Shown here piece after piece: positions 1 through 64,000 of a DNA stretch of 64,000 nt. Each line of letters opens with the position of its first letter. The first letter of the stretch is position 1. The position numbers and the translations under genes were made by a program. Source of the DNA: Seison nebaliae (Eukaryota); the NCBI GenBank assembly GCA_023231475.1, contig JALJEE010000715.1, forward strand, positions 1-64,000. Reading direction: 5' to 3'. The notes under the pieces were generated by a model. That model saw nothing but the letters and a program-made list of their open reading frames with translations, made no database searches and was not told where the DNA came from.

Positions 1-2024
1 GGATCTTGAGAACTAAAGACATTCCGTACAACTGTTTCGACGATGTTTTAGTAATTATCATATTCATTTTCACTGATCTAATAGTCATATATTTGTTGAA
101 TTTAATCTTATCGAATGTATTCCTTTCGTTATGCATATTTACTCTATATTTGTCTACAAACTCCTCCCTATTCGTGATATAATTTAAATCAAATAACAAT
201 TATAATTATCAGAGAGTTCACAATTAATAATTTTGACAATTATTTCTAATCGATTCATTTATTAGAATGAGTTGAATCAAAGTTTTGAATCAGTTTTATA
301 TACAAAATTCATTATATCATATACCCATTGATTTGAAATATATGAGTTTTCCTCCAATATAGACACTACCATAGTGCTAGGTAATAGAAAAAAATGCTAT
401 CATAATAAGCATTATTTTTTCATCTCATATTTTTTTTTTCGTTTCCCGCATATCGGATACTTTCATTGTCAGTTCACTTTTGTTTTGGTCGATTATACAA
501 TACATGTGGTTCATTGTCTTTTTTAATTGAATAATTTCTGATGATAACGAATCCATTTTATCGTATATTGCATGAAGTTGTTTGCCGATCTCAGCATTTT
601 CATTTTCAATCGTTTTTGATTTCTGGAGCAGAGAAGAAGCAGGAAAAAGAAAAAATGGTTTTGAAAAATAATTGAAAATTTAAATTCGTAATGTAAATAA
701 TCGTAAATAAATTTAACGAAAATTCAATAGAAAAGAATGTTGTTCAAATTGAAATTATTGTGGAATGAAAAATACTTCATAAGAGAAAAGAAGGACGTTC
801 TCATTCAGGAATTTGTTCATAACTTGCAAGGTCGCGTTGTTTCCGATTATTATTAAGTTTTCCGTCTATTACATATATGTATAATATGAAAATGAAAATT
901 TTGATATAATTTTAAAAACGAAACTTTTCTAGGCATTGGTGATGAGAAGAGCGAAGAATAGTTTCTATTAGCGATAATTGCGCTACCCTACCAAAGAATC
1001 GAATATATGTCGCTTCCAATATTCGAAAATTTTCATTAATCAAATTTAAAGAAACTTAAGTTGATTCATTATAAATTCTTCCTATTTGTTGTTCAATTTT
1101 ATGCTCGTTCTTATATCTTTTGCTATTAATACGAATTAATTCGCTAATTCACGAACGAAATACCTTCCTCTTATTATTAGTATAAGGGTTTTCAATTGGC
1201 TCGTTCTCCCTTTGTGCGGACTCGGTTCGTTACTATTCGTCTCTTATAGTTCATTCCTTAGAATGGACCGAACATACAATAACATCATCCGGTGCCTCAT
1301 TGGTTGCTTCCGGCGAATTAATCGAAATCTGACTTTCGCAGTCACTGAATTCATTCCCCATTCTCTACTGTCGACGCATCATTTGGGTTCTTATCTCACA
1401 TCTTTACTCTCATCCAACGTCTAGTGAAATCGAAACTTTCGGTTTTTTCCCGCACGATCCTATATTATTGATTGCACCACTCACATCTATTCACGGAATT
1501 TCGTGAGTTCATCTCATCAGTGTCCCGGTTACGTGACGGTCAGATACCTACCCTAGACCCTAGACGAAAAATCGCATCTCCGCCCAAACTTGTCCCTTTA
1601 ATTTCGCTTCTTTCCTTTTTTTTCCTTTTTCTTTTTGTATTTTTTTCTCCCCTCTTTCTTACTCAAATAAATTAAAATAAATAAACAAATATATCAAAAT
1701 GATGATGCATGCTTGATGATATTATTCAGTTCAATCAATTATTATTATACTGGTTGGTCCAGGTGTGTTTGTTCATCTAACCATTATTTGCAATGTCTTT
1801 TATTACAATTTTAATTTTTTCTTCATTTCTTCATTTCCTTCTTATATTTTAAATCTTTGAAATAGAACTCTAAAAAACAACAATCATAATTAATTGCAAT
1901 TAAAGTGAAATGAAGTAAGCATTAATAACCAATTATTGTACCGCTCATTGATGGCCTTCGTACTATAACATCACATCTTTAAATATTTTCAGATGTATTA
2001 AATTATATCTCATATTAGAGTCTA

Positions 2025-2707
2025 GGACATAAGAGCCGCGAGACAAAAGAGCCACGGCACAAAAGAGCCACGAGACAAAAGAGCCATGGACATAAGAGCC
2101 ACGAGACAAAAGAGCCACAGATAAAAGAGCCACGGACAAAAGAGTCACGCAGACTTTGATTTTCTGAAATTTATTGATTGAAAATAAGTAAAACACAGTA
2201 TATAGCTGTATAGGATTGTCATGTCTGGATTTTTGTTTTCCAAAATTTACAGAGGAATCGAATCTTATCAGTTTGGAATTAAACTATTTCAAGATAAAAA
2301 ATATACTGCATTTCTGTTAAGAAATGAATTAAAATTGTTGAAGACATTCTTTTGTATAGAGATAGAATATAGAGACTAGGAAGAGGGATATTTTCCATAA
2401 CCGATATTTTTAACCAATTTATTTTATTCAGTCTTTTTTAAATCTCGATGAATTTCATGGACTTTTCTTTGTCGAAAACGAATAAGGGAAAAGAATTGTT
2501 GATCTATCACAATTATGATTATCGTTTGAAGCATATATGGAAAGATAATTGTACAAAATCGTGGATTTGTACGGTCAAGAATTGCAAAGCGAAGATCGCA
2601 TTTAATAGTAAGAATAGTAAATATCGCATTTTTAGAAGTCTGTCTGGCTCTTTTGTCCATGGCTCTTTTGTCCATGGCTTTTTTGTCCATGGCTTTTTTG
2701 TCCATGG
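2025..2707. mobile_element. Non-autonomous foldback-type Mutator-like (MULE/Phantom-like) element relic with a truncated FLYWCH ORF
   Basis: Left array 2025-2155 has ~8 copies of a 15-16 nt unit (GGACAAAAGAGCCAC). Right array 2637-2707 has ~4 copies of its reverse complement (GGCTCTTTTGTCCAT). The internal ORF from 2448 (SKTNKGKELLIYHNYDYRL...KSWICTVKNCKAKIAF) fits the FLYWCH pattern without the final H-x-H. No TSD found. Confidence 0.65.
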
Positions 2708-2759
2708 TTTTGGTGAATTTCCTACCACTTCAAATTCTTCTATGTCGTGGTATTTTTTC

Positions 2760-3055
2760 ACTCTGTGATATGTTTAACAAATCTGACTCACTCTCTAGTC
2801 ATCCTTCCGACATCCATCCTTTCCACACCCACACCTCACATACACTGTCAGATACTACGGGTTATCTCCAAACATTTCTCTAACCGATTTGAAAAATTTC
2901 ATCTCAACATACAATTCCACCTCAACTCTACCTATCAACCGCGATTCCCTCGATCAATTACGCCTTTTTATTGACACAGAGGAAGACAGTAATTTTTTTT
3001 TCTCTTTTTTCTTCTTTATCCCGACGGGAATTTTAAATCAATAAATAATATTATA
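2760..3055 (+). mobile_element. Possible 3' end of a degenerate non-LTR retrotransposon
   Basis: Frameshifted peptide remnants (LCDMFNKSDSLSSH / TPHIHC / DSLDQLRLFIDTE) resemble a LINE ORF2 C-terminal CCHC region. They are followed by TCCCGACGGGA and an A/T tail. A 27-nt tail segment is repeated exactly at 34423-34449. Confidence 0.35.
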
Positions 3056-3545
3056 TATTATATAACTAAACTTTCATTGATAACTCATATGTATAATTTA
3101 AGAAAAACAAATTATTTTTAACATTCTCGAATTGATTGACATTAACAAAAATCCTAAAAAAGAACTAGTGAAATAGAAATTTCAATTGTTTTAGAAGTTC
3201 ATTCAATTAGGATAGAATTAGGAAGAAATTTGTTTTGTTTAATATTTATTTTGGATGTGAATGAATTCTAAAATTAGTAAAACTATATTATCCGATAATC
3301 AATATGAGTCTTGTTGACTAATATGGTGATGAGAAATAATTTCTTTCATCTGAAAAAAGAAAAAAATAAGAATCGAAAGAATTGGATTTGCATGAAAATA
3401 ATTCATAGATGAAGATGAAAATGAATGACAATTACCATATATATATATATATATATATATATATTGATATTTATATATATTGATAAGAGAAAACTTCTGA
3501 TAATAAACTTGTAGGTAAAAGAGAGTAAAATAAAATTTAAAATTT

Positions 3546-5333
3546 TTATACATAATATGCTCTCGAATCGATTAATGATTTGAGTATGAGATCCTCATGA
3601 ATTATCATATCGCAACAACGACTTTGATTGATATTTTCACCCGTTCTTCTTTTCGGTGTCTTCTCCAATTGATTATTAACATGAAGTCTCTTAAATCGTT
3701 TGACATCGGGTGAAAAAGGATTAATATGAAATTGTTCTCGATTATCTTGTTCGGCTAGACAATCTCTCATCATTTGAGGTAGATTCTTCGACGCATCCCC
3801 AATAAAACAATAATCGCAATTCATCAATCTTGGATGAAATAATTGAGGTGGTTTCATAATAACGGAAATCATTGTTCTCGACACATTCAACGCTTCATCC
3901 ATATCATTATTATCACATTGACAAATTTCGTTTCTAACTGCCACGAAACTGCTCCGTAATTTTTGAATTAATGCCAATAACATTTCACCGTTGCCGCTGG
4001 CAAATTCAGTCGTTTTCGCCAATAAATTCTTCGACATTCGTTCCACCAACTTCTTCTTTCCATCACAACACATATTACCCAATGTCAATGATTGTGACCA
4101 TAATTGTTGAACGGCTAAATTGAAACAAGCTACAGCTAAATCGCTAGGCTTACAATGAGTAGTGATGAATTGAATCATGGCTAATTGAATAACGGCATCG
4201 ATCTTCAATTTGAGATCACTATTGAATGAAGTTTCATGTCGAGGTGATTCTCGTTGTCTTTTCAAAAACGTTAAAATATTCAAATGACAATTCCGTATTT
4301 GTTGTGATGCCATTGATTGATTTTCTTTCGACATTTCCGAACATTTCAATTGTTCTTCCAATTCGATCAGATAATTCGATTCTTCATCGATTATCGATAA
4401 AATCTCTTTTTCATATGCAGCGATTAATGGATCGATAAAATCGTAGATAGTAATACCAGATATATCCCATTGTAAAACAGTCAAAATTAAATTTTCCATT
4501 TTCATCATCTCTTTCAAAGTGAATGCAGCGTCCGTATAAACCACTAACCGTTCTAACGGTATTGGGAAAACACATTTAATTTTCGAAGCAATTCCAATCG
4601 CAGCTGATGCCAATAATTGTAATTGTGAATTAGCTATCGGTTGTTTAGCAAGTACTCGATCGACAATCGTTATCGTTAAAACGATCACTTCACATGGCAT
4701 TTTTTCTTCGAGGAGAACTTCTTCGATCCATCCCATCAAAATTCTTCTCATATCGTTCGTGAGACTCTTTTGAACAGTTCCAATATATGATCGTTTACCA
4801 TCACTAACAATCGCTCGATAACCATCCTCCACATACTTCATACAACTCACATTACGACGACATAAAGCGTATCTCAATATCGTATCATTTACCGGTTTTA
4901 CTGTTCCATTATCTACAGCATTTACTCGATTTTTTGTTAAACTGATTTCATTCGTCTCTTTCAAAATTCCATTATTCGTTTTTTTCACTTGATTCTCATC
5001 ATTCTTAATATCATCATTTTTCCGTTCTGCAAGTTTTTCAGTCGATTTTTCTATCTTCTTTTTTGTCACATAATTCTTTATCGTGTCCATTAACGACTTC
5101 TCCCGTTTAGCATTTGCCAATGGATATGTATATTTTCCCTTCTCTCCATTAATTCGACGCGTTTGTGTCTTTCGTACAGACGACGATTTCTTTATCTCTT
5201 TCCGAATATTTCGAGTAGTAACACGAACCGTATTCGTCCTTCCTATTCCGCTGCGTTTCGTTAATCTCTTCCCACCTACTCCCAATGCATTAGTAGCGGC
5301 AGCAGCAGTGGCGATATTGGTAGAATTTGTCAT
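3546..5333 (-). CDS. CCND: D-type cyclin with long basic N-terminal extension (595 aa, intronless)
   Basis: Cyclin box MRRILMGWIEEV...DRVLA...LQLLASAAIGIASKIK...LVVYTD...MENLILTVLQWD, closest to the cyclin D pattern. Confidence 0.85.
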   Translation of the reverse strand: MTNSTNIATAAAATNALGVGGKRLTKRSGIGRTNTVRVTTRNIRKEIKKSSSVRKTQTRRINGEKGKYTYPLANAKREKSLMDTIKNYVTKKKIEKSTEKLAERKNDDIKNDENQVKKTNNGILKETNEISLTKNRVNAVDNGTVKPVNDTILRYALCRRNVSCMKYVEDGYRAIVSDGKRSYIGTVQKSLTNDMRRILMGWIEEVLLEEKMPCEVIVLTITIVDRVLAKQPIANSQLQLLASAAIGIASKIKCVFPIPLERLVVYTDAAFTLKEMMKMENLILTVLQWDISGITIYDFIDPLIAAYEKEILSIIDEESNYLIELEEQLKCSEMSKENQSMASQQIRNCHLNILTFLKRQRESPRHETSFNSDLKLKIDAVIQLAMIQFITTHCKPSDLAVACFNLAVQQLWSQSLTLGNMCCDGKKKLVERMSKNLLAKTTEFASGNGEMLLALIQKLRSSFVAVRNEICQCDNNDMDEALNVSRTMISVIMKPPQLFHPRLMNCDYCFIGDASKNLPQMMRDCLAEQDNREQFHINPFSPDVKRFKRLHVNNQLEKTPKRRTGENINQSRCCDMIIHEDLILKSLIDSRAYYV

Positions 5334-6314
5334 ATCTTCTAATCAATAGAATTATCGAATGCGATTAATATAATTGAATCGATTAGATACAGAATAATAA
5401 TCTAAGAATGATTTAGGAAATAAAAAGATATTTTAAAAATAGAAAGAAATTGTGGAGAAATATTTATAGTGACTGTTGAAATGATGAGCAAACAATAAAA
5501 ACAATTAAACAATTTCGTGCACGTCAACAAGTAGTGAGCGCCGCTATCGTCATCCATCTATATAAACGTCTTTAACGAGCCCGTCCCATTCTATTTCGGC
5601 AAAAGGATTATTACTTTCCATTTGATAATTCAAACAATGAATTGACATTTCACATTAAACGATGTTGTGACGGGAAGAACTTATCATTCAATATCTTTAA
5701 ATTTCCTTCTTATTATTAGCTACTACATTACTTCGCCGAATCATCATATCATATCAATTGTCAAAAATTGATCTTGTTTCAAACAGAAAATTCTATTCGA
5801 ACCATTCCTAAAATAGATAGAAATGATGAGCATGTTAAATGGTGCACATTTGGGGAGAAATGAGTGCACTTGAAAGATCTTTGAACGAAATTATGAAATC
5901 ATCTCAATTTTCTGCCACTCAACATTCGTCACAACCATCACAAAATATCAACTTTCTCTCCATCAATTTGAAGTGATTACGATAATGTTAAGATAAATCT
6001 CTCGTGAATCTTTATGAAGTGGGACGAGATTGAGAAAATAAGAATGGATTTACTTGAAAAATATTTCAAGATAATTCCAGTGATTTTTTGAAACTCATGA
6101 AACTAAAATCATTCTAGAAAATAGTTTAAGGAAATTATAAATGGAAAAAGAATTTTCTTTAATTTTTAGCATTGAATCCAAATCGACATATAAAAAAAGA
6201 ATTCTCTTCTAAAAGAATTTTTGTAAAAAAAAATCAATAAAAATTGTAAACTTCTCAACATTCGACTTCTAACGAAATAGTGTTAATACAATTAAAGGGA
6301 ATTGTGAGAATAGC

Positions 6315-6324
6315 TTTTCCCGCC
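6315..6324 (+). promoter_or_regulatory. E2F-type site about 1 kb upstream of cyclin D
   Basis: TTTTCCCGCC matches TTTSSCGC in a locally GC-richer patch. Motif match only. Confidence 0.3.
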
Positions 6325-9300
6325 CGATCACTTCCCTTCAATCCACATCCGTCATCACTCCCAATGTAATGGCGCCCACTACTAGTTCAGCGGTTAGTTA
6401 GTGCAAAAAACGATGAGAACTAAAAATTCTTGAAAAGAAAAATGTCAACGATTCGAAACATTCTTATTAACGGCAAATCTTAAAACAAATATAGAGAATC
6501 TATAATAAAAACGAGATCTCATTACAGAAGTTGCCGATGCAAATTCTGTTCCCCTCCATCTCCCTCGATATCGGTCAATCTAATCTCATATCGATATTCT
6601 CATCTCTCTGTCAATAAGAATAGTGTTTATATTCTTACATCATTGATCGACGATGATAAACAATTCATTCGATCAAATTAATTATGCAATTGTCTTCACT
6701 CATCACCGACTTGTATTATCTTTCCTATTTTTCGTTTGATTCGATTTGTTCGATGGAGAATTTATGTTAATCAAAAAAATAAAATTTTTAATTTCCCATC
6801 AAACAACTCCACTGTTGGATGTTTATATGAAAATAGAAAATTCTTATTCGTTTAAAAAATTCTAAGAAAACTTCACAAAAAATCTAAAAAAAAATTTTGA
6901 TAATTCGAAAAATTCTGGAAAGGAAAATTTCTTTTTAAACATTTTTTTGGAAGATTTTAACGAAGAATCTAAAAGAAAATTTGTTGGAAATTTAACGAAA
7001 ATTTTTCGTAGATTTTCGTAGTTCGGAACTTGATCACCATTTCCTAATTAACGTCCGAGAGTATTAGTTGAATGGAATTATTGATTTTTAATGACGCATG
7101 TCAAATGGATCATCTGATATTGACACGTTCACCGAAAATGTGAATTTGGTGCTAACCGATCGACTGTTACATTCCATTCACAATGCCACTGCAAATAATT
7201 ACAATTCCATTAACTTATTAGAAGAATAACAAATATTTCCTACCTAATGATTTGAGGAGAATGAATTGAGACGCCCAAAAAAATTCTTTTAAAATAATAA
7301 AAATCAATTTCCTTCCTCCTCTCTTCTACCTTGGGATGAGATTAAGAAAAATAGAGAAAATTCCGTTGAGAATATCATAATCACATTTGGTGCACTTCTT
7401 ACGTGAGTGACATGTGGAAGATAAATAAAAAATTAATCTATATCGATAACTAATCGATATTATATAATTTCTGACTGACATATTCGTGAAATGAATAAAT
7501 TGAATAAACTGTTCTTAATGACAATCATTCAGAAATCTTATTAAAAAAAATGTGTGAAAAAAAAGGAAGAAAAAATTATTTGTCATGGTGAAGGAAATTG
7601 AATGGAAAATGTTCGTTAGGAAGACAAAAGAAGAATGAAATGTTTAGTTAAAAGAAAAATTATGCAGATCGGATAAAACGATAAAGATGAAATGATTCAA
7701 GGAAGGAACCGTTGAATGATATTCTTGACTTCGATCGATGAGAATCACCGGCACGAAAATCAGATAAATATCTGTCACAGTTCATGGAGAATGGATGAAG
7801 ATTCTTTCATTTAACATCCGACATATTATTCAACGGATTCGGCATGAATAATTGTTTCGGATGGAGTAGTCGATTGTCTCATAAAAACGGAGATCAGACC
7901 ACAAATTTCGGCACCACCGATGCTCGATGATGTATTGGAAGTACTTGTGCAAACGATAATAATAAAACTATTAAAAATTGAAAATTGTTCGAGAAGATCA
8001 AATAGAAATTATCTCTCTTACCGACCATCTACTGTTTCACAGATACCTCAATTGACACTATTTCTCCCGCAAACCAAAAACAATTTAAATCGATCATGCA
8101 AAAGAAAAAAATTAATTTCTTCTTCCTGGAACTTCGATCAACTTCAATTTATATTCGACTCAATGAAAAATCTTTTTTCGCCTCTAAAGTTTTTTGCACT
8201 ACTCTATATCGAGATGAATGTTGATGAGCAAGTGATAAGTGCTCAAGTCAAAGATAAGTTATCTTTTAATGCGAGAAAAATTAAAGGATGGTGATGATGA
8301 TGATGATTAGAAATTAAGAAAAGAATCAGATTTAAAAAATTTAGTTTTGTTAAACAATAAACATTTTGAATAAAGAAAAGAGTTTAAGAAATATTCTTAA
8401 AAAGAATTTCTTAAAAAAAATAGTTGATTTTTGCTTCTTTTAACGATGGAGAAAAGGAGAGAGAATGATATGAAATAAAACGAAGGTGAAAATGAATTCC
8501 AATGGTGATTGTTTACAACTTCAAACACACATTCCTTTTCTCCAAGTCCAATTGTTAGTGAAATTGATGCGGCAATAAAAAGAAAGGAAATGTCTCACTA
8601 ATACCCGATTGAAGAAGTTGAATAAAAGATTGGATAGACAGATAGTGCAATTAGATATGCAAACAAGAAGTCCATTCGGAACTGGGAAGACAGTGTCAAA
8701 AATTATTAATTAGACAATTCAAAGTACAGAAGTGTATTTTGGAAAAGAAGACAAGAAAATTTACATCGAACGAAACTTTTTCTTATTCTTTTTTTTTGAC
8801 GTTCGTTAGTTGTAAACACTAAACATAAAACATAAAGAAATCATAAGAGAGGAGAAAGTGGTTGGGATTTAACAGAAAGTCGAATGTTAAGGACATGTCT
8901 CAGGTGGAGCAGATAGATTGGGCCAAACGGCTCAATTTAATTTCGACACCTGCAAATTAATTGTTGCACCTCCTCTCATTGTTTCGACTCACGTAATCAG
9001 TGAAGGATTTGATCGAAACGTGTTATTAATTGAGAGATAAATATCTCCAAATGATAGAAGAAGAATTTTAGGACAATAAAATGTTGAGAAACTCAAAAAA
9101 TCATCAGATATGTCCCTGTGCACCAAAAGTGCACAATTAACATTGGAAGTGTATTGGTGAACTTTTGTTTGTCACATTGTCTTTACATTCGAACACAGAT
9201 CATAATAGATAGATTAGGATGATGGAGAAGAAAGAAGATGGTGGAAATGTGAAGTGATTAGGAATTGGTGGATGAGAAAAGAAAATATGAAAATTGTCAT

Positions 9301-10367
9301 TTTCTTATTTGTTTTTTGCACATGCTGAGATGGAATCACCTCTAATCTCCATTCCCATGACGATGTGGAATGATTAAATCACTTCTTCTGTAAACCTAAT
9401 TGAAAACTGAGCGTTAAGATGTGAAAATCTCTAAAATGACAACAAAGGAGAGTGTAAATGAAACTTCTTAAAAACCAAAAGACACAAACATACAATTAGT
9501 ACAATGAAATAATTCTCTTGCATTTCCTTTCTTTCATGGTCATATGAAGAGATATTATAAATTGGAAGAAATAACATTTCTCAAATTTTCCACTTGAGAG
9601 ATAAGAAGCAGATTTACTTCGTACAACCAAATTATAAGAAATAGCTATATATGAAAAATTGATTGTTAATGGATGAAATAAAATCTTTTATTATAGTGAT
9701 GAGAATTGTGAATTGAAATTAGGAAATCATTAAAACTAATAGTTCTCTTAATCAATTAGATTTTTATGTTAAATTAATTCGTTTAATGAACTCAAACAAT
9801 GTTAAACTGGAAAATAGACGCAAATTTCTTTATATGACAAATTTACAAAAGGAAAATTAAATTATTAAGAAAATAATCATAAAATCTAAATAATAATTAT
9901 TAATTTCTTTCATTTTTTAGGAATGATTTGAGATAAACTTTTTATTAATTCGAAAATTTGAGAATACAAATGATTTTATAAAATTATGAATGAAAGGAAT
10001 GATTTTGACGACGGTGTCGGCATTTTGAAATGAATGAAAATTGAGTGTGAAATGAGGTTTGGATGAATTATGTGAAAAATTTATAGAAAAGAAACAGTGA
10101 GAGAAAAGCTAAAATTGGAAAGTGGAGAAAAAATTTAAAAATTTAAAAAAAATTTTCATTTTTAATTATTTCGTCGATATCTGTCCACAATCTCATTTTT
10201 TTTTGTTTATACACTTCATTTCTGGTAATGTGAAATGATAAATAGTTTGTTGAAGTTCATTTGATTCAATTGATAAGACGCTTCTGTTGATGTACCTGAG
10301 TAATTAAAGTTCAGAAAAATTTTCTGTGTAAAAAAAGATAATTTCTCATTCTTTTTAGTCCAATCGA

Positions 10368-11621
10368 ATGGATAAGGAAGGTAATCGAATTGTGGTTTGT
10401 GATAATGGAACTGGATATGTGAAATGTGGAGAGGCTGGTTGTAATTTCCCTCAACACATCTTCCCGTCCCTAGTTGGACGTCCGATGCTGAGATATGCTC
10501 GACGAGTGGGAAATGCAGAAATTAAAGATTTGATGGTGGGAGAAGAAGCGGCGTCTGTTCGTCAAATGTTGGAGATATCATATCCGATGGAAAAAGGAAT
10601 AGTGAAGAATTGGGAGGACATGAAACATATTTGGGATTATACATTTAGTGAAAAAAAAATGAATATCGATTTTGATCGATCGAAAATTTTGTTAACTGAA
10701 GCACCATTAAATCCGGTACAAAACCGTCGAAAATTATTGGAAGTGATGATGGAAGAATATGGATTCAATGCTTGTACTGTCGCTATCCAAGCTGTTATGA
10801 CATTATATTCCCAAGGTGTCACCAGTGGTGTGGTAATTGATTCCGGTGATGGTGTGACACATATCTGTCCAGTGTATGAAGGTTTCGCTCTCGAACATTT
10901 GACGAAACGTTTAGATATCGCTGGAAGGAATATCACTCAATATCTGATCAAACTCTTATTTTCCAGAGGTTATGCATTCAACAGTTCAGCTGACGCAGAA
11001 ACTGTGAAGAAGATTAAAGAAGATACTTGTTATGTAGCGTACGATATTGCGAAAGAAACAAAACTCGCACTAGAAACGACGACACTTGTCAAAAAGTTTT
11101 TTTTGAAAATTAAAAAAAAAATTATTTTATTTTCTAAATTTCAAAATTGTCATAGATATAATTTACCGGATGGAAGACATATTAGAATAGCGGCTGAGAG
11201 ATTCCAAGCACCAGAATGTTTATTCCAACCGAATTTAATCGATGTTGAATCGAAAGGAATGGCGGAACTTTTATTTGATACAATTCAATCGGCCGATATC
11301 GATGTACGATCGAGTCTATATAATAAAATTTATTTGAGTGGCGGTTCTACTATGTATCCGGGACTGCCGTCAAGATTGGAGAGAGAACTCAAACAATTAT
11401 ATTTGACGAAAGTATTGAATAATGACGAGAGTCGATTGAAGAACTTCAAATTGAGAGTGGAAGATCCACCTAATCGGAAACATATGGTGTTTTGGGGTGG
11501 GGCCGTGTTCGCTAATTTAATAAAAGATATCGATTCATTTTGGATAAATAAACAAGATTATTTTGAGTTAGGTGTCGATAAATGTTTAGAGAAGTTGCAA
11601 CAACGTCGAATTTTAGGTTAA
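10368..11621 (+). CDS. ACTR2: Actin-related protein 2 (2 exons; intron 11096-11155; 397 aa spliced)
   Basis: [42 protein letters not shown]. The ORF-track insert [20 protein letters not shown] is a 60-nt in-frame GTT...TAG intron whose removal gives [18 protein letters not shown]. Confidence 0.97.
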
Positions 11622-14600
11622 ATCTCAAAAAACACATTCCAACAAACATCAATTTCATTTTCACTACGGTTTCAAATTGCTGCAATTTATTTCCATTTCT
11701 TCTTCGTCGTCTTTTTTTGATAAATAATTTATTCTATTCCTTTTTTTCAATTAAAATCGATTTTTATACAAATATTTTGTTTTGGTTTCATATGAGAAAA
11801 ATTGAGAAATTTGAAGATTGTAAAGGAGAATTTAAATGTGTTTTTAAAAAGTGGTTCGTTGTGAAATATCATCAATTTCTAATCAGATCTTATCAAAATC
11901 ATATTCTGAGCAATCGTACGTGCAAAAAGAGGAATGGAATATATAGAAATTAATTGGAGTGTGTTGAAAATTATTGGTGTTTTTTTCTTAAGGAATAGTA
12001 ATAGGAATATGGTATTGGAACGGCATGGTACCGTGTTGTTGTCGTCATGGATATTATTGTTTATGATTTGAGTACAATCATTGACTTGTATCTTCTTATG
12101 TTTTTAGGACATCAACGAACAAGTTGAATAAGATGGTGATTATGAGAAATACATTTAATTGAACATCGAACATGTCTAGTGCACATTGGAGAGATGTTGT
12201 CAAATTAGTAACTCGATTCCGTTTGGAGTATGTGAATAGAATGATAACACTTCTAATAATGTTCATAAAATATTTCAATTTCCATCATTATTACTCACTC
12301 AAGCACATATCGCCTTGATAGTTAAAGTTCAATCATTATCCTGTGCACACTTATTGCACTAAAAGTGAGATCTTTATACATTTCTCTCATTCCGTCCTGT
12401 GACATTTCTCCTTAAAAGTCTCATAAGTCAAAGAGAGTTGTTGATGAAGAGAATTGTTGAAGATTTCTTTAGTTTCACTAAAAGAATGTTAAAGAATGAA
12501 AAGATTGGTAAGAAAACATTATATTTTTCTTCTGCATATGATATGTTGTTTGAGTTTTGAATATTCGTCATCATGATAATGATTGACGGGTGTTCGTGAG
12601 TTGGAGTAATCGTCTTAAGAGATTTGAAGTAATATCAAAAATGGTTGTTATTAGAAGACGACAATAATATTGAATGATTTCAAATAAAATATTTTCATTC
12701 GGGTAGTTCGATTGGATTAATTATCAAATTAATCCGGTCGCTTTCCAATGTCGGAATCAGTGTTCAATAAACATAGGGAACGTATGAGGGGGGGTAAAGG
12801 ATTTCTTATCATTCTTCTCATTAAATTTGAGTGGTGAAGAAAGAGATTGGGTGCAACAGCAACCTTTTAGTGGCTAAAAGAGTCTTAGGTTAAGAGTGTA
12901 GGGAATTAATTATGTTTCCCTAAGAGTTGTAGTAATTCAATGAAATTCTTCTTATTCTCTTTGTCATTCGTAGGTGAATATGTACATGTAGGTACCCGGC
13001 GTTGGGTGACTGCGTAATGTCATATAATATGTCCATTTCTATAGGAAACATATCGTTTCGGTTTGTTGTTGTGTAGTAGTGGAAGTATGATAATTTCAAA
13101 TGATTAATTCTCTTTTTAAAAAATGGAGTGAAAAAAGAATAATGTCCCAGTTGGGGGAGGGGATGGAGGTAAGGGTGGTGTAGGAATGCATTCTCCATTC
13201 CATGTTATGTTTGTATTATATCATTTTGTCGTTCTATTCTATGTCTTTCGCCATTTTTCTTATATTATTGCTCTTTTACCACTATTCTTCCCAATTCTAT
13301 TATAATTATTTCTCCTATTATTATTAATTCTTCCACATATCTCTCATCCTTCGTCATTTCTCGTAATTATCATCATTGTTATCGAACGGGCATCAGATGG
13401 AAAAAAGAAAGAAAGAAAATAAAATAGTTGAAACTAATAGATTTAAAATATGAAGAAATCCTTCTTCTTCTTCTTCTTCTTCTTCTTTCTCCCATCCATT
13501 TCATAATATACGCCGACTGATATGATATCAAGCGAATTCGACTAATTTTGCTTCGTCTTCCCTTCAACCTTATTTGCTATCTAATATGCACATCATCATC
13601 TTATCCTAAAATGAGATGTATTTTAACTTTCCTCCATTTCCCATACAAATATACATTCCCGTCTTTCTTCTACGTATTTCCTACTACTTCTTCTTCTTTC
13701 TCGTCTACCCTTCTCAATCGTCATCTTCGTCTGCTTTCAAAAATGATCGTTTCTCCAATTCGCTCCACACATATGGTTCGAGATCGATAGATTACAATTC
13801 AATAGTGACTGATACAACAACAAATTCATAAGAATCAATTATTATTCAATTTCAATTCTCAATCATTTATCGTCGTTTCTATTAAAATATTTCCGTGCTA
13901 CTAACTTCACGTTAACTTACGTCATTCCACACAATTCTACTCTTTCTCTCCACCATTCTTCTTCATCAATATTTATTCACATTTCAGTGTGATTCTCTTA
14001 ATTATTTCGTTTAATTCGTGCACATAACACACGGCTCAATCTCTTTTGTCATTATAGAATCATTCTGATTCAAAAATCATCATCAACAATCGACTCATTT
14101 CTCAGTTAACTCAGTGAGTTGGTGATGTGTAATCACATTCATTTGAATCATTCTTTTTCTTTTTATTTCCCAACAAAATTATTTACGTAATTGATAATAT
14201 TTCCCTCATCATCATCATTGTCATCATGATGGTAATATGGTGATGGTACTTTAATGTGGATAGACGATCAGGAAAATATACGATCCGCAGGAAAAATACG
14301 AAATGTATTCTCGCAGAATGTATATAATGCGGCTCTTCTAGTCGCATGTGTTCGTAGGGAGAGATGTGTATGGATCATAAATGAATAAAATGGAATCGAA
14401 CGGAATATAATAGATAGATGGACAGATAGATAGATGAATAGATAGTAAAGATACTCGTTCTCTATATACGAGTATTATGGTGATTGATATGATGTGATTG
14501 TCTCCAATTGGATTCATTCATTCTTCAATTTTTAATATTTTATTTAATCTAATATATTATTTGGTCGACGATGCATTCATTCAATTGAAGATGATGTCGA

Positions 14601-17600
14601 TGACTGCTCCCAATATATCTATTCTTTTTCCTTATTAACGGAACGAAAATTTCGATCAAGTGAGAGCAAATGTATACAAATTAGTAGTTTTCTTTCAATC
14701 ATTCCTATCGAATTCGTAGGTCATTCTCCCATTTATTTCCTCCCTCATTCTTTCTTCCTCTCCTGATTCCCCCTCAATCATCTCATTTATCGAATTTATG
14801 ATGTTGACGATCATCATTAACTCACTTCTCTCACCATCAGGAAAATCGCTAGAAATTCTTAATAATAAATGTTAATCGACACAATATTAGTTTAGCGTAT
14901 AAGATATCGTAAATTGTGCATAATATCCAATTCCTACTATTCCTCTTCACCATTTCTCGTTTTCCTTTAATAATCAGAAGGAAAACATCTTGAACATTTC
15001 AAATAAAATCTTTCTTTAACAAATATCATTAATATCAAATGATTGTTCCGTCGATATTGGATCGGTTGAAGTGGGAGAATATAAAGAAAAAAAGTAAGAC
15101 CTCTCGCCTTACTGCCACCAACTCACCTCTAAACAACCGACCTTTCTTCTCACCATTTTTATGATTATTTATTTTTATTAATTTCTAAATGAAAAATTCT
15201 TATACATCAATTCGTTCCCGATTTTTGATAATTTTCGATTCAAATATCTAATTCTTTTTATGGCAAATTATTTCATTTAAAATAATTCAAATCATTTTTA
15301 TAATTTCGTTCTATCTTCCAAAAATTTTAAATTCGATTATACTTCGGAAAATAATTGATATATTCTTATCACCATTATACTCATAGATTACTCATTATAC
15401 TGTATTGAATACTCATTTGAAGTTGATGGTAGGCGGGAAGATAGGAAGGAGATTGAGATTTAGTTTAGGGAAGAAAACGGAAGGATGAAAACGGAGATAT
15501 TCGTTGAGATGTACGTAATATGGATAAAATTTTGTTCATTAATTGGAATTTTGGATTCGTATGTGAGGATGGGGAATGTGAAATGTACATATATTTCTGC
15601 ACAACCATCATCATGAGTAAGAGATAGATAAATTAAAGATGACGCAAGAGAATATGATGATTCTAATTCCAAACAAATTATTCGTTCTCATAATTTCTAT
15701 GCTCTGTTTTTTTTACATTCATCTTTAAATTCATCAGTCATTTGATCGTTCTTGTCATTTTAATTCTGTTCAATGGTAGCATCGTTATAATAGTCATTGT
15801 TTCAATAATACGTCATCGATTAATCTGTGAAGATGAATTTGTAAATTTGCTACTTCTATTGTGTACGACTTTACATTTTCTTTTTTCTTTCTTTCCTTCT
15901 GTTCTCCTTCCTTTTTCTTCATTCCATTTCCTTCTCAATTATTTTCTTTCTTCTTTTTTTGTCTTCTTTTCTTTCACAAACGACATTCACTTCAACTGCT
16001 CTAAATGTGCAAGCCGTGCTCTCCAATGACGTAACATTAGATTTACTAATTCGTTTTCTGACCAAAAGATTTTGCCTTTAATTAATTTATAATTATTCTA
16101 AAATAGCTTTTGTCGAATGGTCAGAAAATGGAGAGAATCAATGAGGACATCTTCCTGCCCTTACTTTTTAAACGTTTTTCCCAGAGTAATTTATTCATTC
16201 AATTCTTATTTTTTTGGGGAAAAGAAATGTGTTAGAACGAAAGATTTCTCTAAACAAAGAAGTGCATCTTTTGTGCACGAACTTTCTGCATTTTGTCTTT
16301 GTGCATAGTTTTCGAGCAAACTTTGTGCATTTTTCTCCTCTAAATGTTTGTTAGTTGAGAATAATTGGAAATTGAAAAATATTCAAGATTTATGATAATT
16401 TCACTTCATTCTATCTCCATTTTAAAGAGAGTGTCGTATTTGGAGAAAGCATGAGAATAATAAGAACATCGAAATGAACGTTGAATTGATAATTAATAGT
16501 AAAATAATATTTATTGTATTCAACTTCTTCTTGACGGAATCGACAATTAACAATTCGATACTATTATGTCAAAAGAATCGACTTCTTCCTCAAATTCTAC
16601 ATCTAACGTACAATTTTGGAAGAAACATGAACTTCTGAATTTAATTTGCATTATGTTTCTTCCTCTTCTTCCCTACTACTCTGCCACTGTCGCTTACGAC
16701 TCTTATTCTTTAGCTTTGCTCATTTAGTTTGATTGAATTGAGAAGTTCGATCGATTCTTCAGAATCTCATGAAAGGAATTTAATTTTTTTCTTGGAAAAA
16801 AACACATTCGTACTTCTCCTCGAATCATACCAATTTTTTGTTTAAATTTTAAATCTATCTCGTAAAATTTTTGTTGACGATCGTGACGTAATAACAGAAA
16901 GTCATTGAACACAAAAGATGCTCGAATGTATTGACATGAGTTTTTCTTAAATAAATGTAGCAGATATGCATATCTTGTTCGTATATTCATGTAAAGTAAA
17001 TAAATGCAAAGTAATATTGATTATTTCATTCATTAATCATAAAAAAAGGTAATCTTCCATTCTTAATAATTAGTTGGGAAAATTGTTTATTCTCCTCACT
17101 CTTCACATTCTTCTCATTAAGCAATCCCTTCTAATATCCGAAGAATAATGAGCTAATGCAAAAACCGAAGTTGCAAATACATAATCGAATACACATCCAT
17201 GATATGGAACGCTTCATTACGTAATCTTAAATAGATTCACACATAACAAACAAATTAAAAATCGATTTCTGATAATAAATGAATAAACTGATAAATATAT
17301 CTAAACATTTCGGCAGTAAATCATTTTCCATCTTCTCATTAATTTTCCGCGCAAGTTTCTTCTCCCACATAATATATATATAAGTTCGATTATTTAATGA
17401 TGTGTTTCTTTTAACTTAAAAGTTTTAAGTTGTTTCGGTAAATTTTAATTAAAAATAAATCAATTTTTCATTTGATCTATCGAACTTTAGTTGGTGCATC
17501 AAAATTTTTATGATTTATAATCAATAAACGAAATACAAGTTAAATTCCATTAATTTTTCCTTATTCCCATTTAACAGAGAATATTATAATCGTTGTTTTT

Positions 17601-19413
17601 CCATTATGTTCCAATTTCGCATGGTCTGTCATTTTTATCGGTCGTCCATACGGATCAAGTAATCGTATGGAAAAGGATAAATTTGTAAGATTCGTTTCGA
17701 GATGAAATCGGAACTAAAGAGAAAATGAAAGAATCTATCATCTAATGTAACATTTTTAATGCCTTTATTGTCAAAATATTCTAGTATTCATTATTTATTC
17801 ATATGTTCGATAATGGAATTTACATGAAATTATCTGATTACTCGTCTAATTTTAAGGAGTGATGAAATTCATAATTGAATAAGTTATTCATTAACATTCA
17901 TTTATCATAAGAATGGCATAACTTTGGATGGTATTCTTATCGATATATTATCGATCCTTTTTTTTCACTTACTAATTAGATGGGAAATGTATCGTAGATA
18001 GAAAGTTATGAGATAATTATTACGCAAGAGATTGGGAAGAATATAGAGAAGAATGTAAAGAGACTTACTTCCTTCTGTCTGCGCAAAAAGTACGTAATTG
18101 AATGAAATGGATTAAGATAATATGCGAAATAATATTATACGATATTCAATAGAATTTTAGTACAATAGAATAGATCTCATTGAATAGAATAGACAATCCT
18201 AGACAAACATTTTATACAGGCACAATCATCCATTGGGAGGGAAAGAATGCTAAGCATCAAATTAGTTGAAGGACATCAGATTTCTTTCTTTCTTTTCTTC
18301 TTTATAATTATTTTTCTTTAATCAATAAGAGAATAATAATTATTTCCATCTATCTATCTATCCATCCCATATCTATCCATAATGCTACTTATCTATAGCA
18401 ATATCTTCTCGAAATACAACATGTACTCTCACAGATGTTCTGTCCCAGAAACTTTTCTTCTCACAATAACGTTATGTTACTTACTTATCTCCGTTCGATG
18501 CATTTGCATATTGAAAAATAATTAGACAAATAAATAGATCTGCTCTAATAGAGTTGGTTGGTTGGGTCGATTGGTGATAAAGAATTATATATGTGAAATT
18601 GGTTTAGAACTATTTTCTTCTTTTTTTCTTATTCTTCAAAATTACGTAGGAGGAACTGAGATTAAATGAATGAAAAAACAATTAATCTTACTTCCGTTTT
18701 CCTCAAATACGTTCTCATCATACTCAACTAGCTACCTGAGAACATCTGTCTGTTATGTATTACAATATCAGCACTAAAAGGCACATTAGAAATAGAAGAA
18801 CATTCGAATTATTTGGAACATAAAAGACGAAGAGGCTCAAAGTGGTACAATGACCGATATAATCATTTGTTACCTTACAAATTATATCAATTTTATAATT
18901 TGTGACATCTCTTTTAATTGCAATCATTAAACTTTGAACTTTTCAGAAAAATTTGAAAAATTGTTAATTTTGAAAAAATATGGTGATAATTGAAGGAGAT
19001 GTTGAATTGAATTTTTTATTTTTTTCAAAAAATAATTATTTTTAACGAACACTAATTCTTATTGTTTTTTTTATCCGAAAAAAAAGTTCAGACTTCATTT
19101 CTAGCTATTGTGCACTGTTTATCAATAAGAGAGTCGATACTTTTCGTCCACAATCATCGGACGCATGGACACAAGCGTTAAACTAGAAATGGGTAAAGAG
19201 GCACACATTTAACTTGTCGCCGCAAAGTTTTAGTAATAACATTCCCTATGAGAGAACGAGAAGAATTGGAGCATTATGAATCGAATAATTCGAATGCGGA
19301 ACTGGAATTGTATTGAGGAATTAGAAGTGGATCGACATTGCTCGTTGAAGCAATGTCAGCAGCTGTATGATATCAGCTATTGTTATTAATGAATTTCGAT
19401 GTGTTGATTCCAC

Positions 19414-22008
19414 ATGTTTAGAATCGGATCTATTCGTTCACCAAAACGTTGGATCTACTTTCTAGCGTGCGTAACGAAAGCTGTCTTCTCCGCAATGATT
19501 CTCGCCTTTGCTGTGGTCGGTTTACAGAATTATGATGATATCGTCCAATATTACGAGAATATCAGTATGAAGAATAAACAGATTATAAATAATGCCATTA
19601 ATTATTATAAGAATTCTTTGAAAGGCTCAACCAATCTTTTAGAAGAATTCAATACCGATAATCCAACTAACAATAACAACAACAACAATAATAACAATAA
19701 CAACAACCAGAATCATGATAATGGAAAATATATTGGACCGCCACGTGTCGAACAAGATGAACGATTATATTTGGCACTCCTCGTCTTGTCGGGAGGAACG
19801 ATGGTTCAATCATTCATTGGAATTATTGCAATATTCAAGAACATCCGGTTCCTTCTCAAACTTTTCTTTTATCTTTGTTTCGTCGCATTAATGGTCGTCT
19901 TATTCCTTACCGGTTTCTGTTCATCTCAACTCGTCTTACGAGCAACCATGCTCTCCACCAACGACGTCAAATTACCAGAAAACGGAGAATTGAAAAATCG
20001 TTATAGTTTCGTTCGCAATAAACGACGTCCATCAGTGAAACATCAGAAAATCGTTGAGATTCGAGAGGAGAAAGATGATTATTTCGATAAGGATTTTTCC
20101 GTTCTCAATGAATTTTATGATACTTATCTCAATTCTTCCAATACAGGAATTGCTTCCGCATTGTCATCCGAATCTCCATCGTCACCATCATCATCCTCAG
20201 CAGCCATACAACATCGTCAAGTTAAACATCCGAAATTGAAATCGGCGAAATTATCATTGGAGTATATGGTGGGGAAACAACCGATAATTAAGAATATTTT
20301 CGATCCGATGAATGTCGATTCGATGCTCTGCATCTTCCTCATCGCTCTAGGTTGTTGTCTTGTTCTCCTCATCTATTTATCGATCTCATTGATCCGATCA
20401 TCGAAAAATCATAATTCGTTGAAAAATGATGATAATTCTTCATCGATCGATATCAATCCACTTGATGTGAATGAACAACGATCCAGTTCAACTTGTACCC
20501 GAAGTACCACAATGGCCACAACGGCTGCCCACGGTCTCAAAAATTTGTTGTTCGCTTATAATCATTCGAATCATTTGAATGCCACAAACAGTTTACATCA
20601 TCGACAAAAAACATCACTGTCAATGAAGTCGAAAGGAGATGATCAAATCTTCGAAAATTCCGATGATAACGATGAGACGAAATTGATTGTTGAGACTAAT
20701 ATTGACGAGAATAATTTCCACGAGAAATGTTCCACACCAAATTCCCAATGGAAATCGGCGATAGGTGGAACGGATGTTGATCAGATTATGATACCATCAT
20801 CTGATATTGATAATGGGAATGTTGAAGGGAATGAAGAGAAATTGAATCTGAAGGAATTGAAAGATATCAAGAAGAGTACATTGACCACTAATCGAAGTTA
20901 TCAATATTCTCAGGACCAGCATCAAAGTAATCCTCAATATTCGATGAGAGAAAATAGTTCCAGCTCACGATATTCCAGATCGAAACATCGGAAATCGAGA
21001 CAATCAATCAACGAACCGTCACCATATACGTCACGACGACAGATTGATAATATCGAAATGAATTATTTAATGAGACGAAAACAAAATTTATCCGGATATT
21101 CTGAAACTGATATTTTCGATATTTCCCCTTACGATGAGATGAAACGACAACAGTTTCCTCAAAATCCTCCAACTGATAGTTTGGGTCGGAAGGAGATGAA
21201 TGTTCTATTAAATTCTGATATGAATTCATCAAACCGTATTACTCATCAGTCATTAAATGATAATATAAATCATATTGATGATGATTTGATTGAACAGTCA
21301 AATTGTCCTCGTCAACATCATCATATGCATCATCACCGTCAATTACATCGTCCCAATAATCGACATCATTATCATTATCATCATCATATGGAGAATCCTC
21401 AAGGGAAAGATAATTCTCATGGAACATCATCTTACTGTCGATCACGAATCCTCCAATCATCCGTCATCAATATGAGTGAAACGGGAACGAACGAGGAAAT
21501 TATGAATAAACAATCTCTTTATCAAATTCCTTCAGTTCATCATTCCCAACAACAATTATCTCTACCAATCGATACGGTAAATGTTTCGGAGAATCAGATG
21601 AATAAACATCGATCGAAATTGAATAAAATCCGTCGACAACAAGAACAAGAACAGAAGCAACATCAGAAAGAGAGTGTCAATGACAAATCGATAAGATCGT
21701 CGAATAAAAAACGTCTAGGGAAAAAATCATCATCAAATCGTCAACGTCATAAACATGAACGACAGTCGTCAGGTCAATTACAACGAAAACAAATTCCCGA
21801 ACACCACCAACAACAACAACAACAACATACAATCCATCATCATTTGCAACCACAACCTCAATCGATAGATCCTCAGACATCTCACAAGTCTCACCATCAC
21901 TCTCATGATGAGAATCGACGAGATTATTCTTCATCTGTCATCCTCCAACAAAGTTATCCGATGACTGAGATTCCGAATGAGAAGGATGCTTTCCAGAGCA
22001 GTGATTAG
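19414..22008 (+). CDS. Four-TM tetraspanin-like protein with ~540-aa low-complexity tail
   Basis: Four hydrophobic segments. TM2-TM3 (FIGIIAIFKNIRFLLKLFFYL) resembles the tetraspanin small intracellular loop motif. No CCG. His/Gln/Ser-rich C-terminus. Confidence 0.6.
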   Translation: MFRIGSIRSPKRWIYFLACVTKAVFSAMILAFAVVGLQNYDDIVQYYENISMKNKQIINNAINYYKNSLKGSTNLLEEFNTDNPTNNNNNNNNNNNNNQNHDNGKYIGPPRVEQDERLYLALLVLSGGTMVQSFIGIIAIFKNIRFLLKLFFYLCFVALMVVLFLTGFCSSQLVLRATMLSTNDVKLPENGELKNRYSFVRNKRRPSVKHQKIVEIREEKDDYFDKDFSVLNEFYDTYLNSSNTGIASALSSESPSSPSSSSAAIQHRQVKHPKLKSAKLSLEYMVGKQPIIKNIFDPMNVDSMLCIFLIALGCCLVLLIYLSISLIRSSKNHNSLKNDDNSSSIDINPLDVNEQRSSSTCTRSTTMATTAAHGLKNLLFAYNHSNHLNATNSLHHRQKTSLSMKSKGDDQIFENSDDNDETKLIVETNIDENNFHEKCSTPNSQWKSAIGGTDVDQIMIPSSDIDNGNVEGNEEKLNLKELKDIKKSTLTTNRSYQYSQDQHQSNPQYSMRENSSSSRYSRSKHRKSRQSINEPSPYTSRRQIDNIEMNYLMRRKQNLSGYSETDIFDISPYDEMKRQQFPQNPPTDSLGRKEMNVLLNSDMNSSNRITHQSLNDNINHIDDDLIEQSNCPRQHHHMHHHRQLHRPNNRHHYHYHHHMENPQGKDNSHGTSSYCRSRILQSSVINMSETGTNEEIMNKQSLYQIPSVHHSQQQLSLPIDTVNVSENQMNKHRSKLNKIRRQQEQEQKQHQKESVNDKSIRSSNKKRLGKKSSSNRQRHKHERQSSGQLQRKQIPEHHQQQQQQHTIHHHLQPQPQSIDPQTSHKSHHHSHDENRRDYSSSVILQQSYPMTEIPNEKDAFQSSD

Positions 22009-22344
22009 AATATTCATAAATTTCTTGTACAGTTTCCTTCCTTCAAACTTGACTTACCTCTGTGATGTTGAAATTGCGCAGGAAAGTGAATTTAAAAACA
22101 AAACTTATTAGTCTTCTCTTCGATTAAAATTCACCCAGAAACTTTTCCCAATTTTCTCTCGATTGCAATCCTCTCAAACAAATCTTCCTTCGAATGTTTT
22201 TCCTCTTTTTTCAAATTCTCCTCATTCTTATGAGATTAATTCCGATCGATTAATTAATTTTATTTGAATAATTCTATTCACTTTATTACCATGAACCACC
22301 TCAAGTTTAAATATTAATAAAGAAAATATCGACAATTCTTTTAC

Positions 22345-24334
22345 TTATTCTTCGTCTTCATCTTCTTCTTCTTCCTCCTCCTCCATCTCTTCTTCCAAAC
22401 CTTCTGCTTCCTCCTGTTGTTTCTGCAAGGCCGCTTCAACCTCTGGTGTTGGATCATCCACTTCGGTAATTTCCGGTCCAGAAGGAAATTCTTCTTGTGG
22501 CAATGGAGGTAATACTGGATCAATATTTTCCGAATTATATTTATGGCCGAAACCGATATAGATATTTTCGAATTTTTTCGTTGTTCCAAATGCACAAGCA
22601 CCCGGCCACAAATTAGACCGTATAATGCAAACTGCATATTGAGGGATGAGTGACGATGATAAAGTTATCAGCCACGCAGGTTTACCTACAAAAATATGGA
22701 TGTAAATAATCGTTAAATAATCGAACCTCCCACAGGAGTATCACTAGAAATGGGTGTCAATAATGGCGGTCCAATTTCTCGTTCGACGGTATCTGGTGGT
22801 TCCACTAAATTTAAAGGTAAAATTCAAACTGAAAAAATATAAAAACTTTCTTCATCATCCTCCTCTTCCATTTCTTCCTCGTCATCTTTCTCCGGTGCAG
22901 GATTCACCCAATTACACCGTCCTTGTGGTAAGATATGTTGGACATGATGTACCCAATTATTTCCTTCCGGATCGGCCAATTCTTGGACGGTCAATGGCTC
23001 ATAATTCTCATTCTCAACAAATGAAGCGTTGCCAACATCATCTTCATTCATTTCTTCTTCTTCATCAAATGTATAGAAGCCAGACGGAGAGACAGTAGCT
23101 CCAGCTGAAATTCGCGCTATTTGTGCTCTCAAATAATTTATCTCTTTTCCAGGAAATGGTGGAAATGAGAGAATGGGAGCATCCAATCTTCCAGTAAAAA
23201 ACTTCTTTATTGATCGAGAAACTTTTATTTGTTCAGGTGTGACAGTTGGTAATTTCTTCCAATCATCTCCCGCTTAAAAGACGAAAAGAACTAATGAACA
23301 AAACAGAACAGAATAAGAAATATTCTAACGTGAATTCGATACGAAAAATACTTTCTTATTCACACCAGTACCTTTGTCCTCACGAGGAACTGGTGGCGGT
23401 GGTTTCCATGTTGATTTCGGAATATAATTCTTCATCTAAAAGGAATTTACTTATTTTTTTATTATCTTTAAAAAAATAGACTAAACAGCATCTCCGTCTC
23501 CTTCTTCATCTTCCTCTTCTTCGTCTTCAGGAGCGACATCGCTGGCACTTTGATTCTGTTGCGCTGCTTCCATTTCTTCTGCAGCTGATAAATTCTCTTC
23601 ATCCTCCTCCATTTCATCCGCATCTTCGTCGCGCATGTTCGACTATTTAAAATAAAGAAACAGAGCTTCAAAAATTTTCCAACTTCAACTACATAATAAT
23701 CTTTCTCTGTTCCTATAATTTTCCCCCAGAATCTCAATCCTTCCAAATTATTTTTCTCATATAACTGTTTGATGGACATCCAAATCCTTTTAATAAATTT
23801 TTCATTCAATCATGCAAGAAATGTTAAAAGAAACCGATATAATTCATCTTTAGCAAAACCGACACCTGCTTGTTCGAAATAAAATGACAATTCTAATAAA
23901 TTTGGAAAGGCATTTTCCGTTTCGTCTTCATTAATTGCATCTTCGCTTTTCTGAATTAGAGCGATAGAAACGAAAGTATTATGATGATAATTCTAAAACC
24001 TGAAATAATTCTTTTTGGACATTAGCTAATTGAATTTGTTCAGCATCCGTGTTAACATCAATTAATGTGTCATCTTGTTTTTCATCGGCTGGTGTTCGCT
24101 TAATATCATAACTAATTTCTTCGAGGATATCAGCTGGATTTATTGGTCGTTCATCCAACAAACGACAAATCAAAGAAGACAAATGTCCATAACTTTGGAA
24201 GAAATTGAAATTTCCGTTGACAAATAGTATCCTAACACTGTTCGTTTAGTTTCAGTACTGGATGTTAATAAATATGATTTCGCTTCGATCAATTTCTGTT
24301 CCCGTCCATTTTCTACCGTAATTGGATCTGCCAT
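22345..24334 (-). CDS. RSPH4A: Radial spoke head protein 4/6 homolog (9 exons)
   Basis: [72 protein letters not shown]. Introns 24193-24236, 23951-23999, 23787-23834, 23643-23683, 23436-23486, 23273-23329, 22805-22846 and 22686-22726 each restore frame and homology. Confidence 0.95.
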
Positions 24335-24409
24335 GACAGTTATATATTAACTATCGCTAGATTGTTATAACTGATTCGAACTCAATCGTGTATAACTAAT
24401 ATTAAAACA

Positions 24410-24423
24410 ATTCCCATAGCAAC
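24410..24423 (+). promoter_or_regulatory. RFX X-box upstream of RSPH4/6
   Basis: ATTCCCATAGCAAC versus consensus GTTNCCATRGNAAC, ~76 nt upstream of the ATG of a ciliary gene. Confidence 0.65.
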
Positions 24424-25449
24424 TAAATCTTGTTCGCAAAATATAATGTTTGTTTTATGAACTTATCGAAAATAGATTTCAAATATTAAGCATTATATAA
24501 TTTTTAGCTATATTTCAAATTTTATACGTTTTTTCTCTTATTCGTTTAGCTTGCAATTTTTTAATTGTTCTAACTTATTTTTCTCAAATTTTAAAATTGT
24601 CCAATGTGGGTAATCGTCCATTATTAATTTTTCAATGTTGCATCATGAATTTATTTTCTCATTGATTTAGATTCTTGTTTTCACACTCTTTAGTTTAACT
24701 TTTGAAACTTAATAATTAAATTATATACAAATATACACAATTTAAATCAATTATTTCCTTTTTATGTTTCTTTCAATAGGTTTTAAGACTATCTGAGCAA
24801 CTTTATGGATCGTAACGGGATCGTAGGAATACTGCAGTGCTTAATTTATTTTAGTTTATTTTTTTCGGGTTGTCTAGATAGGACATAACTTATGGAGTTC
24901 CTTTATTCATCCATGATGCTGATACAGTTCGCCATGACATCTCCCAAAAGTCATTGAGATTTATCCGACTTTTTGTTTAGGTTCCAAAAGGAGGAAATTA
25001 TGTGGGGCAATTGAGCCATAATTTGTTTGTTCGTATATTTCCCAAATTATGTATAAGAAATTTTCTTAAACGAAAAATTGTCTTTTTTCGATCACAAATG
25101 ATAAATAAATTTCATACTATTTATTCATTCAATCTAAACTTACAAATTGTTAATCCTAAATTGTGAAATTAATGATTAATTCAAGAATCAGTATAAACCT
25201 GCAAATTCCAGACTATTAACAAACTTTATCGTTATACGTGATGATTCATTAAATAACTAAATTAAACGAAAAATTAAAAATTTCTTCTAATACACTTGTT
25301 ACTCCTTAATCGAAAGACTATTTTAAGAACATACTGGGAAGGTTAAATAAATAATATTATCACTATCTGACATTCTATGTAAATAAAGAATGGTCGAATA
25401 ATCATATAAACTTGTTTGGACGTATGAATATTTTTTATCATTCTCGAAA

Positions 25450-26210
25450 ATGAGTTATCTTCAAACAACTAACGAAGATGAAAAATTAGCAGAAGCGAAT
25501 AATTTGATAGATAACCCTCCTCCCTATTGCGCAATAGGCGAACCTGATTATCGTCGCAGTACTCCTAATCTTACACCTCAGTATCCTATCACTGCTGGTC
25601 CGACACTTTATCAATCGAATCCATCTATCGTTTATCCTGCAGCAACATTTCCGTTATATCAACAAACAATCCCCACAACGATTTATGTGAATCAAAATGT
25701 TGGCACGAATTCGATTGTCGGAATGAAATCACCACATTGTATTCCTACATTAGAAACGGTGACAAAAAGACATGAAATCGTGTTTGGAGGAATCAATACC
25801 GGTAATGAATTTTCAATAAGTTTACAACAAGGAAATTCTTTAAGTCCTCAAAATACCCCGCTTAATATTAGTGTAAATTTAAACACACGTAAATTTTCAA
25901 TGAACACTTGTGTGAACGGTCAGTGGGGGAGGTCTCTTGTTCAAAAAAGATGTTTCATTTTACAGCCGAATTCAAAACGTTTTCTTATTAAAATTGTTTG
26001 TCGTCGACATATGTTTAAAGTTTTCATTTTGACTCCACAACATTTATTCCAATTCTTTTTTAGATCATGTTTAATGGGAAACATATCATGAACTATTATT
26101 ATCGTCAACCATTGGCATATATTAATCATTTAATGGTTAAAGGAGATTGTGTGACTGATGTTCTAAATGTTCGATATACATATCATTATTATGGTTGTCA
26201 GATAGTTTAA
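25450..26210 (+). CDS. Galectin-like protein A (Pro/Tyr-rich N-terminus, degenerate CRD, C-terminal CQIV; intron 26020-26063; 238 aa)
   Basis: FSISLQ...MNTCVNGQWG...FLIKIVC, and spliced exon 2 IMFNGKHIMNYYYRQPLAYINHLMVKGD...YYGCQIV*. Paralog of the next gene with an intron at the same position. Confidence 0.8.
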
Positions 26211-27857
26211 TCGAATAATATCAATATGAATCGGACGAATAGCAATGATCTTATTTTGCGATTATCATCCCAATATCATTCTAAAAGGAAAATGACATTT
26301 GCCCAATCATTCCACATTGTCAAACAATTTTAAGAAAATTTTCATACAACTAAATAATATGCACTCACTATCATAGTCCAAATAATATTTATTTGAATTG
26401 AAGTTTTGTTATTTTAATTTATGTTAACCTTTCTTACATACGATTTACATTTACCATATGAAATGAAAAATATTATAAACAAAAGAACATTCATCATTAT
26501 GAAAAATTAAAAATTTATTCCTAATAAAATTGTTCTTCCAAAAGTGTCATCATTAGGGAAATATTCTTTTAAACTTAAGCAATAACCCAAACTTGCAAAA
26601 CAGCACATATACATGTGATGTAATTGGAACTAGTTTAATATAAGTTTTAATTATCAATAATTTAGTAATCGACATAATGTTCTCGGATAACCATTCTTAA
26701 CAATTTCCCCTAATTTATGATCTCATGATATAATTGGTATATAATAAGAAACTGTGATAAATAATGCTGTTAATTAACAGAATTTAGACCTCATCGAATT
26801 TCCGAGATTGAGATCCTGTAGTTTAAATTTCCTATCATTTCGACACTTGATAATTAATTTATCTCCAATAATGAAACTGGACAATTTTTTTCTCACTTGA
26901 TTGAAGAATTGATAACTCATTTTGCTCGATAGATTTATTTATTAGTTGCAAGTTGCAAATCAAATTTCCCTCGAATTCAGCTTAATGACTTGGTGATCGA
27001 ACGAGAGTTGTAAACCGAGTTATTATTTGAAATATCCCTACTTCATCTGATGACTAAAGCAAGAGGAATATTTCATCAAAAAGAAACCACCCCTGAGCTG
27101 CCATTCAATGATTAATCAAATGAACTTAATAACTGTAAGCATTCGATAATACTCAATACATTAATCGACCAGGACTCCCTCGATCAACGGATAAAATCTC
27201 ATTGATATCGATTACGACAAAAAAATTGTCAGTTGTTTCTTATTTAATCTGATGGGAATTTTTAATAAATAAATGATAATATTACTTTCAATAATGATTA
27301 AGTTATAGAAATATGATGTTATACAGTCTATAACACCTCTTCAGTTCGGCTGTTTTTTCTTCAATCATTTTTTCACCTATGTTTTATTCTAGGGAGTGCC
27401 ATGCATTACTTTGAACATTGATATGATATATCTATCAACTTAACTAATTTTCCTGAATATTGTTCTTTCGTTCGTTCCGAACATGCTGATATTCCAGTAT
27501 TGGAAATGTTCATGGATATAATGGAAGAGTGAAACACGAATCGTAAATATTCCAGGAATATATAGTAATATTAAAATTAGAATAATTTGTGAAATAATAA
27601 GTGAAGCGACTCTTATCATTAAACAAATGGAAATAATTTTAATGAATCATTTTATACATCGAAATATGTTAAGTCTCAACATTCAGTTGGCGAATGTAAT
27701 TTACCAAAGTAAACAAATAACAATTTTAAAAGATTGCTTCATATTACGTCGTTATAAAAGAAAAATATTTCAATAAGGAATAAAGAATATTGAATTATAA
27801 AAAATTGTAAATTTATTTTAGTTTATTGAATTATTGTATAAAGATAAATATTATACT

Positions 27858-28591
27858 ATGAATCCAAATTACCCTAATTCGATGTATCCCAACGTTCCCG
27901 GTGGTTATCCACAACAAGGTGGTTATCCTCAACAAGGTGGTTATCCTCAACAAGGCGGTTATCCTCAACAAGGCGGTTATCCTCAACAAGGCGGCTATCC
28001 ACCTCAATCGGGAGGTGCTACTTATGCACCAAATATGGCACAACAACAAGCCGCTGCTCCCCCATATCCTTCACCGATGGGTACTGCGGGAATGATCACA
28101 GGAATAGGAACACCTTATTGTACACCGATTGCTGGTGGAATGATACCTGGACGAATTGTTATATTTCGTGGTGTTGTAACAAATGATTCATTTTCCGTTA
28201 ATCTACAAGGAGGATATTGTTTGGAACCGAACAATGTTTATCTTCATATAAATCCACGAATTAGCGAACGAGAAGTCGTTTTGAATTCTGCAATTCAAGG
28301 TAACTGGGCCAACGAAGAAAGAAGTAATCGACGATTAAGATTGACTGCTGGTGAGCCATTTGAGTTGAGAATATTATGTAAAAAATATTACTTTAAAGTT
28401 CCTTTATTATTCTTTCTTCAATTCTTATCTTAACTCCATTCTTTTAGATTGGATTGAATGATCATCATATCGCTAACTTCCGTCATCGAGCTTCTTATCA
28501 AGCCATCGATCATGTGTTGGTAAGAGGAGATTGTACAATCGAATATCTTCAAGTACATTATACGGAAGAAGAATCATGTTCAATACAATAA
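27858..28591 (+). CDS. Chimera-type galectin B (GGYPQQ repeats, intact CRD, C-terminal CSIQ; intron 28398-28447; 227 aa)
   Basis: HINPR...VVLNS...NWANEER keeps the canonical galactoside-binding residues. Exon 2 reads IGLNDHHIANFRHRASYQAIDHVLVRGD...EESCSIQ*. First ATG is at 27858 (the track start is TTG). Confidence 0.92.
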
Positions 28592-30166
28592 AAATCATAT
28601 AAATATATGTTATAAGTAAAATATTGGATTTTATTTAATATTAAACTGATTGAATTTGAATTTACACCTCCATTATAAGAATATCTTGAAAATATTTTGA
28701 AAACATTAAAGATTTGAGTTTCTCTTGTCTACCACAATTATAATACAGAACGTTAATGTCACTTCTGTTATTGGTTATTCCACCGTTATTACAAGACCTC
28801 AACCTGATGAAATCGAAACTTAGAGAAAGCCATCGAATTAGGTTGCCAATACTTCAGAAATCGGTCAACCGTCCTGTTTAGCTTTCTCTTAAGAGATTTG
28901 AGGAAGAAGTTATAAAAATTAAATTTAACCTGGGCCATTTTCTCAGTAACTTCGGAAGTGAGTCCTAAAATTATATAAAATGAAACCTGAAAAAAACTTA
29001 TACCGAGTAATATGCTTTGAATGATATATATATTATTAACTATATTAACGACAGGAAGGCCCAAGGAAGGTGGACTTCACGCCCACTCGACGATGATCAG
29101 ACAAAGATCACATTACCACCTGAGTTCTGGTGTGGAAATATTTCATGTAGAAAGCGGTCATACAGGAATTGTCCAATGTACAAATATGACACTGAAGAAT
29201 ATACATTATTTGGGTTAAGTTTTATAAAAGCCTTAACTATGCATCTGGGATGAAATTAGATGAATTGAAAAATGAAAATTTAGAAAATTCAACCGTGAAG
29301 GAAGAAGCATTTAATATGGCTTTTCGCTATGTGATGAATCGGTTACAAGGATATAATGTAACTGAAACAATAGAAAAATGCATAATAAATTTAATTGAAG
29401 AAATGGTGACGACAGAAACCGTATTGAATTTCAAATATCTTTACAATTGACAGCATTTTACAAAATCAATTTTCCCTAAATAACCATTGTAAGTAAAATG
29501 TTTCTACATTCTGTTGCATTAGTTAGAACATTCAATTTGAAGTGGTAGTATATCGATATATTGATTATATACTATTATAATAATAAGATTATACCGGTAG
29601 AAAATGTGAAAGAATTCCTTAATTCTGTTAACTTACAATTGAAAACCATTCGGGAACGAACTGTTTGGCAACATGTTTATAACGATGCGAATTTATTAAA
29701 AAACTGTTAATTTTAAATTTCTTTATCAAAATATATTTTCACGGGAGGGATTTGTTGATATACAAAGTTGAAGTTGAAGAAGTCGAAGATGATTTAGAAT
29801 TAACTCAAGATGGTGATTTGGAGTTCACGCAGATTATGAAATCGATTACCATCCGAATTATCAAAAGAATTTTCATCCCATCTTATTATTTACAAAGATT
29901 CAATTGGTGAGTATGTGTCTTTGAGTAGGAGCAAAAACCTGGTGTAATACTTTTTGGCTTAATTTTATTTTATTTTTCCTACTTACATAATTTTTTGAAT
30001 TCAACGGTTGGTGTACTATCAAACGGGACCGTGTATCATCCCTTTGTTAGGTATAAATTCATTTCTTTAATCAATTGTAGTTTAATTAACTGCATACGTA
30101 TAACACCAATCTGAGAAATTGACATAAAAGAATATCATATCAGGGATAAAAACAAATACACCATGG

Positions 30167-30174
30167 TATAAAAG
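30167..30174 (+). promoter_or_regulatory. TATA box of the Gly/Met-repeat gene
   Basis: TATAAAAG 44 nt upstream of ATG 30211. Confidence 0.5.
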
Positions 30175-30210
30175 AATATTCTATTTCCAGAGTTCCATAC
30201 AATATTAAAC

Positions 30211-30573
30211 ATGAAAACTACAATTATAATTCTCTTGCTTACATTCACATTGGCTTACGGAAAATCGGCATTTAAAAATTTTTCGCCATTGAGATTCTTT
30301 AGTAAAAATGGAGGAAATGGACAATCTGGTGATATGCCAATGATGGGAGGTATGGGCGGTATGAGTGGCCAAGGAGGAATGGGCGGTATGAGTGGTCCAG
30401 GAAGTATGAGAGGTATGGGAGGTATGAGTGGTCCAGGAGGAATGGGAGGTATGAGTGGTCCAGGAGGTATGAATGGTATGGAAGGTATGAGTGGTCCAGG
30501 GGGAATGGGTGGTCAAGGAGAAATGGGAGATATGGGTGATATGGAAGGTTTGTTGGGAGGTCCCGAATTCTGA
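30211..30573 (+). CDS. Secreted Gly/Met-rich repeat protein (120 aa)
   Basis: Signal peptide MKTTIIILLLTFTLAYG, then 9-aa GGMGGMSGP repeats with synonymous codon variation. Confidence 0.8.
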   Translation: MKTTIIILLLTFTLAYGKSAFKNFSPLRFFSKNGGNGQSGDMPMMGGMGGMSGQGGMGGMSGPGSMRGMGGMSGPGGMGGMSGPGGMNGMEGMSGPGGMGGQGEMGDMGDMEGLLGGPEF

Positions 30574-30635
30574 ATGGGAATGTTCCCTGAATGGGCCCAG
30601 GTGCAAAGGAGTAAATTAAACTAGAGATATAAATA

Positions 30636-30726
30636 TACATAAGATTTTAATTTAAAATCTTATGTAGAGAATTTTCTTATGCAGAAAAATAAACTATTAG
30701 AAATTTAAAATTTTTAAATTTCTAAT
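30636..30726. repeat. Two adjacent perfect inverted repeats
   Basis: TACATAAGATTTTA-att-TAAAATCTTATGTA (30636-30666) and ATTAGAAATTTAAAA-t-TTTTAAATTTCTAAT (30696-30726). Confidence 0.85.
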
Positions 30727-31044
30727 TGATTTGATGTGTAGTTATTAATTTTATCAAAATAATCATGAAATTTTTAATTCAATAAAGTTCTACATCTTAT
30801 TTATCTAATTCCAATATTAGTTCCAAATATTATGATACGTATTAAAAAAAAACAGAAGCTTCATTGGTTTAAAATTATCATCACTTCTACGTAAACGTCG
30901 AGATCAACAATGAATCTCAAATGCTGGGAGAATAAAACTGTTTTTCATCGACCATCTTTAACTATAAGTAAGGTACTGCTTTTAAATTTTAACTGCTATT
31001 AATGTTGAATTTTATTTTACCATGTGCAATCAATGTTAAAATTA

Positions 31045-31340
31045 GTGCTGTTCACACGAACACGAACAAAAATTGACGGTTCTCGAATAGAATTGTGACA
31101 TCTCGTTTTTGAAAAACAGTTTGACACGAACAAGATACATTGTTATTGGTAATGGAGACTATTGGTAATTCGTGAGTGGGAAGTTCATCAAGAAAGGGCG
31201 AATAGACACAATTTTGGTCAATGTTTGTCATTAATTACAATGTAAGAGTTGCTTTGAAAGGGTTATAAGAAGACTCAATAAAAAGAAGCTTATTGAGAAA
31301 TATCTCATTCGTCTTGCCCCACATGACGGTAACCAATGTA
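31045..31340 (+). mobile_element. Possible PIF/Harbinger relic
   Basis: TTA followed by GTGCTGTTCACAC (Harbinger-like terminus). Downstream peptide WEVHQERANRHNFGQCLSLI resembles Harbinger transposase N-termini. No partner TIR found. Confidence 0.25.
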
Positions 31341-31750
31341 TAACGATAGTTACAGATGCTGTTACTTTCCCCTCCGAGTTACTTTCACCCCGAAAAAAAA
31401 AAGAGAATTGAACACATAAATAAAAATTTAAGTGGTTTATACTTACATTGTTATTTTCTTATAATTATCGGTATCAGATTTATTGGAAAGAGAATTTAAT
31501 ACTCTTTCAAATGAATATAATTTCATCTCAAAAAATTAAATATTAATTTAAAAATTTTAAGAAAGAATTTCAGTTTTTTTTTGATTTTTTTTCAAAAAAT
31601 TCAATTTGTATTTTATAACCTCTCCATAAAGTTCTACGTGTGGATGAGATTCTTACCAGATGTTTTATAATAGTCTGAAATGGACTAACAAGTTAGATGT
31701 TATTATTAAGATTTTTCCTTCAACTATTCTGTCTCAACAAAAAATTAAAA

Positions 31751-32502
31751 ATGAAAATTCTGATAATTTTTTCTGTTTTCATTGGCACAATAATTGCTAA
31801 AGTTTTATAATTTATCTCCTTATTGAACTGAAAAATACAAATTATCAAAAAGGATTTGTTATCTCTAAGCATTAAGGAGGTGGAAAAGATTTTTGATCAC
31901 ATCAAATTTGAAGATTTACCTTATGCCGTTCAACAAGAAATTACTAATATAAAATCCATCAATTCTTTAAGTCGTGGAGATACTTCGTTATTATCATACT
32001 AACAACTACTCTTCTTAATCTTCCTTAGAAATTACTGTTGTGGTCAACTAGTCCATCTCAATGACAGTCACAAAATTGTCATTGAACATTTATATCATAT
32101 GGAACACTTGACCGTATTGAGATATATGAATGTGAAAATTGGTCATGAATCTTGTGGATTTTTAGGTATGACAAGTTGTACTCGTTACTCAATAAGAACT
32201 CAGTTAAATTATTAATTTTTAATTTCTTCTAATGATTTTTGTTGAAGTGTCGAATCGCAAACTGTATCGAAACATAAACCATTTTCAAGTTTTGCTGATT
32301 GTGACAAGAAAATATGTTGTGAAGGTTATATCAATCTGTTTCACACTTGCATGAGTTAGTAAACAAAGAAATTTAATTATTTTAATTTATTTTTAAAAAA
32401 TTTATATTATTTTCAGCTTATGCAGAACTTTTGTCCAATCCAGCGTTAGTGAAATATGCTCAGGAACATATAAACGATTTTAGTGGAATAAAATCCATTT
32501 AA
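31751..32502 (+). CDS. Secreted Cys-rich EMI-domain-like protein (5 exons, 183 aa; not in ORF track)
   Basis: Exons 31751-31801, 31853-31986, 32029-32202, 32248-32354 and 32417-32502 join in frame: signal peptide MKILIIFSVFIGTIIA, NYCCG...SCGFLGMTSCTRY...ICCEGYINLFHTC. Confidence 0.8.
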
Positions 32503-32524
32503 ATTTTTTATTAGAATAAAAACT

Positions 32525-33775
32525 CTATTTTTTTAAACGTCTTCGTTTTCGTTTAGGTAAGGGTGGAATTAATCGACCATCAATCGGTAACGGATCACCA
32601 CCATTCATTTTGAGTATATCTGTTAAAATATTGATATATTGTATTGCCAATTTCAATGTAGCTATCTTGCTCAATTTGGGCAAAGTTGCATTGTTAGTTT
32701 GTTCGACTATCAGTGAATTATCGTGTTTACATTTCAGTTTGACTATTTGAGAATATTTTATAACATTCTCACTCAAACTGATATCGTCATTGTCTGTATC
32801 AGAAGAAAGTTCATCACTTTTCCCTTCGCTACAATTAGAAACGATTTCTGCGCATTTCACCGTTTTGTCGCAATTAACATCGTTACTTTTCGTTATTGTT
32901 ATAATTATGATCGGTCGTTCTAAATATTGATAATTCCTCAATTTTTGACAAGGCGTCTCACATTTATTAATCGATCCAATTACTTGTTCATACAAACGTC
33001 TCCAGAAACGTTTTTCATAAATTTTTTGTTTTTTCAAAATTTTCTCTTCCTCTTTCTTCAATTTCTCTAATAAATTACTCATATTATTTTTCGTGGGGAA
33101 ATGGAGTGGTATTTGTTCATTTTGACATTTGGGCACTTTATTTCTGGATTGTGTGACGATTGTATGTGTATCATTATAGACAGAACTGAGATATTGATTA
33201 ATCGATTCTGCTGATGGTTCATCAGCTTTCCGTTTTTGAACTGTTTCGTTGATTGTTGTGAAAGGAATTGGTAAGGAAAAGTTACTCGTGGGTGCGACGA
33301 TTGGAGTGAAGATATTATTTCCATCTTGACAATTCATCAAAGGCATTGAGGATAATTGGGGGAAATAATACGGTGAAACATAAGAAAGTCTTTCCAAATT
33401 ATTGAATTGTGTATCGATGGAATGTTGTAATTGGAACAACTCTTCATTTAATCGATTATTCTGCCAATTATTGTAAACGTTCAATTCGTCATTTGTTGCC
33501 GATTTGGGTTTCGGTCCATAATAGAAATTTGTATTAACAGCACCGCCACAATTGTAGTTATAAGCTGAGCGTAATGGACGTGGAACGATTAACCTTAACT
33601 TATCGAATGCTTCGTTCAAAGCTTTCATTCGGGTAGTACAACGACTATTTAATGATTCTGGAGTCATTTCAATAGAATCGTCGTTCATCGAAGGCATTTG
33701 AAGAACATTCATAAAAGAAAAATTATTTTTCGAACAATTGAAAGTCGATGGATAATGTAGATTATAAAACATCAT
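32525..33775 (-). CDS. Class A (atonal/twist superfamily-like) bHLH protein with split domain
   Basis: Helix 1 RMKALNEAFDKLRLIVP (aa 49-65), helix 2 KLSKIATLKLAIQYINILTDIL (aa 367-388), C-terminal NLS-like PKRKRRRLKK. Confidence 0.8.
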   Translation of the reverse strand: MMFYNLHYPSTFNCSKNNFSFMNVLQMPSMNDDSIEMTPESLNSRCTTRMKALNEAFDKLRLIVPRPLRSAYNYNCGGAVNTNFYYGPKPKSATNDELNVYNNWQNNRLNEELFQLQHSIDTQFNNLERLSYVSPYYFPQLSSMPLMNCQDGNNIFTPIVAPTSNFSLPIPFTTINETVQKRKADEPSAESINQYLSSVYNDTHTIVTQSRNKVPKCQNEQIPLHFPTKNNMSNLLEKLKKEEEKILKKQKIYEKRFWRRLYEQVIGSINKCETPCQKLRNYQYLERPIIIITITKSNDVNCDKTVKCAEIVSNCSEGKSDELSSDTDNDDISLSENVIKYSQIVKLKCKHDNSLIVEQTNNATLPKLSKIATLKLAIQYINILTDILKMNGGDPLPIDGRLIPPLPKRKRRRLKK

Positions 33776-34422
33776 TTCTACTTCATTAGAGAGATCTGGT
33801 GATGAACATGGAAACTAATTGATAAAGTAAACATTTTCTTTAAAGTTTCTGGGGAAATCTCTACCCGAATTAAGGCAGTTCACTCCAGATACATTTCACT
33901 CTTCACTTCTCCTCATAGTCAACGGTTATCCCGCTAATCGCATAGAGCACAATTATCCAATAATTACATTCCACCTAAATCAATTTCCTTTCTTACTTCC
34001 TCCTCTCATTGAGCATTTTTTAATCAAATTAATTTTTGATTAAAATTGATCTTGTCCATTACGATGGTTATGAAGATACGACCATTTCCATTTATTTCTA
34101 ATCAATTATTAGTTAATTAAGTTTAATAATCATTTTTTTGGTTAATAAAATTTTATAAATGAAAATGTTTATTATTCACAGTATAGGTTTAACAAAGTTT
34201 TATCAAGCACAACACAATGCTCCTCATTTCTTCATAGAAATAAAAAACAATTTTGAATGGCAAAGTCAATATATAGTTTTAATCTAAAAATTGTAATGGA
34301 TCTTTTATGGATAAAGATTGTTGGCATATATTTGTAATCCAATCAGATTATTTAAAGTTATAAGTAAAGTGGAATACTGGACAAAAAGTAGTAATTAATT
34401 TAATTATTTATTATAAAATTCT

Positions 34423-34469
34423 TTCTTTATCCCGACGGGAATTTTAAATAAATAATAATAATAATAAAA
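34423..34469 (+). repeat. Short dispersed copy of the 3012-3038 tail followed by (TAA)n
   Basis: TTCTTTATCCCGACGGGAATTTTAAAT is identical over 27 nt. Confidence 0.7.
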
Positions 34470-34782
34470 TCAAATTTGCTCGGGGTAAATTAAAAAGAAA
34501 ATAAGATAGATAATAATATAATAGGAGTTGATGAATATATAATATGCAATGAGGAAAAAGGAGAACAATAAAATATTAAAATAAAATAATATAGTTCTTC
34601 TTAAAATCTTCTTAAAAAATTAATTAAAAATTATGTTTTCCCGAAGTGCTTAAGCTCAATATATCTCTACTATTAATTGATTCATCGAGTTTTTGAGAGA
34701 TGATGGTAAAAGTGAAGAGGAGAAGAATGAATCTGAAGCTTTTGACGTCAAACTTCATTTCTGCTTGTTGTATTAGAAAATA

Positions 34783-35141
34783 ATGAGTTTCCGGCATGTT
34801 GGACGACGTCTTCTGTCGACGGCAACAGAAGCAACCGTCAAACCGAAGAGAAATATGTTGGCAAAATATTTCGATTTACCAGATAAACCGTTAGTATGAA
34901 TTCTGATGGATTGCTCTCAAATTTATTCAATTGAAGTGTTAAATATCGAGATATGCGAATGAAGAAAGTACCGGCCGACAAATTTTTAGGTCGTGCCGGA
35001 ATGACGATAATGTGGGCGTGGATCTTTTATCATTGTATGGAATATCCAGAAATGATTCTCGGTCATAAATCACCTCCAGATCCGACATTGTGGACTAACG
35101 AAGAATTAGGAATTCCGCAATTACCTGAACATATCAAATAA
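34783..35141 (+). CDS. NDUFB2: NADH:ubiquinone oxidoreductase subunit B2 (AGGG); intron 34890-34936
   Basis: Mitochondrial presequence MSFRHVGRRLLSTA, MWAWIFYHCMEYPEMILGH..PDPTLWTNEELGIP. A CRE-like TGACGTCA lies at 34743-34750. Confidence 0.9.
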
Positions 35142-35289
35142 TTTAGACACAATTTTAGATTTGGATTGAGAATGTTCAAAATTTCTAATTCGAACAGACG
35201 AATTTTAATAAATTTATTATTTGGGTTGAAATTTCTATGAATATTCTCATCAGAATTTTTAATGTTTTCCAAAAAACGAAAATTTAAGG

Positions 35290-35380
35290 AATTTAAAATT
35301 TTAGGAGAAATTTTAGAAATTTAAAATTTTGTGAGAAAATTTTTGAAATTTAAAATTTTGGGAGAAAATTTTTGAAATTT
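35290..35380. repeat. AT-rich minisatellite (~29-nt unit, ~3 copies)
   Basis: AATTTAAAATTTTRKGAGAAAWTTTTWGA-like units. Confidence 0.6.
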
Positions 35381-35395
35381 GAATTTTTCCATTTT

Positions 35396-35899
35396 TCATT
35401 TCAGTAAATATGGAGGTGGTGTTCGTTGATGATTGAGAATGTAGGACATTTCAAACGGTTCTCTTACATTCGGTTTTCCAGCACGATGTTTGTCATCAGT
35501 CAAGATGAATTTTCTACTGGAATTCTCGTTGGATGTGATCGGTTGAAGTTTTAAAGAACTTAACAGATCTCCATTGAATATTTTGGGTAGTTGTTTATTA
35601 GTAAATTTGTTAACATAAACTTCATTGAAAGGATCATAATAAACGGGATTCTTTTTATCACTAAAATTTATGGAGTTGTAGGGATGACATGATTGGAAGT
35701 CAGGTAGATTGATTTGTTTTCGATCGATGTTATTTTCTCGATTTTTGATTTTTGGTAGTGATTGTTTGTGAAGTGGAAGTTCGTAGAGTTTCTGATATTT
35801 CCAATCAATATAATGAGGACAAGTGAAGTGATGTGCATGTAAGGCATAAGGATTATTAGCAGAGAATCGACATCTTCCTTTACATTTCAAATTTGGCAT
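35396..35899 (-). CDS. Uncharacterised 167-aa protein, probably ciliary
   Basis: Open 167 codons in AT-rich DNA, Pro/His/Tyr-rich, X-box ~80 nt upstream. No family recognised. Confidence 0.6.
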   Translation of the reverse strand: MPNLKCKGRCRFSANNPYALHAHHFTCPHYIDWKYQKLYELPLHKQSLPKIKNRENNIDRKQINLPDFQSCHPYNSINFSDKKNPVYYDPFNEVYVNKFTNKQLPKIFNGDLLSSLKLQPITSNENSSRKFILTDDKHRAGKPNVREPFEMSYILNHQRTPPPYLLK

Positions 35900-35978
35900 A
35901 ATTTCTTATTATTTCTTATCAGACAAATAAATTAATGATAAGGAGAGTATAATATTTAAAATAATATTCATTTATGTA

Positions 35979-35992
35979 ATTGTTATGGTAAC
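35979..35992 (-). promoter_or_regulatory. RFX X-box-like motif
   Basis: GTTACCATAACAAT on the minus strand, with a perfect GTTACC half-site. Confidence 0.5.
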
Positions 35993-36220
35993 AGAGAAGT
36001 TTTTCTTGACAAACTTTAGTGAAAGAAATTTGTAGATGAGAGAAAGTCGAGTCAGAATGAGAAGAGAATTCTTTGAGAATTCGTGTCTCTATGTCGGGAG
36101 CATTATATCAACAATTTATTAGAAAAGTAATAATAAGTTAGCATTTTTAAATGTTTTCTTTTCTTGAGAAAAAAAGAGAAGAAAAAGAGAGTAGAGAAAG
36201 AAAAATAAAGAAATATCATT

Positions 36221-38253
36221 TCAATTATGTTTCTTTGAGGAAGTCGATGTGGCTGATGTTGAACTTCGCTCACCACCATGCAAATGACTTCTACTGTTCG
36301 ATGTGTCGATGGTTGACGAACTATAAACATTTGTGAACGTACTATTGTTAGTGATGGGAACGGTATCGATGATACGATAACGAGAATTAGAACGAAATGG
36401 AACAATTCCAGTCGCTTGTCTAGTGGTGGCAGGGAGGAGATTAGATGATATTCGAGCGATATTATTATTACTTAACGTCTGTTTTTCGTGTTGTGAACAA
36501 CTTAAATTTTGTCCACTATTATATCTCATTTGATTTTGGATTTTCATTGATGACGATGATGATGCTTTGACGGAAGATGTCGAATAACGATGTCTCATAA
36601 AAACATTTTGATTGGGAACTTTCTCGTTATGTTTCAGAACTTTTATCTGATGTCGACGACATGTCGAATCGTCCTTATTTTTCATTGTAATTGATACACC
36701 GGTGGAGGATTGTCGTCGATTAGTGAAAGGAATCGTCGTTTGTGGCAATTGATCTCGAAGAGATTTATTATTCTCTTCAGTTTTATTTCGATGATTTTTA
36801 TAATTATTTTCATCCTTCGATTGAAGTTCATTCTTTTCCGATTCAAAACTCGCTTTCACCGCAGCTAAATGTGGACCAATTGATCGTTTAACGTGTCGTT
36901 GCTCTTGTTTCTTTATCGGTTCCGTTTTATTCTTTTCGTGAGGAAGGAAAGTTTTTGATTTTCCAGTGTCGATCGGATTATATGTGACAGGAATGTTACA
37001 ATCAGCCAAATTTCTACGCGGCGTTATTAACGGAGATTCGCGTGAATCAGAAATCGATTTTAAAATTTTGAAACTTTTAGTTAATAAATTCCATGAACCA
37101 CCATCAGTTTTCGAAGCGGATGATTCGGACATTCGAGAAATTCTCAATCTTCTTTTAATTTTGGGAGAATTCAACAATTGTCTCCGTTTATTATTTTTCG
37201 TTGTCAATCGTTCGTCGTCAGTAACTGATGTTAATTTGGGTTGAACAATTTTTTGTCGATTTGGAGTGATGTTAGCTAGAATTGAGAAGTTATCCGATCT
37301 GAATGATGTGGTTGGTGTAACTTTGGCAATCGAACTTTTATTCGTCGAACATGTTTTCTGTTTATTGTTGTTATTCATGAAATTTATCGATCGTTTCACA
37401 TTAGAACGTTTTTGTTGTTGATGATTTGAATCTTTCGTTTTTGATGGTAATGTTATGGTACTTTTATATAAATCGGAATTTTCATTTTCACGAATATTTG
37501 TCGACGATTGTCCGATGATTTTCAACGAGATCTTCTTCTCGTCTTTGTTCAATGTCAATTTGGATTGACTTCGATTATCTTTTGAGAAAGTTTGTGAGGA
37601 TTTATTGAAAGGAAAAGCAATCGCTGATTTGGAAGTCAAACGAATGAAACGATCTTTCATCGATATTCGTTGAGAACTGTCCGATGTCTTCTTCTTCAAT
37701 TGTTCATCATTCGGTGATGATAATGATGATTGAGATGTGCTGGTATTGCAACAATCCTTCAACGATTTCCCACTTTTCCAATTCTTATTATTATAATTCT
37801 CCATTTGTAAATAAGAATTCGAATAATCTGATATATCACCACCAGTATTGATACTGTTCTTTTTCGAGATAGTTATCGAACCGGTTGATGGTGGCATGAC
37901 CGTTCCTGGAATTTCTGGGGCAGATTTCCCTAATTGTCTCAATCTCATTGTTTGTTGTTTCGCATTCGTCCACATAACGGGCGATAAAAGACTTGGTAAG
38001 AATTTGTCGTTTGTCTCATCTTTAAAATGGATATTGTCTGTCAAAAAATGTTTTCTGTCATGTATTCTATATCGATTATATCGATTATTCGCTACAATTG
38101 ATTGTGCTCTCATTCCTGTGTCGCTATTGGGATGTGTTGGTCGATCATTAATTGTTAATTTAGATCGTGGCATCGATTTATCCACGTCTGATAATGTATT
38201 CATCAAATTCTTATCGATCTGTTTCATAACTGAACTCATTCGATTATTATTAA

Positions 38254-38290
<37 letters not shown>

Positions 38291-41274
38291 ATATCTTTGT
38301 GTTAATTCGATGAATTTCGCATCTAAAGTCTTTTGATCATAAGCATTCGATTTGATGATATTATGACAAGTTTTTCGAGAGAAATTGGTTGTGTTCAATA
38401 AAGTTGATGCGCCACCAGCCGCATTAGCTAATGATGATGATGATAATAAATCATTTTGAACGACACGACTTCGTCGAGTAAATCCACGATTCTCCGATTG
38501 ATATCGATTAATCGGACGACGATTATTTGCCTCTTCCGACGATTTGACTTCGATTGGCGATTGTGATTGAAAATCGATAAATTTTATTTGAGTCGAATTA
38601 TCTGATGATGAAGCTGTTGTCGTTCCAGTGGTTTGGAGATATCGATCACGACAACCGTCACTAACGTATCTGAATCCGCTATCAGAATTGACATCTTTAT
38701 TCGAACATAACGACTGATGTTTCTTTATGGTCGTTAGAGCTTGTGGTGATGAAGCTGAAGATGATAATTTTGTTATTTTCATTTTCGAATTTGGATGAAG
38801 TTCATTTTTCAATTGATTTTCCCAATATTTATGACGAGATTTTTTCAATTTTTTCCTCTGATAATTCTTCCATTTCATATCTAACGATTCGTCACTTTCA
38901 TCTGAGAAGATATTCAAATTCTTTATCGTCTGATTTTCCGAAGTTTCTGTAATTGAGGGCCATTTTTCATTTGTACCTGGATTTTGTTGAGTCAATTCAT
39001 GAACAATCGTCTTCAAATCAGTGGCAAACGCAGAATTTCCATCCAAATAATACGTCGCTTCGATATCATTATTCTTCTTTCTTCGTTTCCTCACAATTTT
39101 CTGTTGTTTTCTGATTTCTTCCACTTGTTTCTTCCCATACAAACCGTCATCACCCAATTCACAATCAATATCACCTTCATCTCCACTCGAATAATCTAAC
39201 AAAGATATTTCACCATTCTCATCTTTCACTCCCAATTTTCCTGAAGCGATATCAAACGAATAATGTTCTGGAAGGAATCCGAACATTTTACAAATCTTTT
39301 CGTCATTATTCGTCACTGGTCTCGACGCGTGTTTTTGTGGTCCAAACAATTTCGCTTTATGATGTCGATGATGATGTAATTGATTAAGTGTATTACTCGA
39401 TGAGTTCGCCGAATTTCCAGATATCAAACTGGGTTTCTGTACATTTCCCATTTTGTTAGTTCGTGAGAAGATCGAAGCAAATTCTTTACTATTCGTTGAC
39501 GAAGTAGCAGAATCGAAATAATTTTTTGAATTCCTCATTTGTTCCTCACAATTCTTCAAGTCACTAAACGGATATTTTGTTCGAATTAATTTCGAACATC
39601 GCAAATCTGTTACAATCTGATCGAACAAATTCTTTATATCTTTCTCACCTAATAATTTTTCATCTTTCTCAGTGTTTGATGGTGAGGGATCAGGTTTCAT
39701 GTTTGCTTTATATTCCATATACCTGATACCACCAAATGATGTATTAAAATCGGCAACACAAAAATCCGTATCACTTGAAGTTGATGATTCGTCGTTATTA
39801 ATACTGTCGATGGTATTGATACTGTGCTTGGAAATATTTTTCATTTTTTTCAAACTATTCTCTAATTTTGATGAAGATGATTCTCTCGGTTTCGTTCCCT
39901 CCGATATCAACTTCATATAATTCATTCGATGACGATAATAATTATCTTGATGTTGTTTATTGTTGAGAATGATGGTACGATTGATTTTCGGATGTAAAGG
40001 AGAAGATAACGTTTTCAAATAATTATGATTCATACCATAAAGGAAGGAAGATATCTGGTTTGAATATTTATTCAATAATTCAACACCTTCATTGGAATCG
40101 ACAGTTCTACAAATGAAGCATAATTTTTTAATTTCAAAAAAAAATTAGAAATTTTTAACCTTACACGATACAGATTCGTACCGACTAATGTAATCAGATT
40201 AAGAGCGATATCTTTAATTTTATTGTCATTTTTACTCACTCTCGTTTTATCACTTCGTTCGTCACTAATAATATTCTGAGAAGAAGAATTTGGTGTGGTC
40301 GTTTTAGAGGAAATGGAGGAAGTGAATAATTTCTTATTTTTACTACAATTCTTATTCTTCTTTAAACTATTCTTCGGAAAATCAGATAATGATGTACTTG
40401 ATGGTAACGAATGGGTATTTTGCGATTTCATCGAAAGATAACTGTTCTTACGTTTGTTGACGGGACTTTCGGATTCGAACACTTCATTGTCCTCCACCGA
40501 ATCCGAAATGTCGTCGTCAGCAGAACTCGATATGTCTTTCGACATACCATTCGCATTATTTTTCCGATTTCCATCGGTAAAATGTTTTTTTAGAACTTTA
40601 TGTATCTTCTCCTCGAATATCTTTACAACGGATGCGAGAATTTTGGAGGCTACAGTGAAACTGCTGTGATCGCAGACACTGAACACGATGGCTAAGGCGT
40701 CACTACGACTGAGAATATCTTTCAATGATTGTCTAGTTGAGCAGAGCTGAAATCGGAATAAGAATGAATGATTGTGAGAAAAATATTTTAAAAAAATTTA
40801 TTGAGAATAATAACTCTATCGAAATCTGTATCTTCTATTTTGAGGATACATGGTTGATTGTTAACGAATGTGGTACCGAGGCATCTTGACGGTGGTATGG
40901 TTCGTATCAATGCATCATCTATAAAACGAAATATTTTTTTTTTAAAAAAAAATAATTTTAAGAATTAAAATATGTGAAATTAAACCGTTGTGAGGAATGT
41001 ATTCATCGAAATAGCGATTTGTTAAATATCGCATAATCACGGCTAAAAAGGAAGGATAAAGAATGAGAATTTGATGGTTTGAAAGAAGAGGAAGAAGAGA
41101 TTATAATGAACCCGATTTACCCGATGAAGTTGCACCAACGAACGTAACCGAATATGATTCTTTAGTTACATAGGGAAAAGTCTCGTTAATTTCGAGTGTG
41201 GTCGGTTTGAATTTTTCGAAATCATTTGCTCGAACCGATTTATTTGTGGGTTTTCGACTGATGGATGTTGTCAT
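36221..41274 (-). CDS. Very large Ras-like (RERG/RASL-type) degenerate GTPase, ~1598 aa, 5 exons
   Basis: Introns 41043-41111, 40919-40985, 40747-40814 and 40107-40159 join VTFVGATSSGKSAVIMRYLTNRYFDEY...LKIEDTDF...SDALAIVFSVCDHSSF...LVGTNLYRVRTVDSNEGVELL to the 1284-aa track ORF. Start ATG 41274 is tentative. Confidence 0.75.
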
Positions 41275-42186
41275 AACTGGAGAGGCATCCGAATGTTGAA
41301 TACTTTCACCATACGGTTTTGAGAAGCGAATAAATGAATGTTCCGTTTGCTTCTTTTTAATATGTCTATTGGGGAATGAATGATGAGACGCGTAATGATT
41401 AATGATTCGACAATTTATTCGCTAAATATCAGATGATATACATTAAGAAGTATCATCATTAAATGGGAAGACGAGCGACGATTTGACGTTACATACATGG
41501 AATTTTTAGATCGATTCATCTATGTGCTGGTATCGATCGGAGATATGCAGATATTTATATAACATCTATAGGAAATATTTGTTGTTGTTGTTGTTGTTGT
41601 TGCTGGTGGGAGGGCAGATGGGGAGAAGAACGACGCCTACTAATGGCATTGGAAGAGAAGAGGATTCTCTAAACGCCGTTGAAATGAATTTGAAGGAAAA
41701 GTATCTTTATCTATTATTTCTTTTATCGCACAGTTAGATAGATAGATAGATATACATAGATAGAAAGAAAGAAAGGAAGAAAGATACATATTCATTTATT
41801 TCCATTTATTAACGAACATTACCATTTAAGGTCGTCACATCGATATGTGTGCTGGAAGTTGAGTTATGGAGGAGAAATCTAGATAATTCAAATCGGTAAT
41901 CATTCATCGACGATTTTTTTTATCTTTTCGACATATTCAAATTGGAAATTACAGTTTCTTTTTTAATATCGTCAGTCCGAGTGTTGTACCGCTGCTCTTA
42001 AAGAACGAATGGTTCTGGAGGCACACAATGATCAGTGTTCTTCCATACCTTTTGTGCTGAAGGATTATTTAAAATCAATTAAACTAATACTTCAATTCTT
42101 TAAAGAATACATCATAAATAGACCGTTCATCGATTATGTGTCTCTATGACTGCTGCTGCTACTGTTGTTGTTGTTGTTGTTGTTGT

Positions 42187-42217
<31 letters not shown>

Positions 42218-45209
42218 GGTGTGTGAGAGTATGAGATTTTATTCATAGCACCATGTGCACATATACATATAGATAAAAGAAGATATATATATATATATAT
42301 ATAAATATATGTGAGAACGAATGAATATTAAGGAGAACTATGTTATTATAATAAAAACATCTACTTCTTTTCCGAATGAAAGTGAAGGAATAAGTAAACG
42401 ATGCGTTAGGGCAAACGAATTGCAATAAAAGATTTCGTTACCTCTGTATCGAATTGTTATTGAACGGCGATAATGATTGTTGATCGTGTGCTAAAACATC
42501 GATGGAATTCAATGCCATTGGAAAGAAAGGAGGAAACTCATTCAACATCTAACCAAAATGAGCCTATTACTATTATGATGATATCGTTCCCTAATGATGG
42601 TTTGCAGTTTGGGGTGGAGATATCGATAATTCCTAATAGAAAACTAATCATTGGGAGTTTGGTGGGGCGAAATCAATTCTGTTCATGTACAATCGCATCA
42701 CACACAGAAATGAGATTGTATTACAATTCTATTATTAATCTTCTGCCTGAACATCTGAACTAGATCGATTAATCCCCAAATTTTCTTTCTTTCTTTCTTC
42801 CTCTCACTCACCAATACGTAGGAGGAAGAATATGGAATATATTTAAAATGGAAGACATGCATTCAATCCTTTACATATATTTCCTGTTTACTTATCTAAT
42901 AATTAATAGTGATAATAGGAGGAGAACAAGAGAACAGAAGTCTGATCAGATAATCATAAATAAAATCATTTAACATTGAAACATTAAGAAGAAATTAAAA
43001 ATGTTGTAAGTTATCTAATTAAAATCCGTCAGGCTTCCAACCTCCCCTCCCCCTCATCTCTCCCCAAATAAGTGAAAGTTAAATGAATAATGGATCGTTA
43101 TTGTATATGATGCATTCTTATGGTGTAATGTCTTGCTCACTCTCCAATACTATCAAAGATGGTATTGTTCTTTCAATGGAACAACCTTGAGAATCGACTC
43201 AACAATTATCGATGTGTTAACAATGAATTAAAGATGGCGTATCTTCCTTCTCCGTCTCTTGTATACAAACGCCATCACGAACCGATATAAACAGTTCTGC
43301 ACATTCACTTCCAATTCACATTCTATCAACGCACACAAGAACGTTATGTATGTACACGTACGGCAACTACATCCCACCAATTCCTTATATATAAACAACT
43401 CAACTCTCTAAGGAGAATAGATGGGAGAGAAGATCGGCATTGTACTTGAGACGACGAAAGGCCGAATCGTTATTGAATAACAGGAAGATATTGAAGCCAA
43501 CACAAATTGAACTGAAAATTACTTTAAGAATGGTAATCATTAACATAATCACGATTAATTTTAAAAGTTTACATTTCTTCTCATTCTCTCAATTTCACAT
43601 CGTTCAACAATCGAACAAACTATTTCACTTCAACATTTCATTTTATTCCTCAAACAACGTTCAATTTTCTTGGAAATTGGAAATAGGCACAAAATTGTGA
43701 AAGTTTAAACTTTGGAATTGGAATTTCCAATTTCATATTACTTCTAGAAATAATTTTCTTAATCACATATTTGAAGAAGTTGATATTTGAGGTAGCAATT
43801 TGTGATTGACTTGAAATAATTATAATTCGAGAAAAGAAAACATAAAAACTGAATATTTAATGATAATAATAAATGAAATAATATTTCGAACAATAACAAA
43901 TTGTTATTTAACTAATAAATTCCTCTAACAAATAAATTCTATCATTTTCATTTGATCCATCAACTCCTCATCTTTGATTATATTATTATGACATTTTAAG
44001 GATGGATAGTTTAATGGATAAAACGGAATTGGATGAATGAATGAAACAAGAAAATATTTACTTGATTCTGATATAACTACTAAACGGTTTACACGTTTAC
44101 TACTTACTGTCTAGTAGGAAGGAGAAATGGTTGTCGGATTATTCAACATTTATTCGTCGAATATTTGGACGTTCTCCATCCAATGTCAGAAAGATACTGG
44201 AAACGTATGAGACGAAGTGATAAAGGAATAAATGAGAGAAACAGTCTTCCTTCCACCACTTCATTCATCCAATGCTTAATATCGGTTAATTTCTATGTCT
44301 TTCGTCATGTTATCGTCTGCCCAATGATTGAGATAAGTAGCAACGGACGAAAATGAAATGAAGATTGTGGAGAGATGAGTGAGAAGGGAGAGAAGAACAC
44401 CTCCGTTCAATCATCTTCCAAAAAGAAAGAATCGATTAATATTACTTATTCATATTTTATTGTTATTCAACTCATTATGTTTATCTTTCTACTATTCCAT
44501 GCTCTATTTGCTATCGTATAGTAGATTCGGTGCTTTGAAGACGCATCGATCTACAGATCCATTCATCCTTCCTTCCTCTCGTCTTCCTCTCTCAAATTAA
44601 TATTATGATCTAATTTGTTTTACATTTTCTAAATTGTACTGTATTTATCTTATTTAGTAAGAAAGAATTTCAACAATCAAACGATCGAAAATAAATAATT
44701 ATTTATTGGTGTGTAAAGATTTGATTCATAATTGTTTACAATAACTTTCTTCATCGACTTACATAAATTCATTTACGTAATGTTTCTTTTTACGTGAAAG
44801 GAGAAAAATGGTAAGGAATTGCGAAGAAGAATAATGTTAATAAACTCGGATTTGAAGGAAAATTATCTGATTCTGTAGATGAATGATAATGAAGATGAGA
44901 TGGATTTCGGGAGAGAAATGAAAAGAATAAAAAAAGGAAACTTCATAATAAATCTGAGATAAATAATGATCATTGAAACAAATATGAATGTTGATTATGT
45001 TATTCGATGAAGATAATAATAAGAATCATCATCATCCTCAACATCATCATTATCATAATCATCATCATCATCATCATGATAATGGTAGCAAATAGCATTA
45101 GCAACAGCAATTCATAGCCTTGAGTGAATAGAATAAAAATGAATTTATTTTTGACTAGAACCATTTCGATCCATCGAACACATTTCTCCAATTAACATAT
45201 TTGTTAAGT

Positions 45210-48024
45210 TTAGATTAACACGATCCGACTCTCCTCACCACAATCATGACAAGATAAATTTAAGTGGCACGTCGTGTGCATCCACTCATTCTTCAATTTC
45301 ATTCGACTTCCATTCCCATTCCGTTCCTTCATCACGAAAATTTTATTCCTCGTCACTAGACCGATAACATATTTCGCAAAAAATGAAGTGTCGCCATCGT
45401 CCGTTTTTTTCAACCATCTGATCTTACTCGATATTATCGATTGTTTCACCGTTTCATTCTGAGTCACATCTAAATCCGAATAGATTAATTTAAAAAATAA
45501 TTCAAGTTCATCATAAATAAATTTAAATGGAAAACCATGAATGATTTTCAATTTTTCAGTATCGATGTCAACTTCGATCATATCCGGTTTGTTATCAGAA
45601 GAGAATAATAAATGTGGATGTCGGACACCTTCAGTCTCTAAGAATGCCAAGGAATTCACTTGGAGATTCGTATCGATATGGAAGAGCGGCTCAAATATGT
45701 TAAGAGAAACATTCGTCCAATTCTCATCGATGGAATTGATGAGATATTTCGTTTCATTTTTCATGTTATAATTCAACGAGTCCGACGGTTTCGTTTGTTT
45801 CTCTTCATAATATATCTGTTTTTGTAGGAGTGTTAATTTATCATGCCACCGATTCATCTCAGCTTTGGTGAGAACGTGTAAAGGATTTATACTCTCCACT
45901 CGAATCACATTCTTCTCATTATTAATCGTAATGAGGAGATCTTGATAATCGTCGATGAATACAGATCCATAATTAATCCGTCTTTTCTTCTTGGAGAAGA
46001 GTTTCGGTTCGGGAACACTTCCGGTCCATCTAATCGACATCGCCTCGTCAATCACATCTAAATAAATCGGTTGAGTTGTTAGACAATCGGCAACATATCG
46101 AATCACCGAATTCTTCCCATCCTCCACACAACTCACCAAAACAAAACCTGGAAATACAAAATTTTTCAATCGAACATTTTTATGAAAAATCAAACATGCA
46201 TCATATCGATTCTTCCATCCGTTCTCGGATGATGGTGTGATAATATGGAAATCATTCATTTGACAAATTTTATTTGATGAATATAAATCTTTCGATAAAC
46301 ATTCCTTATTCTCGGTCGGACAATAAATTATTGACTTATTTCCACTTTTTCCATTCGTCACCAGCAACCACAAAGGGAATGATGGGAAATTAGGAATCAT
46401 TTCAATTTTCTCGATATAATCATCTTTTCCCAATTCGTCGATGACAGATACTAATGAATCATGATTATCGCCATCTTCATACGTGAAATAATCGTCGTCG
46501 AAATTCGAGTCCAACATAAATGACAATTTCAATCGGATCAATTTATTTTTTTCATCATCACCAAATTGAAGGAATAAATCATCAGATAATTCATTGTATG
46601 GGAAAATATTTTTAATGTGTTGTTGAAAAATGATTTTCTAAAAATTTAAAAGAACTTAATTTAAAAAAAAATTTCAATTCGTTAACTTTTATTCGTTTTA
46701 TCGGTTTCTCTGAATGACGACGATGAGAATTGATAAATTGAATTCGTTCGATGATTATGAGAATTAATACACTTGAATTCTTCTCGAATGCGACAATGAC
46801 AGTTTTCCAATCATCATTCTGAACAGGAACATGACATAATATCGTCTTCTCCCAATTACATCGATGATTTGAATCGAAACATAATTTGGATGAAGAACTT
46901 TTCGTTATCGATCGATCGGTTTGTTTCTCGTTCGATAATTCGATGATAGAATCTTGTGCTGATATCGTTTGTACATTCATCACATTCATTTTTGGTTGAC
47001 AGGTTTTTAGGGAATATAATTCTATTCCGTTCTCACTGAAGACTGATAGATAATGTTCTTCATCAATTTTTTCATGTAGTTCTCGATTTTCAAAAGTTGG
47101 ATCCACAAATCTCTTCGTTGCTTCCAACCAATATGAGAATTGATGTTCAACATTCTTATTCTTCCCATTCGTCAGAGATAAGTGAATTGTACAAGTGAAA
47201 ATGCCTAATAATTGAGGCAAATATTTCTTCTTCAACTTTAATTCATTCAATCGTAATGTTGAAGGATGAAGGAATTCGTGGAAATAATTCGATTCCATCT
47301 TATCATCATATCTCGACCAACTGATATTGATAATATGATTTTTCACCAACTGATAATTCGTATCATTTCCTAAACAGAACAATGAAATATTTTCAGATGA
47401 TTCAAACGAATCTAAAAGAAAAATCTCATTTTTAATTTTATTCATATTTCCAATATCAGACAATAATTCCATCAATTCATGATCGTCTATCGAATTTTCC
47501 GATTCTTTATTTTTTGTTTGCGGTTTATTCGAAATCAAATTGAAACATAATTGTTGGAGAAGATATTCGTCGTACTCTTTTTCGGATGAGGAAGAAATGA
47601 AATCAAACTTCGATTCCATAATTCTGACAATTGGCAAATTGATTTGTTCATATGTTCTTCCGTCACCATTCAACCGATATTGGGCTTCCTGACAATCGGT
47701 CAATATTAAATCGTTTGGATTTCTATAGAGATTTCCATCACTTCCACACATAATCGTTCCGTTAGCTGATATGTTGTTAGATTTGGTCAGATCGCATATA
47801 CATTGAGATTCATAGAGACTAATTGCAGGAATACTGTCATCATTATCAGATTTGATGGTGTAAAACGGTTGACATCGATGGAGTGGATGTGGACAATCGT
47901 TGTCGTTGGCACAATCTAATCGTTGTTTCTGTTTTTGTAATAGATCATTCCTTCGAATAGTTTCACTAAATATTTTTGAAATAAACAGGATTTTGATGAG
48001 GAGAATATGATTTCGTAAAATCAT
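45210..48024 (-). CDS. Secreted Kazal/follistatin + Ig-like protein, divergent FSTL4/5-like (~921 aa; intron 46638-46686)
   Basis: Signal-like N-terminus, CIC...IMCGSDGNLY...DC (Kazal), LFC...ISWS...GIFTC (Ig) and a beta-rich C-terminal half. A 49-nt GTT...TAG intron fuses the two track ORFs in frame. Confidence 0.6.
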
Positions 48025-51000
48025 TCTGAATGGAGGAAAAAACTAAATTTACAAATCGATTAATTGAGAATATGATTGAGAATATAATGGAGAAAAATGG
48101 AAAATATTTCCATAATTCTCAAGTGTTCTCTCGGAAAGATCTTGGGAATATTCGGATAAGTTTTTTTGGGGAAGGAAAAAGGAAAGAAAACCGATCGGTC
48201 TTATATAAGTCTTGAAAAAAATTTATTATTCAAAATGATTTAATAGACAATTAATGTAAGTTGAAACGAGGAATGATGCAAATGAAGCATGAACTGTGTT
48301 GTTCATCAAAGAAAAACTAATAATTATGCATCTCCTTTTTAAATGGGGACGACGGTAGGAGAAGAAGCCTTCGAAGAAGTGGAAGCAATGATATAAACAA
48401 TCTGAAGAAATCACATTGAGAGGCAGGGGTAGTCCTCTTAGCATGATTGGCATTCTCAAAAGGGGGAATCCTTCCTTGAACGGAATGACATCCTGAAACG
48501 AAAGACGAAAGCCATTATTATAATTTACATATAAATGAAGTAGAAATCATTGACTAACATAAGATCATTCAGATTCGAGAGAAAAAGAAAAGATCATGAG
48601 AAATAGGTGCAAACAGATCAACATATCATTCCCTCCATCATGTAGTTGGACGGAGAGATTTCTATTTATTTCTCTCCTCCAATTTTATTAAGAGAATGTT
48701 CAATCGAATATGAATGCACTTCCATCCGAAACTTGCCCTAGGTATAGCCATCGAGAAGACATGTATTCTAATATTTGTTCGAATTCGAGACTATCCCAAA
48801 TCGAAGCAGTGTTCCAACTATAATTTCTTCTACTTCCCCCTTCCATCATCACACGAATAAACATCGAATATATGACGATATCTCCTCTAGAAAAGAAAAG
48901 AAAAAACAATGTTCCTTCCTCGTCTCGGGGAGAAGAAAATCTTTCGAATTTTCCCAACAATAAAATTTTCCATTAATATTGATGATGATCTAATTCGATC
49001 TTATTACTCCTAGAATGGTTTGTTACAGTTTGTGACATATGAATTATGACATAACATTATTCGTTTGTCAGAATAGATACGATTAGATTTGTGTAAAAAG
49101 ATTGTGTTAAATCGAATTTCCTTCGATTCGCTCATTGATTGACATGATTGTTTGGTTGACGTGCTATTCGTATATGATCATTGGATTATGAATATGGCGT
49201 CAGAACCGATTGTTACATGTTTCACTCGATGTAATTCTCTCTCGAAAACAAAAGGAATGGAAAGAATAGAAGAAGAAGAAACTCGATTTCAAGGCGATAT
49301 CTAATCAACCGTCCTTGTTCATTTTTCCATTCTTCTTCTTCTTCTATTCTGTCATTTATCACAGGACGTTTCGATCAATAGATCGACTACATCTTTATCA
49401 TCAAAACGAAACTGAATTACTTCAGTTACACATTATTCGTATTGTTGAAATAGAAACAATTGATGAAGAAACGAAAGAGGATGAAGTGATTCGAAGGTAT
49501 ATAGGGACTTTCTCTCCTAAAATAATTTTCACACTTCCATAAAATATTTGTTTGGCTAATAAATTATTGAAAGATCAGACATTCTGGAATGTTTCATTCA
49601 TCCGATCCTCATTCCATTAAATTCGTCAGTACGATCCAATGAAGATTTGTTCATAGTTGAATGGAAAATGATTATTAGGAAAGGTCATCATCCTCATCAT
49701 CATCATCATCATCATCTTCTGTTCGTCATTTGGAGGAAAGCATTAACTGAAATTTTTTTATTCCGCTCGTCCACTCAACTATTCAATCCGACAATATGAT
49801 ATAATTTATTCATCAAATAATCAAATTTTTTTGTCTTTAATCGGACGAGAAATTAGAACACTTCAATTTGCACTTCTTTATTAATACTGATAATTGTCTG
49901 ACGACGATGTAAGACATAAAAATGAAGATAATAAATGAAGATAATTGAACGATAATAATCGATAAAGAATATGTCGGATAAGACGATTGAGATGAGACGA
50001 AAATGAAATGACAAGCGGCAAGAGACCACTGCAGTTGTCATCGAGCTCTTCTAAGTCTCGTCGTACGTGTCTCTTATCTATCATCAGGAGATTCATATAA
50101 TTCTTTCCATCTTCACAAATCATCATCTCTCTAAATATCAAACCGATCGATTGATGATATTCTCCCAATATCAGAACAAAAGATTTCTTATGAATGAATA
50201 TCTTCATATCATCAATCGATGAGAAAGATGATTATTGTTCGAATAATTATTGGAATCCTCCTGAATATGGTGACGTAATTATCTGTTGCTATTTGTTTTC
50301 TGAATTGAGATTGGAAGAACATCAGTTAGCGAATAGATAGAATGCAAATGCACAGAAATAGACGATTGTAAAAAATGAGAAACAAATTAGTCAATATCTT
50401 TCTATTTGTTGTTGGGCACCGCTTCCTGTTTCGTATAAACACGAAATCAAATTGACATATCGCAGAAATGCAGAAATAACTTTCTATTTCCTTAAAAACA
50501 ATTCCCACTAATAATGAAACCGACGGACGAATGAATACAGCACAAATGATTCGATTGATCATATGCGAGAATGTATCGTGACTACTAACGACAACGACGG
50601 CAACAACGATGACAACGACAGTTCTTGTACCGATGTCGAGTAATTGTATTAAATACTACTACTGTTCACATCGTTGTCAACAGTTAAACTTACGTCAATA
50701 TTATGACAAGAAATCTTTGAACAATACGAGATGTTTCCGATTCATCAGAAAACGATTGTTTGCTTCCGTTTCAAATGTCCAGATCGAACGGAAAGAGAAC
50801 GTCCATCGTCATACCAACATCTCATTATTTAATAATTAATAATAGCCATTGAAACACGATTTCACTTCCATTAACTAGAATAAGGTGTTAGAGTATCAAT
50901 TAAGAACATACCAGAATTAAACGACTGAATTCATTATTATCACCATCGATGATTTTGCTTTAAATAAATTTACGTAATATTATGGTCTATTCATTTATAA

Positions 51001-53778
51001 TAGCACTCTCTAATTGATATATTTGTCGAATTAAATTTACATTCATTCATTATATCTATTATTGATTGTTCGATCTATTGTATGGCAATTGGCCGGTTAT
51101 ACATATTCAAATACATCATCTCATATATTCCTTCTGAGTCACAGTTAAAGAGAAAGACTCATAGTTTACTTTCATGTTGAACTTGTATTTGTCACACTAG
51201 TTTGTCCAGAGCGAAATCAAACAAACTTTTGTTGACGAGAAACTTTCCTTTTCTTCTGATGAATTGAATAATAATCGCTTATAAATTACTTCATTTATTT
51301 GATGTGAGAAAAATGAAATAAGTTCCTCAATGATGTTGTGCGAATATAAATTGAAAATAATAATCATATATTCAACACATACTCATACTATTACACATCG
51401 GTTATTCTCTCCTGATAGTTCGAGGAATTGATGAATGAATCGATTCCCGTGGAAAAGAAGAGAACACATCTCAACTAATCAATTTAACTGTCACTTATCA
51501 ATACTACTTACCATATATGTGATTCATTCTAGGCTTACTACCAATTAAGAATTAATAAGAAAAATTTATGCAAAAATAATCATTCCTCTTAATTGTTTGT
51601 CCTAATCCAGACAAATTGTGTAATTGAGTTGAAATGTCAATTATCATCATGGAACTTCCACTACGATTCGGTTCAACGATGACTCATACGAATTTCTCAT
51701 ACGGTATGAGAACTAGCAAAATTATTCGAAAGAATTATTTATTATTATTCAAATCATTATTTCAAATATCAAAGTTAAAGTTGAAAATAATAAAACGGAA
51801 ATTTTTAATGTTCTCTACTTAATGGCATCATCAGACTGACCTTCAATTCCCTTAATTGAATTGATTTTCATTTCGGACATGTTCAACTATTCCGACCGTT
51901 TCCACGTCTTATTTGAATTAAAAGTAAATTTGCCAACAGCTCTCTCGTTCTCTCACCCTCTCAGATAAAACAAAAGAAATACCATATGGTGTATTCGATT
52001 GAACTAGTCGATGCTTCTTACAAAGTTAGTTACGATGTCGATGTTAGTTACCAAATGTAATAAATTATTCTGCACCTAACCTCCAATTAATAGACTATTA
52101 GAAGATTTGTTAGTAAACAATTCGACAAACATGAAATATATTTCCGTTTAAATAATCCAACAAACATTTGCCCTTCTCTCCATTCTCTTCTTCTCTCCGA
52201 TCGATACAACTGATGTATTATATTGACTTTTTATCTCCAACAAATGTTGCTTCATCTAACACATCGGTTTGTGCACATCTGATCGAGTAATCAGATGTTT
52301 ATAATTTTTAATTATTCCAATCTCATTACGAAAAGAGAACTGTCATTATATCGAAATTTATTTTCCTGTTCCACAAGCCGCACCACTAAACATGTATGAT
52401 GATATGAGACCTTTGTTTGATGGTGAGAGAGTGGAAGAGAGTTGTTTGGAAAGATTAATAATAAAAAGAAATGTTCATAGAATTGTTGATATTATTTGCA
52501 GTTGGAATATCAATCGACCAATATCAATATATGAAAATAATTTTTATTTGTCTTACATTCTCTTCCACCTCTCCCTACTGGAATGAATGTCTTTTATTTC
52601 TTCAACAATTTATGATAATGACGGAAGAATAGCTCGAAGTGGCAAGGTCAATCAATTCTAGTAGAACACTTACCGAAGAATCAAATAACTTGTCTGATTG
52701 TCATCAACAATTTCACTATATCAAATTCGAATTGAACTTCTTTTGTATTCATGACGATGAACTTATCACAATAGTCGACGTACAATTTCACCTTTTCACC
52801 TTCATCATTCCAATTATCCGCATCATCATGTTTATGAGAGAAAAACCGACAAATTTATTCAAAAATTTCGAAATAACTCCACTTTAATAAAATGTCAAAT
52901 GTCATCGTTACCATCCGAAATTAATTTCGTTTTTAATTTGTCTGGAAAACAGATTTGTTTTCCAAATGATTCGTCTTCGATAAAAAGTTCATTTGTTGGA
53001 AAAAAAAATAAATTGTTTTTCTTTTCAGATGAAGTCATGAGAAAATTAATTAACAACAATCAAGTGTAAAGGTAGTTGCTGTCGTTAATGACGTTCGTCA
53101 CTAATTAAAATTTTTATTGAGAATGTGTAGTGACGTCGAAAGGAAGTTTCCGGAAATGATGATCCTGTGTCCGATTTTCGATAGTGTATCAACAGTATGA
53201 GAGAGACATGAATAAAATTTTAAATCTGCGCATAATTAAAAATGAGGATGATAATAATAATCTGAATATTAATCATGTTAGGAAGGAAAGGTTGTTTGGA
53301 AGCGAATTTAACAGGCCGTCTATTGTAAATTGGCGAAAGATTTCCCAACATTTTTCTTTCATATTTGACTCGGCTTCTATTTCTCCATCTCCCTACCAAT
53401 TACTAAAAGGAAGGACGAAAGAGAAGATTTTAATAAAAAGATAACGTACAACAATCAAATGTTTCGATAGCCGATTCTAATGAATTGGGATGGCATTGAT
53501 TCCATAACGTGATTTCTTCCGTGGATGGAACGAACTCATTTCTGAGGTGCATCAAATATAAGAATCAATTAATCAATCAATTAGTTCCATTACTTTCGAT
53601 TGTTCGTTACTTTAAAGACATAAAGTGTCTTCGTTTCCTCAAATATTCCAATCGGTCTACTCCATTCTCATCTGACGCATCTCTATATAAAGGAGAACTA
53701 AAAGAAAAGCAAATCATCATAATACTCATCTCATCATTCAATCATCGATAGTCTGCCTAGTTTGGGAGAAATACAAAT

Positions 53779-54599
53779 ATGAACAAAATGAATAACTTCC
53801 ACCCTAAAACTACATCAACACCGAAACGTTCCAACAATAAACAAGAGAAAAGAAAGCAAATAAATGATATTCTTGTTCGAATGGAGTCATCTGCCTGTTT
53901 TTGTAACCAAGGAACACAAATGAATCAAGATCGTTTTGATAAGCATCTTTTCTGCAAAAAAATCGCTCACAACTTATACGAGGAACATTTAGTGGAAGAT
54001 ATTGAGTTGAGAAAACGTCGTTTATCCGAATGGCAATCGAGAAACATTTCAAAAAAACTCTCCAATAGTCGAATGTTCGGAATCGATAGTAAACAACAAC
54101 ATTACCGATGGTTACGCGATTTCTTCCGATATTGTCAATTAACTTTCGAACGAATCGATGAAGAATTCGTTCAATATATTTCCGATAACAACATCTGTTT
54201 ACAACACGTCATTTATCACAACGAAAAATTAATTGAACAATTATTAGATTTCCAGACGATGTTACAAAGTTAATTCTTTTTATTCTCCTTTTATTCTATA
54301 TATATTTAAATTTTTCTCTTTCAGAATGGAATCAAAGTTATTTTACCGATTACGCCGATACTCAATATGATACGGTCGATGTTTTGGAAATGTCGACGTT
54401 AAATATTTCAGCTGTTTCAATCCGATTACGAGTTTTATTGTTAGTCCATTCTTTCCTCCTTCTAAACTAATTAATTTTATTCAAATTATTTCTTTTTTTT
54501 ATTTCTAGTAAATCGAATACACAAATATTAAATGCGATGGGTGTTCTGGGATACTTCGACGGATTTCTGACGGAATTGATTGATTTTGGAGAAAAATAA
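53779..54599 (+). CDS. Uncharacterised helical protein (3 exons, 231 aa)
   Basis: Introns 54269-54324 and 54440-54508 (GTT...AG) extend the ORF to ...NAMGVLGYFDGFLTELIDFGEK*. TATA-like TATATAAAG near 53684. Confidence 0.65.
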
Positions 54600-55130
54600 T
54601 TATTTAAACATATTTGAAAGAATTCTTACTAAGTTTCCGAAATAATAAAATAATTTTCTTGTTTTTATTCCCTGGAAATTGTTGGAAAAGACTGCTTCAT
54701 ATTAAATAAACCATTCGGTTAAGTTAACTCAAAATATGTAGGAAGATCATAAGTAGTTGGGCTGAAAGTTGTATATAAATATCAGAAAGAAGAAATTGAG
54801 AAGATGTAAATTGAATTAAAATTTAGCAAAAAAAAAAGAGAAAACAATTTAAATAAGTTTTTTTTTTAAGTGTTCAAATAAAAGGTTGTGTGATGATGTA
54901 GATAAATGACACTGTTCGAATATTACATATCATAATATAAGGAAGGAGGTACACAAAATTAAGAAAGGAAAAGATGGAAAGGAAAAAAAAAGTTAATTGA
55001 CAATAAATTGATCAAATAAATATATAATGATATTTTCTTTAGGAATGTCATTCATTTGATTTTTTAGGAACAGTGCACTCATTATGCACCGATCTTCCTT
55101 ACAATTTTGGGCAATCATCAAAAGCTGAGA

Positions 55131-55985
<855 letters not shown>

Positions 55986-56041
55986 TCATAAAAATATTAT
56001 CTGTTCAATAATTAAATTAATAAAATGATAATAAATAATAA

Positions 56042-57325
56042 TTATTCATATTCTTTTTTGATGATTTTACCAATCGTATTTAATTGCATATTTGATGTCC
56101 CTTCATAAATAGTCCCGATTTTCGCATCTCTAAAATATTTCTCCACTTCATAATCCTCCGTAAATCCAACACCTCCCATCCAATCGATACATTTCCTAGT
56201 GACATCTCCCGCCATTTCCGACGCATAATATTTCGCCATAGCGGCCTCTTTCACAAAACTCATTCCAGCTTCCTTCCTCCTCGCTGCGTCATAAACGATT
56301 AATCGTGCCGCATAAATATCAGTCGCTGCTTTCGATATTTCATGTTGGATCGCTTGAAAATCATAAATTTGTTGACCAAATTGTTTCCTCTCCAAAGTAT
56401 ATTTAACAGCTCGATCATAAGCACCTTGTGCAACTCCCACCATTTGAGCACCGATTCCAATTCGACTTTCATTGAGAAGAGAAATGGCCAATTTATATCC
56501 ATTTCCAACTTGATCGATTAATCGATTTTCTGGAATGAAACAATTATCCAATGTCACCATACATGTCGATGATGCTTTCAATCCTAATTTCTTCTCTGGC
56601 TCTCCAACTATCACACCAGTTTTCTTTCCATTTTCCATATTAATATCATCACGTTCAACTAAAAAACAAGTTATTCCTCGATATCCTTTTTCAGGCATCG
56701 CATTCGCCATAACTAGAAAGAGATTGGCTTCTGCTGCTCCACTAATCCAACATTTCGTTCCATTCAATTTAAATCCTGATTCACCTTTATATACAACTTT
56801 CTCTGCTTTCGTTTTCAATGCAAAAGCATCGCTACCGGTTGATGGTTCAGAAACACAAAATGAACAGACAGTTTCATTAACCATTTTTGGGAGGTAAATC
56901 TCTTTCTGCCAATCATTTCCATAATTTGTAAGAACCATGGTGGATAATGCATTTTGAATATCGATTAATCCACCAAATGATGCGTCAACCTGTGAAACGG
57001 ATTCAATTGCTAAAATGGTTGAAGTGAATGAAGCATTTGATCCTCCATATTTCTCTTCGACTTCTATTCCTAATAAACCCGATTCGAATATCTTCTTGAG
57101 AACTGATGATTTCATTTTTCTATTCTTGTCCATTTCGTGCACGAATGGTGCAATCTCCTCTTGTGCTATCTTCAATGCCATGTCACGCATCATCTCCTCA
57201 TCTTCGGAGAAGATGGTGAGTGGAGGATGTCCTTCTACAACGCCACAACTCCTACATTGTTTGGATGAAGAGAAATTGCGTTTGACAATTGTCTTCAATT
57301 GATTTCGAAGAATTTGCGGGAACAT
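56042..57325 (-). CDS. ACADSB: Short/branched-chain acyl-CoA dehydrogenase, mitochondrial (intronless CDS)
   Basis: SFCVSEPSTGSDAFALKT, KLGLKASSTC, RIGIGAQMVG, CIDWMGGVGFT, EKYFRDAKIGTIYEGTSNMQL. Confidence 0.93.
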   Translation of the reverse strand: MFPQILRNQLKTIVKRNFSSSKQCRSCGVVEGHPPLTIFSEDEEMMRDMALKIAQEEIAPFVHEMDKNRKMKSSVLKKIFESGLLGIEVEEKYGGSNASFTSTILAIESVSQVDASFGGLIDIQNALSTMVLTNYGNDWQKEIYLPKMVNETVCSFCVSEPSTGSDAFALKTKAEKVVYKGESGFKLNGTKCWISGAAEANLFLVMANAMPEKGYRGITCFLVERDDINMENGKKTGVIVGEPEKKLGLKASSTCMVTLDNCFIPENRLIDQVGNGYKLAISLLNESRIGIGAQMVGVAQGAYDRAVKYTLERKQFGQQIYDFQAIQHEISKAATDIYAARLIVYDAARRKEAGMSFVKEAAMAKYYASEMAGDVTRKCIDWMGGVGFTEDYEVEKYFRDAKIGTIYEGTSNMQLNTIGKIIKKEYE

Positions 57326-57829
57326 CTGCTACAAGTGACAAACACACAAAAACACATAATTTCCACATTGATGAAAATAGAGAGAATAACAAATTTCTTT
57401 CTTAACAATAATGACTTGTTGAGAAGAAGATTCAGTAATTTATAAATTCGAATTGTTCTCGCTTACACGTTGGAAGTGAATTTTTTTTTTTGAGAAAAGA
57501 ATAAACATGTGAACGAATCTGCAAATCTTTTATTTAGAATAAAAATGAATAATAATTATTTCCCTCAATTGGAGGATGAACTTAATGAAAATATTTCAAA
57601 TATTTCACAGAAAATTTATTGTACTAATTTCTCCTTCTCCTCCTAATTTCTGTAGTAGGTAAACAGAATTAAATGACTCTTTCAATACTTATTTGTTTAT
57701 TTCCATCTATATAAAATTCCAATTCAACATTCAACTCCTTCAAATGAATTTATTCATCAAAATCTAATTCAAAATTTTCGCTTCAGAGATAATAAATAAA
57801 TTCTGCATTTTCATCCCCAAATACAAGTG

Positions 57830-57997
57830 ATGGGTCTGACGGAAACATTCTTCATTTTTGTCACGGGTCTCTACACCGGATTCTATTTAATGCAGAAAGG
57901 CAAAGTCCCACCAATCGCACAACACCCAACTTTCTTCCGACAACAATTAGCGAAAATGACAAACAAATTACAAAAGAATCTTTCAGAAAAAAAATAA
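57830..57997 (+). CDS. STMP1: STMP1-like mitochondrial microprotein (55 aa; not in ORF track)
   Basis: MGLTETFFIFVTGLYTGFYLMQKGKVPPIAQ... matches the family pattern F-x-x-G-x3-G-x-Y-L-x-Q-x3-(V/I)P, with a basic tail. Confidence 0.7.
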   Translation: MGLTETFFIFVTGLYTGFYLMQKGKVPPIAQHPTFFRQQLAKMTNKLQKNLSEKK

Positions 57998-60900
57998 ATC
58001 AAATCTTTCTCCAAATCATCACTAGACTGATAATTATCATTTCTTTCTCCACAACCAATTTTTCACAGTTCGTTTCAATTCGGTTCGTTTAATGCAGTTT
58101 TCCTACAGAGAATATATCAGGAAAATTTTTATTTTTTTAAAAACTACTTTTAAAACATGTTGAAACATTTTTATTTTCCGCTTTTTCTTTTTCTTTTATT
58201 CTATTAATTATTCAATTAATTAATTAAAGAAGATGGGAAATATTCTTATTCGTTTATAAATAAAATTTTTTAGAAAGTTAATAAAATATTTTAAATGTTA
58301 TTTACTTTCAAATTTCTTACTTTTTATAACAAAATTTAAAATGTTGTTAATTCTATTCACATGAAACTGAAACTCGGAAAATTTAATGGATTAAATTGAT
58401 TTAGTTGTAGAATAGGAAAAGTTTTTGTTTGAATAATAATGAAAAGTTATTTATCTGGAACTTTTTATTGGGTCGGGTCGAGATATGTTTCCTGGTAAGA
58501 TATTGGGAATGATAACGACGAAAGGAATAAATAAAGGAATGGATTGAGGATGTCGACGATTTGATTTAGTAGAAGGAAATTAAATGATGGGGAACGAGTA
58601 AGGAAAAGATTTTTCGGAAATGGGAACATGTTTGTTAGATAGATCAGAGTTTATTATCGGAAATCAATCATTTACCAATTCCATCTAGTAATGCACCTGT
58701 AAATTATGGGAAAACATTATCATCCGTTTCAAATCGGAAGAGAATGAATGAACTATAAAAAAAACTATTGAAATTGTTTTATAACTTTAATATGCATTTC
58801 GTTCAATGCATCGTTAACAATGCGATAGATAAGATTTGGTGGTAGTTTGGTGAGAAGAGAAATGAATTGGGGATAAAATATTGAAAGAAAAAAAATTAAT
58901 TTTCTTAATTTCTTTGCGGCAATTACGCTACTAATGTGTATGGTGGTGAGTCATATGATTTGAAAGATTATACGGTTTGCAAGTAACAATTCTTGCATAG
59001 ACAAATATATTGAGTTTTCTTCAATAATTCCGATGGCACACATGGATGGAATGAAGGACACGAATCAAATGGAACTTTTTTTTTCTTAGGAATTCTTCAA
59101 AATCGGTAATGTATCGAAGAAGAGTGGGAAGGGAAAAGGAACTGGAGTTAATGGATTGGATTGAATGTATATTTGGGTTGTATCGTTTTGGATCGATTAA
59201 TGTCCTTCGTATATCGGCATTCGAACGAAATTATCCATGTCATTGTCATTAAATTAGCCAATTATGAAAGCAATTCGTAATTGGGTATATGTTTATCTAT
59301 CTCTCCAATGATTTCTATGACTATATCGACTATGTACGGATTGACGGATAAGGATTTATCAATTTATTATTATTAGTTTCTCTTTCTCTCTCTCTCTCTG
59401 TGTGTGTATGCGGATAGATGGAAGATAGGATGTTTGTCTAGATACCATGGAATATGGAATCAATTGACTGTTATGTGAGGAGATTGAGCTGATTGAAGAG
59501 ATTCATGCAATCATAACTTGAGAAACTATCAATAACTGGAAAATAATTGAGAATTATTCTTGACGATTCTCTCATGATTTGAGATGAGTATATAACATCT
59601 CGTTTATTAAAAGGGAATGAAACGGAATTACGGAAATATATCGAAGGAAACATATCATCCCCGAAATTGAAGAGAAAGCACAACAGCAGCAGTAGCATCA
59701 ATAGTAGTAGTCGTAACATCAGCGATATAATATGTGTGGAGAAAGAAGAAGATAAGAGTTTCTTTATTGAGAGAAATATAAACATCGTTATATTTTTGGG
59801 ACGACGATCTATCATCGATAAATTCCTATTTCAATTTCGCTATTCAATACTACAGAATCTCGTCAGTATCTATCTGTTCATATTCTTCGTTCTATCTCTC
59901 GTTATGACGAAGAGAATTTTCAATTTACTTACTTTCTAAAATCAATTTATTCGCTCTCCTTCCTGCATTCCCCCCCCACGATTGATAGATAGAACGACTC
60001 TTTATCCTCATCCCATTCATCCTTCATTTTCCTCATTATGATCTGAGAGAGAGTTGAAGGAATGTGGAATGAGTACGATCGTCAATTTAGATGTACCTGA
60101 TGGAAATGAAATTTGGAAGTATATGAATGAATCGATATCCGTTCTATAATTAAACGATGACGAAGGTTCGATTCGATACACGATTTATCTGATTGCTTAG
60201 AGGCAGATAGTTGATAGAGAATTAACTTTCTTTCCATCATTTTTTGAGACATTCTACGAAAAACTTCCTCATTTCAATCCAATCCGAATTATTCCTCGAG
60301 ATATCGTCATCATTCTAATCAGAGATGACTGATTCGCCGTCGAGTGTTTGTTTTGCTTATACGATGAATTGTCTAGGAGAGAAGTGGAAAATCTAATCAA
60401 TTAGCATTTCATAATCGACAAACAAATGATGATAAGTGTCTGTGAACTTCATCAAATGAATTCCACTTAATTTGTTTACTATTAATTTCCAGTTGATATT
60501 CTTACTCCTTCTTTTGTTGTTCTTCTTTCACTTACTGTCTACAACATACCACCGCACTTACGTCTAGTTCATTCCTCAAGAGAATGGCAGAGTTTTGAAA
60601 AGAAAATATTTGTCGATTATTCACCAACCAATTTCGTCAGCAATTGTGGTTGATGAAGAGAAATTGTTAAACATAAAATTATAAACTTTATGTAAATTTT
60701 TTATTAAAAGAATTCAATTCAACATTCAAAAATCCGAAGATTTTTAGTTAATATTATCATCATGAAAATCATCATCTTTTCATTCATGAGAATGGAATGA
60801 GACAGAATGACGACATATAAGTATATAGATAGATAGTGGTAATAAAGTTGAAAGAATGACTGTGATTGGGAGGAAATATTTAAATTCCTCCTTGTAGCTT

Positions 60901-63900
60901 CAAATAAATGGTTAATAGAAAATTTCCAATGAATCGATGATACAATTTCTTTTCTTCTTCCACATTCCTCCTTCCCCTTTCAAAAGAAATTATTGAGTGT
61001 ATGAGCATCATCATTTCTCATGAATCGAACCTCATCTGTGTCTTGTGCTCATCGATGAGGCTCATCTTCCGCTTCTGTACACATCTTAACACACTCTGAC
61101 ATTTTCTTATGACATCTGACAACCAACTCGATTTTTCCTTTTCTTCATTAAACCATCATCTATCTAATCGTGAAGTCTGTCACCAAACTCAAGAACTCCT
61201 ACGACGATCGAAAACAACCATATCGTTCCCACTACATCGCTTACCCAACAATCGTAGATGGATAGACGAATATATTTATGGAAATAAAGATGATCGTTCA
61301 CTTTCTCTGCATTTCACATACGATGTCTAACATTTATTCCCCTGACATCGTGTACCTGTTGGAGGAGGGGCTGAGTGGGATAGGAAGTTAAAATACTGAC
61401 ATTTTACATAAATAACTTGAACCGTTTCATTTCCTTTGATTTTTTTTTAATATTATAAACAAGCATTCGTCATTAACAGAACATTCATCGTTCTCTTAAA
61501 TTCGCTCATCCATCTCTCACATGGAGAAGATTTTTTAAATTGGAAATATATGAGAAAGGAATGAGGTCACATAAATGTAATACTATTTTGAATGCATCTC
61601 TCTTTCTAGATATTAAACGTATCGATGAGATGCGGTCGAGACGATAACTAATCGAATATAATTTTCTTTTTCGCCGCATCTTACGAATACCATAAGAAAA
61701 AACAGAATTCAACGCTAATGTCGAATAAATGATGTAAGATCATCTCATTAACGATGATACCGATATCGTTCCAAGATACACGTTAAGAACAGCAGACATT
61801 CATTCATTAACAATTCGTCTTCATATTTAACGATTGAATTTTTTATATTCTCCTACCAGTTTCTTCTGCTTCACTTTCGACGCTGCTGTTCAACTCGGCT
61901 GGGATGGACGAGTGAGTCGAAACGTTCCATATTGTTTATAGAAGGGTATTCACCACATCATCGGTGGTAGTCTGATGATGTAGTTCATTAGGTGATCGTT
62001 AGAACTGAATAATATGCTTCTAATATCGAACCGATCAACTTCCGATTGGGAGAACATGTGCTACTAATCCATTAAATTCTTTAATTCATATTATTCTCAT
62101 TCCACACAAAAATAAAATCATTAAGCTTACGTCAAATAAATGTAACGTTGATATGGCAATGAGGAGAGGAGGAGAATTGATGTTTAAAATAATTGTATTT
62201 CAATTAATCGTAGTCATATGTCGTGGAAAGTTTTCATAATCGATTGGATTTTAATTGTAACCAGACCGTTTCCACCGACTCCACATTATCATTATTGATA
62301 ATTTATTAATAAATGTGGAACGAAAACAAATGATTCAAATGATTATGATGATGATGATTTAACTTCCATCCTCACAAAGGGGAAAATTTTTAAGTTATTT
62401 ATTTTAAATCTTCAGGAAAACATGTAAATGCCTGAGAGTGAGCAGAACGATTCCTTCCACCATTTAATTGTTCGAAGAGGACAAAAGGAAATCTTATAAT
62501 TGTGTAAACTTTTTCCATAATGCCAGTTTAGTTGAATTGAATGAGGAAGACTCATGCAGACTCATTCGCCTATCTCTAATCATGTTAATACCGTCAAGAG
62601 AATTGACAGCGGGATACTACAGTTACCATTGTCGTCTTTCCATCTCCCGCCACATATTACGAATCGAAATTTATTCACCTAATGGTAAGTCTCCTATTCA
62701 TATTATCATTTTCCTTTATCATCATTATTATCATCTAAATATCTTCTCTCCACAAGAGAAAAAGAAGAAGTTATTCAGCTTCCGAAAATCTCAGAAATAT
62801 CGATTCCTTATGCCGATTGTTAATTGAAAATGTTTCTCGTATCATTATCTGATTATTATATAACTTTCTGATTGTTCATATATCATTTCTACTCGTCTCA
62901 TTCTCCACGACTGTGCAACCGAAAACTTTTACTTTCGGGATTCTTTAAGTTCATTTTTCTCTCGTTATTCGTCGTTTCCTCTATCTCAAAAAAGAAAGCC
63001 CCGATATCATCGATACGTCATTCATGGTTAAGTAGTGGAAAACCGAAAAAACGAAAGAATCTTTCAAAATTGTGTTACTAATCAACTCAAATGATCGAGA
63101 GAAAAACGTCAAGAAAAGTTTTCATTTCGTCTTCCCAATGTCTTCATTTTCGTGTATGAGAAATGTTTGTTGGTTTGGAGGTTGGAAATAGTTTATTTTC
63201 TCCTCACATACCTCCCCCACACAACTCAACTTCAATCACTTTCATTGAGATTTAAATTGTCTGAACAATTTCGAGAATTTCCCGACGTTCATTTTGATGG
63301 ATTATTTTCTTCTGCTTATTTCATCAACATACTCATGCGAATTAGGTTGAATTTCTTTTCTTTACAGTACAAACAGACCGTTTGTTCCGCTACCCAAACA
63401 ACGCTCGTAAGATAAAGTAGTAGAAGAATGAAGTGAATGTGTAAATGAAATGAAAAAGAATCAGTCATCTTTCATCAAACTTTCATGCTCGACAATCGAA
63501 CATGCTCGATTGTTCATTCGATCATTAATTATTATTGTTGACGGTCTTCATCGTCACTTATGCGATGTGAGACGACATTATTTCACATCACGATAAACTG
63601 AATTATAATTCTTTCCAGTTCAGACTCATCCATTATCCAAAACATGAAAGATATTATTATTATTATTATTATTCTCTTCTTCTTCTTGTGATTAGTAAAG
63701 TATTAATCAACTGAATGAACAGGAAGTGATCATATCCACTAATTTCTTATACGTATCCTAAGGCAACAACGAACAAGATGACGAGTATTTTACGCGAGTC
63801 ATATTAACGTTCAAATAGATAATAAATTCGAATCGAAACAGTTTAGCGATAAAACGAATTTTGTGTTTAGCACCAGAATTGCCGCTATCATCTTCATCAT

Positions 63901-63919
63901 CAGAAGAAGAAGAAGTGAA

Positions 63920-64000
63920 TTAATTCTTTCTTTGAACAATCCCATTTGCCATTGCATAAGATGTTGGTGGGAGAGATTGTTTTCCATCATCTGTCGTCCC
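63920..64000 (-). CDS. Possible 3' end of a gene entering from the window edge
   Basis: Open frame GTTDDGKQSLPPTSYAMANGIVQRKN* with coding-like composition. Too short to identify. Confidence 0.25.
   Translation of the reverse strand, partial: GTTDDGKQSLPPTSYAMANGIVQRKN

Follow-up and report, generated by a model that had tools for sequence, protein, structure and literature searches.

Animal introns usually begin with GTA or GTG, and the purine at intron position +3, which contacts U6 in spliceosome structures, ranks among the most conserved animal splice signals. The canonical animal donor, CAG/GUAAGU (the slash marks the exon–intron boundary), pairs with U1 AUAC-psi-psi-ACCUG (PMC9311317). 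The closest described departure is that of Entamoeba, whose donors are given in the preprint of Roy and Bowser as GUUUGU(U), 88–90% of them GUUUGU, together with a U1 carrying ACAAAC (bioRxiv 10.1101/2022.06.08.495308); five other lineages with atypical donors described there, mainly with changes at +4, retained a canonical U1. Pseudo-donors are also common, a +4 pseudo-donor being carried by about half of human constitutive donors according to PMC2423196.

Donors were counted in a 64-kb window, the whole stretch of DNA that was analysed. In this DNA, which comes from Seison nebaliae, a marine relative of rotifers, all 27 modelled short introns (41–69 nt) started with GTT and none with GTR. 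The same start was found at 17/17 annotated junctions, mapped from three NCBI proteins (P0001, P0002 and P0122), and at a 3854-nt intron in the NCBI annotation. Because 27/27 GTT has P = 1.2e-8 against an intron T content of 0.509, the donor set lies beyond chance; the upper 95% bound for a non-T base at +3, from these 27 donors, is 10.5%. No donor had a purine at +3, contrary to the GURAG-type consensus, and A was never seen there though it makes up 31% of intron bases (T, 51%; G, 4.5%). Positions −1, +4 and +6 were close to background (G at −1 in 8/27 and at +6 in 2/27; A12 T9 C5 G1 at +4), G at +5 occurred in 7/27 against a background of 4.5% (P = 1.5e-4), and +3 was as invariant as +1 and +2. 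As in U2-type introns, all 27 had GT...AG ends and their removal restored conserved frames, with homology at Rab2, Arp2, the galectins and a radial spoke head gene (RSPH). The introns are T-rich and G-poor, with T-rich HAG acceptors; no clear branch-point motif was seen in them, YTRAY lying 9–34 nt from the acceptor in 8/27. From this census, the spliceosome of S. nebaliae probably requires U at +3.

Ten separate gene models in the window were concordant on GTT donors. The RSPH gene (22686..24236, minus strand) has eight introns of 41–57 nt, 8/8 GTT, placed by exact mapping of NCBI P0002, by homologue alignment and by blind enumeration with scores from a profile of 91 homologues; at introns 4 and 5, non-GTT alternatives were compatible with homology (695–702 and 708 versus 705 bits). 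The Rab2 introns (55807–55745, 55500–55452 and 55270–55218, minus strand) are all GTT, the first two being bracketed by PDB Rab-2 alignments. Arp2 holds an in-frame intron of 60 nt (AAA/GTTTTT...ATAG, 11096..11155, plus strand), a 20-residue insertion relative to PDB Arp2, which came from a composition scan blind to +3 after the GTT rule was formed. In galectin 1 (GTT intron of 44 nt, 26020..26063, plus strand) Pfam PF00337 runs from position 96 to 97 over the junction, and in galectin 2 (GTT intron of 50 nt, 28398..28447, plus strand) PF00337 is continuous over the junction of the only in-frame pair. Homologues fix the junctions of Rab2 introns 1 and 2, Arp2, both galectins and RSPH introns 2, 3, 6 and 8. 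GTT introns were also found in a large unnamed gene (45470..46686, minus strand; 46686–46638, 45535–45470 and, from annotation only, 46195–46148) and in another unnamed gene (54269–54324 and 54440–54508, plus strand), which has no non-GTT in-frame pair.

The remaining three genes carry competing donors. The sequence-only reading had proposed that canonical-looking donors next to their GTT donors are ignored, and a translation check found all three decoys in place, with the stops and the frameshift it had described. In the Ras-like gene (minus strand), intron 4 (AAG/GTTAAA...GTAG, 40107..40159, 53 nt) agrees with the maximal ORF and with NCBI model P0122, and its donor opens a long exon whose ORF has 1294 codons, not the 1284 claimed. 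The decoy CGT/GTAAGG lies 5 nt upstream (40159..40164) and, joined from 40164 to the AG at 40107, would remove a 58-nt intron, inside the normal length range, and shift the frame to ...YRNCRFQ-stop. It fits canonical U1 better than the real donor (6 versus 5 of 9) and is the best of the three examples. An in-frame alternative missed by the earlier reading, TCT/GTATCG (40166..40171, 65-nt intron, product 4 aa shorter), is unused in P0122, which takes 40159; retention of intron 4 would leave an open 332-aa product. Intron 1 of the same gene (CGG/GTTCAT...TTAG, 41043..41111, 69 nt, from model and annotation) has an additional decoy 9 nt upstream, CGG/GTAAAT (41115..41120, 78-nt intron), which follows the same exon triplet and matches canonical U1 at 7 positions of 9 versus 5 for the real donor; it is in frame, but its use would remove GKS from what we take to be a P-loop-like motif. 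Introns 2 (40985–40919) and 3 (40814–40747), both GTT, are annotated and are the only in-frame GT–AG pairs. Single exons of this gene had no family match in Pfam, PDB or Atlas, and a word-based homologue search with the exon was empty; a full HMMER search recovered the NCBI model.

In NDUFB2 (plus strand), the intron ACC/GTTAGT...GAAG (34890..34936, 47 nt) is in frame, exon 2 matches Pfam NADH_B2, and the 103-aa spliced product equals NCBI P0001. The decoy TTA/GTATGA (34894..34899) is the GT that occupies +5/+6 of the real intron; joined to the AG at 34936 it would remove 43 nt and give PLC-stop, the stop following two codons, and its sole in-frame partner is a poorer AG at 34964, giving 95 aa. 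Canonical U1 pairs less well with this decoy than with the real donor (4 versus 5 of 9; −2.8 versus −3.7 kcal/mol). In the EMI-like gene (plus strand), a tentative label suggested by a cysteine pattern, with a CCEGY motif, that resembles an EMI domain, intron 3 (TCA/GTTAAA...GAAG, 32203..32247, 45 nt, modelled) has the sole donor compatible with the downstream frame, and it retains CCEGY. The decoy TAG/GTATGA (32166..32171), 37 nt upstream, fits canonical U1 better (6 versus 3 of 9), but would frameshift, with CCEGY lost, and its 82-nt intron exceeds all 27 modelled introns in length. The other introns of this gene (31802–31852, 31987–32028 and 32355–32416), all GTT, are frame-based models only, and its single exons had no Pfam match at E<=1 and no Atlas match at >=0.9.

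That the decoy donors are ignored we infer from reading frame and annotation; six sequencing runs aligned to the window gave DNA-like contigs, with spliced transcripts seen in none. Alone the three prove little, because the NDUFB2 decoy pairs worse, the EMI-like intron is over-long, and exonic GTT decoys are skipped too. Jointly, they defeat each simple rule that is blind to +3: choosing the nearest GT gives the wrong site at NDUFB2 and three other introns, and choosing by canonical strength does so at Ras-like intron 4 and others. The proposal that U at +3 is preferred, and not just tolerated, is nevertheless well supported, though more by the census than by the decoys from which it had been drawn.

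Decoy numbers and several site-choice rules were compared over the 27 introns. Non-GTT decoys upstream of donors were at chance level (12 observed, 9.5 expected), and GTT decoys were not depleted in the upstream exon zones (6 versus 5.7) or in a wider upstream zone (16 versus 13.6). A rule that takes the closest GTT with at least ~40 nt to the acceptor picked 27/27 sites, the ~40-nt minimum being derived from the same introns on which it was scored, whereas the nearest GT of any kind picked 23/27 and best canonical U1 pairing 15–23.5. Best pairing to a U1 with ACUAAC picked 20–25, a poorer score than that of the positional rule, and donors matched this variant at a mean of only 5.0 of 9 positions (25 donors). 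Within introns, GTs leaving >=41 nt comprised 0 GTT and 4 non-GTT, versus 11 GTT and 4 non-GTT among those too close to the acceptor (Fisher P = 0.018, post hoc). The under-representation of canonical donors in exons that the earlier reading had raised was tested within the window only, a scale that gives no power: in ~15 kb of coding sequence, a background that still included two short introns, there were 0 GGTAAG versus 0.66 expected, 3 GTAAG versus 3.96, 10 GTGAG versus 8.89 and 8 GTTAG versus 6.37.

Two known kinds of unusual donor were considered. U12-type (minor) introns, with the donor consensus RTATCCTT, were ruled out by the lack of +3 A in any of the 27 donors. The shifted-register 5' splice sites of Roca and Krainer (2009) reportedly start with GTT and require GTTNNGT; this form was rejected, since 1/27 donors fit it, +6G is rare, and the +5G enrichment places the donors in the normal register.

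We lean towards a reading in which the major spliceosome would require U at +3, most likely through a predicted U-to-A change at U1 nucleotide 6 that converts the 5' ACUUAC to ACUAAC. A purine at +3 (A or G opposite the U1 pseudouridine) would thereby give way, by one base change, to U alone, and a single change would leave the neighbouring donor positions degenerate, as observed. The weak residual +4A/+5G (GTTAG) points to ACUAAC rather than ACAAAC. Since the donor itself holds so little information, recognition would span the intron and settle on the closest GTT with at least ~40 nt before the acceptor. GTA and GTG sites would persist unpurged beside real donors because they are poor or inert substrates, and upstream decoys would be disfavoured twice, by +3 and by distance. 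The fuller proposition, that an ACUAAC U1, GUU obligatory genome-wide and inert GURAG donors together represent donor/U1 co-evolution within Metazoa in a multi-intron genome, perhaps after a variant U1 paralogue displaced the canonical one, we regard as evenly balanced.

An Rfam search found no snRNA in the 64-kb window. A scan of other metagenome contigs for the U1 variant gave 74 loci; 13/74 were checked by Rfam and five held full-length U1 genes with AUACUAACCUG (L003, L004, L051, L065 and L024; 85–141 bits). These five are not Seison, and none matched the window, but as full-length loci they indicate that ACUAAC occurs in a natural, intact-looking RNA gene. In L024 the variant adjoins a canonical U1, and in L004 and L024, examined in full, no coding exons were seen for donor comparison.

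The same donors could arise with a canonical U1, or with only a minor role for U1, if a change to U6 close to its ACAGAGA box, or to the proteins holding the 5' splice site (U1C, LUC7, PRP8, SNRNP27K), made U rather than a purine fit at +3 during activation or catalysis. A position fixed like +1 and +2, with −1, +4 and +6 near background, resembles a catalytic-stage constraint, and U1 duplex energy predicts the sites only moderately. The Entamoeba preprint also describes altered donors with unaltered U1 in Giardia, Trichomonas, Saccharomycotina, Thecamonas and Mamiellales, and a highly diverged U1C in Entamoeba (bioRxiv 2022.06.08.495308). The uncompensated lineages there mostly changed at +4, however, the single lineage with a +3-to-U change among those it examines has a compensated U1, and a single substitution in U1 offers a simpler path; we consider a U6 or protein change possible but doubtful.

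There might instead be no +3 rule, an ordinary, permissive spliceosome recognising short introns from their length, their T-richness and the strength of the acceptor, with decoys losing by position. GTT is expected to dominate in introns so rich in T and poor in G, the nearest GT already accounts for most sites, upstream GTT decoys are skipped as well, and humans skip +4 pseudo-donors (PMC2423196). Composition alone, though, gives 27/27 only with the probability stated above and leaves unexplained both the lack of +3 A and the continued selection of +5G, and C. elegans, which also has short AT-rich introns, is reported to have 44% GURAG donors (PMC11347140) versus 0/27 here, so that we give this reading very little credence. 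It is also very unlikely that sampling or modelling has distorted the census and hidden a sizeable GTR class elsewhere, for instance in long introns. The census covers one window and almost exclusively short introns, its first 25 junctions were hand-picked, 10/27 depend on frame or motif arguments or on a single homology check outside the annotation, and the NCBI annotation may itself have been built on similar frame logic; the de novo scan blind to +3, which flagged the Arp2 and 45535 introns, is too noisy for listing missed genes. Against this, at 23/27 introns the modelled AG cannot be paired in frame with any non-GTT GT to give an intron of 38–69 nt, and blind enumeration at 30–110 nt offered no non-GTT in-frame pair at 15/27; the Arp2 intron emerged from a scan blind to +3 and homology then confirmed it, the gene models agree, and the long annotated intron is GTT too.

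A low-depth lineage 80–84% alike gave a further comparison. Among 40 of 209 tabulated rows, RSPH intron 2 changes at −1, +4, +5 and +7 and shows no change at +1 to +3, and one alignment stops exactly at +3 of RSPH intron 4; conservation of +3 in this lineage is suggestive only.

No report of GTT donors in Seison or animal-wide was found in the open-licence literature, and subscription pan-eukaryote splice-site surveys could already tabulate Seison. If the proposed change is real, a lineage can alter its donor code at many introns with no prior loss of most of them, and an animal +3 flip bears on the question of selective loss versus co-evolution posed in the Entamoeba preprint (bioRxiv 2022.06.08.495308). 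The prediction is sharp and cheap, that U1 nucleotide 6 is A; a canonical U1 would instead indicate a natural change in U6 or a protein that sets +3 specificity. Gene predictors trained on other animals would misplace Seison donors, as would heterologous expression of Seison genomic clones.

Compared with the canonical animal U2-type, the Seison introns share GT–AG ends, the normal register, +5G enrichment, T-rich acceptors and short length, but differ from it, and from the C. elegans GURAG class as reported (PMC11347140), in having no +3 purine and G at −1 in only 8/27. The tandem GYNNGY donors and +4 pseudo-donors of PMC2423196, described there as unused in most constitutive exons, include exactly such a +5/+6 GT as the NDUFB2 decoy and account for one of the three examples, not for the census. 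The nearest likeness is to Entamoeba as portrayed by Roy and Bowser, in which U likewise occupies +3 in essentially all introns (here 27/27 modelled and 17/17 annotated) of an AT-rich compact genome, and in which the U1 5' end is compensated, as we predict for Seison. Entamoeba, however, is an amoeba with few introns and a strict donor of 6–7 nt, whereas Seison is an animal whose genes have several introns and whose donor, with its mixed +4 and its +5G in 7/27, does not follow GUUUGU(U) and is fixed only at +1 to +3, with weak +4A/+5G.

Twenty-five introns of the window were modelled by hand, and two more in-frame introns came from a composition scan blind to +3 (intron positions are counted from the donor start; −1 is the last exon base). 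All 27 start with GTT. The scan-found intron in Arp2 appears as a 20-residue insertion relative to solved Arp2, and the other is present in the NCBI model. Three Seison nebaliae proteins under their NCBI names, NDUFB2 (SNEBB_000162), radial spoke head (RSPH, SNEBB_000157) and SNEBB_000164, match the window at 100%, and exact mapping of three NCBI proteins gave GTT at 17 of 17 annotated junctions (1 + 8 + 8). Fifteen of these are among the modelled 27; the additional two are the junction at 46195 and that of an intron of 3854 nt, which probably fuses two genes. The model concerned, SNEBB_000164 (2509 aa, 48024–36224, − strand), uses this intron to link the Ras-like gene with the one at 48024, runs beyond the stop of the latter, and is likely an annotation fusion. 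Modelled separately, the Ras-like gene encodes 1598 aa, with a diverged G-domain that a low-complexity insert interrupts, and a tail of 1294 codons for which no Pfam match was found.

Bias in the modelling was checked by enumerating every frame-keeping GT-AG pair. No non-GTT option existed for 15 of the 27 introns at 30–110 nt, nor for 23 of 27 when the acceptor was kept and length held to 38–69 nt. Homologues fixed the junctions of Rab2 introns 1–2, both galectin introns and RSPH introns 2, 3, 6 and 8, where non-GTT options in RSPH scored at least 18 bits lower; for RSPH introns 4 and 5 homologues gave no resolution between the two kinds of option.

Past GTT the donor is weak (of 27: −1G 8, +4A 12, +5G 7, +6T 11), with +5G exceeding the 4.5% G background (P = 1.5e-4) and a shifted GTTNNGT form seen once in 27. 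T makes up 51% and G 4.5% of intron bases, and the introns finish with a T-rich HAG, which is AAG in 7 of 27; their interiors are strongly strand-biased, with 4.5% G against 13% C. Several are open in the upstream frame, including Ras-like intron 4 (40159–40107, −), whose retention would give a 332-aa product. Rab2 intron 1 (55807–55745, −), the Arp2 intron (11096–11155, +) and 45535–45470 (−) are read through by ORF finders because they are multiples of three without a stop.

Donor choice was predicted for each acceptor from all GTs lying plausibly far from it. Taking the nearest GTT that leaves no less than 38–41 nt, a minimum drawn from the same introns, recovered the modelled donor in 27/27, compared with 23/27 for the nearest GT of any kind, 12–18/27 at random, and 15–23.5/27 or 20–25/27 for the best match to canonical U1 or to the predicted 5′ end ACUAAC. 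Among intron-internal GTs leaving at least 41 nt, GTT occurred in 0/4 (three being the +5/+6 GT), against 11/15 of those that leave too little sequence before the acceptor (post hoc Fisher test, P = 0.018). The sequence-only reading had proposed that +3 U is preferred rather than merely tolerated. Inside introns this gains modest evidence, since competing GTT seems to be purged where GTA is tolerated; ahead of 25 donors, at positions that keep to the length range, GTT was not depleted (6 vs 5.7 expected; other GTs, 12 vs 9.5). Unused decoys are thus not purine-specific.

That reading had drawn its preference from three apparently ignored canonical donors, at 40164 (Ras-like), 34894 (NDUFB2) and 32166 (EMI-like). 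Their positions, and the stops or frameshift that they cause, were reproduced, and GTT sites 34890 and 40159 are donors in the NCBI models. The GTT at 40159 does open a long exon, of 1294 rather than 1284 codons, and the EMI family label was left unconfirmed. Scored against canonical U1 (5′ end from PMC9311317), the decoy is better in EMI (6 vs 3 matches) and Ras (6 vs 5) and worse in NDUFB2 (4 vs 5), whose decoy regains frame only by way of 34964, a poorer acceptor. The NDUFB2 decoy is the GT at +5/+6 of the real donor, an arrangement that roughly half of constitutive donors in humans share (47% + 5%; PMC2423196). A cleaner pair is CGG/GTAAAT at 41120, 9 nt upstream of CGG/GTTCAT at 41111, with identical exon triplets, a canonical match of 7 vs 5 of 9, and loss of the GKS of a P-loop-like motif if used. 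Introns spliced from the EMI and 41120 decoys would be 82 and 78 nt long, beyond the modelled 41–69 nt. Given +5/+6 GTs, over-long introns and GTT decoys that are also unused, each example has an ordinary explanation; Ras intron 4 (58-nt intron, better canonical match) is the sole fair contest, and there TCT/GTATCG at 40171 is a second in-frame donor.

Other features of this AT-rich DNA (GC 28–37%) were recorded. Two tandem galectin genes (25450–28590, +) share an identical intron position; the N terminus of the second carries a GGYPQQ repeat, as in chimera-type galectins. High-copy short repeats at 31040–31145 and 34440–34511, with depth in the hundreds and many loose ends in the run comparison, are possibly small non-autonomous elements. 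AAGAGCCA-type short tandem repeats at 2020–2150 and 2640–2710, oppositely oriented, separated by about 500 nt and enclosing a small ORF, may form a terminal-inverted-repeat element. A small ORF (30212–30575, +) is secreted-looking, with Gly/Met-rich repeats and a close paralogue or allele in the runs.

A low-depth lineage (depth 3–5) in sequencing runs X3–X5, which are one sample, is 80–84% alike to the window across RSPH. Among the changes listed (40 of 209 rows), RSPH intron 2 has some at −1, +4, +5 and +7 and none at +1 to +3; at intron 4 local alignment stops exactly at +3. This is no more than suggestive of conservation of +1 to +3.

We consider it very probable that Seison splicing would require U at +3, because AT-rich drift would otherwise fill +3 with A. 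A sampling artefact, with other donors existing outside the modelled set, is unlikely. Unlikely as well is composition plus length, in which T-rich introns of limited size would suffice; 27/27 against an intron T content of 0.509 gives P = 1.2e-8, and the 95% upper bound for non-T is 10.5%. The simplest cause of the +3 U rule would be a U to A change at U1 nucleotide 6, which would convert the usual recognition of a purine to that of U alone and agrees with the residual GTTAG; we lean slightly towards it. The main rival, a canonical U1 with a change in U6 or a protein, is possible but less probable. The precedent is Entamoeba, which pairs GUUUGU donors with U1 ACAAAC; in five other lineages, mainly with +4 donor changes, U1 is canonical (both from preprint 10.1101/2022.06.08.495308).

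A metagenome scan for variant U1 gave 74 loci, 13 of which were submitted to Rfam, and 5 of the 13 hold a full U1 gene that carries AUACUAACCUG. One kind (138–141 bits) is present at three distinct loci or more: L003:1080–1240 (−), L051:343–503 (+) and L004:2888–3048 (+), the last the same as L065:347–507 (−). With flanks 80–95% alike on animal-like contigs, they represent several copies of one U1 variant, predicted to pair with GUUAGU. Contig L024 carries a tandem snRNA unit (1155–2553) of U2, a shorter ACUAAC U1 variant (85 bits) and an adjacent canonical U1 (121 bits). These variants are not from Seison and are evidence only that such a U1 exists in nature.

The GTT donor is a real feature, and in the literature searched, which reached few subscription journals, we found no report of it in Seison or any animal. 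Seison, a seisonid rotifer, comprises two diverged lineages and has a compact ~46 Mb genome (PMC8351084); the intron statements seen in that source concern gene length only. In C. elegans 44% of donors are GURAG (PMC11347140), whereas in this window GTT donors account for 27/27.
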